Origin: Euprymna scolopes
Lineage: Eukaryota
Assembly (NCBI GenBank): GCA_053919585.1
Contig: CM132792.1
Reading direction: 5' to 3' (one strand)
Length of the DNA: 64,000 bases
The position numbers were made by a program, and so were the translations under genes. Positions 1-64,000 of the stretch are shown here, piece after piece; positions within the stretch are counted from its first letter, which is position 1; each line of letters begins with the position of its first letter. The notes under the pieces are model-generated. The model saw only the letters and a list, made by a program, of their open reading frames with translations. It searched no databases and had not been told where the DNA came from.

Positions 1-2
1 TG

Positions 3-773
3 AATCTCTCATGATAGGATGTGTCTCCTAGCGGCTTCGGCTGCAGGGAGACAGGGTAGAAGTACTCGTTAAGGATCCGTTCGTGACACTCAGTCCGACA
101 GGCGAGGGCCGGGAACCGGCCCAGCACCTGTCGTACTGATGTACGCCGCCTGGGTAATACCTAGAAGGTCCACCCTCCCAGGCCTTGCTCTTGGGCTTTC
201 CGGTGGAGTAAGTTTATAGCTTACTGCCCGAGGCGCCCCTACCTGGGAATGCCGACTGGGTTACTCAGGCAATTTTTACAATTGTAGGAGTGCCCCTCCG
301 TTAGGAGAGCCTACTTGTTTCCCACTTTCCAGGCTTGTGCCACATTATGCTGAGGTGGGTAGCAAATAATCTCTACCCCATTATTAATCTCTCATTATGG
401 GATGTGTCTGCTAGCGGTTTCGGCTGCAGGGAGACAGAGTAAATTACTCGTCAAGGATCCGTTTTTTACACTCAGCCCGACAGGTGAGGGGCCGGGAACC
501 GGCCCAGCACCTGTCGGACTGAGGTACGCCGCCTGGGTAATACCTAGGAGGTCCACTCTCCCATGCCTTATCACTGGGCTTTCCGGTGAAGTAAGTTTAT
601 CACTTACTGCCTAAAGCGCCCCGACCGGGGAATGCCGACGGGATTACTCAGGCAATTTTTTCAATTGCAGGAATGCCCCTCCTTTAGGGGACACTGCTGG
701 ATCCCCACTTTCCGGCTTTGTGTCACATTTTGCTGAAGTGGGCAGCAAATAAATCTCTACCCCACTATGAATC
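3..773 (+). repeat. Two head-to-tail copies of a ~383 bp GC-rich, structured unit; the array may extend upstream of the window
   Basis: Unit 1 (3-385) and unit 2 (386-773) align end to end, e.g. gggccgggaaccggcccagcacctgtcg and gccgcctgggtaatacctag in both. Boundaries fall at aatc (3, 386, 770). Confidence 0.92.
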
Positions 774-1439
774 AAAAATATTGCAACATCCCCCCTATTT
801 TTTTTTTATAATTGTGAAGTCCCTTGTGTCAATTCTGCTCAAAAATAAATATCTGTTCTTATATTCAATTATACATAACAAAAATTAGAGTATTTGGATC
901 CTAAAATTTAGCATGTAAAAAGACGCCATTTTAAATTGTGTTTAAATCTCAAACATATGGGTACAGAGGAGACAAATAAAAGAAATTTAACGTATTTTAC
1001 TTTAAAAATGGGTGTGTATGTGAAAAAGAAACATCTTCTAATTTAATTATGCAGTTTTGTTAAAAAGCATACATATAAATAAATACACATAAAAATAAAC
1101 ATACATGCAACATGCACCCGTTTAATGAGAGGGTTTTGTTTGCTTGTTTTTGTTTTTTGTTAATAAAAACAGTGCAAAAATAGGACATATTTGAAAAATA
1201 AGAAAAAAAACTTATGTGCAAAAAAAAAGAAGTCAATTGTAATTTATGCGCGCCTTAAAATAAGCATGCACACTGTATTTGTCGAAAAGAAAATCGAACA
1301 GAAAACGTTTGCAAAAAAAATGATGCAAAAAACTATTTGTCAAAATAAAATTTACAAAGAAAAGGTTTTAAAATTGACTTCTTTTTTATTTTCTTTTTTT
1401 ATTTCAGCAGTAGTATTAGTTAGTATTTTGATGATGTAT

Positions 1440-1640
1440 CTCGATTGATTCATCGTAATAAGTCCTTTGCTTTGAGTAAATTCTATCCCTCCAAACCAGG
1501 ATATTTGCCAAGATCAGTCATTTTGAATCTTTTACTTAATTTGTTATTAACATCGGTCAGCATTATGTCAAAGTTTGATGCGATTAAAATATCATCGACC
1601 CACAAAACCAAAATCAGTATTTTATCGTTTTTGTGTTGGG
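1440..1640 (-). mobile_element. Ty1/copia reverse transcriptase fragment
   Basis: Translation ILILVLWVDDILIAS...LSKRFKMTDLGK matches the copia RT L(Y/W)VDD...F.M.DLG motif. Confidence 0.85.
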
Positions 1641-1870
1641 TCGCAAAGGATAGAATTAGCTGCAAAGGTCTTGGCAGAGAGGTTGACTTTGCTGATGCTG
1701 ACGAGATTACCTCAGACCCATTGATAATAGTTGGGATAGAGCACACGCTTCTGTTCAGGATTCTGTTTGCTATTTGCAAAAACTGGTGGGAGCCAAGCCG
1801 CTGGGCAGTTACTTTGAACTTGATGAACTGAGCATACAACTCTCTTGCGTTCTTTATTGCTTTCTTACAA
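1640..1870 (-). mobile_element. CR1-clade LINE ORF2 linker fragment (between EN and RT)
   Basis: QRLGSHQFLQIANRILNRSVCSIPTIING, then (shifted frame) KVNLSAKTFAANS. Homologous to the QK.GNRDFWKIYNSVVN region of the LINE at ~33525-33680. Confidence 0.7.
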
Positions 1871-2188
1871 TATGTAATTACTAGGACAATAACAAGAGAA
1901 TATTATTTTCATTTTTTGTACTCTCAAGTATATATCAGACAATTTCTCATATGTTTTTTAGATATTGATGCGATTCTCTGTTGATTAACTGTGTCTAACT
2001 GTGTTGGATATATACCCGACAGTCAAAACTATTAAAAGAATATTCTCTTGTCACAGCCATAGTGATTGCCTATTTTGTATTTTTATAATTAAAAACAGGG
2101 CGAGTGAATCGAAATGAAACTATTGTAATAGGCCTAATAAACCACATCTAAGAGAAGTTGTAAATGTAAAAGTTTTCAAATAGAAATA

Positions 2189-2252
2189 CATCTTCTTGAG
2201 AATGATCTGCTTGTGTTCGTTCGCATCTTCTTGAGAATGATCTGCTTGTGTT
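2189..2252. repeat. Short tandem duplication, period ~35 bp
   Basis: catcttcttgagaatgatctgcttgtgtt occurs twice in succession. Confidence 0.9.
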
Positions 2253-4222
2253 TTAGGTAAAAGCGGACGAAATGAAAAAAGACGTATATAAGATTATATA
2301 TCCGAACAATCTAAATATATTCGTTTTGCTGTTATAGAATTTGACACGAACCAAAATAAGAAATTATGTTCAAAAAATAAAAAAAAGATCTCACATGGTA
2401 AGGTTAATCTCATCTATTGTAGTACAAATCAATATACGAGTTAACTGAAAATAACAAACGATGACAACGTTATATTAGGACGAATAATACTATAAAGACG
2501 ATTAGTTCTCTTATTTAATATGTAGTCAACGAAAACGGTTTCGAGTGTTTGATTGTGAAGCCTTTCAGTCCTGGTAAGATATCTGGATACCTGACACAAG
2601 GCAAAATAGACAAAGCAATCAAAATTTGTCGAACAGTCAGACTGACAAAATGAGTGAGTGCTTTTGTTTGAAGATGAAAGAACAATTCATTCACATATGC
2701 AGAAAAATTTAAAACATTACGAACAAGATTTATACATGAATTCAAATTTATTTAATATTAATTAAAAGAAAAACTACCCGAATAAATTCCAAAATAAAAA
2801 AAAAATGTATAATGCTTCGGCGTGAACAGACAAACAGCGTTCTTTTCCATGGTTTCCAAAGACAAAAATGAGTTTATTATTTTAATTACGAATGATTTGA
2901 TAACAATTTGTGCATATGTATTTAAATGAAAACTAACCATAAAACAATAGCAATACATATATATGTACATAATATTAGTATGTATACATAATACTTGTAT
3001 GTATATGTGTGCTTAAAATATTAGTATGCCTGAAGGTATGTTTGTATCTATGCATATAATAGTATATATATATATATATATATTATAATATTAGTATGCA
3101 TATATACATATACATATTATTAGAGTGTATATGCATATATAAAATTAATATATATGCATATAATATATATATGTATATAATATATGTAAATATGTGTTTA
3201 ATGATATGACTAGAAATGTATGTAATTATTTTTGTGTGCAGTTTTAGGGATATACTTTTGGTTTGACCTCACTAAAATAAAGCTAAATTAGATGTGCTGG
3301 GCTTCCCTCGTATATTAGTACATTATATCGAAGGCTTTATTTGTGGATCGGCTCTCATATAGCAAAGTGCTCCCCGGACCCCTAGGGACATCAATCAATC
3401 ACCGCTAGCAAAAGCGGTTACTATGTAGACATATGAAGTCTAGCATATAAAAGATCACTCATCTTTACAGTACCATTCCCATACTCGACGCTTAAGTTCT
3501 AAATAAAAACAAGACGGTTGCATCTTAAGAACGGTCATCGTATATCAGAGTTATTATTTGTAATAGAATAAAAGAATATGCATCATTGATTTTAAAGATT
3601 TTGTTTTTTTCCTTGGTTTTATTACACTATACCATGGGTAATATAAGTATTAATTATCAAACTGATACAAAACGGATTCTAACACATGACATAGTACTTT
3701 CAATCAGGCAACAATGTTTCACGTTTTCTGTTATTCCATTTCCGTTTATGACAACTATTTTCATTACTAATTTTAAACATCATTCAGCCAAAGAATTCTA
3801 GACAAAGTCAGATCGAGTTTTTTTCTTTTTTTTATCTATATGAGTTAACATTGGATTTTTACAATAATTTCAAAAACTAATTATTATGGAAAGTATTGCT
3901 TGAATGAAACTTCAAGACGTCTAAATTATCATTAGTAATTAATCGTAGTTTTTTTTTGCATTGACAATTGATGGTACGCGGAATGGTTTTATAAAAACAA
4001 TTAATGATAAAACAAACTACACACGTATTTCCGAAAAAAACAGACACCATCAGAATAGAGGTGAACGTGATGTATAATTAATCAGTTGGATGAGATAATA
4101 TTTTAAGCATATATTGAATAATAATCTGTTGAATTGAAATTGTCATAAATCCTAATTTAACTTGTAAATTATATTATCTTGTAAGTACAAATATATTCAC
4201 TTCCCTACTCTGACGTTGTAGA

Positions 4223-4270
<48 letters not shown>

Positions 4271-4296
4271 TTTACCTTGCACTTTACGAATGCTTA

Positions 4297-4346
<50 letters not shown>

Positions 4347-4347
<1 letters not shown>

Positions 4348-5250
4348 TAGCTGTACCCTGGAACGCGTTGCTGTGGCTCAAATTGGCGCAATGGGAAAAG
4401 TTCCAAAATGAGAAAAAGCATGTTTCTTATAGGTTTAATTTTCCATTTTGCATAGGTACACAGTTTTTGTTGTTCCATTTTCTTAGCTGATATAGAGATT
4501 TTCCGGTTTGGTGACTCTTGAATATGTAACATAAATTGTCCATGTGAAAAAACAGTCAGTGTGTAACTGTAAGGCCCACAATTGTAAAAATTGTTCCCTG
4601 TGCTTTGTTGATGGTTATTGCAAATGACAATTAAATTGGAAAGTGCATTTTCCTAAAGTGTAATAATGTATTCGGTGGAATCATAGGAATGCGTGGAATG
4701 AAGATATATTCATCTGTGAAAGGTCCTGTTAAGATTGTTGTTTCTATGATAATGTTTGTTATTTTTTTTTTTACTGTAAGCTATGTGCCATTGCAAAGCT
4801 TGGATTGGTTTATATTTCACAACATGATAATTAGCCACGCAAATCCTGCAAGGATCGACCAAGAGCCTCAAGTGATTGTTTGCGTACCATTGTGCATTCA
4901 TCCTAAATAATAAGTTTGCATTTCTGCAATATTTTCCCCATATTGAATGTTTTGGAGATGTTTAACATGAGGTTTTTGAAAAATTGAATGTTTTAAAGTA
5001 GAATAAATAATTCTTCTACTTGGCAGCAAGGTCGCAGGTATTCCTCATGCAGCAAGGGCTAAGGCTATGTCACTTTTTACCAAATGACTGCCAAAATCAA
5101 TTTAATTAGTAAGGTTTTACCAGTTACTTTTGGTGCTGTTCAAGGTAGCAGTAATTTCCAAATAACTTCTATTCTCACAGTCAAATTACAGTCAATTAGG
5201 TGACTAAAATATGATTTATCCATGTTTTGACAATGCCTTATTCACTGTAA
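4347..5250 (-). mobile_element. Helitron 3' remnant with decayed PIF1-type helicase C-terminus
   Basis: Minus-strand frames give KLCNGT, IPRIPMIP, FPI*LSFAITINKAQG and CFSHGQ. The element ends in gcaacgcgttccagggtacagCTAG (CTAG at 4347-4350), a Helitron-type 3' end. Confidence 0.85.
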
Positions 5251-5259
5251 TTAAATTAG

Positions 5260-5585
5260 GAGACTAAAATAGGATGAGGGATTAGAGATGGGCAGATAGA
5301 GAGGAAGATATATAGATAGAAAAGAGAAAGTGAGAGGAAAATAGAGAAAGAGAAGGAGATAGAGAGATAACGGGATTGATAGATAAACAGAGAGAGGGTG
5401 AGAGTTAGAAACAGAGAGGGATGAGACAGAGGAAAGGAGAGAGATAGAGGGAGTTAGAGAGAGAAAGGGGCTCAAAGAGAGATGGAGAGGGTGATATAGA
5501 GAGAAAGATAAATTGAGAGAGGGAGAGGAGAGATTGATAGAGAGATATTAAGAGAGGAACAGAGAGGGGGAGAGAAACAGAAGGT
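5260..5585. repeat. Degenerate (GA)n microsatellite
   Basis: Purine-rich gagaga/gataga tract. It explains spurious ORFs 5251..5475 and 5405..5599. Confidence 0.9.
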
Positions 5586-6179
5586 GAACTACACTTCACC
5601 GTTTTTTTCCTCGTTCAGTAGAGGAGAAATATTTCGAGACTGAGGCAATTTTAATGTTTTGTTATTATCCAGAGTACCCCTTTTTTGGGAGGGGGTAGAT
5701 TTTCCTCACATTAGAAACCGACCGGGTTATCTGTACTTTCACTTAACAAATTAATAAAAGAAAAACATATTGTAAAATTTGAATTTAACATGAAAATACT
5801 TTTGTAAAAAATAGCACAATAACATAAGTGCATAAGTGCCACTTTAAGTACTCCTTGGGCGTTGAGTTCCATGGCGAGCAGCATAATTATTTAATGGTCG
5901 CTCCCTTTAGGCCCCCTAGTCAAGGCTAATGCATGCGCACGTAACATTTTTTTTATTTACTGACGTTGGCTTAGTAACTAAACGATTTATAGATAATTTC
6001 GTAACCCTTAAACGCATACCGGAAGATTTAAATTGGTTCATTATTGTTGTAATGAAAAAAAGTCTCATTCAACACAAAACCAAAACCACATATTAATGAT
6101 AAATGATTTATTATTCTATTAATTGAAATTTACTAATTTTTCAATAAAAAAAAGTAAAAAAAAGTTAATAAAAAATAGT

Positions 6180-8230
6180 TGCTTATGTGCGCATAAAAAA
6201 CTTGTTTTTTTTGTTTTGTTTTTAGACTAGGTCCACCTTATAATCACCCACCACCTCCTCATCTTATGAACAGCTTCCAGAATAAACGCCACTTTTGGAG
6301 GGGGGCTATTTGCAAAATTTAACTGATATTTGTTGTCAGCATACCCACCCGAAAATACTATTAAAAAACAAGGAGGGGTTCAGTGCCCGTGGCAGAGAAG
6401 TAGATTTATTTATCAATAAAAGTTGCGGAGAAGTAAATTCATTTATCAATAAAAGTCGGCACTTAAAAAAGAAAATTGTGGAGGTGGGCCTAAAAAGTAA
6501 AAAAAATTGTTTATCCGCGCATGTAAATTAAAAAATATTTGTAAAAGTGAGAAGTTATCAGTAAATGATTTAGTTTTTTTTTAAATTTATTTATTTATTT
6601 TTTTTTACATTAGGTCCACCTCCACAAATGTTAAGAACAGCTTTCAGAATAAACACCCTCAACCTCTCCATGTTTACAACGGATTTTGGTAATAAAAAAT
6701 TTAAAAAAAGGTCGATAAAAGTCGTCATTTAAAAAGAAATTTAAAATAAAATGTTTGTAAAAGTGAGAAATTATTAATACATGTTTAATAACATTTTTCA
6801 GTGCTAATGCAGAGAGTGATCCGCGCTATTTTTTAAATCGTATTTCCACGTTTAATTAAAGTTTTTTGATATGTTATTTTTTATTCAATTGCAAGGTTAA
6901 AGTAGAGAATAGGTGCAAAACACCCTCTCCTCCCCATGTATTTTTTTTTGTCAAATAAATAAATTTCATGCAATTTTTGTAATAAATAATAGATAGCAAC
7001 TTCGTTAATTTTACGACTCGCCCCAGCATATTATAAACAGTAAACACCCTAACTTCCACATGTTAAAACGGCTTTTGGAATAAACACCCCCAACCTCCCC
7101 ATATTAAGAACGGCTTTCGAGGTTTATGGAAGGGCGTTTTTTTAACATGTGGAGGTTAGGGTTTTTATAATACGTTGAGGCATGTCTTAAAAATGAAACA
7201 GTTTAGAAAAAGTTGAAACAAACTTTTTATGTAAACAATACCGTGAAAAGAAACTAAACAATTAAAACATAATGTTTCATGAGTGAAAAGCCTTAACATA
7301 AATTTCGAAATTCAAACATTGGTAAGTACATAAATAAATTTAAAATTTTAAAATATGGGATTATTTTTTTGTGCTAATGCAGAGAGTGATCCGCGCTATT
7401 TATTTTTAATCGTATTTCCACGTTTAATTAAAGTTTTATGATATGTTTTTTTATTCAACTGTAAGGTTAAAGTACAGAATAGGTACAAAACACCCTCCCT
7501 TCCTCATCTTAAGAATGGCTTTTTAAATAATAACGGTATTATTTCAGCACGGATCACTCTCTGTATGAGTAAGTTTATTCGCAGTAATGGCTTACGAAAA
7601 TATATATATTTATTTTATTTTATATTTTAATAATTCGCGAGGTAAATTTATTTTAATAGCATAAACACATACCTCGACTCTAAAGATGGGTTAGGTGAAA
7701 GTACAGTACTCATGCAGAGAGTGATCCGTGTTGTAATAATAACGTTAATGTTTAAAAAGCCATTCTTAACATGGGGAGGGGAGGCTGTATTTTAACCTGA
7801 CAATTGGATAAAAAACATAATAAAACTAATTAAACCTGGAAATACGATTTAAAAAATAGCGCGAACAAAAAGAAAACTGTACTTTACCAACCAATCTTAT
7901 ATCGACATAAAAACTCAAAAAGCAAGCGACAAACTTTTTTTTGGCCTCATATAATAAATAAAAAATGTGTAAATTAAAAAATTTGGAAGATAAACAAATG
8001 AATTATGTTTTTTTTTGTTTTGTTTTTTTACTTATCGAGTTAAGAGAAAATGAAATCTTTCGTCAATTCGTGGCTGTGAAATTAATCGAATCGGAAGTTC
8101 AGTTTTATCAACAAAGCAGATTCGCACTAACGGTTTAAAAATATATTTATTTTATTTAATATTTTAATAATTCGCGAGGTAAATTTATTTGATTAACATA
8201 AAAACATACCTTGACTCTAAAGATGGTTTG
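6180..8230. repeat. Complex of direct and inverted subrepeats (foldback- or MITE-like)
   Basis: gtgctaatgcagagagtgatccgcgctatt block at ~6800 and ~7370, with an inverted copy at ~7710-7865. aagaac.gcttt..gaataaacaccc subrepeats at ~6265, 6632 and 7065. 7600-7690 is duplicated at 8140-8225. Confidence 0.7.
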
Positions 8231-8299
8231 TCTGAAAATTTCAAATGAATTGGAAACGTAGAAATATAGTTTTATTCGCTTGTAACGAACCAAATTTAC

Positions 8300-8360
<61 letters not shown>

Positions 8361-8924
8361 AATTTTACCTTGCACTTTACGAATGCTTGCTAAAATCATA
8401 TATACACCTGCCAATTCTTTTGTCGTTATTCGTAGAATTTAAACAGAGAAGTTTTTATCAATATATAAGATTTATTTGCAAGAAAGCCTTTCGCCAATTG
8501 ACAAAGAGAGTGAGGCGTTAAGTGCACGAGTTGGTTGGCATGTGTGATGAAAAAGAGATGTAAAATATGCCAATCACGCTCGCTGTTGTCAGTCTGAAAT
8601 TTTCTATGTTATATTGTTTATGTAATCTCTTCTCTATACATCAATCAGTATTCCTTGGAATGTAAATATTAAGACATTACATTCTTCTTTTCTATTTTGC
8701 ATTGCGCAAGTCATAAGTCCTGACCGGAATTGTAAACATTATTGTTTCTTTGATAATTAAAATTGTGATCATTTTATCGGACACAATAATGTAGATCAAA
8801 ATCCATATATAGTCTGTGTCTGACAATCTTTAGCTTTTAAAATGTGCGTCGCCACGTTTCAATATGCAACACTGCATAAGTAGTGTTAGTACGGAACCGT
8901 TATATGCTAAGAAAACGTTCCCCT

Positions 8925-11002
8925 TGCTCTTTTACGTTGTCAAAAAGTATATGCTTATTTCGTGAACAGAATGCACTACATAGTATAAAAATGAGAGACT
9001 AGAAACTAAGATGAATAAATATTATTTAGTGCTGATGAGTATACATGTTGAAAATGTCTCTTTAGGAAAACATAAATTGTGTTCTATAAATAAAAATTAC
9101 TCTCAATGTCTCCGTCTATGTGCAGATAATAAACATAATATATAATTCACGCATATTAACTCAATATACTCTTCTGATTCTTTAATATTTTTTCTTAACA
9201 TTTATAAACTACGCATTTAACCAAGTAAATATTTAAGTTTTAAGTGAAAATGGGATCTGACGATATTAGCATTATAAACATTACTAGATTACTAATGTGT
9301 AATATTGCCTCAATAATTGTTCGACCAAACATACATCCCTATTAACGTATGAATTTCAATAACTAATATAATGAGGAGGTATGATTACAAACCCATAAAT
9401 AACGAAGTATATACATATATATATTTATATATATATATGTGTGTTTGTATAAATATATATATATATATATATATTTATTTATTTATACAAAGGACGTCTT
9501 GCGATTGCTGTAGTGAAATGCAGGAGTAAAATCTCATCCTTAGAATGGATATTTCTTGGGCAGGGTTGCATATAAAGTCGTTTTTAATTAAGGCGTTCAA
9601 ATGGAAAAGAGTTAAAATTACAGAACGAGACTTGAATCAGGATACTTGTCAGAATAACCTTCCAAGATCAATATAAATGAGAAAGGAGCCAAAGAGTGAA
9701 ACGTAGAAGTAAACAGAAAAAGCAGAAATAAGGTCAAAGCAAGACTTGGTATCTTACAATGACACTGTTTATTTGTGTACTACTAATGGACTGAAACAGG
9801 ACAGGAAAAAGTTAAAGTATATTGGAGGCAATTAAAATAGAGAGGCGAAAGAGTGAAGCCTAAGTAAAATGTGACTGATTACTTAGTGTAAGAGAATGAT
9901 AGTTTGAAATAAGGGGGGACATGGTAAAAAAATAGATAGATACAGAAATAAATGAGTAAATTCTAACATATGTATAATTAAAAATTATATATCTCCATTA
10001 ATAAAAAAATAAGTAAAGATAATATAGATTAATAAGGCGTGTATGAAATAACTGTTAAATTTGATAAAAGAAAATTAGTAAGAAATTCATATTGAAATAT
10101 GCAAGACACTAAAACACATATGTATCTAGATAAAGGATACAGTGAGGCGAACAATTATAGAGCAAATATTACACTTTAGTCATCCAGTAATGTAAGCGAT
10201 GCTAATATCATCAGACCCCATTCTCACTTAAAACTTAAATATTTATTTGGTAAAATGCACAGTTTATAAATATTAAGAACAACACATAATGCAGAATCAG
10301 AAGAGTACATTGAGTTAATATGCTTAACTTATATGGTGTGTATATTTTGCAAATAGACAGAGAAATTGTGGGTAATTGGTGTTTATAGAAAACCATTTAT
10401 TTTTGCCTATGAAGACAATCTCAATATGTATAGTCATAAGCACTAAATGAATACATAAATCTTGGTTTCTAGTCTCTCATTTTCATACTATGTAGTGCAT
10501 TCTATCCACGAAACAAGCAAATAATTTTGACAAAGTCGTAGAGTAAGTCTTACATATTTCTGTTTTACTTCCCCACTAATTTTGTTTTCTCAGTTTAAAC
10601 AGTTCGTTCGCACACGGCCTATGTATGTACATTATTATTATTATGTTAAAATGCTCACTGGTGTATATATATTTTTCAATGATACACTTTTTTCGAATTT
10701 ATTTTTTTATCTATCTTTCGTTTACAAATTTCCTCTTTATACTAAATTATCTGTCTCTCATACCAATTTACCTGACTTTATGCTTCCCCTTTTCCTTTTT
10801 CTCTGTCCCGTTTAATTTAATTATAAATATATTATAAAGTTTCCCTTCCGTTCACTTTTATGTTTTACACATTCGAACTTTTCTGATTTGCCGATTAAAT
10901 CTTGTTCTCTATTTTTAACTCTTTTCCATTTCAAACATGTATTAAAAAAAACTTCATATGACTCTGCATAAGGATGGCATATTACTCCTGCATGTCACTA
11001 CA
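8925..11002. repeat. Interleaved inverted repeats A-B-A'-B'
   Basis: A (~8925-9325) is the reverse complement of A' (~10145-10545), e.g. agaatgcactacatagtat / atactatgtagtgcattct. B (~9505-9990) is the reverse complement of B' (~10600-11002), e.g. aaatggaaaagagttaaaa / ttttaactcttttccattt. Confidence 0.8.
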
Positions 11003-11074
11003 GGATATTTTACACTGACTTTTAGTTTCTTTCTCTAACCCCGGATATTTTCTAAAGAGATTAAAAATGGTTAT

Positions 11075-11348
11075 TGTTGTGGTGGCAACCACTTATTTGC
11101 ATATGCGAATAACATAACACTATAAATGGCAAGCCTAGGTTGGCCTTGGTGTGTCTTACTCAAATGCCACCGGAAGTGACGCCGAAGAGCGTACATGTCC
11201 TCCCACCAAGACTCTCTGACTCGACACTGTCATTTGTACATATTGTAAATATACCTTTTCTTTAATACACTTATTATTGCGTTATCTTGTTGTTTGCGTC
11301 TTGATTGTATTTCCTTACTAATTATTGCTCAACCTTGCAACCACAACA
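11075..11348 (+). repeat. 5' LTR (274 bp)
   Basis: tgttgtggtggca...tgcaaccacaaca with terminal inverted ends. Matches 16191-16462 apart from about five substitutions and a 2 bp indel. Confidence 0.97.
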
Positions 11349-11350
11349 GT

Positions 11351-11360
11351 TGGCGACGAG
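11351..11360 (+). promoter_or_regulatory. Primer binding site, probably tRNA-Ser(GCT)
   Basis: TGGCGACGAG lies 2 nt after the LTR and is complementary to the ...CTCGTCG-CCA 3' end of metazoan tRNA-Ser(GCT). Confidence 0.8.
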
Positions 11361-12285
11361 ATATGAAGCGTCAAATATAACAGTTTGACGAAGAACTATT
11401 TAAAAAAAAAAATTAAAAAGTACAACACAAAGGTTGACCATTTTTTTACGGAATGCAAAGTGTTGACGAGCAAACGGATTTTACGCTAAAGAGAAGTTTC
11501 AAGTCAAGTGAAAAAAAAACTCTAACGTGGAAAAAGCGACAATTTACGCCGTTTTCTGGGAATCCGACTTGCAAACGAATGTAAGAAATAATTTTTGTTT
11601 GTCGCTACACGACAAATCTTACTAAAGGACCAACTTGCAAACGAAAAGCGAACTTTGTTCTGTCGCAAAAACGAAAGGTCAGACCCGTATTACGAAAAGC
11701 AAGGAAGTAACCTACGAAAAAAGTTCACAAGTGGATTCTAATTACTGTTCTCCGTAAACAAAACAACAACTAAAGGACTTTTTAATTAATGTTTTGGTTG
11801 ACGTCGGTACTAAAAGGAAATACCACAGCTAAAACTAAAATTCAAGGAAAGGATTTTTTTCTTGAAGTTGTCACTGAATAACGGATAATACAGTAAAACG
11901 TCACGGAAAAAAGGGAATCTCAATTTAAGAGGTACTTTAATTACTAAAATACTAGAGAAAAAAATCAAAGAAATAAATGTACTGCATACATTTATTCAAT
12001 TGTGACTCGAAAAAAAAAAACTTTTATTTTGTGGAAAGAGTTACTTATTAGTAAGTGCCTAAAAACGGAAAGTCAATTCCATTTCGTGATTCCAGATATA
12101 CCTGTTTTATTTATTTTTTTTGCAGCTTGACTCGCAAAAAGAATATATTATTGCAAGCAGCGATATTATTATTGAAAACAGGAGCTTACAGCAATTTGCT
12201 TTTTTGTTGTAACCTAAACCGGTGTATATGGTACATGGTACAATATTTTTTTAACTACACACTAAAAAAAACAAAACAAAAAAAC

Positions 12286-13485
12286 ATGGAAGACTTATCA
12301 AAAATGTTCATGCAATTTTTACAAGCACAGGCTGAGCGGGATGAACGCAGACAAGCTACACAAAACGAGCCTTTGCAAACACAAATACAGTCGCAGGCTG
12401 ACCGCGAGGAAAAGAGAGAGGACAGATTATTGAAATGGCAGCAGGAACAAGAAGAAAAGCAGAAAATGGCGCAATTAAAGCAGAAAAAACTGCAATTAGA
12501 ACAGGAAGAAAGGCATAAGAAACTACAATTGGAATATGAAGAAAGACAAGAGGAACGTTTTGCTAAAACACTGGAACTACTAAAGAGTAATCGAGAAAAT
12601 GTCGATAGTGTTAATTTCTCCCATACAACTATTTTTAATAGCATGGACACATTTCATTATGTGCCTGAGGAAGAGAAGAATTTTGAAGCATACTACACAA
12701 GATACGAGGATGTTTTTCAACTGGACTGTAAAAATTGGCCAAATAGTCAGAAAGTGAGCCTCTTACTCAGAAAATTGGGTACATCAGAACACAGAAAATT
12801 CGTAGATTACATATTACCTAAAAAAACTGCGGAATTAGAGTTCATGGAAGCTGTAAAATTACTAAAAGAATTATTTAATCAAAATATCTATCTTTTTCAT
12901 AAAAGATTGCTGTGCATGAATCTAAGAAAGATGGACAACCAAGATTATTTGACATACGCATCAGTTGTCAATAAAAGCTGCGATAATTTTAAGCTTGCAG
13001 AACTAACGGTAGAAGATATTAAATGTCTAATCTTCGCTCAAGGATTAGTTTCCACGAAAAATGCAGAAATACGCAGACGAGTGTTGTCTAAGCTGGAATC
13101 TGAGCAAGATTTAACCCTCCAGAAACTAGCAGAGGACTGTGAAAGGGCCATTACACTAAAAAAGGATTTTAAAAATATAGAAGAATCCGGAGTGGCATAT
13201 GTAAGAAAAGTTAGAAAACTATACGCACCAACCAAGAACTTTACAAAGAAAAGCAATGGAACGGGATATTCCAAAGATAATAACCATAAATATAGTACAC
13301 ATTATAACAAGCCTCTTCCTAGATATAACTGTAAGAGATGTGCAGAAAAGCATTGGGAATCAGATTGTCCTTATAAGAAGAAAAATGCTACATTTGTAAG
13401 AAGGTGGGACACAAAAGCGATTGCTGCAGATATAAAGATTACACCAGAAAGAGAGTACAGCAAACAAAATCAAATACAAAATTAG
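12286..13485 (+). pseudogene. Gag of the Mag-like element
   Basis: Probable start MEDLSKMF, a Q/E-rich coiled coil, FEAYYTRYEDVF, and knuckle CKRCAEKHWESDC. A second knuckle, CYICKKVGHKSDC, follows a frameshift in the A-run at ~13380. Confidence 0.88.
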
Positions 13486-16158
13486 ACAAAGATCGGCGAA
13501 CATACGTAAAAGTGGAAATATTTAAAACATCAATAAAGTTACAACTCGACTCCCGCTCCGATGTTTCTATAATAAACCTGAATACGTGGAAAAAGTTGGG
13601 AAAACCGGCCATGATGAAAACTAGTAAAGCAGCCCGGACGGTAACTGGTGGTGGTATAACATTTGAAGGAGAAGTTGTCCTCCCGATAAAATTGAAATGG
13701 AATTTAAAAGAAATTAAAAATATTCGTACTAAAAAATAGTGAAAATTTGTTTGGAATAGATTTAATTGAGAATTTCGGACTATGGGATAAGCCAATCAAT
13801 ACATTCTGTAAAAAATTAGAATGTTCTTCTCCAACAACAGTAAATATAAAAGACGATTTAAAAGAATTATTTCCTGAGGCATTCACGACTAACTTAGGTC
13901 GCTGCAATAATTTCAAGGCCTCGTTTGAACTTAAAGAAAACGCCAGCCCAATTTTTAGAAAAAAGAGAAATGTTCCGTTCGCTGGGTTGGAAAAGATTGA
14001 TAAAGAATTAAATGGATTGGAACAGACGGGAATTCTATCAAAAATAGAACACAGCGAGTGGGCAGCCCCCACTGTATACGTAAAGAAAAAGAATGACGAA
14101 GTAAGAGTGTGTGCAGACTTTTCGACCGGGGTCAACTCCCTATTAAATATCACTATTACCCCCTACCAAGCCCAGAGGAAATATTCACGTAGTTGAATGG
14201 GGGTAATATCTTCTCCAAGATAGACTTGAGCGACGCGTATTTGCAAATACCGGTCGAGGAGAATTGCTCAAAAATACTATGCATCAATACGCATAAGGGA
14301 TTATACAAATACAACCGATTGCCTTTTGGCATCAAAGTAGCGCCCGCCATCTTTCAGCAAGCGATGGACACCATGCTAAGTGGTATTGAGTGCGCATGTG
14401 CATACCTGGACGACATTGTTGTCAGGAGCAAATCCCTAGAAGAACATAAGGAACATTTTAAACAAGTATTTACTCGAATACAAGAATTCGGCTTTAAAGT
14501 AAAAGAAAGTAAATGTGACTTTTGTATGAGCGAGATTAAGTACCTTGGACACATAATACACAAACATGGACGACGTCCAGACCCAGACAGATCTGCGGCA
14601 ATAAAAAATATGCCAGCACCCGATAATGTAACAACCTTGCAGAGTTTCTTAGGATTCGCAAATTATTACCAATCTTTTATTGAAGGAATGCATAACTTGC
14701 GAGCCCCCTTAAATAATCTGCTTAAAAAGGATACACCGTGGAACTGGACGCAAGAATGTCAAACCGCTTTTGACAAAATAAAGAGCGCACTAACATCCGA
14801 ATTATTCTTAACGCACTTTGACACAAACTTAAAAATAGTCGTCGCTAGTGACGCTAGCTCCTACGGCTTAGGAGCATGCATTCAACATATTATGCCGGAT
14901 GGGTCTAGAAAACCAATAGCGCACGCTTCGAGAACGCTGATACCAGCCGAAAAGGCATATTCACAAATCGAAAAAGAAGCGTTGAGCATAATCTTTGCCG
15001 TGACTAAATTTCACCGATATTTATACGGTAGACAATTCATACTTGAAACCGACCATAAACCGTTAGTCACGATCTATGGATCAATAAAAGGATTGCCGGT
15101 ATACACCGCAAATAGATTGCTGCGCTGTGGTACAATACTACTTAATTACGCTTTCCAGCTACAACATCTAGCATAAAAAAAGATTTGCCATGCGGATGGA
15201 CTGTCAAGACTGATACCACAGAAACACAATCTGGAAGAATCAGTCATTGCAGCAATTCGGACAAATGTTGAAGCAAAAAATATGATAGCAAACATCATTA
15301 AGGAACTACCCGTAACTTTGTCGGACATTAAAAGGGAAGCCGAGAAAGACGAATATATAAAGGACACAAAAGAGAAAATTATAACGGACACAAAGGTGCA
15401 GGAATTTTTCTCCATATGTGACGATGTGTTACTGTACAGCGAGAGAGTGGTAATACCCAAAACATTGCAGAATAGGATGTTAAGAGATTTCCTAACAGGA
15501 CATCCGGGAATAAATCGAATGAAGTCGTTAATGAGAAGCTACGTGTACTGGCGTAACATGGACACTGACATAGCGACAACAATTGATAAATGCAAAGGAT
15601 GCCAGTTAGCGGCAAAATCTCTACCGAGCGTTAAAGAAATCCATTGGAACACCAACAGAAAAAGCTTTGCAACAATTCTTGCAAGTATATAGGATTACAC
15701 CACATCCTAGTGCAACATCAAACATATCACCAGCTGATCTAATGTTTGCCAGAAAGGTAAAATCAGCGTTTGACAAACTATTGCCAAGGCAGGCAATTAT
15801 GCGAAACACTACATACACGAGAAGAAAGAAATATAACTCGTGAGATTGAGTATATTTTAAGTGCTACAGAAATAACACATCTTACTGGGAATGTGGAGTA
15901 GTGGATAAACGCATTGGTGATTGTACATACATGATTAAAGGTCCACATAATATACATAAAAGGCACCTAAATCAGATAAAAAAACGTCATATCCAAGATG
16001 ATGATACGACAACAGTCAAAGAGAAGGACACCATAGATATCATATACGAATCTTTTAATTTGGAACCACCTCAAAATGCACCTGAACCCCGAAGATCAGG
16101 TAGGAAAAGAAAAGTGAATGAACCATTAATGGTAAACCCAAAAAGAAAAAGATATTGA
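13386..16158 (+). pseudogene. Pol (protease, RT, RNase H, partial integrase) with stops and frameshifts
   Basis: LQLDSRSDVSII (protease), SEWAAP, RLPFGIKVAPAIFQ, YLDD at 14403, DASSYGLGA and YSQIEKEAL (RNase H), GHPGINRMK..CKGCQ (integrase zinc finger). Confidence 0.93.
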
Positions 16159-16180
16159 AATCTGTGTGACTTCAAATCTT

Positions 16181-16190
16181 GGGAGGGGGG
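16181..16190 (+). promoter_or_regulatory. Polypurine tract
   Basis: gggagggggg immediately precedes the 3' LTR. Confidence 0.92.
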
Positions 16191-16462
16191 TGTTGTGGTG
16201 GCAACCACTTATTTGCATATGCGAATAACATAACACTATAAATGGCAAGCCTAGGTTGGCCTTGGTGTGTCTTACTCAAATGCCACCGGAAGTGACGCCG
16301 AATAGCGTACATCTCCTCCCACCAAGACTCTGACTCGACACCTTCATCTGTACATATTGTAAATATACCTTTTCTTTAATACACTTATTATTGCGTTATC
16401 TTGTTGTTTGCGTCTTGATTGTATTTCCTTACTAATTATTGCTCAACCTTGCAACCACAACA
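16191..16462 (+). repeat. 3' LTR (272 bp)
   Basis: Direct repeat of 11075-11348, followed by TSD GTTAT. Confidence 0.97.
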
Positions 16463-16859
16463 GTTATCTTACGGAAATCTTTTTGGACTCACTAATCGCC
16501 TCACGTATTGCGAATTTTGGGCGTTACTATATATTTACAACTATAAATATTTGGCATGCTAAGTATTCTCTTTTATTCTATCTTTCAACTTATACTTTTT
16601 CTCGACTATTTAAAAAATTGAGCTAAGCAGTAAAGCTAGATATTATATACACTTAACTATCGCTAAAAATCTTCCTCTGAGAAGAGCAAACCTTCTTTGA
16701 TACTCCGTGAAATGAGGAACCTTTCAGTTTTATTTCGTATTTCTTGGTTTTGAATAAAGTATTGCAAATTTTTATTCTACAACATCTTGTCCTTTTCTAA
16801 TTATATTAAGTTCTCTCACTGATAATAAATCTTTTAAATAAGAATAGGGTTATTTTTCG

Positions 16860-16899
<40 letters not shown>

Positions 16900-16905
<6 letters not shown>

Positions 16906-18177
16906 GTTTATATTTCTGCACTTTTGAATCCAAAATGTTTTAAGTAGTGTTGTTTTTACACTTTGCCTCCAATTTTTATCCCTAAATATTTATTGTTTCG
17001 GGCTTAAAGTGAATTAAAAAGTGTTATCCATGTCCAAGTACCTTACATCTAAAATTGCAAGCGTTTAGACCACAAATTGGCGAAGGAGTTTGGTAGAGTT
17101 TTCAAAGGTCATATTGTTCAGCTCTTACTCCTGGGTAGCACAATTTCTGGCCGAAAACGGATCAAAAAGTTATTTTTCCAAAATCTCCATACATCTTATG
17201 TCAAATATTTAGTATGTAGACGGAGAATTGACAGAGTTGTTTGGTAGGTAAATGTACACACTTAGATACAGAGACAATTTAACTTGTATAACTTATATAT
17301 GTACTAGCATTTAAGCCCGGCGTTTCCCGGGTACTTGGGCGTGTGCGTTCAGCAAAAATAAAAATGTGATAGTAGGAAGGCAGGCGCGAACCCGTACCGC
17401 GAAAGAGGAAAATGGCAGTAAAAAAAGTGACGTCTTTGCTGTTACGACCACCGCCAAACGTAATGTAAATTTTAATATAGCCTAGCCAATCGAAAAGAGG
17501 GGACGACTTTCGAAAATATTGCGAAAATAACGACCCCTCCCTGTGGCAAAGTGCCCAGTTGAGGGTGAACAAATGAATGTTTTTAGACAATTTTCGGTAT
17601 TTGTCGTCTGAACGGCCTTTACAAAACGATATTGATCTAGAGAAAATACACCGCGTCTGTCGCAAGTTTTAGGCAGACATGAAAGCATACATACATACAT
17701 TTATATATTGGAAGCTCACATTTCCGACCCAAACCGATTAAAAAGCTTTCCCTATATATGAATACCCTTTATGTAAAATTTCAAATGTTTAGACCAGAAA
17801 TTGTCTGAGTAATTTTGAAGAGACCGCAGATGTCGATTTTTTTTTTAACATTTACCCCTATTATGACCATTTATCATTTATTGTTTTAGGCTCAAATTTA
17901 GTTAGTTAATCAGACCCATGTCCAAGGGACCTATATCTAAAATTTCAAGTGTTTATACCTAAAATTCATGAAGGAGTTTGGTAGGGTTCTAACAGGTCAA
18001 ATCGGTGAACTTTGACCGCTTATCAGCCATATTTCTCTCCGAAAATGGATTACGTCGATTTTCCCAAATCTCAGAACACTGTATATCAAATTTCGAGTCT
18101 GTAGGCAGAAAATTGAAAGTGTTATTGCGTAGTGAAATGTACACAGACATACAGGCACAGCCAGACAGTGATGTTTA

Positions 18178-18239
<62 letters not shown>

Positions 18240-19480
18240 TATAGTAGGAGTTCAGCCCAGATTTGCTCGGGCCCTATGTACTGTTCGTAACTTGCCTTAC
18301 GTGTGAATACACGTTATGTAAGATTTCAAATGTTTAGACCAAACATCGTCTGAGTAATTTCGAAAGCACCGCACAGGGAAATTTTTTATAACTTGAACCC
18401 CAATTTTGACCACTAAAGACGCATTTTTGGGCACGAATTTAATTAAAACGTTTGGCCCATGCCCACGTAACCTTCATCTAAAAGTTTAAGTGTTTAGACC
18501 AAAACTTGACGGAGGAGTTAGGTAATCTCCAAGGTCAACTCTGTAAACTTTAACCTCTTGCCAGCTAAATTCTCACCCAAAAACTGATCATTATACTTAC
18601 TGAATTTTTGAATAAGCGTTTTATAAAATTTCAAATATGTCGACCCAAAATTGGTTTAATAGTTTGCTAGAGATTGCAAAGATAAAATTTTCTGAACTTT
18701 TACCCCATGGGAGTCAAATTTTCAGCCAAAAAAGAAAATCGATTAAAAAGCTTGCCCTATATCTTAATACACTTCATGTAAAATTTCAAATGTTTAGACA
18801 AGAAATTAGATGAGTAAATTGGTAGAAACCACATTTAAAAAAAAAAAACTTTGACCGCAATTATGAACCTTTCACATTAATTGTTTTGGGCTCAAAGCGA
18901 ATTATAACCTAAGATCTCTTTCTAAGAAACCTGCATCTAAAATGTCCAGTGTTTAGACCAAAAATTGGCGGAGGTGTTTTTTAAACGTAAAGTCCTTGAA
19001 CTTTGACACTTTAACAGCAAAATTTCTGGCCGAAAACCGATTAAATTTTTTTTTCCAAATCTCAATACCTCTTATGTCAAATCTCGAGTCTCTAGACTGA
19101 AAATTGATGGTTTATTTGTAGGGAAAGGTAAACAAACACACACACACAGACATTTTCACTTTTATAGATATATTAGCAGTTCCGCCCGGCTTTGCTCAGA
19201 CTCTATCTATGTTCATAACTTTATATGCATATGTATATATTAAAAAGTATGGATATGTACGGTAATGCCTTTATATACAGTAGGGCTCATTACCTTCCAA
19301 TAGAGAAAAGTAAATAGAGACAGCGAACGTAATCTTTTTTTTTTCTAAATTGACCTCCATTTTGACCACTTAACATGTATTGCTTTCGACTCAAATTGAA
19401 TTAAAATGTTTGACACATTTCCAAGTAACCTAGATATAAAAATTCTCGTGTTTCGATCCAAAATTAATAATAGGATATTA
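16900..19480 (-). mobile_element. Head-to-tail cluster of non-autonomous Helitron-like elements (two families)
   Basis: Minus-strand 3' ends with a GC hairpin and CTAG-like terminus at 17304 (cccgggaaacgccggg-cttaaatg-CTAG), ~18245 and ~19172. Internal subrepeat aaatttcaa(a/g)tgtttagacc.aaaattg occurs many times. 5' end tctataaagtgaaaatgtctgtgtg at ~19168. Confidence 0.75.
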
Positions 19481-19681
19481 ATTAAAGTTAATGTTTAAAA
19501 GGATACGCAAATTAGCTAGATCTTTTCGAAATTAAGACAATTACAACAATCTTATATAACAACGTTGTATTTTCTTTTTAAATAAATAGAAAAAGGGTTT
19601 TCTATGAATATCAGTGCACAGAAAAACACAGAATATCGCAGTATTGATGATACACACGCATGCCCAAACACACACACACGC

Positions 19682-19719
<38 letters not shown>

Positions 19720-19764
19720 CTGTGGGTGTGTGTGTGTCTGTGTATCATCAATAATCCATACATA

Positions 19765-21240
19765 GTTTGATGTCACAATAGGGGTCCCCGAACTTTGCAC
19801 AAGTCACGGATCTTGTTGGCGTTTATATACTAAATGAACTATATAAAAACATTTCAGGACTTAAAGGAGGATTATATCGGGATGATGCATTGTTTTACAT
19901 GAACTCTACTAATAGGTTATTTAAAAAAAAATTAAGCCATTCTTTTTATATGAATAGACCCAAATCATAAATGTGTAAACTTCTTAGATATAACCTTGAA
20001 TCAAGACAACACTTATGAACCCTCTATTAAACCTAACGCAACCTTATTTTACATAGATAACAAGTTCGACGATCCGAACAGTATGAAAAAAGCAATGATA
20101 CCTAGCATCTCAAAAAGATTATCTTAAATATAAAAAACGATGAATTATATAATAAAAATAAATAATATAATAAAAAAGGCATTGCTAGATCAGCATATAA
20201 AAAACAAATCAAATGTGTTAAGTAGACTCGAAATATTAATACACGTGTAGAAAGAACAACAAACAACGCAAGTGTAAAATCTTACAACATGTCTATGAAG
20301 AAATATAAAAAAGAAAAAGGAGAAAAAAGGAACGGAAAATAAAACATAAAATAAACACTAAAAAAGAAATACTAGACCATAATAAAAACGACGCAAAAAA
20401 GAAAAATATAAGGAAGAGTCAAACGTGGTATAATCCACCGTTCAGCCACGACATTAAAAATAACATCCCGAGGGAATTTTCCCGAATTATAGACAAAGAT
20501 TTCCCGCAACGTAGTAAACTAAGTAAGATAATCAATACAACACTGTTAAGCTATCCTTCTCAAAATCTGCTTACTTAAAAATACCATAATTGGCTCCAAC
20601 AACAAAAAAGTAAACATATTTTTGAAAAATAGAGATAAGACCGAAAATGAACCTAAGAACGAAAAAGAATGTAACTGCCGGAACATTACTAAATGTCTAT
20701 TGGGAGGAAGTCTTTAACCTCAAACGTAGTATACAAATGTGAAGTTTTAATAACTAATGAAACTAAATATTTGAAAAAGTACGAACACTGGAAATTACTT
20801 TAACGACAGATATCCTAATTACAAAACATCGTTGAAACAAGACACCGAGAAGGACAATAACACTACAAATAACGATCACAACAACAACGCTAATAAAAAC
20901 GAAAACAACAGAAGAAATGATAAAAACAATAGAGACAATCACAATAATGAAGATTGCAATAAAACTAATAGTAATAACGAAAATAACAAGAAAAAACTAA
21001 GGAAACTCAACCACATTAGCAGTATGAGTTAAGGAATTAAAGAAAAAATAACATTGAATATAAAATAAGATCGCCCATAGTAGATAGAACGAAAAATAGA
21101 AACCAAGCAAATCAAAAAGATCCAGCCTTTGTATACTAGAAGCATACCATATACAAATATCAGAAGAAAAATATTAAACAGACGACAAGTCGTAATTCCC
21201 GGATTTTTGCACATATATCGATACTTAATTTCACGCAGGA
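19765..21240 (+). mobile_element. Decayed Naiad-type Penelope-like element (RT plus C-terminal GIY-YIG), 5' truncated
   Basis: Across frames: FDVTIGSP..AQVTDLVG, GLYRDDA, VNFLDITL, KPN..YID, WYNPPFS, VKLSFS, CNCR...C..GG, VVYKCEV, RYPNYKTS, LCILE...ILNRR. Confidence 0.85.
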
Positions 21241-22594
21241 GACCAGATAAAAACAAAAACAGAAACAGAAATATTGAGCGAGTAAAATAAAATAAATAGA
21301 TGAATCGACCCTGTAAGAATAGGGTTAACACAAATAAAAGAACAAAATTGAACGTAATAATGTAATTAAAAAAACTGGATAAATATAATTAAAAATAAAT
21401 AAAATGAAAAAGAAAGAAACAATGAAATAAAGAAAGGAAAAAACAAAACGTATTATATAGGTAAAGAAAAAGATGTAAAGAAAAGTAGCTCTAGTAATAA
21501 AAATATATTCCATGATAGTGACCTCCCTTTGAAACAAAGATATTAACTAATAAATAAGAATTCGAAACCAAACAAAATGAATATTAGAATAAACAAGCAT
21601 AAATATAGAAATAAAAGTGTCAAAATAGGAAAGAATAAAAAATAGGAACAAAAAGTAAATTAAGGTTTGAAACAGAAATTTTGGTTATCATGACTCCCAA
21701 AATGTCCGAGGTGTTACAATTTCTTTTCCCCAAACACCAGGTTTTTCATGTACAAAATCAACTTGTTGTGGGTAACATCTGATAAGTTGGTGAGAGCAGA
21801 ACATTTTAATGAACACATCAAATAATAAAATTGGCATCCCATTAACGAAACAGCTGAATGTAGAAATCTAAGATTAAATAAACACAAGTTACAAAAAAGA
21901 AAAAATGTAAGTTTTCGAATTTAAACAAAGTTCTGTACTATATATGTTGTGCATCTCTAAAATAGATACATTGAACTTCACTCGCAATTAACTGTGATTC
22001 AGTTTTTATGATAACAATCTCAACCTGTTAAACGAAAACGGTATACATTGAAATTAAGTTTCGTGGTTAAATTTTAAATTCTGAAAAAAGCGACATATAG
22101 AGACATATATTCGATTTAAGAATTTATTGTTTGACAACAAAATGTATGGAAGGGTTTATTTTCATTTCCTTAATCCATGGATTTAAACAATGGATCATAT
22201 CATCAGAGGAAATGAAATGCGGTTAGCAAAATGTTCAGCAGCGAATGGGCGCTAACTTTGCTTTTCCGCACAATTATTGAAAATAGTTTTGTGAGTGATT
22301 GTGGATAATTATATGGAAAAAATATACGAAAAGAGAAGTTGATACAATCTGGACAATTCCTTATCGGAAGGGTTCCAATGTCGTTCGGGGTTATAAATCC
22401 AGGTGGGCAGAAAATAAGCCATGGGTAGAAAAAAGAAGTTAAAATTTAGAATTTAAAATGTAACCACAAAACTTATATATTGTTCTATTCTTAAATATTG
22501 AGTTTTTCCTTTTTGGCTAGGATCACCTTGAAAGTATTATTCAAATAATATCTATCAGGATTTTTCATCTGAATTCTATCAGTGTCTTATCTCG

Positions 22595-22668
<74 letters not shown>

Positions 22669-22671
<3 letters not shown>

Positions 22672-23061
22672 CATGGTTGCTCGGCGTTGCCCGGATGTTT
22701 GGAGGCATATGATGAGCAAAAAAAAGGTCATTTTTTAACTTTGACCCCTATTATGACCTTTTAACATTTATTGTTTTGGGCTTAAATCAAGTTATTAAGT
22801 TAGATCCATGTCCAAGGAATCTTTATCTAAAATTTTAAGTGTTTAGACCCAAAATTGTCGGAGAAGTTTGGTAGCGTTCTCAAAGGTAAAATCGTTAAAC
22901 TCTGACCCTTAACAACCAAATTTCTGGCTGAAAACCGATCACATAGATGTTCCCAAATCTCAGTACCCTATATATTAAATTTCGAGTCTGTAGACCGAAA
23001 ATGACAGAGTTATTGCGTAGAGAAATATAAACAGACACACACACAAACTGACACGTTCATT

Positions 23062-23065
<4 letters not shown>
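22669..23065 (-). mobile_element. Short non-autonomous Helitron-like element
   Basis: Same subrepeats as the 18-19 kb copies. Terminal hairpin ccgggcaacgccgagc abuts a (TA)n tract. Confidence 0.7.
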
Positions 23066-23102
<37 letters not shown>

Positions 23103-23759
23103 AGGGAGAGAGATGGAAGTGTGTGCCTGTGTCGTTTTATCTATAGCGTAGAAATGAAGAAAAATACGCTAATTTTTCAAAATGTCGTATACAGGTGTTA
23201 TAAGCGGAGATAAACACGAACTGTTTTTAAATTATGCGTTTTTCCCCGTTTTTGCGCTAAATGGAAGACATACTATTTGAAACTTAAACCTTATAGGATT
23301 AAGAATGTTCTCATAAATGTTGCTTGACAGACCGTAAATCAAGAGGTCTCATCACATTCTTACGGATGTTTTTATGTGTTTTTTTACTGTTTTTGTGAGA
23401 ACCATATGCTAAACATATTATATTAAAAACCGTATTTAATTTCCATGGACGATTATCGTGTAAAGCCTTAAAATCTTTAGAGATTTTAACAGGAGACAGA
23501 TTGAAAATATTTAAACAAGACATTCAGGAAGAGATATTGTTGAGTTATACGTTATTTTAGGAACTTTTATAAAAGCAGTGCAAAACATAATGTATTTAAA
23601 AGAACGGCTGAAAACAAACTTGAATTATTAAATAATTTTGAAGCAGATTTTACAATCGGACATGTATTAATCTGATAAGTAAAATAAATAGAATTATATT
23701 CATGTCATTCTGTGTTAGTGGTTATTCAAGTTCAATCTAGACATTGCCTAAGAATCATA

Positions 23760-23910
23760 TATATGAGGTTCGTTTCAAAAGTAAAATCTTCATTTATTAA
23801 CTCTAAATGCGATCTTGCAATATCAAGATTTATTTTTCTACATATTAAACACGATGCTTAATGCACTGTTGGCAGCAATGAACGATAGTTGTATATGGGT
23901 TTCTGGAGCA
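23760..23910 (-). mobile_element. mariner 3' remnant
   Basis: Minus strand reads CQQCIKHRV*YVEK*, followed by a TIR-like tatgaggttcgtttcaaaagt. Confidence 0.55.
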
Positions 23911-24848
23911 CATATTCTCAAAAAGAGTCGTTTCAAAATTAAAATATTCTATCTTTTTTAACTTTTAATAGTAAAGAACTACGAAAATCTGGGTAGTACT
24001 ATTACAGCGAGCGACATTTTGTGTTCCACAAATTGTTTTTTTTTTAATATTATAACCACCCTTCTCATAGCCGTATTTCTCATATTCGTCTCTGCTTCTG
24101 ACAAACGGTCATGACAATACTTTCTTTCTTAGAGCCTCACACTGTCAATATCTGTAACAGTATGACGAATATTTCAGTTCATATGCGTATATAACAGTGC
24201 AATTTGAAATCCACTCTGATCTTTTCGTTCGAATTAAATCATAGGATGCATTCTTTTCGTTCGTCCATCATATATTAAAGAAAAAGAATTTCCGTTCTGT
24301 AAAAACAGAGAATTTCCAGAGTTTTCTGAAATTTACGTTCACTTTTTTGCTTGCGGGTGTCTTTCTTTCATCCTTTCCAAGGGCCAGGTTGTTATTAGTT
24401 AGAAAAAAAGCTTTGCGGTATTGTAATACACAGAATTGAAGTTATGGAAAATATAGCTTGTTCATGTAAGTTTTAGTGTCTTATAGTTGCACAGAGGACA
24501 AAAAAATGTGGTTGCCAGATGAGGGTTTTGAATAAGAATTGAACTGCGGATTGTAAAGAAAGATAAGCATTTTATCAGAACATATTTTATCAATAATTGT
24601 GGACAATGTCAGCTGGACCTGCTAATAAAGCATATTCATACATTTTATGGAACTTATTCGAAAACCAGTAGTAACCTTATCAATGTACTAATAATGGAAA
24701 TACCATACTACAAGGATGGAAATAAATACGTTACTCCCGTAAAGTAGTGTTATGATACCGATGAACGGTAGTATCGCAAGGAAATAACTTCACTCGCACA
24801 TACAGACATCGACTCAAATACATATATATTGTTAAAAAAATGTACACA

Positions 24849-24914
<66 letters not shown>

Positions 24915-25047
24915 CTAAAATGCAGATATAGCAACTGCCACATCAACGGGTTGAACGTTTAGACACCTAATTAATGGAGATCTTGCCATCAGGTAACATA
25001 TTGCCGACGTTAGACATTGATAATAATTTGGTAATACACTACATGAA

Positions 25048-25953
25048 NNNNNNNNNNNNNNNNNNNNNNNNNNNNNNNNNNNNNNNNNNNNNNNNNNNNN
25101 NNNNNNNNNNNNNNNNNNNNNNNNNNNNNNNNNNNNNNNNNNNNNNNNNNNNNNNNNNNNNNNNNNNNNNNNNNNNNNNNNNNNNNNNAGTCGCGACACT
25201 TATTTCGACAAATAGATGGTTAAAACTAAAAATCCATGCGAAACATTCAATGGTTGCACTACTAAAGAAACCAATTCTGGTTTTAANNNNNNNNNNNNNN
25301 NNNNNNNNNNNNNNNNNNNNNNNNNNNNNNNNNNNNNNNNNNNNNNNNNNNNNNNNNNNNNNNNNNNNNNNNNNNNNNNNNNNNNNNNNNNNNNNNNNNN
25401 NNNNNNNNNNNNNNNNNNNNNNNNNNNNNNNNNNNNNNNNNNNNNNNNNNNNNNNNNNNNNNNNNNNNNNNNNNNNNNNNNNNNNNNNNNNNNNNNNNNN
25501 NNNNNNNNNNNNNNNNNTACTATAATAGTTAAATAACTACAGCCGTTAGTGTTTCATCCCTCCAGAAATCTTCAGTGCAGGGTGTCACGATTAACACCAG
25601 TCGACAGATTCGAAGCCGGAACCACGAGCTATCTAGCTCGATTAGCAAAGAACGTGTCCAATCGGCAACCATTAATCGCGAGAAATAACGTTGGATTTAA
25701 ACATTGTATTTTTAAATGTTCTTTACGTCAGTCACAGTGATCTAATCGTTATGCAGTAATCTATGCATCAGAGCTAAATTGACCGACTTAATTCAACTGA
25801 AAGTNNNNNNNNNNNNNNNNNNNNNNNNNNNNNNNNNNNNNNNNNNNNNNNNNNNNNNNNNNNNNNNNNNNNNNNNNNNNNNNNNNNNNNNNNNNNNNNN
25901 NNNNNNNNNNNNNNNNNNNNNNNNNNNNNNNNNNNNNNNNNNNNNNNNNNNNN
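25048..25953. other. Three assembly gaps (25048-25188, 25287-25517, 25805-25953); further gaps at 38726-38862, 58578-58735 and 60245-60375
   Basis: N runs. ORFs spanning them are artefacts. Confidence 0.98.
25595..25680 (-). mobile_element. tRNA-derived SINE head (decayed)
   Basis: Minus strand has A-box-like tggttgccgattgg and B-box-like gcttcgaatc. Confidence 0.4.
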
Positions 25954-26919
25954 ATGTTTCAGTGCAATCTTAATTCAAGGAGACAATATCATCAAATCCA
26001 AAAAGGATCGATATTGACAAGAGAGTCCAGATTACATTCCGTTTTCTTTAAATAAATTATTCGGGTGTGGTTTCCGCTTCCGACTAAAGTATATTATGCA
26101 TTGTGAATGTGAGCAGTAGGGGGTTTTGGAGGAAGGTGTGATGAAGGAAGGGATTGTCGCTGAGGGGATTGGGGGAAAGGGTGAAGTACGATTTCATGTT
26201 GGTCAGCAATAGTCACGGAGGGTTATTGGTGTATATTAACTTGGCGGTTGTTTTTAGGCCTAAGTTTTCGCTTTGATCAGAAGTAATATTATGCCCTCCC
26301 TGCTGTTATCTATCTCTATCTTTGATTTTTATGCTTGTTTTTTTTCCTTTCCCGACGTTGACTTTACTTTTATTGTTTTATTTCTTTATTTCAATTTTTA
26401 TTTCATACCCCGCTTTTTTATCCGTTCACGTAATTCTCGTTTTCAATTCATTTATTTATTGTGTATTTATAAAATGTATGCACATATGGTTAAATAAACC
26501 GCCAGTACATAGATATAAAAGCATATTTATATGATTTTAATACAGGTGACATACTGGAAGATATTTTCAACTCAATCACGGTGTCTGAATTAATTACAAC
26601 GGCAAAGGTTTTTAATCTATATATAAACATAATTTTAATGGTTGCCGTTCTTAATTTAGGTTGGTTATCTGTTATTTTATACAAGATTATACATATATTT
26701 TATAGGTTTTCATGCTTCATTATAGAGATAGATTTTCCATGTTTGTACACGTTCTATCCCCGAATGTACATTCTGTCAGACGGATTTCATTGGATTTTCC
26801 TCTAGGAAACCAATCAGGAAATCTAGTACACACACACAACTAAAAACACACACACATACAAACACACACACACACACACATATATATGTATATATTTATA
26901 TATGTTTTTTTACACGGTG

Positions 26920-27065
26920 GTCACCACTTATCAAGGCCCGGAAGCCACTTAGGGATAAGGGTTACTGCAAGTACAGTACGTTAGTGTGGAGATTTGATGA
27001 AGTGTTTACTTAAGGGGGCGGTTTATTAGGAATTTGTTAACGTTGAACTTGAAGACATCCATAAT
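26920..27065 (-). mobile_element. 3' end of a second CR1-like LINE subfamily
   Basis: accacttatcaaggcccggaagccact..gggataagggtta is shared with 50260-50305. Minus strand reads DVFKFNVNKFL. Confidence 0.75.
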
Positions 27066-27912
27066 ATTCATATTTATTGAAGTGTTCAAATGATTGAAAG
27101 AAACATTTAAACATTTTCCTTTTGTAATAAATTTTTCAAATATTTTTTTGCTTTTGTTGTGCAAAGAATTCCAAAAGAAATATTTGATTGCCTCATTCGC
27201 AGAATATTTTAATGAAATGTACATTTCTAAAAGAAGAAATTCAATCCACTTACCGCATTTATTTAACAGATGGCAAAATTATTGTTTTCTTTTGTAGTTT
27301 TTGAAATACCTTAAGCGGGACCGTAAGTCAGCCTAATATGTAGTTCTAACGTTTTTGTTTTATGATACTTCAAAAAAGCCGACCGATACAACCTGGTCAA
27401 TTTCACTTTAGTTTTATATATATTTCCTGTTGACTGTGCTTGTTTTATTTTTTTTAAATTTAAAGGTTGACAAGATATTTTTCATTCATTTACCAATTGA
27501 ATAGTGTCGGTAAAAAAAACTTTTAAAATTTGCCAACAGATAAGCGCCACCTCTTTTTAAGTCACCAGTTTGAAAAACCACTGATTTTTAATATGATTTA
27601 CTAGCAAAAAGAGCACTATTAAATATTTTTCTCTAAGGGTTAATTATTCAGCAACTTTTTCATGGATTGAGGTTGTTAGGCTGTTTTATACATTAATAAA
27701 CTTCCCTCACAAATGAAAACAATGTAACCTCATAGCCTCTAAAATTTCGCAACAGTGCAAACAGGTAACTAATCATGGGCCTCGAAATTGAGAAACAGAC
27801 ACATAGCGCTTATGTATGTGAGGGAATAAGAGAACCCATTAGGATAAATAATAATTATCTTTAAAGTAGTTAATAACATTCTTTTATATCATATTAAATA
27901 TGTTATGAATAC

Positions 27913-28061
27913 TTCTATGAGGTTTTTATCATAAATTTGTAACAGCATTAATCTCATTTAAAACAAACAGTTCAAACATAATATATTATGAAAACGTCTA
28001 TGACGTTTTTAGCATAAATTTTTGACAGCATTAATCTCATTTAAAACAAACTGTTCAACTT

Positions 28062-28070
<9 letters not shown>
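27913..28070. repeat. Tandem duplication, period ~83 bp
   Basis: acagcattaatctcatttaaaacaaac occurs twice with matching flanks. Confidence 0.85.
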
Positions 28071-28096
<26 letters not shown>

Positions 28097-29419
28097 CATA
28101 AAAATAATAACTGAACTTTCAATATCTATTTTCTTAAATTAATTAATTGACTTAAGAAGACCAAAGGAGCGTACATTGATCTTGGGTTAAATCTTAACAG
28201 AGGCACCTATTTAATACATGATACGTGAGCGTTTTTTGCTCACAAATGTGTTAAGTATTACTGCTTCCTAGGTCGGAATACATACATGTGCCACGTCTTG
28301 TTGGCTATTTTGGGCCTTAAACTAGTTTTTACAGCTCCTCGCATAGGCCGGTGTCATATTTTGTCGTAAATAATTCCTATAATTTAAGCAACTTTTTTTT
28401 ACTACCAATATATACTGTACTGTAGTGTACTAAGGCTGCATTCGCCCTAGGCAGAGTTAACGGGCTTTCTCAGAAATAGGAAATAGCATGTGAGTAGGAC
28501 ATTTACAAGCACTCACCAGTCAAATGTATATCATTGTTAGGGCAGATGAAAACAGAATCACGTTGACACTATTGTTTTCTTTGGATTCCAAAGTTAAACA
28601 ACAGTGAGCCTGATGAGTACTATTTAGGATAGCAGACGCTATATGTAAACAGATGTTTACTATAACGATAGCATATATGACTTAAATTGTAAGATATATG
28701 TATGTTTCCAATCTTTCACGTATTTCTTAGCAGGCACTATTTTACCTCAAACTTACGAGCAACCGTTAACTTACAATTGGTTATTCGGTTAATCGTTTAT
28801 AATATAAATACATTAATTTAGTAGATTTTAGAGTTAAAAAAAATAATAGGTCTGCTCTTGTCAGGCCTGCCTTGTTTGAAATAGATTAAGAAAATAATAA
28901 TGTTACTCTGTAAAAAGAGTTTTATAAAACTTAAATAACGTTCAGAATAGATTACCTTTAACGTACATGGTGCTCAACACTAGATAGTTGAGTGATTTTG
29001 ACAAGAGGACTATTTACTGTAGCGTATTATTTGAATGTCGCATGTGTAATATCTCGTGGCTGAATCGGTTAAAGCGTGCAGTACTTAATGATACATTCTT
29101 CCTGAACGTAGGTTTACATTTCGACGATAGGGTTACATTTTCTTTGGTGAAGTCTCAAAGATCTGAGCGGTTTGCCGCACTGGAACGTTTATGTAAATGC
29201 TGTAAATAATACCATGACAGTTATTTATATTAAATTGGTCAGTACAAATTGTCAGTTTTATTTCTTAATCCAGATATATACTAAGGTATATAATGGGTAT
29301 GTATTTCAGTCACATAAATCCCTGATGTGCAATTTGTATTTTTTGTGGTTATTAAACAACGTTTTACTGATTTATTTATTATTTGCACATTTGATATTTT
29401 ATTTCATTTAACTTCGCAC

Positions 29420-29590
29420 TTACGGTATCACTGGTAGAATACTTAACATAATTAAATCCTTCTTAGATAAGAGAAAAATCCACGTTGTCCTCGACGGTCG
29501 TTCATCAAAACAGTTGGATATAAATGCGGGAGTGACTCAATGGTCTATCCTTGGACCTCTATTGTTCCTAATATGTATTAATGACCTCTA
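29420..29590 (+). mobile_element. Internal CR1 RT fragment
   Basis: Near-identical to 36248-36418 (tacggtatcactggtagaatacttaac...tgtattaatgacctc). Confidence 0.9.
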
Positions 29591-32500
29591 ACTAAACATA
29601 ATGCCAATGAATGACGTTTGGAATTAAGATTTTGAGGGCTGAATTTGAGTTTACAACACTCTAGATATTTTTTAGAGTAAAATATCTAATTGACTTACAT
29701 TGCTTCGGTCCTCTAATTAATATGTTAAAATGTAAGATGTGATAGTTAGCGATTGGTGAATCAGGATAACACACAGTTTAGAATACTGAAATGGACCGAT
29801 TTTTTAAAAGTTTTTACAATTTGTTCATGTGATGGTTATATCAATACAAGAGAGAAATGTTACCAATTTTTCGACGATCAACGCTGACTGGGTTTTTTTT
29901 TTGGTTACTTCCATTTTATGAGTAAAAGAATATAAAGTATTTTGCCTCCGTAAACAAAAAATATCGGTAACAAAAACGACAACGGTGGAGTAAACGGCAT
30001 TTCGTCGCTCATGAAAACAGATTTCCAGAAATTTTATTCCCGACATACAAACACACAGCCGCACACACACACACACACACTTACGCGCATCCACCGACAA
30101 AAGAAAAAAAAAACACGCATATACTGACACACGAACATACACACACATAAACACACATATACTGACACACGCACTTACACCACAAACACACGCACACATG
30201 TTTACATTGGAAAATCAGTTCATTCATGGTGTTTCTTAGATTTTTACCTGTGGAGGCAGTGATTGTAGAGACTACTTCTCGTTAGTATAGTTGGCAAGAT
30301 TAGTAGCTTGGGGTTTAGGATTTAGGCTTTTTAATGATATCTCTTTTTATGGAGCAATTCTTGTTTTCCGATCTAGGTTTGCTGATTACAGTCTTTAAAG
30401 AGGTACCTTGGTTGATATCTGCATTGTTTTTTTGTTTTTTTAATGACGAAATGTGGTTGGATATTCTCAATTTTACTAAGGAGAAAGTAGAACCGATGGA
30501 AGGTTAAATTTTGGGATTGAGCCATGTTGTTGTCGGCATTGTTGATGGGGGCTAGTGTTGCTACGGGAAGAGCTAGAAATAAGGGGGGTAATTAGTTTAT
30601 CTGGAAGAGGGTTGTTAATATTTTTTTCTTGCTGGTCTTCCTGTGATTTGCGTTATTATTCAGATTAAAGGTTGTATTGTTGAGTAGGTCGGGTCGTGGG
30701 GGTTCATTGCGTAATGATTGGTATGGAACAGGTTTTGGATATGAGGGGGATCGTATTGGTATTGAGGGTAAGGTGGGGTGAGGGTTTAAGTTTGCAAAGG
30801 ATTCAAGGTGCTTATTGAAGATAGTGTGCGTGTTACAAAGTTTGTCGCAGGAGGCTGGCTAGGAAGTGTCTCCGTTACCGTACAAGAGTAAATAACATCT
30901 TTATGTACATAGTGGTTGTTAAGTGGACATGCTCGTTTCCTTTGGTAATAACATTTTGTTTTATGGCGTAGGGGAAAAGGATCACCTGGGCATTTTGCAT
31001 TGTGGGGGGGATTATTGTTTGTGCTAAATAAGGCATGGTGGATTATGATATCTTGACGGAATTTTGTGTTTAGCAAAGTAGCGTATTTATGGGGTTATTT
31101 AAAAGATTTTTCCAAGATTTCGTACACTCATGGGAAATATTTGTTTTAACGTTTGAGCTAAAAGAGGGGTTCAACTATATGTTATTTTCTTTCTTGGTCT
31201 TTTCCTCAGGCAATATTTATTGTGGTTAGTAGGCAGATTTGTGGTGTTGTTGGTTGGGAGGTTGTGAAAGTTGTTGTTTACGTCGTTATTCCTATTTTGA
31301 TATTTCCTTTTAATGCGGGACATTTTGTGGGTCATTAGCTGGCGGTATAAAGGTTGTTATTGATATAATTTATCTTTTCAGTGTATCATAAGTTTCTTAT
31401 GGCATTATAATAGAATATATAATTTTGTTCAAAAGTTTCTCCGTTACTGGATAATTTAGATATTCTTGAGGAGATGGAGGAGATGATTGCTTATTTAAAG
31501 TTTAAGTTAAAAAAAATGGAAAAACCTAAGGTAAAAGTCTCAATCCGCACTAACGCTTTTCTAACAAGCCTTCCCACAAAACTGCTTCCATGGCATGTCC
31601 CTAAATCACTTTGAGGAGGGTAACTATTCATTAGATTTATAACCCCTACAAACTAACCCTGTAACATTTACTAATCAGGCGGGGTCGAAGAAATAACTGC
31701 ATTAGGACCCAGGCGCGGAGTAAACCCTCTCAGGGCTGATGGACCCAGTAGATCCTACCAGATCACCAAAGGAAAACGCTGAAACTAAACCAAAGTCCAG
31801 GGAGGCCTCTCCAGTCTTGGATGACAACCTTCGTAGAGCTGGTGACTAAAACAAATTACCGGTCTGCAAACCCAAATTGCTTAAGAAGTAGATAGGACCT
31901 GTTTATCGCCGGCTTCCATAGTCCTTCTTTGCCTATTAGTAAGGTGCAGAGACACTATCAAAGTAGTGTGGTAGATCTTTTTTCTTGTATAGAGCATTGA
32001 ATGCCGTTACCCCACGCCCGACACATCCGACCCCTTAAAACTGGGAACTTGGGAGTGATGTAGTACAACACGTGCCTGTGCAATTAGATTAGGGTGATCT
32101 TCTTCTGATGGGCTTAGGGTACCGGATTGACAGTTCGTGGTTGCTGTTTCCGACTGGTAGTACATGAGCAATAACTCTTCGGTAGCGCTTAGAGCGGCTG
32201 CTCCATCAACAGTTGTATAATATCGAGATGTTTGTACTGCCATGTCGCGCATGGAAAGGGACCCCGCACTCATCCCCGATGGGCTTTCCTGAGGTCACAG
32301 TCATAGTTGAATAAAGGTCAGCTAATGGTCTACTTGTGTTGCATAATCTCTTGTTCAGCTTCCCCTTACCTAACTGAAAATATTTAAGAACATGATGATA
32401 GTAGAATAAAAAAAAAGCTTAAACCAGACGTAGAAACAAACAAATCCAACTTGCCTTCTCCCTTGAGTCTTGCATTCACGAACATCCGTGGGCTTAGAAC

Positions 32501-34084
32501 TAATTTAGCTGATGCTGGAGCATTTCTCCTAACAAATACCCCGGATATCTTAGCACTAATTGAGACTAACCTACACTCCTCCGTCCCCTCTAACTATTTA
32601 ACATGCCTGGCTATCTCAGACTATGCTGTAAGGACTCTGACAGACATATGCACGGACTTGGAGTCTACATTCGTAACACCCTCCCCTTGACCAGAGAAAC
32701 AAACCTAGAAACGGACGATCAAACCTTTATGTGCTTTAGACTAAACATACAAAACAACATTAGCTAATTTATTTTCTCTACCGCTCTCCCTCGACCCAGG
32801 ACTGCACCATAATAAACAAACTCTCGGACATAATAGACACAGCACTCTCCCTCGACACTAGCACACACGTATATGTATTTGGTGACTTTAATGTTCACCG
32901 CAAAATCTGGCGTGTATTCTCTACTCACACAGATGCATCGGGCAGCACAACACATAGTTTTGCTATATTTCACTCTCTATCACCAAGGGTTACGTTTCAA
33001 ACTCGTTTCCCTGACCAGCAATAACAACACGCATCACTTCTAGATCTGTTTCTGACAACAGTTCAAATGCTACCAGCCCACTCGGGAACCCTGATCATGC
33101 AGTGATAATGGCAGAAATCGCCTTAAATTCTAGACACAAAACTGAAGAGCCAGTGCTCAAACAACGAGATATTATGAAAAGACTGACTTGGAAGCAATCA
33201 GAGATCTTATCAGAGATGCCCCATGGGGAAATATTTGTTTCTCTTCCTGCTGAACAGTGCGCAAATGAGACCACTGAATGGTTCAAAACAGCAATGGAAG
33301 TACATTTTCCCATGCGGAAATTTTATAGCAAGCCCCATTCTGCCCAATGGTTTACTTCGACTTACGCAACTGCCATTGGTCAAAGGCAGCCTGCATACCG
33401 CAGATTTAACCGACATATGTCCAGTTCAAACAGGCAGAAGTATATAGAAGCTAGAAGTAACGTTAAGAAAGAAATAGCGACAGCTAAGAGATTATTTACT
33501 GAAACCACTAAAACATGCGTCGAAGCACAAAAATAAGGAAATCGTGACTTCTGGAAAATCTACAACAGTGTAGTAAATAATGAGCAATAAACAATTCCCC
33601 CACTAAACAACAATCACGAGGTTGTTTGCTCAGCAATTGACAAGGCTAATATACTTGCCAGCCGGTTTGCCTCGATCTTCCAACCTTGACCCTTCCAACC
33701 CTCCCCTGCCTGACTTTCTTTTGCGGACAGACGCCACGCTAGACTATCTGAAAATCACCCTTGCTCAGGTAAACGCTATCATAAAACACCTTGACTCTTC
33801 AAAAGCATGTGGACCTGATCTCATCCCAGCTGTGCTATTAAAAAGGGGCTCAGCCAAAGTAGCTCCAGTTCTCCCCAAACTCTACAACAAATGCCTTAAT
33901 GAATCATGCTTTCCGAGCTGTTGGAAAACTGCTTCTGTGGCACCAGTATTCAAGAATTTTGGCGAAAGAAATGACCCATCAAATTATCGCCCCATTAGCC
34001 TCCTCCCACATTTCGCCAAAATATTTTATACCATAATAAACCATGCTCTAGCCCGGCACGTTATAGATGCTAAACTTTTTACGT

Positions 34085-34546
34085 TACGTCTACATTAGAA
34101 TCAACTTCTTGAACAGTTGCTCGTGAATTGACTTCAACTGCAGCTCTTGAGTGTCGTCAACATCCTATCGACAACCACTACGCTCATCGTCTTCAAAACC
34201 CATTACCGACACGAAATTTCTTAAACCACCATTCCGCATTGCGCTTAGTAGATATTCCTGAGCCAAACGCTTCCTTGATATCGCGAGCTATTTCGGCAGC
34301 CTTTCGGCTTAACTTGAATTGAAATAAGGACATTTTGTGAATTTACTTTATTTTTCATGTTGTATGCAATGTTCTGAAAGGAATACATATTTTTTATAAC
34401 GATTGTAATTTATGAAATTAGATAAAGCGAAAACCTTCTTTTAAATGATATATAACGCAAAGGTATTATACCAACAACTTATTTTAAAATACTTCATTTA
34501 AAACAAAAATTAACAATTTTGCATGGACTTTCTTCTCAACTGAATA
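34085..34546 (-). mobile_element. mariner 5' remnant (TIR plus HTH domain)
   Basis: Minus strand reads LFQFKLSRKAAEIARDIKEAFG...WWFKKFRVG...AVEVNSRATVQE. TIR-like tattcagttgagaagaaagtccatgc. Confidence 0.8.
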
Positions 34547-34691
34547 TTATATAATATACTACATTACCGCTACGTTAACTCTATGTATTCATGCCTGTAA
34601 AGTTGTTTCCTATGTACACGTAAACAGCTGAGTCGTTTTTATGAAATTTCACACAAATGTACCTTATGTATTTAAACTTCAATCCGAGTCA

Positions 34692-35139
34692 TCTATAATA
34701 TAAATTTCACCTGTCTGTTTAAATGTATGTATGTATGTATGTATGTATGTATGCCTTAAACTTTCGAAAGATTGAAAAGTTTTTTAAGCTTGGTCATGCG
34801 GACGACAAATATTGAAAGATGGCTAAAACATTAATTCCTTCACCCTTAACCGGGAACTTTTCTACTGGGAGGGGTCGCTTTTTTCGCCGATATTTTTAAA
34901 GTCATGCCATCTTTTAGATTGACTAGCCTCAATTTAAACATTCGTGCTATTCTGTTCGGCGATGAGTACAACAGCAAAGATGTCACGTTATATTTTATGA
35001 CATTCTTTTCGTCCTTTGAGGTACGAGTTCAAGCCTGCCTGCCTACTACCACTTTTTTCTTTCTTTCTTCCTTTTTATTTTTTTTTTGCTTGACACACGC
35101 CTCCAAACGCCCGGGCAACACCGGACACCCAGACTACTT
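34692..35139 (+). mobile_element. Non-autonomous Helitron-like element
   Basis: 5' tctataata...(gtat)n and 3' hairpin cccgggcaacaccgg. Homologous to 17304-17700 and 53503-53700 on the opposite strand. Confidence 0.7.
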
Positions 35140-35691
35140 ATATATAAAAATAGGTTAATAAAATGAAGAGCATGCTCTCTACAGTGGAATGTAGAATATA
35201 ATGTATTGTGCAATACGTCATACGTAGAGGCACGTAAAGCTTATTCTCCGATGCAACGCGATGGTTTTCCTACTAGACAAGACAATCGATCAATTTGATT
35301 GTAAAAAGTTACAATTTTACTGATTTCGATGACAATAAAAATATGGGATAGTGAAAAATTCATTGATAATAATTCAATCTCGGGCAAATTCAAGTCTCCC
35401 TGCTAATTCATTATATAAAACCGCATTGATAATAAGAAGTAAAATCAGAAAAAATCTAAGCGAAACTGCTATTGAATTTATATTATCCTCGTCCAAACAT
35501 ACAAGAGAGACGCCATGTACTCGAAAAATACAAACAATCACAAAACTTAGAACTACTTTTCGATTAACGTTTATTTGTCATACATTTCTGTTGCAGAAAC
35601 CTTTTTTACACAAGAATCACCACTTATAAAGGCCCCGTATAGTCATGTTGCACCGTGCCTTGTTTGGAGAGAAAAAACGATAAAGCTCGAG

Positions 35692-35810
35692 ATGACCGTG
35701 GCTTAGTCGTAAATTATTCAGCTTACAGATTCAGTGTGTAAAGTTCGACTCCAGTTCGTTCCGCAGAAACACTTTGTATTAGGATGTTGACAACCTTCAC
35801 GTGATCCCTT
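35692..35810 (+). mobile_element. tRNA-derived SINE head
   Basis: A-box tggcttagtcgt and B-box agttcgactcc at tRNA-like spacing. Confidence 0.55.
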
Positions 35811-38800
35811 TTCGTAAATAATCGATAATTTTCTAGATTCTGACTAGAAAAATATAAAAGAAACTAATTCCAACAATAGACCCATCTGATTCATACGAAA
35901 TGAAGTAATGGGAAAGAAAAAGTAAAAGATTCAAAAATAGATTTTAAAATACCACGAAAAAATAAAACATAAATCAAATAAAAATGGAAAAGTTACAAAA
36001 AAAAGAAAAAAAAAAGAAAAAAGAAAAGAAAAAAGAAATCTGACAGAAGAAGATAATCAAACATTTGTTTAATCCAAAAAAAAAAGTTTTTTTATGTGGA
36101 TTTAGACAAGCCCGTTCCACAGCTGACATCCTCACTGTAATCTCTGAACGTATATATCAGTCACTGGACAAAGCGGGGGGAGGGCAGAGCGGTAGCTCTA
36201 TATATATCTAAGACTTCTGACAGGGGTCTCCCCAGGAAAATTAAATACTACGGTATCACTGGTAGAATACTTAACATAATTAACTCCTTCTTAGATAAGA
36301 GAAAAATCCACGTTGTCCTCGACGGTCGTTCATCAAAACAGTTGGATATAAATGCGGGAGTGACTCAAGGGTATATCATTGGACCTCTATCGTTCCTAAT
36401 ATGTATTAATGACCTCCCCGACAACATTGCCTCAGAGATGGTTATATCTGCTGATGACATCACACTCTATAATAGGCATGACAGGAAAACAAATGAACAC
36501 ATATCTAAAGAAATGGCAGACACACTCGAAGATGACCTCTAATCTGTAGTGGGATGGGGATATAAATGGATGGTCACATTCAATGCTACTAAGACTAAAC
36601 TGGTTTCCTTCAATAATTACAAGAAACCTTCTCTGCCACCAATAGCAATGGCCAGTGACTCCCTGTCTGAGAGTACATCTTTCAAACTGCTTGGCCTAAC
36701 GTTCACAGGAAACATGAGTTGGAACAATTATATTGAAAACATTGCCAGAACCGCTGCGGAAAAGGTAGGCTCTCTCTACCGAGCTAGAAAACTACTGACA
36801 TCTGAAAGTATCCTGCACCTCTATAAGGCTACCATTCGCCTATGTATGGAGTGTTTTTGTCACATTTTGGTTGGTGCATCTTCTGCTAGTCTCTCGCTCC
36901 TAGACAAGGTTCAAAAGAGAGTCGCCAATCTGATGGGTCCTGAGCTGGCATTTAAGCTTCAGCCTCTGCCTCATCGACGAAATGTTGCATCCCTCTGCCT
37001 GTTCTACAAGAATTTTAATGGAGAATGCTCTGACGAACTGTAAGCACTTGTGCCCCACGACATAAACACCCTCGACAAACCCGACAGGCAGATAAATCCT
37101 ACCCCTACGCAGTAGAGATCCCTAGATGTAAAAGATCTTTCTATCCCGGTAGTTTCTTCCCAGAACCGGTAGACTTTGGAATTCGATTCCAGGTTCCTGC
37201 TTCCCCAACTGTACTGACGTGCAGAAGTTCAAGTGTAACGTGAACAGGCTTCTTGCTGCCTAGCTCCCCACATAGTACCCCAGTAGATGTTACCCCTGAT
37301 AGTAGCTCCCTACACCAAAGTGGCAATGTGCTTTGTTTGGGGTGAAAATATAATTTAAAAAAATATTGACTGGGGATGGTTAGAGTGTTCATGTCATAAA
37401 GGATAGAGAGGTTAGGTCTGCGATAAAGGATGTATGATTCCGAATAAAGGTTGAGAGAAATATCTAATAAATTAGAGGCCTTCTTATTTGATTCAATGTT
37501 TATAGAGAGACCGAAATTGTTAAAGAAATCCTGTAATTTTTTAAAGGCTTTATTGTATTCTCTAGGCCTTGCTCGTGTAACTAGAAGGGCGGCATCTCTA
37601 TAAAGCCCCCAAGAATTTGAGTGAACTGCGTTTCTAGCTCTTTCAAAAGGAAAATCCTCACTAGATCAGTTACTTGTGCTGGGTCGGAATGGCTTATGAG
37701 GCAATCAAAGTTATTGCGAGTATCATTTCTGGTCCAGTATATATTATGGAACTGAATAAGGGAGCGTCTGCCAAAAAAGATGAGTCCTTTGAAAGGTAGT
37801 TAAATCTTAGTTATTTTTCGCAAAAATTAGAGTTTTATTTAAAAGAAATGGGGGAATGGATTGGTTATAGTTATTAATATCGGAGGTGATAAAGATAAGA
37901 GTATGTTTATCTTTAAGTTTAGTAAACCAATTTATTACATAATCGGAATTTTGTCAAAGCGGTCGATTCAGCTACGGCGGGAAAAATTCAATCTATGATT
38001 CTTTTACTTACTGCTCGGATATCCGAACCAAAGGGGCAAATTAGCCTAATAGCTGGCTTGTCCTGAGAGTTGGGCCTATGATACTTGAGAGTAAACTTCG
38101 GGGTCTCAGGTGTTAGAATTTCTGTAAAGTTATGGGTGTTCATAGACTGTAATATCTTTTTTAGCATCGGTGTTAATTTCATCCAGATTGCCCCAAGGCA
38201 AAATTTTCTATGATCTGTTTAGCTCCTTATATAATAGTTTTTGTAGGTGGTGTAGTACAGTTTATAGTGTTTTTTTTTGTTTTGTCCGCTGGTACAAAAA
38301 TATTGGAAGCATTTTTATCTCATGAGCGAAGTTCTTCTGGTGGTAGGGTTTTGGAAGTTTCTTTGTTTTTTTTTAATTTAATTCTTTTAATTAGATCCAT
38401 CATGCAGTTTTCAAAATCATCGAAGTAGGAGTTGGGGCTGGAGGGCGCTGTTGTTTTCAATCCAAAGAATTAAGGTATTCTCCTTTCTATTTTATTATGT
38501 TTCTATAAGAGTTGATTATGAGTGCAACTTTCAGAGTTTCCGGACGTTGCTGGGGTGAAAGATGGAGGTTAATTTTAAACTTACAGTTCGAATCATGATT
38601 GTGAGCTTTCCATCTAACATGTGTGGGGAAATATTTAACGGACTGGACAAATTTCTGGATATATGCTTTGCGGTGGGGTATTGGATATTTGGGGGAGGGC
38701 TATATTCTTTGCCGAACATATTTGGNNNNNNNNNNNNNNNNNNNNNNNNNNNNNNNNNNNNNNNNNNNNNNNNNNNNNNNNNNNNNNNNNNNNNNNNNNN

Positions 38801-38867
38801 NNNNNNNNNNNNNNNNNNNNNNNNNNNNNNNNNNNNNNNNNNNNNNNNNNNNNNNNNNNNNNCACAC

Positions 38868-38912
38868 TGCACTGAGGATTCACGAAACGATGAAACACCA
38901 GTGTGTAGGTAT
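38868..38912 (+). ncRNA. Degenerate type I hammerhead (PLE pLTR type)
   Basis: CTGAGGA-ttcacgaaacgat-GAAA-cac cagt gtg-TA. Mismatches at the base of stems I and II. Lies next to the 5' end of the split Naiad. Confidence 0.5.
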
Positions 38913-38927
38913 TTCATTATTATTGTA

Positions 38928-38979
<52 letters not shown>

Positions 38980-39171
38980 CTGCTTTCAGGAATATGAATA
39001 ACAACGCTAGGTGGCTGATTCTTGCATTAGATCCCAAATTAAATTGTATTTTTCGCGAAACTAACTAATTTGATTTACTTAGTAAAGAATATAAATTCCG
39101 ATATATGGTATCCCCTTTTTTCAACCTCATATTGTCTATAAGCACGTTAAGAGGAGAATCAGTAATTTAAA

Positions 39172-39240
39172 TAGCGAGTCTCGAAATCGGGATCCCATGA
39201 TAAGAAGGCTAAACCTTTACCACGCGGCTGCCTCGCCTGA
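39172..39240 (-). mobile_element. tRNA-like SINE head
   Basis: Minus strand ggcgaggcagccgcgtggtaaagg...cccgatttcgagactcgct (A/B-box-like). Inverted homolog at 39301-39340. Confidence 0.55.
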
Positions 39241-39347
39241 CTACTAAATATATCACGCGTTTTATGTAGATGTATTTATTTGTTTTTGTTAGCGATACTG
39301 TAGGCTTCTTATCATAGGGTCCCGATTGGGAGTCTCGCTAGATTCAG

Positions 39348-39388
39348 CCACTCTGATGAGTCGTAGACGACGAAACACATGTCAGTGG
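39348..39388 (+). ncRNA. Minimal type I hammerhead ribozyme, core intact
   Basis: Stem I ccact/agtgg, CTGATGA, stem II gtcg/cgac, GAAA, short stem III with palindromic acatgt, cleavage triplet GTC (after 39383). Confidence 0.9.
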
Positions 39389-39549
39389 ATAATTATATTT
39401 TAAAAAACAATATATATGCCGCTCCCTATTAAGGAGGTACCAGATTGGTCAATAGGAAAATTATTCCAAACAAGCATTTAGGTAAAAATGCACTTTCGTA
39501 TAAATACTTGAATGCATTCAAGAAAGTATCGCTAACAAAAACAAATAAA

Positions 39550-39591
<42 letters not shown>

Positions 39592-40069
39592 TACACTAGC
39601 AGAATAATTGAATGCTGCGCCAAGTTAATTGATACTCAAGTCATGTTCCATACTTCCGCTTATATTCTTTTTGTTATCGATATTGCTGAAATAGGTTATT
39701 TTTCAATCAACTCTACTGCTTGCCTTCTTTCCTCCAAGTCGCTCCGGTCTTATTGTACTGAGGAGCACCTACCTTATATTTAGTAAATAATATTTTCATT
39801 ATAGCTTGAAATTTAGTTAAAAAAAGCCAGAGTTATGTCATGGATCAGTTTTGGTCTACACAAAAAACAACTATCACTCTCTTTTAAAAGATACTACAGT
39901 TGATTTGAAAAGATTGCTTTTTTGCTTATCCGGTGATGAAATTTCTCCAATGCACTGGTGATATGAGGCTGTATAGTAGTGGTAACTTTATTAAAAATTG
40001 AACTGTTCCTTTTTAATCGGATTTTAAATAACAATCGGCCAAAGAAAAAAACTTATATAAGGAATATGG

Positions 40070-41119
40070 GAATTGATTATTCTTATTTTATATTAATGTT
40101 TTCAATATTTTTCAGCTTAAATTTCCAATTATAATTGCTTAAATAATTCATAGACTTGACATTTTAGAAGCGTGCTCGCCAGAACACTCTGACACACATA
40201 TTAAAACAATGTGCATTTTGTATATAAGTAGAGATTATATAAATATTCTCCTGTTTTGTCATGAAATTGATGAGTTTGACGTTGGCATCACATGCACTCA
40301 GTATCAAGAAACAAGAAGAGGATATAGAACATTGTCATATCATGGAATCTGTCAAAACGTTGTAACCTCCTTTACTAATACGAAGTCAAAATTTAGTGTA
40401 CTTTTTATTTTATGTTTGATAGAAAATCATGGAATGTTAAGACCAATAGGATTGAAGGATAGAAAATGGTATTAGTATACTATGCGTAACATATCATGTA
40501 TCGACGCAGGGAAAACAATATCGCAACTGATACTCTCTTACTTTCACAGTTTATATCTCTTGCCAACAAAATAATCATTGAAGGAAGTTAGCAAAATATG
40601 TGCTATCTAAAAACAAGAAAATTTGCTTGATTCGTTAAAGTAATGACGTATTCCATACTATATTAAAATCTTACAAACTTTTATTATGTGTTCTGTTTTA
40701 GATTCAGACTAGGGTGCTACATACAATCAGTAGGAAGCTGACGCCTTCTACATTGGTAACAGTATAGAATGATAACCTGGACAAATGATAATACAGATGG
40801 AATTTTGGAGAGCTTCACGTTGTCGCTACCGTACGCAACCAATGTTTTTACAGATGAATACTTGATAAAGAATTATCAAGAAAAGAATGCATACAATAAC
40901 CACGTGGTTAATATTAAATAAATGATCTTCATCAATAGTAACAAACAACATTTTTGTTATAAAGAATTCAGCATTTATCAATGCCTAGAGGCAACTACAA
41001 CCTTTCGCTTTTATAATTAAGAAACGATATTACGGCTAAGACGTCATATATAGATTCAGTAAACAAAAGAACATTACTGATACACTTTCAAACGTACAGT
41101 GCAGTGTACTTACCAACAA
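40070..41119 (+). repeat. Left arm of a ~1.05 kb inverted duplication
   Basis: Reverse complement of 47143-48195. ORFs 40209..40475 (+) and 47790..48056 (-) differ at only a few residues. Confidence 0.95.
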
Positions 41120-41231
41120 TCGAAGTTTAGAGAGGATACACAAAACTGTTTACTATCTCGACATAAGATACTTTGCACGCTCTGAAAACAATCAAACGGT
41201 TTCGAAAACATTAATAGTGTTTATGAAGTTT

Positions 41232-44200
41232 GTTTTTTCACCCCGAACAAGGCACACTGCCACTTTGGTTTAGAGGACTATTATCAGGGGTAACAACTAC
41301 TGGGACACTATGTTGGGATTTGTGCAGCAAGATGTCGGTTCACATTACACTTACACTTCTGCATGTCAGTTCAGGTGGGGAAGCAGGGAACTGGAATGGG
41401 AGTCCAGAGTCTAGCGGGTCTGGGGAAGAAACTACTGGAGTAGAAAGATATTTTACATCTAGGGATCTCTACTGTGTGGGGGTGGGGTTTAGTTGCTTGT
41501 CGGGTTTGTCGAGCGTGTCCATATCGTGGGGGCACAAGTGTCTGCAGTTCGCCAGAGGATTCATCATTAATATACTTGTAGAACCTGCAGAGGGATGTGA
41601 TATTTCGTCGATGGGACAGAGGTTGAAGCTTAGGTGCCAGTTCAGGGTCTATCATATTGGCGACTTTCTTTTGAAGCTTGTCTCGGAGGGAGAGACAAGT
41701 AGCAGATGCACCAGCCCAAATGTGACAACAATACTCCATACATGGGCCCATTTGTTTTCCTGTCATGCCTGTTATAGACTGTGGTGTCATCAGTATATAT
41801 ACCTATCTCAGAGGCAATTTTGTCGGGGAGGTAATTAATCACTATTAGGAATAATAGAGGTACAAGGATGGACCCTTGAGGCACTCCCGCGTTTATATCA
41901 TATTGTTTAGATGTATGACCGTCGAGGACAACCTGGATTTTTCTCTTACCTAAGAAGTATTAAATTATTTTAAGTATTTTACCAGAGATACTGTATGATT
42001 TAATTTTCCTGAGGAGACACTAATGCCATACCCTGTCAAAATATTTCTAGAGCTACCGCTCTGCCCTCCCCCGCTTTGCCCAGTGACTAGTATATACGTT
42101 CAGAGATTACAGTGAGGATCTCTGCGGTGGAACGGGCTTTCCTAAATCCATATTGTCCGTCAGTCAGAAGTGTAGCATATGAAAGGTGATGGACTAGAGC
42201 ATGGTTAATTATGGTCTCAAATAGTTTGGCGGAACGTGGGAGGAGGCTATTGGGGCGATAATTTCATTGGTCAGTTCTTTCGCTAAAATTCTTGAATATT
42301 GGTAGCACAGAAGCAGTTTTCCAACAGCCCGGAAAGAAAGACTCATTTAGACATTTGTTGTAGAGTTTGAAGAGAAAAAGAGCTACTTCAGCTGAGAACT
42401 TTTTTTAATAGCACAGCTGGGATGAGCTCAGGTCCACATGCTTTTGAAGTGTCAAGGTTTTTATGATAGCATGCACCTGAGCAGGGGTGATTTTTAGATC
42501 GTCTAGCGTGGCGTCTGTCCTCAAAGGAAGGTCGGGTAGGGGGTGGTTGGAAGGTCCAGTGTGAAGTTTGAGGAAAACCGACTGGCAAGCATATTAGCCT
42601 TGACGGTTGCTGAGCAAACAACCTCGTGATTGTTGGGTAGTAGGGGAATTATTGACTGCCCATTATTTACTACACTGTTGTAGATTTTCTAGAACTCACG
42701 AGTTCCTAATATTTGTGCTTCGATGCGTTTTTTTACTGGTTTCAGTAAATTCTATCTCAGCTGTCGCTATTTCTTTCTTAATGTTACTTCTAGCTTCTAT
42801 ATACTTCTGTCTGTTTGAACTGGACTTATGTCGGTTAAATCTGTGGTACGCATGCTGCCTTTGACCAATCACTGTTGCGCAAGTCGAAGTAAACCATTGG
42901 GAAGAGTGGAGCTTGCTATAAAATTTCCGCGTGGGAACATGTGCTTCAATTGCCGTTTTGAACCATTCTCTGGTCTTATTTGCGAACTGTTCAGCCGGGA
43001 GAGAAACAAATATTTTCCCATGGCGCATATCTGATGAGATCTCTGATTGCTTCTCAGTCAGCTTTTGTATAATATCTCGTTGGTGTGAGCACTGGTTCTT
43101 CAGTTTTGGGTGTAGAGTTTTAACCGATTTCGACCATTATCACTGCATGAGCAGCGTTCCCGAGTGGGCTGTCAGCACTTGTTATACAATCATCGGGAAC
43201 TGTGGTCAGATACAGATCTAGAAGTGATGTATGTTGTTCTTGCTGGTCAGGGAAACAGGTTGGAAACGTAACCATTGGTGATAGAGAATTATATATAGCG
43301 AAGCTGTGTGTTGTGCTGCCTGCTGCATCCGTGTAAGTAGAGAATACAAGCCAGTTTTTGTGGTGAACATTAAAGTCCCAAATACATGTACTTGTTCTCT
43401 AGTGTCGAGGGAGAGTGTTGTGTCTATGATGTCAGAGATTTTGTTATTTATGGTGCAGTCCTGGGTCGACGGAGAGCGGTAGAGAAAATAAAATAGCTAA
43501 TGTTGGGTGGTATTTTTAGTCTAAAGCACATAAAGGCTTGATCGTCCGATTCTAGGTTTGTTTCTCTAGTCAAGAGGAGGGTGTTACGAATTTAGACTCA
43601 AAGTCCGTGCATATGTTTGTCAAAGTCCTAACGAGAGAGTGTGAGATAACCATGCATTTTTAAGTAGTTAGAGGGGAGGGCGGATTGTTGGTTAATCTCA
43701 CTTAGTGCTAAGATATCCGGGGTATCATCAGCCAAATTAGTTATAAGCCCACGGATGTTCGTGAATGCAAGACTCAAGGGAGAAGGCAAGTTGGATTTGT
43801 TGGTCCCGAAGTCTGATTTAAGCTTATATTTTTTATTCTACTGTCATCATGTATTTAAAGAGTTTCAGTTAGGTAAGTGGGAGTTGAACAAGAGGTTATG
43901 GAGAGTATCAGACATGCAACACAAGTAGACCATCAGCTGACCTTTCTTACAACTAGGACTGTGACATCAGGGGATGAGTGCAGGGGGCCTTTTAATGCGC
44001 TACATAATACTACAAACACCCCGATATTATACAGCTGTTGATGGAGCAGCTGCTCTAAGCGCTATTAAAGATGTATGGCTCATATACTACCAGTGGGAAA
44101 CAGCAGATAGGAACTGTCAATCCGGTACCCACAAGCCATCAGTAGAAGGTTCATCCAATCTAATTGCACAGGCATATGTGGTAGTCAAGCACTCCCAAGT

Positions 44201-44805
44201 TCTTAGTTTTGTATCTGTGGGAGGTATCGGGAGTGGGGAAAACGGCGTTCGTTGCCCTAGACAAGAAACAAGATCTACCACTGAGTGTTTTTTGTCGAAT
44301 CATGTGATAGCGTCTCTGCGCCTGACTAATAGGAAAAGAAGGAGTATGGAAGCCGGGCGATAGACAGAACCTATCTATTCCTTAAGCAGTTTAGAGTTGC
44401 AGACTGAAAATTTCTTTGAGTCACCAGCTCTAGGAAGGTTGTAGTCCAAGACTGGAGAGACCTCCCCCGACTTTGGTTTAGTTTCAGCGTTTTCCTTCTC
44501 CTAGACGGGTGATCTGGGAAGATCTACTGCGTCCACCAGCACTGAGGATGTTTGCTGCGCGCCTGGGTCCTAATCCAGGTGTTTCTGCGACTCCGCGTGG
44601 TTAGTTAATGTTACTGGGTTAGTTTGTAGAGTTTATATATCTAATGAATAGTTACACAATTCAAAGTGGTTTAGGGGCATTTCTATTTCATTATTACGTT
44701 AAAAAAACAAAACAACTCATGCTGTGAAAGCAACTATGTGAGCAGGCTTGTTAGAAAGGCGTTAGTGTGGATTGAGATATTTACCTTTAGGTTTTTACAT
44801 TTTTT
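41232..44805 (-). mobile_element. CR1-clade LINE copy 2 (full leader, internal deletion near the RT C-terminus)
   Basis: Colinear with copy 1 from aaaacctaa.ggtaaa to ggggtgaaaa. At ~41750 RKTN joins directly to GPCMEYC, skipping roughly 36495-36835 of copy 1. Confidence 0.93.
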
Positions 44806-44819
44806 AAATTTTATTTATA

Positions 44820-45510
44820 TATTAGCTTAGGTACAGGATAACGTTACAGCGTGGGTAAGTATTAGGCATTGAGCTTAGAATTTTGTCCTATTCACTGTGC
44901 ATTTAAGATTACAGGAGGGTTAAGATGTAGGTGCAGTACAATACGAGTATAACTGGAGGTAAATTTAAAGTCATGGCGTATTCCGTACGTATAATTTAGT
45001 AAATAGATATTAGGGAAAGTTTTCAGTACATGCGAATAGATAGAAGTCGTGGGTGGTTGTGTATTCCTACTATTAAAGGAAGATAATTTTAGTTTTCATT
45101 TAAGAGTCATCAAACGTTTTTCATAACAGAGAGTGTGGGATTTGGTTTTGTATTAATCGTTACAAAACGATCTAGGAAGGGTATTATTATGTAATGAATA
45201 TCGCTTTGAATCTAAGTGCATACTTTGGCTGGTAAGTACCAAATTGCATAAGAATGAACTCTATTGCATGTCTTAGAGGTAGAAATGTATAGATGTTTAT
45301 TGATGACTGTTAGGCGGTTAGCATGTGAAGGCCAGGAGATGAGGGCTAAGGATTCCACTACTAAGGCGTGTGTAATGTAGAGTTTTAGTGACAGATAGAG
45401 GGACAGATTTGTAGCTTTCAAGGGACGGGGTTATTAACTTACAGAATACAGTAGAGTGTCATTAGGATTTAGAGTTTCGAGTAATGTTTTAGCTTGGGAA
45501 ACAACAAAAT
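44820..45510 (-). mobile_element. Old LINE RT C-terminal remnant (different family)
   Basis: KLYITHALVVESLALISWPSH resembles the LY..LV...LEY...W.P motif of CR1/L2-type RT C-termini. Confidence 0.35.
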
Positions 45511-47142
45511 TGTTTTCTTCTTTTCCCCTATTTAACATGCAGGTTAGACAAAGTCAGTCGTCTTGAAGGTAAATCGAAACAATTATTACACGGTGATTCG
45601 GAATTCGTATGTATAGGCAGTCATTAAGATAAGGGACAAAACATTGATATAGATTTCAGTTAAAATATAGTAGCAGTTAATTATAAGCTATATCCAGTGG
45701 TTTGGTAGAGATAGCAACGAGGCCTCTTTATTAAAACAAGCGAGCATATTGTAATTGTAGATAATAAGTATATTACTTAAATAAAGTTCTTCTGACTTCG
45801 ACAGTAGATAAAATACATCCACGTTTGTGCTAATTTCGGAAAATTTATCCTGCCTAAACTATTTTTGTGTCTAGCCTTCCTTAATTCAGAGTTTGGAATT
45901 AATCATTTATTTTAGCTGGGAGAGAGCCTGGTTGTTGATTTGCTGGGGGATAATTTTAAAACTAGGCAAGGGAACGAAAATAAAGACAATAAATACATAT
46001 ATAAATTATTAAAATACACATAATTACAAATAATTACAAATTACTAAATGAAATAAGAAAATTTAAAGAGAAGAAATAACAAAGTTAGCATTGTTTTAGG
46101 ATGCGTATGGATTCGGATAACACTTATATTGCCATGAGTACCACGACAATTCTACAGATAACCATATTTGGTGGAGGGGTTGAGTGATTTCTTTGACCGG
46201 ATATTATACATGTTTGTAACTATTTATAGGACATAAATTCATGAATCGAATTCAACGCACATGCGTGTATATGTTAATTTTACTTCTTTTTCTTTTTTTT
46301 TTGGCTTTAAGCCATTCTTCTGACTTCGACGGTAGATATTTGTTTGATGTTACCCACAATTATATACATCAGCATTATTCTGTCTTTTAACAGCAATTAA
46401 ACCAATAGAATGAATCAGTATTTAGGCTAATTGCTCATGTTTTGTTTTACATTAAACTACTTATTTACGAGCATGAATTCATATTTTACTCCTGCATGTA
46501 AAAACTTACAACTGATTCAGTAATTAAACGTCAACATTAAATATTTACAGGGTTTGCCCTCCTGAATAACTGAGCGAATTAGAGATTATGTATGTATATT
46601 AAAGGATCAGGTCAACGCCTTCACAAATTTTGCCATACTTATAATACAAACAGAAAATTACCATCCACGACAAAACGGTCCACGTAAGCAATAAAACAAA
46701 AACACTAGGAATTACATTTTAGTAAGCTTAGCCCGAAGGAATCCCAATAAGAATCGGTGTATTCAGAAATAGTATTATATAATACATATTCTATATACTG
46801 CTCACAATGATATTACGCGGGAAATTTTTTCCTTGACATCTTCGGCCTCTCGGTAATTAGACATTGTTTATTTAATCATCTACGCCAGATGTGAGTGTTT
46901 TGTGTGCCCATTTAATATAAAATACGTGTTGATCTAGTAGAATTACGCAAAGCTAATTCAGAAACCATCTATTTAAAAGTTGCTATTGGATGTGAGGATT
47001 TAACATCTCTATATAAATTAGTACCCGTGGTAAATTTTCTGCAAAACAAACGATATATTTAATGAATAAACTAGAGGGGTGCGAATTAATTTACTGAAGA
47101 AGTTAGTCGATGCAGATATTCAAACTATCGTTTCTTAATTAT

Positions 47143-48195
47143 TTGTCGGTAAGTACACTGCACTGTACGTTTGAAAGTGTATCAGTTATGTTCTTTTGTT
47201 TACTGAATCAATATATGACGTCTTAGCCGTATTATCGTTTCTTAATTATAAAAGCGAAAGGTTGTAGTTGCCTCTAGGCATTGATAAATGCTGAATTCTT
47301 TGTAACAAAAAATGCCGTGTGTTACTATTGCTGAAGATCATTTATTTAATATTAACCAAGTGGTTATTGTAAACATTCTTTTCCTGATTATTCTTTATCA
47401 AGTATTCATCTGTAAAAAACATTGGTTGCGTACGGTAGCGACAACGTGAAGCTCTCCAAGATTCCATCTGTATTATCATTTGTCCAGGTTATCAGTCTAT
47501 ACTGTTACCAATATAGAAGGCGTCAGCTTCCTACTGATTGTATATAGACTCCTAGTCTGAATCTAAAACAGAACACATAATAAAAGTTTGTAAGATTTTA
47601 ATATAGTATGGAATACGTCATTACCTTAACGAATCAAGCACATTTCCTTATTTTAAGATAGAACATATTTTTGCTAACTTTCTTTAACGATTATTTTGTT
47701 GGCAAGAGATATACACTGTGCAAGTAAGAGAGTATCAGTTGCGATATTGTTTTCCCTGCGTCGATACATGATATGTTACGCATAGTATACTAATACCATT
47801 TTCTATCCTTCAATCCTATTAGTCCTAACATTCCATGATTTTCTATCAAACATGAAATAAAAAGTACGCTAAATTTTGACTTCGTATTAGTAAAGGAGGT
47901 TACAACGTTTTGACAGATTCCATGATATGACAATGTTCTATATCCTCTTCTTGTTTCTTGATACTGAGTGACTGTGATGCCAACGTCAAACTCATCAATT
48001 TCATGACAAAACAGAAGAATATTTATATAATCTCTACTTATATACAAAATGCACATTGTTTTAATATGTGTATCAGAGTGTTCTGGCGAGCACGCTACTT
48101 AAATGTCAAGTCTATTAATTATTTAAGCAATTATAATTAGCAATTTAAGCTGAAAAATATTGAGAACATTAATATAAAATAAGAATAATCAATTC
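47143..48195 (-). repeat. Right arm of the inverted duplication
   Basis: See 40070-41119. Confidence 0.95.
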
Positions 48196-48199
48196 GCAG

Positions 48200-49000
48200 G
48201 TTACATGAAAAATAGTCTTCCCTTACTTTGAACGCGATAAGCTTATAATATCTCACAATTATTCGTTGTATTGTGTCTTTTGAAACGGACACTAATGTTT
48301 TCAACATATGTAATTACGTCATTTCATATTCGTTGGTCATTTTTAATATATTTGATGACGCATTTGCTTCTCGTATAGTCGTAACGTTGAACAGTAAAAT
48401 TAAGGGAGTTGTTTCTATTTGACATTAAGAAAGCTCCATTTAATATTGTTTCAATGAACCTTATTTGAAAGAATATGCAGGTAACATGGATTGATCCCAT
48501 CATCAATCGAAACGTTTTTATTTTCAATGTTTTTACTTCGTACCAATTGAAATTGTTAAAAGGACAGGTGGTTCTGATCGGTAGCATATCGCAGGCTAGA
48601 ATATTGATACGAGAATAAGTTTTTGATGAACCAGGCATATGCACTATTGAAGATGTTGGGAGCCAATATAAGCACTGACTTCGAAAGTATCTGTAACAAC
48701 ACCAACAACCATAAACTATGTATACCCCTACAAATGTATATGGAAGTTTTAACCGGGATTAGCTCTATATATGAGTAAGGCCGCTCAATAAAGTTCAACA
48801 GATATACTGGTCACCCAGAACAACTCTCATAGCACGATAATTTGGCCTGATCGTCTACATTGAGAGAGGGTTTATGAGAGTTTCACGATGTATTGTTTCA
48901 ATAAGAAAAATCCCTCAACCCAGGAAAAATGGTGCGGCCCACGTCAGGATGTGCTTGTTTCCAGCGTCAAGCTAGGCAATACTCTCGTGATAGATGGTTT
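48200..49000 (-). pseudogene. Possible decayed IPT/TIG-repeat exon
   Basis: After acceptor-like ttttttttag the frame reads KPSITRVLPS...LIYRANP...GYT*FMVVG...VSAYIGSQ. Multiple stops. Confidence 0.25.
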
Positions 49001-49747
49001 CTAAAAAAAACTCAATTGACGGTCGGTGTTCTAGCAATGCGAAGTCTTTCGCAGAAGCAATAAGTAAAACGTCAGTCCTTGTTTTTCTTTTTTATAAGAA
49101 ATTACATAACAGAAACTATATAACTGCAAGTTCTTATAAAATACTATTGCATATGTAATAAAAATGTAATCACTTTAGAGTCGACAGCTAACACATATCG
49201 CATCATCTGCTACCGATAACGCTTAGTTCTCATATCATATCACTGTACAAATTAATTTTATAGTCAGAGACGAAATCACCTCACAGTTCACAGTTCAATA
49301 GGTGTTGTATCATCTGCGACCTAGAAGGCTTTAACATTGAAAACGGTCATCGATAAATCCAGATTCAATTTTCATATATCGTAAACGTCGCCACTATTAC
49401 GGAGATCTGGCCTTTTCCTTCTTTTGTTATACATGCTCACGAACAATCGGCAGAGGTGGATGTACGGGTTGGGAGGGAAGCCTTTGTAACAGTAATTTCA
49501 TCAGCAGTGAGGATTTCTTTTGGCGCACTTAAAACTATTCTATACTTTGTTTATGCAAAATAAGATATATAATGAAAATGTTATTCAGCTTGCAAGCGAA
49601 CAATATCAAACAAAGGATCTCAAAGTTGGCGAAATGTAGAGGCGTTCAGAGCCGTTTAAGATACTGGCTCAAACTACACAAAACTCATTAAAAACCGTTA
49701 TTACATAAGCTTACATAATAAGGTAGATGAAAGAAAGCCTTCTTCTC

Positions 49748-49875
49748 CAGTAGTTTCTTCCCCAGAACCGTTAGACTTTGGAATTCCCTTCCGGGTTCCT
49801 GATTCCCCAACTGCACTTACACGCAGAAGTTCAAGTGTAACGTGAACCGACGTCTTGCTGCCCAACTCCCCACAG
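49748..49875 (+). mobile_element. CR1 3' fragment
   Basis: agtagtttcttcccagaaccg...aagttcaagtgtaacgtgaac matches ~37150-37270. Confidence 0.9.
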
Positions 49876-50257
49876 CATCGTCCACATGGTAAACGTTTTA
49901 AGTGAACTGTCTTATAACCTCTATTATGTAAAATTCGACTGCCATAGTGGCCTGGTCATAGTCGCTCCCTTAGCTCACTCAGCTTTCCAAGGAAATGGTT
50001 GCGACATACACGCATCACCGACCCACTGTAGTCAGACAAGTTGCCCCCTAGTCACAAATACATAGCGTCCATCGCTACGCTATCGCTTATTAACTTCAAC
50101 AAATATCTACATGGTATTTCTCGATTATTATTAACATTAATGCACGAAAAATGATTGTGTATGCTTTATTGTACAGTTCATTATTAAAAAGCTACATTTC
50201 AATTCAAAACAAAGGCGACTACACACCTGAGATTTTTTACATTTTTTTACTTAGTAG

Positions 50258-50668
50258 TAACCACTTATCAAGGCCCGGAAGCCACTCGGGGATAAGGGTT
50301 ATTGCGTGTACAGTAATCGATGAGACAATATCGTAGTAATCGTTAGTAATGGAGATTTAATCAAATGTCTTACGTAAGGGGGCGGTTTATCAGGAATTTG
50401 TTTATGTTGGACTAGAAGACATCCAAGTTGTAGTCAAGTGGGAAACAGGCAAACGGAACAGAGTTCCACAGGCGTGCACTTCTAAGAAAGAAGCTTTGTT
50501 CATGAAATCTATGTTTTGATTTAGGCACAGATAAAGAGTGTGGAAAACTATTGACAGTGGATTCAGCTAGTCGAGTGTTCTTCGTGAAATATTGGCGAGG
50601 AGGGATCGGGGATTGGAGCTCAGACGGAAACTTTCCATGGAAATTTCGACAAAATAAAAAAAACATTG
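50258..50668 (-). mobile_element. 3' part of second CR1-like subfamily
   Basis: FHGKFPSELQS...HEQSFFLRSARLWNSVP..CFPLDYNLDVF. 3' tail shared with 26920-27065. Confidence 0.85.
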
Positions 50669-51212
50669 TCTACTCTTGCACCATTGCTCACTCTGGTCTT
50701 AAATTAAACGGTTAGTTCAATATATTGTATTTTTCGGGGATAAAAGTTCACCATACTACAGTTAATGTTTTTTTTTCTGAAAAAGACAAACTAAGAAAGA
50801 GAGAAGAATATGCAATATGATTTTATTCACTTCCTTCGTTCTGCTCCAGAAAACTGGGGTACATCCTTTTTCTTGGGTGGGGGCATCAGATCAGCACTTG
50901 CTTTTGTTCGGATCTCCAACATCTCAATCAAAGCTACTATCATGCAGTTATTATTATACTTCAAGATATATTTGCCCATAGGAGAGACACTTGACATTCA
51001 ACATGCCCGCCTTCTTGCTTGGTCTGCAATTCTCTCAAATTTACCATATAATTTTTTTCCTTTTAACATTTTATTTGTTGGTACCGCTCCCGTTTACACA
51101 CATTGTGGCTTCATGCCAGCCATTAGGCTCTTCGATCGACACGTCTCCAAACCACAGTTCTGCCATTTCTCAGCGTCTTATCGGCTTACGAGTATAAACC
51201 TATCCCTAGTTA

Positions 51213-51485
51213 TGTTTTGAACTATAGATTCCATCTCTATCCAGTAACTGGCGTCCAACTTCGCTTGCGTGTGTCTAGACGAGTGGAGACACAACCAATA
51301 CTGGTCTACTATTGTCCAATACGGTATTATCTCCGAGAGTTTTCTCAACGTCTAGAGACATATTTTGGACGGAGATGTAATATCTTATGCTTAGTTAGTG
51401 TTCTCTGAGTTGTAAGCTTATGCCATTTGTAAATACATATATTCATTTAAGATTTATTATATTTACAATTTGAATCTATTCAACA
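51213..51485. mobile_element. Possible solo LTR (~273 bp)
   Basis: TG...CA ends with imperfect inverted termini tgttttgaactatagattc / gaatctattcaaca. No TSD seen. Confidence 0.35.
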
Positions 51486-52320
51486 CATTTTTTATTCATC
51501 TTCATATTAAAAAATCGCAATAATGCAACCCAATGGTTTAAAATGGTAAATCAGGATGAAACAGAAGACGTAATGAGATTAAATATTTTAGCATGTAATT
51601 AAGTCATAATTACATGCGTTCGATATAAACAATAAACAAGATCAAACAATACAATAACAATACAATAAACAATATCTAGTCGATTCAATTAGAAGCATTT
51701 ACAAATTTCATCAAGGAAGACAGGGTATTCATATTGGGGTGTCTTAAAAAATCATAATGTCCCCACAAATGTAAGGCAGAGTATTTTTTTTAGAAAGAAC
51801 ATGCTTGGAAGGCTTATTTGAGAACATTTACGAGTGCATAAATCATTGAGCCTTTTTCAGTGTTGAACGTTCTTTAACTCAACATAATATTATCGTAATT
51901 ATTTTTCAAATAGACCTAATGAAAAATGACAGGTTAATTTTCGCACATTATTTGATCCATCTCATGAATAGAAACCCCTGGGATTGATTTAATATCGAAT
52001 TTGAGAAGGCACCGTTAGAGAATCAATAATCCAATCATTTTTCATTTATCGTTCTAATCAATTATATAACAGACAAAAAATAATAGCTAATAAAAAACGA
52101 GAGAATATTGAGCGCAGTTTTGATTGATCTTTAAATTAGAAATCAACAAAGTATTCGTTCAAAAGAATATTCATATTGGTTGTCTAAATGGACAAATAAA
52201 GATTAATGAAACCCCTTTTCTATATAGCACTGGCGGAAAGACCCAGCGTTCACCAAAATTAAATAAAGGGGCAAGTTCCCGTTTGTGAATCGTCTAGTAT
52301 GTAACACTATATTACTCTTT

Positions 52321-52773
52321 TCTATATATCCATAAAAGTGAGAATATCTATTAATATGACAACAGCTTGGAACCTATATACTCAACGAATTTTGATCTAC
52401 AGACTTGAAGTTTGGTATATAGTGTAATTATACATTTGGAACATTTTAAATTCGTTTTCATCCGGCAAAAACGTCTACTAAAGAGTTAAACTTAATAAAA
52501 ATATTACGTGGGGATCATCCAATTTTTTTATCTTTTTCTGACCTGTTTCGCGAATGCGCAAATCGTTTAAATGACTGATTCTTTGTTTAGAATAAAAAGG
52601 TTTTAAACTACAATATCTCATTTTCATTCCGTTTATTATTTTTTAAGGAATTAAACTGTAAGGTTTATATCCACTGTAATTTTGTTCATATCAAATATAA
52701 AAAAAAATGTGCATTAATTAAAATACATTATGATGCGTATTTTAGAACCGGGTAACGCCGGACGACCTGCTAG
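52321..52773 (+). mobile_element. Non-autonomous Helitron
   Basis: 5' TCtatatat and 3' hairpin ccgggtaacgccgg, then CTAG (52770-52773) followed by T. Confidence 0.7.
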
Positions 52774-53502
52774 TATTATATAACATTCGATTTATCACAG
52801 ATGTTTCAATATGCCGAGTATTGATAAAAAGAACAGATGCGTAGTAAAATACTACAACTGGAATAAAACCAAAAGAAAAATTGTTTTAATTACCCGTTTC
52901 TTTTTCAATCAGTGATTCCAGTAAATAAGAAGTTTAAAGTTTTAACTTCGTATTTAGATCCGTATTATTGTTTTATAATATCTATGATTAACAAGTTAAA
53001 CATGAAATTAAAAGGTAAAATAAAAAGTATTTCTCATTCAATGAAGCTAAGTGTGGATCTTGATGCAAATAATATATTTTCAATCCCTTGATAAAATAAA
53101 TACCTATCAATATACTCTTGATAATGTAACTTCAGAATTCATCCGATTTTTATGTTTATTTCGTAAATTCCAGTATGTGTTTTTGAACAAACATATACGA
53201 GGATATGAAATTACATTTTATATGTAGACTAGCAAAATACCCACGCCCTGTGTAGGACGTTTGTACACTCGGGTGCCCACTTTGTGGATACCCTCCAGGT
53301 AAGAGGAGGTTGTAAGAGCAACTATTTACTAACGTGTTTAAAACTTTTACCTCCCTCTCGGGGTGACTGAAACCAAACACTGAACTTTAAAGCAAATAGG
53401 TAAAAGTTGACACTGATATTGCTACACATATAAATATAATCAATTACGAAGAAAACCAATGGATAAAAATTGTTTAGTATCAAAAACACATTTTATCAAA
53501 GA

Positions 53503-53700
53503 CTAGCGGGGGTACCGAGTGTTGCCAGGGTTTTTGAAAAAAAAAAGAAATGTTAACATGCAGGTGGTCTCGAACACGAACACGTGATGTGTATGCGGAA
53601 AAGAAAGTAAAAGAGAATGTGACATCTTACCGCTACACCAAGACGGGAGCGGAAGTGTAAAGTGTTGATATTTAGCGATGTCAACCATAGGGAAGCCAGT
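53503..53700 (-). mobile_element. Non-autonomous Helitron 3' part
   Basis: CTAG at 53503 with a degenerate hairpin. Body similar to 17304-17480. Confidence 0.55.
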
Positions 53701-55174
53701 TATTTAGCTATGTCAACCATACGGCAGCCAGTTAAGCTTTCGGATTTCTGTCGTATTTGCTTCATCACAATGTTGGGAGAGCTCTGGCAGTGTCTTAATG
53801 AATAGCAATTGGCTGATATGAAGGGTATTCCCCACATTGATCAACGGTGATTTCCTCCAAGGCGTGCCGGTCACGAAGGCCATTGAATCGTTTGGTTTCG
53901 GTTTAGTTTCGCTTTATTCATACGAAAAACACAAATAAACACTGTAAACACTCACAAAATAAATGTAGAGACAACCTCCGTTCGAAATCGTAGATATTAT
54001 AATCTCGGGAGTATATAAAAAGTTTATCCTTAATAGTAACCCAAACCCTAGAACCATGGCAAAAAGCCTTTGCTAGACATACAAACACGTGCGCGCCCGT
54101 TTTTACTTCATGATCTCACATCGTAAATTTTTACATGGAAAACTGGATTTTGCGCACATTAAAAACTGCTATTTTGTCTGACTAAATTGTGTGGATGCAA
54201 GTAAGTGAGGACATTATTTAAAAGTACGTTTCTGTCCCGGGCAGCGGCGTTTTAAATATTAAAAAATGATGTTTTTTAGTAGAAGTCATAAATTTATAGA
54301 AATCGTTTGGATTTGTTTAGGTCATATACGCATTTGAAGTTTGTTGATCACTTTTTCGTAAGGAATGTTTTTAAAAACACTTATGAATTACATCGTCATA
54401 GCAAATTACGTTGCCTGTATAGGGAAAAAGTTCTTGTGAACTTGTAAACACGTATAAAAAACATAATATTGATTGGATTTTAACTATGCCGAATATGGTG
54501 CATCTGTGATTTATGTGATTGTTCATAGAGACGAAAAACACAGCAATATTTCTAAAAGCTATTAAATACTTTATTGAAATTTCTAATGCCTAAAACTTGC
54601 TTGTTCAGTAAATCTAGGACTTAAGCCAATTTAACGGCCAACTGCTCCTAGGAAAAGTCACTTAGCAGTAAATTAATAAACCTGTTTCAGTTTCTCTTCA
54701 CTTTTCGTTTTCTGAATGGATTGAACGAGCATGCCATTTCCATTGCAATAGAAAGCAGCCGTGTTTGTTTACCTAGGCCGTAATAAACACTGCCCCTGAA
54801 TGTTTATAACAGACAATTAAGAGGTGAAAAAGAAACAAAACTGAATTTTATATACTCATGTGTTTTTTTCGGGGAAGGGGGATCTTCAGTTATTTTGCAA
54901 ACTAAAATTTTGTTAGCTATGTTTTGTAAGTAAAAAAAAAAAACACACGGGCATTTATACTTAACTCCGTTAGTAAAAAATATAAATTCATTGTTTTCAC
55001 CGTATTACTATATTAAATTTTTCCTTGCATGAAACTAAGATTACTAGTTGCATATTTTAAATCACTTATAAAAGTTTACAATGTCGAAAAGTAGTCCTCC
55101 CAAAATAAACTGGGTAAATAAGTCCATTTCACAAGTACTACACCTTGTGGAAGTCACTTAGTAGCCGGTTCATA

Positions 55175-55490
55175 CACGGGGCGTGCAATAAGTAATGGTC
55201 CTGCCCTTTTTCCCATAGCAGTAGAGCAACGAAACTTGGCAAAATTATTAATTTTTCTCTACATAGGAACCACCAAGAATTATGCATTCCTCCCATCGTT
55301 TGATGCAGCTCCCGAGACCGTTTTTATAGAACACCCCCAAGTTGGTTCTCCAACCACAACGTGATTTCAGAAATCAAGGCTGCATCGTCTGGGAAACGCT
55401 TTCCTTTCAAAAACAACTACATGGCTGGCAAGATGTGAAAGTCAAAGGGTGCAAGGTCAGGAGATTAGGGAGGATGGTACATGGATATAC
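55175..55490 (-). mobile_element. mariner 3' remnant
   Basis: HPP*SPDLAPFDFH...LKGKRF...FYKNGL..CIKRWEECIILGGSYVEK. TIR cacggggcgtgcaataag abuts TA at 55173-55174. Confidence 0.9.
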
Positions 55491-57254
55491 ACACGAATAA
55501 ATCATCAAATTCAAAATACTGGATGTCATAAATTTTATAAAGAGGAAAAGTCTTCCCAGACTACAGATTTAAGATCAAGATAAAGATAAGAAGAGCAATT
55601 AACATTAATTTCTTGCCGACCACATCCATTGGTTATTTTTTGGATTAAGCCCTAATAATCTTAACTATAATACCATTAGCGCCTGCGTTCATTATTACTA
55701 TTGTATTCACCTAGTGTTGTTACACAAATACTCATCAGTGATACATCCATGGCAGCACAATTCGTGTTCCCTAGTATTGACGTGACAAGTTTCCCTAGAT
55801 CATCAGGATATTAAACCTTTTCGAAAACCTTTGCAATTGTCTTTGCCTTATTTCGACAGTAAACTAATATTAATTTATCTCTGGCATAGCCATTTGTCTT
55901 CACTGAAATGTAGGACGAAATAATACTATGAAAGCTACCAATAGCCTTCACGCTAATCCAGTGGTAGTCTGGCCCTTTATCGTTCCAAACTCTATAACTC
56001 TTGACGCTATACTTCTAATGTATATTACCCTTTCACGACTTCTTCTACTTATTATTATTATTATTATTATTACTACTACTACTACTCACTAGGAGCAGTC
56101 ACACAAGCCATGACCAAATATTTTTAGAACAATTCGCGGTGTTTCTAGAGTTTAAATGACAACACTTTTCCCAGTTTCCAGTACTCTTCCTATCTTTCGA
56201 TAATGCGCATTTAAAGTTGCATTATCGCAACGGTCGCTTACCAAAAATTTTTCGTTGACAACAACTATTGCTATTTACTGAAATTTAAGTGGCAATAAGC
56301 GTGTATAAGGTCCCAGACCTTTTTGCACTCACCCAGCGGAGGTCTGGCTAATGTTTTCTCTCCTCAACTTTTCTATACTCTTTTACCCTTCTCGCCTATT
56401 TGGTGTGGTGGAAGTTTATGGTGAGACACACAGACGAAATATTGCCTGGGGCGCAGGGTGGGTTTTACTTGCAATTATACAGTGTTAGTTTTCATGATTT
56501 CATGTACTTTTTACATTTGTAGCATTTTATGTATATACAGCTTGTGTCTGTAGCTCCTGTTTATTAGTATTGGCATTCAAGGGCTTTCCCTAATATTTTA
56601 GTATCTTTCATTATTGTTATACGTGGTATCTTGTTGACCATCCATATGATTCCAATCTATCGCACTCTTTTTCTTAAGATTTTCTGTTGCGTTCCTAGTG
56701 CGTGTACAAGGAGTAGTTCTATTTTGACTGTCTTTATCTTCAAATTCCTTTAATCTTTCTGACCGGTTCCGTATGATGATAAAAGATGAAGAGTAGTAGA
56801 AATCTAAAGAGACTCGTTATCTTTTTAGACACTAGCAAACATCACTGTTAAGTATAAATGAGCAAGCACTGACAATGTCTTCTGTGAGTACTACTAGTAA
56901 ATTTGTGATAAAAAAAATTATAAAAAAACATTACAGCTAGCATTGTAATATGGAGCATTCATAATAAATGAATAAAAAGTCACATATTTATTAATATCTT
57001 GAATCGAATTAGTTCAGCCAGGAACTGGGAAACCCGACAATATATTATTAAACAAAACTTCACCAACAGATTATAAAGTCAGTCTACTCAATGAATCGTT
57101 AGAATTAGCGAGTAGGATTACGAAATAAATGAATAACTTTTTGATCACTGAGCAATACAAATTTCCGTCGAAGTAATGAAAAGAGAAAGTGAGAGTACGA
57201 ATAGAATAATCGACAGAAAAGGAGAGAGAGAGAGAGAGAGAGAGAGACGCCAAC

Positions 57255-57512
57255 CTAATAGGTCCTGAACTGTCATCCAAGCTTAAGCCTCTGTCCCATC
57301 GACGTAATGTAGCATCCCTTTGCCTGTTCTACAAGTACTTTAACGATGAATGAATGCAAGCACTTGTAACCCCTCTACGTAAATATACGCGACAAACCCG
57401 ACAAGCGATAAAATCCCACACCTTCACAGTAGAGGTCCCTAGATGTAAGAGAGCTTTCTGTGCCAGTAGTTTCTTCCCGAGAACCGCTAGACTTTTAAAT
57501 TCCCTTCCAGGT
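57255..57512 (+). mobile_element. CR1 RT C-terminal fragment
   Basis: GPELSSKLKPLSHRRNVASLCLFYKYF...SSFFPRTARL. Same family as copies 1 and 2. Confidence 0.9.
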
Positions 57513-58735
57513 GGCTCCTATTGTCGAGTTAAAGGGGGCAAACACTTAATTCTAATTATCCCTAGTAATTATAGAGAAATAAGAGCCTGGAATGTTGCAG
57601 GCAATTGAATGGTCTCTAACGAAGAGCACTTTCTAAACATATAGCGGAGTCTAACTATTAGTGTTAAATGGATTTTGAAAAAAACTTTAAAGTAATCTGC
57701 AGCATATATTGAATGTACCTTTGATACGTACAATTTAAGAAAGGTTGCACTATTAGACTGTGCGCACATTATGCGTTTTAGCAGTAACACATTTGTTCTT
57801 AAATCATTCTTTTATATCATTTCTATGTCTACATTTGTTTTTTTTTATTTGCATATTCTCTTGTTGGAAAAAGGGAAATTGGTACCTTACTCTTCATGTT
57901 GAAATATTCATGTTGTAGCGGGCATATTATTTAACTAATATAGTAACAGGTAGTGTTTTCATAAAATTAAACTTGGAGTTAGGATTACCATTTTGTCATT
58001 TAATATTCTTTTGTTCTTTTATTATTTACGTCAGATTTTTTATTACAATTGTGAATTTATTGGGGGCAGTTTTATCAATAGTTACATAGCTACAGCTTTA
58101 TTAATTCGCGTAAAACATTGTAGAGAATTTAGGTGTAAACTATGTTAATAAGTTTTGGTTAGCTATGTATTTTTATAGTTGTTATCTTATTTTTAGATTA
58201 AAGAGTGATAATTTATCTTTATCTAAATTGATTTGCGTACGTGTTAAATTATATAGTTAGAGGGTATAATTGCTCTTGGGAAGATTGAGCTAAAAATAGT
58301 ATTTTATATTTTAAATGCAAACATATCACGTTTCCAGTTAAACGTATTGCGCCTTTTTTTCGTTTCATATTAATAAGGAAAAATAAAACATATGGTTTCA
58401 TAGTGTAAAGCGATTCAAGCTTTCAAAGCGAATGCTAGAAGAATTTCCGGTAATAAGTATTTGCAGGTTTCTGTATGTAAGATAAATGATAAAAAATGAA
58501 TTGTATTCCTTTAGCATTACTTAAAAACACAGCTTATATTTCCTGGAGTTTTTCAAACAAAATATATATTCATATCCNNNNNNNNNNNNNNNNNNNNNNN
58601 NNNNNNNNNNNNNNNNNNNNNNNNNNNNNNNNNNNNNNNNNNNNNNNNNNNNNNNNNNNNNNNNNNNNNNNNNNNNNNNNNNNNNNNNNNNNNNNNNNNN
58701 NNNNNNNNNNNNNNNNNNNNNNNNNNNNNNNNNNN

Positions 58736-59678
58736 TGCTTGGGCCCTATATACTGTTAATAACTTCATATACATATGTATATATTAAAAAGTGTGCATAT
58801 GTATGGTAATGCTTTTCTATATAATAGATTTCTTTAACTACCATAGAGAAAATGTTCTAGAGACCGCAGTGGTAAAATTTTCTTTTATTTTACCCCTCTT
58901 TTGACGCTTTAACATTTACTGTTTTGGATTCAAATTAAATCAAAATGTCTGACCAGTATCAAGTAACGTGCATCTAAAATTTCAAGAGTTTAGACCTAAA
59001 ATTAATGGAGAAGTTTAGTAGAATCTGACAAAGGTAAACTCTTTCAACTCTGACCTCTTGGCAGTCAGATTTTCGCTCAAAACTTGATTCAAAAGCTTGT
59101 TGAAAAGTCAGAATACTCTTTATGTAAATTTGCAACTGTTTAGATCCAAAATTGGATTTATAGTTTTCTAGAAACCGCAATGGAAAAAAATATTTTGAAC
59201 TTTGACTACTTGATAGCCAGATTTTCAGAAAAAAAAACGATTAAAAGCTTATTCTATGTCTGAAGACACTTTTTATAAGATTTCAAATGTTTAGACAAAA
59301 CATTGGCTGAATTATTTTTTAAAGACCCCAGAAATCATTTTTTTTTAATTTGACAATAATTTTGACCACTTAACTTTTATTGTGTTAGGCTCAACTAAAA
59401 TTATAAAGTAAGATCCATGTCCCAGTGACCTATATCTAAAATTTTAAGTTTAAAAACCCAAAAATGGGGAGGAGTTTGGTAGAGTTATCAAAGGGCAAAG
59501 CGTTGAATTTTGACTCCTTAACAGCAAAATTACTGGCCAAACCCCGATTTAAAAAAAAATCATAAATCTCCATACACTGTATATCAGATTACGAGTTTGT
59601 AGACCGACATTTGACAGAGTTATTTGGAAGAGAAACGTACACAGACACACGCAGAGACATTTTGACTTTTATAGATAT
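58736..59678 (-). mobile_element. Non-autonomous Helitron-like element (3' end lost in gap)
   Basis: Colinear with 18245-19170 and 19172-19480. 5' tctataaaagtcaaaatgtctct. Confidence 0.75.
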
Positions 59679-59851
59679 TCCGATATAGCTGAAGAAGACC
59701 CAAAGATCGTCGAAAATATCTGCTTTGGAAAGAAACATTTTGTTTTTATTTCGAAATACTTCTTGTATTCCTACACGTCAACACGGAGGAAATAAATACA
59801 GAAGAGACATAAAAATCTATATATTTTGCTTACTGATTTTTACTCATATAT

Positions 59852-60244
59852 ATAGTAACGTCCAAAACTAAGGGGCACAATTTTAAAACCTAATATTTGT
59901 TCGAAATAACAACTGTGAAAAGCTGACATTTTGACAAGTATCATTCATAAGAAGATACTAAATTTGAACCATTTGCAAAGTATAGCAATATAATTATATT
60001 TATTTATTTATTAAATTGTTATTGCTTATTGGCTGTTTACATTGTTTTTCTCAATTTTGTCCCTTATTTTTTAACGTTCTTATCGTAAAATAATTAAATA
60101 ATTGTTTTAATTCTTTTTCTATCCTTTTCTAATTATTCAACTTTTACTATGTTATTATGGGTTATAATAAGTACCAGTTGTCAAAATTTCGGCTTTTCAC
60201 ACAAATTTTAATTTTCTAACAAATATTAGGTTTTAAAATGTTGT
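59852..60244. mobile_element. Tc1/mariner-type MITE
   Basis: Inverted repeats ttttaaaacctaatatttgtt...tgtgaaaagc.ga.attttgacaa (59881-59937) and 60178-60238. The right end runs into a gap. Confidence 0.7.
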
Positions 60245-61023
60245 NNNNNNNNNNNNNNNNNNNNNNNNNNNNNNNNNNNNNNNNNNNNNNNNNNNNNNNN
60301 NNNNNNNNNNNNNNNNNNNNNNNNNNNNNNNNNNNNNNNNNNNNNNNNNNNNNNNNNNNNNNNNNNNNNNNNNNNAGGCAGACAGACGGACAGGCAGAGG
60401 GGGGAGAGAGAAAGAGGCATACGTTTTATGCAACACCTAGATCCAAAGTTAATCAGTTCTACTAGAAAAGCGATAAACGTCATTCTAAAAATCACGAAAC
60501 TATCATTAATAAATGCGTTACATTTGAACACTCGTTCACACCCAAACATAAGTGCACGTATATATACAAACAAGATGTAGCATAGATAACAGATGATATA
60601 TAATTATACACACACGCATACACAATCATATGTGTGAGTGTGTAGGTGGGTATGTATATGTGTATATATGTATGCTCCTACAATTATTTCTATGTATGTA
60701 CGTGTGTGTATGTGTGTGTGCCTGTGTGCATGTGTACATGTACATGAATATATATGTATGCGTATGGGATTGTGTGTGAGTGTATGCTATACATGGGGAA
60801 AGAAAGTCTTTAAAAAAGAACCCTAAAGAAGCCATAAAAACCTTCACCATATGGACTAAAAAACACTCTTTGAAACTAACTTTGACCGGTCACGGTGAAA
60901 CACTTAAAATTGGAGACAGAACGTCTAAACACTGAACACACGCATCGCACCACTATGAAAAACATATTTAATATCAGCGGAGGCATATCCACAAACTCCC
61001 ATTTTAAATAAAAACTTGTTACG

Positions 61024-61077
61024 AAAATATCTGAAGAGAGCACACCCTAAGCTCGAAACGCGTTATAAAAATATTTT
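61024..61077 (+). ncRNA. Probable minimal type I hammerhead (degenerate stem I)
   Basis: CTGAAGA, stem II gagc/gctc, GAAA, palindromic aacgcgtt at stem III. Cleavage site GTT and stem I are imperfect. Confidence 0.55.
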
Positions 61078-61184
61078 AAAATAAAAATATGATGAAAACC
61101 TTTTAAAAAAACCCACAATTCTTGATGGCTACACTCTTTTAAATATACATTTTTTCTCTCGTTGGAACTACACAACCATCACTT

Positions 61185-61222
<38 letters not shown>

Positions 61223-61718
61223 CATTATAAAAGTTACTTTAAATCTATTAAAAATATTTCTTCGTCGAGACATTATCTTGTCAGTGAGTCAATTAATCTC
61301 CTGTATCGCCGAATAGTTTTACTTACATGCATAAACCATATACCCAATACACTTAAAGAGGACATCAGTTGTTGACCATGAAACATTGTTTCCAGGATTT
61401 AAATACAAAACACTGTATTAAATGAAGGCGCACAGTAGTCCTAATAAAACGCCACTTTACTTAAAGCACACGAACAAAATTATTCTTAATACTGGATCTA
61501 TTTTTCTCCAGATAAATTTAGGCTAACAATTCATGTTATTTTAAAAATCTTACATGCATGCTCCTTCCCTTTCTCCAAAATTAATGTGCCTATTTATAAA
61601 CAAGTGTTTTGTATAGTGTTTGGTGTAATTTATTCTACTATCTATCAACTGTATTTTTTTGTTATTAGTATTATTTTTATGCATACTTATTTATTCATGT
61701 CACCTCCATTAGTATTAG

Positions 61719-61767
<49 letters not shown>

Positions 61768-61790
61768 ATTTATAAAATATGTATGGCGAT

Positions 61791-61844
61791 TAAGCTACAC
61801 TTAATATTCTGCGTTTCATCCAGCTATAGGATTCGTCAGGCTTA
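61791..61844 (-). ncRNA. Type I hammerhead ribozyme (pLTR), core intact
   Basis: taagc-CTGACGA-atcc tatagct ggat-GAAA-cgc...gtGTA-gctta on the minus strand. Confidence 0.88.
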
Positions 61845-62068
61845 TGCGCGAATTCTATCGTTGTTTCTTGTTTTTATACATGTTGAGGATTACTAGTTGG
61901 CCAATCAGCTTTCTAGTATCCACCGCGCCCCTTCCTATAACCAATGGGCATGCATTTTATCAAACAAAGGATCTGTTTTAGAGCTAGGTTAGTGGTTTTA
62001 GGTGGCCGTTCTGCTTCTTTTTTCTTTTTTTATATACATATAAATATACCTATGTGTACACAATAATG

Positions 62069-62121
<53 letters not shown>

Positions 62122-62600
62122 GATCGTTTATGTACATTCATGTTTATTTAATTTATTTATTTGTTTGTTTTCTATTGTTATTGTTAGTTTTAAAGCTATT
62201 TTGTATCGCTATCCTAGAGTAAGTTTTATTTTGTGAACACAGTTGTTTGCTATTTCCCGCCTACAGTTTAATAGATTTTGAGGTTCTTTAAAGTACAGGA
62301 TAGAAAATTTTTCATGGAGGCATAATTTACATGGGTCGTCTAAATGTCTGCATGTGGTAGCTTGTCTTATTATTTTCCATTCGACTACCGGCGAATGTCC
62401 GCTTTCTTTGAGTTCCCAGTATTTATTCGCTAGTATTGTTTTTATACGGTGTTTTTTTATTTTTGACTGTGCTTTTGTGGTCATAGTATCGGGTTTTGAA
62501 ATCTAAGGAAGTCATGTATATAAAAAAAGAAGTAGAACGACCACCTAAACCCACTAAACTAGCTCTAAAACAGATCCTTTGTTTGATAAAATTCATGCCC

Positions 62601-62676
62601 ATTGGCTGGTAGGAAGGGGCGCGGTGGATACTAGAAAGCTGATTGGCCAACTAGTAACCCTCAACATGTATAAAAA
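62601..62676 (+). promoter_or_regulatory. Putative Pol II promoter in pLTR
   Basis: ATTGG (62601), ggggcgcgg (62616), ATTGG (62642), TATAAAAA (62669), ~27 nt before the hammerhead. CCAAT and GC motifs are retained in the other pLTR copies. Confidence 0.6.
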
Positions 62677-62702
62677 CAAGAAACAACGACAGAATTCGCG
62701 CA

Positions 62703-62756
62703 TAAGCCTGACGAATCCTATAGCTGGATGAAACGCAGAATATTCAGTGTAGCTTA
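62703..62756 (+). ncRNA. Type I hammerhead ribozyme (pLTR), core intact
   Basis: Stem I taagc/gctta, CTGACGA, stem II atcc/ggat, GAAA, extended stem III with palindrome gaatattc, cleavage after GTA (62751). Confidence 0.92.
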
Positions 62757-63122
62757 ATCGCCATATATATTTTATAAATTACTAACCATCTCTACCTACG
62801 TATTGAGTACTTTTTAAGTAAATAATTAAAGTTTAAGCATAAATCTATACTTTCGTATAGTAAATTTATGTGAATAAATGAAATAGTTATATATATATAT
62901 GTGTGTGTGTGTATGTATATATATATATATATATATAACTACTTCAATTACTCACATAAAATTAATATACGAAAGTATAGATTTATGCGTAACTTCAAGT
63001 ATTTACTTCAAAAGTGCTCAATACGTAGGTAGAGCTAGTTAGTAATTTATAATATATATATATATATATATGGACAAAAATAAATAAATAAAATTAACAT
63101 ATATATATATATATATGAGGGT

Positions 63123-63175
63123 TTAGCTACACTGAATATTCGGCGTTCCATCCACTCTAGGATTCCTCAGGCTTA
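63123..63175 (-). ncRNA. Hammerhead copy with GAAA changed to GGAA (probably inactive)
   Basis: taagc-CTGAGGA-atcc tagagt ggat-GGAA-cgccgaatattcagtGTA-gctaa. Confidence 0.8.
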
Positions 63176-63753
63176 TGCGCGAATTCTGTGGTTGTTTATC
63201 GTTTTTATATGGTCCTTTTCTATTGAGGATTTAGTTAGCCAATCAGCTTTCTAGTATCCACCGCGCCCCTTCCTATCAACCAATGGGCATGCATTTTATC
63301 GAACAAAGGATCTGTTTTAAAGCTAGGTTAGTGGTTTAAGGCAGACATTTTCTTTTTTTATTTAGTTTATATATAAATATACATATGTGTACATACGTAC
63401 ATTTACATATATATACATGTATTCATACATATATGTGTGATCGTTTATGTATATTCATGTTTATTTAATGTATTTATTTGTTGATTGTCTATTGTTTTGT
63501 TAGTTGTAAAACTATTTTGTATCGCTATCCTAGAGTAAATTTTATTTTGTGAACACAGTTATTTGCTATTTCTCTTCCACAGTTTAATAGATCTTGGGGT
63601 TCTTTAAAATACAGGATAGCAAATTCTTCATGAAGGCATAATCTACATGGGTCGTCTAAATGCCTACACGTGGTAGCTTGTCTTATTATTTTCCATTCGA
63701 CTACCGGCGAATGTCCGCTTTCTTTGAGTTCCCAAAACAACCGAATACGCGCA

Positions 63754-63805
63754 TAACCTGAGGAATCCAAGAGTGGATGAAACGCCGAATATTCAGTGTA
63801 GCTTA
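63754..63805 (+). ncRNA. Hammerhead copy with intact core and weakened stem I
   Basis: taac-CTGAGGA-atcc aagagt ggat-GAAA-cgccgaatattcagtGTA-gctta. Confidence 0.8.
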
Positions 63806-64000
63806 ATCACTATATATATTTTATAAATTACTATATATATATATATATATATATCGTGTATATTTATGCAGCATTTTTTCATTTACACAAAAATTGTGGG
63901 AAAGCTTTTATTCTAGGTTTTTCACCTTTTCTCATCGTGTGTTTGTGTATACACAAAGGTATTACTAAATATATCATATTTTGATTTGTCTCGTCGAAGC

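Follow-up and report, generated by a model that had tools for sequence, protein, structure and literature searches.

We have found that the tandem repeat at the start of the window (the whole 64,000-nucleotide stretch of Euprymna scolopes analysed here) is, with a probability of about 0.8, a non-coding SINE-like retroposon, i.e., a 383-nt unit that inserts at a fixed site in the LTR of a Copia element, is likely transcribed from the antisense promoter of that LTR and is likely pasted by a Tx1-like LINE. Tandem Repeats Finder gave a period of 383, 2.0 copies and 86% matches at positions 1-773, and the GC content was 0.533 in the repeat vs 0.297 at 789-3000, bearing out a preliminary description of this DNA that had seen a tandem ~383-nt repeat forming a GC-rich island in AT-rich surroundings. 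That description had counted two head-to-tail copies and started the unit at position 3. Both copies are in the window, but they are units 2 and 3 (1-758) of an array of three ~383-nt units, the first of which lies just upstream of the window, and the true boundary falls between T and ACCCC, at 374/375 and 758/759. The features of the array and of its host are the following:

1..374, plus strand: second of the three units (unit 2), which begins ~10 bases upstream of the window; boundary set by the off-target copies (see below)
321..374, plus strand: 3' tail of unit 2, with a small GGC..GCC hairpin, the covarying terminal hairpin (346-366) and an AAAT-rich end, common to the partner LINE and to U2-headed SINEs
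375..758, plus strand: unit 3, 86% identical to unit 2
704..758, plus strand: 3' tail of unit 3, including AATAAA
759..773, plus strand: downstream copy of the target site, i.e., an LTR-derived target-site duplication (TSD), as read from the empty sites
759..788, minus strand: start of the Copia 3' LTR (30 bases, at its retro-sense 5' end)
789..808, minus strand: Copia polypurine tract, by its sequence and an identical flank in L006, L008 and L017
809..1318, minus strand: Copia 3' internal region, ~80-84% like other copies
1421..1641, minus strand: Copia reverse-transcriptase fragment (Pfam RVT_2, E 2.6e-6, under the curated cut-off)

A decayed Ty1/Copia element hosts the array in its 3' LTR, with gag-pol running in the opposite direction. 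The flanks of the best 30 unit copies shared ~300-360 nt on their upstream side and a short end downstream, and longer stretches revealed a Ty1/Copia element on the opposite strand, with gag-pol pieces, a polypurine tract by one LTR and a primer-binding site by the other, so that LTRs, both priming sites, gag-pol pieces and an RVT_2 domain were all found. The primer-binding site is presumably of the half initiator tRNA type, as in Drosophila copia. Around the reverse-transcriptase fragment the provirus is deleted and broken, and at 1660-1850 a fragment resembling an unrelated LINE frame (also in L190) splits the remnant. The LTR itself contains a 64-bp minisatellite (L001:771-1131), with ~20 copies in L007, and looks bidirectional, a CCAAT-like box being placed between two TATA-like boxes, of which the retro-sense one was judged by eye only. 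In L035 (oriented 1274-6489) the Copia copy contains another, nested LTR element, whose 174-bp LTRs are identical and which has gag and RT frames of its own.

The unit is short, dispersed and present in high copy number, as SINEs are. At first look the 5.9 Gb genome gave 4491 candidate copies, and the 23-nt tail motif had 1210 exact matches genome-wide (control 0); motifs and variants were counted in a set of 124 non-redundant units drawn from 347 raw hits. The 3' ends read ...AAATATCT or ...AAATCTCT directly before the target, without a poly(A) tail, and AATAAA or ATTAAA was located within the final 30 nt in 109 of the 124.

Several observations indicate that the unit is cargo of the LTR. Exact empty LTR sites numbered 82 (control 0). 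When 30 LTRs were anchored by their promoter, 25 were empty (three of these have one flank in common), four had units, the query being one of them, and one had a LINE. Besides, the two LTRs of a provirus carried discordant cargo in four cases (C18, C19, C12b and L191), listed here together with two other proviruses:

C18: one LTR empty, the other with a LINE and two units
C19: one unit vs a LINE and one unit
C12b: two units vs a LINE
L191: one unit vs a LINE and units
C9: both LTRs empty
C10b: one LTR empty, the other rearranged

Both subfamilies of units were present in both types of LTR, whose respective Copia internal regions are only ~70% alike: type A had 30 C-G, 25 T-A and three other units, and type B had 10 C-G and 15 T-A (41 of the 124 units were unassigned). 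Within a subfamily units are 90-92% alike, and neighbours in an array may diverge by up to 18% or belong to different subfamilies. Promoter-proximal units were not clearly younger (17 vs 10 arrays, not significant). We also considered a MITE, and rejected it because the apparent terminal inverted repeat falls within the duplicated target.

At 40 loci anchored by the tail (regular expression, chromosome order), target-like sequence followed the tail in 32 and the LTR promoter was found upstream in 29. The latter number is what would be expected if the unit were native to the Copia LTR, as a tandemly variable segment with no means of spread beyond the LTR itself and DNA duplication, and in the same direction point some long near-identical arrays, of at least 21 and at least 35 units with 99% identity (L157; L158-L159), each beginning at an LTR promoter. 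However, most LTRs are empty, LTR pairs differ in their cargo, adjacent units are as divergent as described above, and TSD-flanked monomers outside any LTR contradict it, which leaves it as the least probable of the readings considered here. The variants shared along the long arrays are periodic, with a period of 2 or 3, which favours an expansion at the DNA level, though this periodicity is possibly an assembly effect. A rolling-circle origin for the arrays was not favoured.

Insertion by target-primed reverse transcription is well supported by the copies outside the LTR. We searched for tails without the target after them, a pattern that fixes the first three target bases, and obtained 29 loci. 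A direct repeat bordered both ends in 19, reaching at least 12 bp in 16 (15 independent, L263 and L286 having common flanks and being counted as one), and no duplication was seen in the other 10. All these copies had the identical 3' end, while many were 5'-truncated, and the monomers were colinear, not permuted. TSD, fixed 3' end and 5' truncation are again SINE features. The head was kept in 11 copies, and all 11 start within about five bases of the initiator-like A of the LTR, frequently at a microhomology with the target; four extra bases were seen in one of them, and a partial doubling of the head in two. None of the 11 has LTR sequence from upstream of the initiator A, an indication that a Pol II promoter is borrowed; another locus, L177, which retains a few bases resembling sequence 5' of the initiator, is ambiguous.

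The insertion site itself is located at an initiator-like motif, and in 79 of 86 LTRs, picked by their initiator and CCAAT-like motifs, a TATA box begins 31 nt upstream (four of the 86 lack a TATA), with spacers that are wholly different between the two LTR types. The internal A/B box promoter of classical Pol III SINEs was not found in the 124 units: no B box on either strand, and an A-box pattern, without a B box, on two plus and 101 minus strands. From these motifs, the unit is likely transcribed by Pol II from the antisense TATA/initiator of the Copia LTR. Four read runs (oligo-dT, polyA or single-cell libraries; 10-18 million records each) gave 589, 482, 132 and 545 reads on a unit, few and in both orientations, with no pile-up of RNA starts or ends at the initiator or the tail. 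In run X22, whose adaptor we take to be a template-switch oligo, loose ends were examined as start sites and rejected; they coincide with GGG/CCC matches on either strand, and we attribute them to strand invasion. An old, ~69%-identical copy of the unit in L226 (1250-1720) lies under many polyA reads, probably within a host transcript, and a U2-headed relic is found 600 bp upstream of it.

As for the enzyme, two LINEs that appear to be Tx1-like use the same LTR. LINE-B (L191) is ~6.1 kb long, with an ORF1 carrying a weak zinc-knuckle (zf-CCHC) and a frameshifted ORF2 coding for endonuclease (Exo_endo_phos, E 8e-17) and reverse transcriptase (RVT_1, E 5e-29), for which the best match among solved structures (PDB) was L1 ORF2p. 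Its anatomy, i.e., an APE endonuclease with RT, a zinc-knuckle ORF1 and a sequence-specific target, suggests a Tx1-like element. Its tail is similar to that of the unit (E 1.4e-4), and all 30 sampled LINE-B tails ended at the junction of the unit: 11 into the LTR end, seven into a unit and 12 into another LINE-B. Copies are 97-99% alike, i.e., younger than most units, and young tandem trains were detected, with 3' ends at ~6.1-kb spacing (C4:149974226-150005084 and C32:60192132-60204618). The head of LINE-A (L036, L032/L121, L122) is of U2 type (Rfam U2, E 9.7e-6), and the head hairpin of the unit is present in this LINE too. LINE-A was also in this LTR locus in 30 of 30 cases, its tails standing before a unit (24), the LTR end (four) or another LINE (two), with its junction ~7 nt further on. 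Since LINE-B shares both the 3' tail and the exact insertion site of the unit and the junction of LINE-A is displaced, LINE-B is the better candidate and the likely mobiliser, a partner chosen by tail and site only.

It could also be that target-primed insertion is right but the RNA comes from another source, such as read-through from host genes or arrays of U2-headed SINEs, or that another LINE mobilises it, the LTR being just a preferred target. The absence of a visible start in the reads, the decayed copy within the transcribed locus L226, the units found inside U2-headed SINE arrays (L127, L171) and the constant presence of LINE-A in the LTR would all be consistent with this. Nevertheless, the start of all intact-head off-target copies at the LTR initiator and a TATA spacing that is fixed across LTR types argue against another source of RNA, and the LINE-B junction, being exactly that of the unit, argues against another LINE, so we regard this version as unlikely.

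The preliminary description had proposed a structured plus-strand RNA in which nearly the whole unit pairs, and this is well reflected in our results. Units 2 and 3 fold beyond shuffles (z -4.8 and -5.9), and so do the reverse strands (-4.1 and -6.2), so z by itself gives no strand. The default alifold under-called pairs because the copies are decayed; the family structure was therefore obtained with RIBOSUM scoring, over 71 units. The main elements are:

377..401, plus strand: head hairpin CCCAT..ATGGG at the junction, whose 5' half is the regenerated target site (60 head variants)
21..52, plus strand: first stem-loop, with a UUCG loop; possibly a remodelled U2 stem-loop I (alignment not significant)
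89..140, plus strand: long helix with GGGCCGG/CCGGCCC cap; pair 97/132 compensatory (G-C 32, A-T 28, G-T 6 of 71)
207..225, plus strand: hairpin; pair 209/223 compensatory (T-A 47, C-G 21 of 71), separating the two subfamilies

The family fold also has the helix at 149-165, and thus retains the helices named before at 21-52, 89-140, 149-165 and 207-225; the cccactt/ggtggg helix, also named, appeared in single-copy folds, but part of it goes in the family fold to the covarying hairpin at 346-366, in which three pairs showed double changes. Double changes amount to only about five independent events. The 60 head variants paired better than controls with swapped halves (mean -9.8 vs -7.5 kcal/mol). 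Among the 124 units, pairing was kept in 19 of 29 paired-column variants common to at least eight copies vs 28 of 189 singletons under the plus-strand model (the other 10 shared variants break a pair), and in 16 of 26 vs 30 of 171 under the minus-strand model. The alifold energy was -219 for plus vs -209 for minus, single-copy energies were lower for plus in 62 of 71 units, and two common variants (37 and 53 copies) make G-U on the plus strand and a mismatch on the minus, the same G-U bias that had been described from the window. Taken together, the compensatory changes and the strand-biased variants support the view that the helices form in a plus-strand RNA, as would be the case in an RNA-mediated element. 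The interior helices may, as a guess, keep a promoterless Pol II transcript compact and stable.

The same description had placed the unit near the animal non-LTR retrozymes, a proposal that, by its own account, would be refuted by a match to a known LTR, a LINE UTR or a satellite; an association with an LTR and a LINE UTR is what we have, with the unit in a Copia LTR and a LINE-type 3' tail. Retrozymes are tandem repeats of 150-450 bp in the available text of PMC7229834, and the unit fits in this range. Under such a scheme multimers would be cleaved by an unrecognised ribozyme into circular RNA, copied by rolling-circle reverse transcription. Like retrozymes (available text of PMC7229834), the unit has tandem monomers of a few hundred bp, from dimers to long multimers (the long near-identical arrays described above), structured RNA and larger TSDs; in contrast, it lacks a hammerhead, its GC is 53% vs below 50%, and it has fixed ends, a LINE tail and site-specific insertion. 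The type I hammerhead was absent from all 124 units on either strand with 0-1 mismatch, the junction included, as had been noticed for the canonical core in the window; twister and pistol patterns gave at most one hit among the 124, and an Rfam search of window positions 1-3000 and ten loci, a check already proposed, matched no ribozyme, tRNA or snRNA family on the unit. With a loose HDV-like descriptor we obtained hits on 32 of 124 plus strands, two of 124 minus strands and eight of 60 shuffles, but these are rich in G-U pairs, do not agree with one another on P1 and overlap with the terminal hairpin that covaries. Reads over the head-to-tail junction, likewise put forward as a check, do exist, 2-3 per form in the oligo-dT/polyA libraries, but their heads vary as in the genomic arrays, which explain them. 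Scattered truncation points, colinear monomers and the periodic variants typical of DNA-level expansion are also against this scheme, which we find very improbable; insertion of the linear-SINE type accounts for the data better. Nothing found shows self-cutting or circular RNA, the libraries being oligo-dT/polyA only.

Regarding the ancestry of the unit, its 3'-terminal 110 nt have 70% identity with a ~200-nt family of U2-headed SINEs (E 6e-10), members of a superfamily for which a 26-nt U2-like head (one mismatch allowed; control 0) gave 35,123 matches. These SINEs (L228-L257, L171) fall into several families of ~200 nt, which use their own U2-like heads as insertion targets; a UUCG loop is present in stem-loop I of six of 30 such heads. 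A U2 origin of the head of the unit itself is suggestive by eye but was not significant in head alignments (p 0.003-0.37 in one set, and one of 90 comparisons at p<=0.05 in another), and Rfam gave no U2 match on the 383-nt unit.

The closest known system is that of SINEU-3 and the Tx1-Mar LINEs, inserted in Mariner-N4_AMi of crocodilians (Kojima, 2015; available text of PMC4494074). As described there for SINEU-3, the unit is short, lacks a Pol III promoter, has as target another transposon, to which it is antisense, shares this target with Tx1 LINEs, some U2-headed, and forms tandem insertions that sandwich a TSD. Unlike SINEU-3 in that text, it is targeted to an initiator, with TATA at -31, in a Copia LTR, its 5' end is mapped by off-target copies and its host is an invertebrate; unlike SINEU-1, for which no such LINE was found according to the same text, it has a LINE with a common 3' tail. 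SINEU elements also differ from it in their poly(A) tail and in that its head is a covarying target-derived hairpin with no recognisable U1 or U2 piece. The CCCATCAG core of the SINEU-3 TSD in PMC4494074 is like the type-B LTR target, which hints at a related endonuclease specificity. The available text leaves the transcription of SINEU-type elements open, suggesting that it is driven by the flanks, and mentions two Tx1 families that prefer LTR retrotransposons. It also describes Keno, a Tx1-clade LINE that targets U2; similarly, LINE-A and sibling SINEs have U2 5' heads (Rfam U2, E 9.7e-6 and 1.1e-6) with the same tail architecture, but the sampled LINE-A and LINE-B were in the LTR (30 of 30 each), as the unit is, and not in U2 genes.

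Two other systems are worth comparing. Tx1D of Xenopus has internal ~400-bp repeats. Tx1L in Tx1D, named in the available text of PMC4494074, is likewise a Tx1 LINE at a fixed site in another transposon, although its host is a DNA transposon. The Cassandra, Helenus and Ajax TRIMs have small-RNA-related sequence in their LTRs, for which the available text of PMC10886601 proposes an origin by SINE insertion. The unit resembles them in being such a sequence within an LTR; unlike them, it is optional cargo in the LTR of an autonomous-type Copia, lacks a Pol III promoter, and probably receives its promoter from the LTR instead of supplying one. The literature covered contained no report of this unit or of any SINE with an LTR start site as its target; Repbase, Dfam, subscription papers and the supplements of PMC4494074 were outside this scope and may hold prior annotation.

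The retroposon reading can be put as a cycle. Pol II would start at the initiator-like A just 5' of the insertion point, giving an RNA that begins with target sequence and thus folds into the head hairpin. The RNA would end at or just beyond the AATAAA-containing tail, and the LINE endonuclease/RT would bind the common two-hairpin tail, nick between T and ACCCC and reverse-transcribe. On insertion ~12-19 bp are duplicated and the site is restored, which lets units, LINEs and other SINEs stack in tandem; some arrays may later expand at the DNA level. A broader proposal, to which we give somewhat better than even odds, is that the antisense TATA/initiator of the LTR acts as an integron-like expression site, at which at least two LINE families and the unit nick a few bases at most from the start, regenerating it and being read out. 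The unit would then derive from SINEs that targeted U2 genes, with the U2 promoter swapped for that of the LTR and the U2 head for a covarying target-derived hairpin, and the off-target copies would record the 5' end of its RNA.

We conclude that the unit is a promoterless, LINE-dependent short retroposon located at the start site of an antisense LTR promoter, the partner and the use of the promoter being likely. One lesson is that tandem, highly structured repeats of a few hundred bases are not necessarily retrozymes. For promoterless elements of the SINEU type a candidate promoter becomes visible: a TATA stands at fixed distance, insertion takes place at an initiator, and the 5' ends of off-target copies stop there; if true, these ends would be direct sequence evidence on how such elements are transcribed. 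The arrangement is a three-tier parasitism, of a SINE on a LINE on an LTR element, in which the landing site regenerates itself and the LINE is very young. This makes it a natural system in which to study site-specific insertion and the way Tx1-like enzymes recognise tails.
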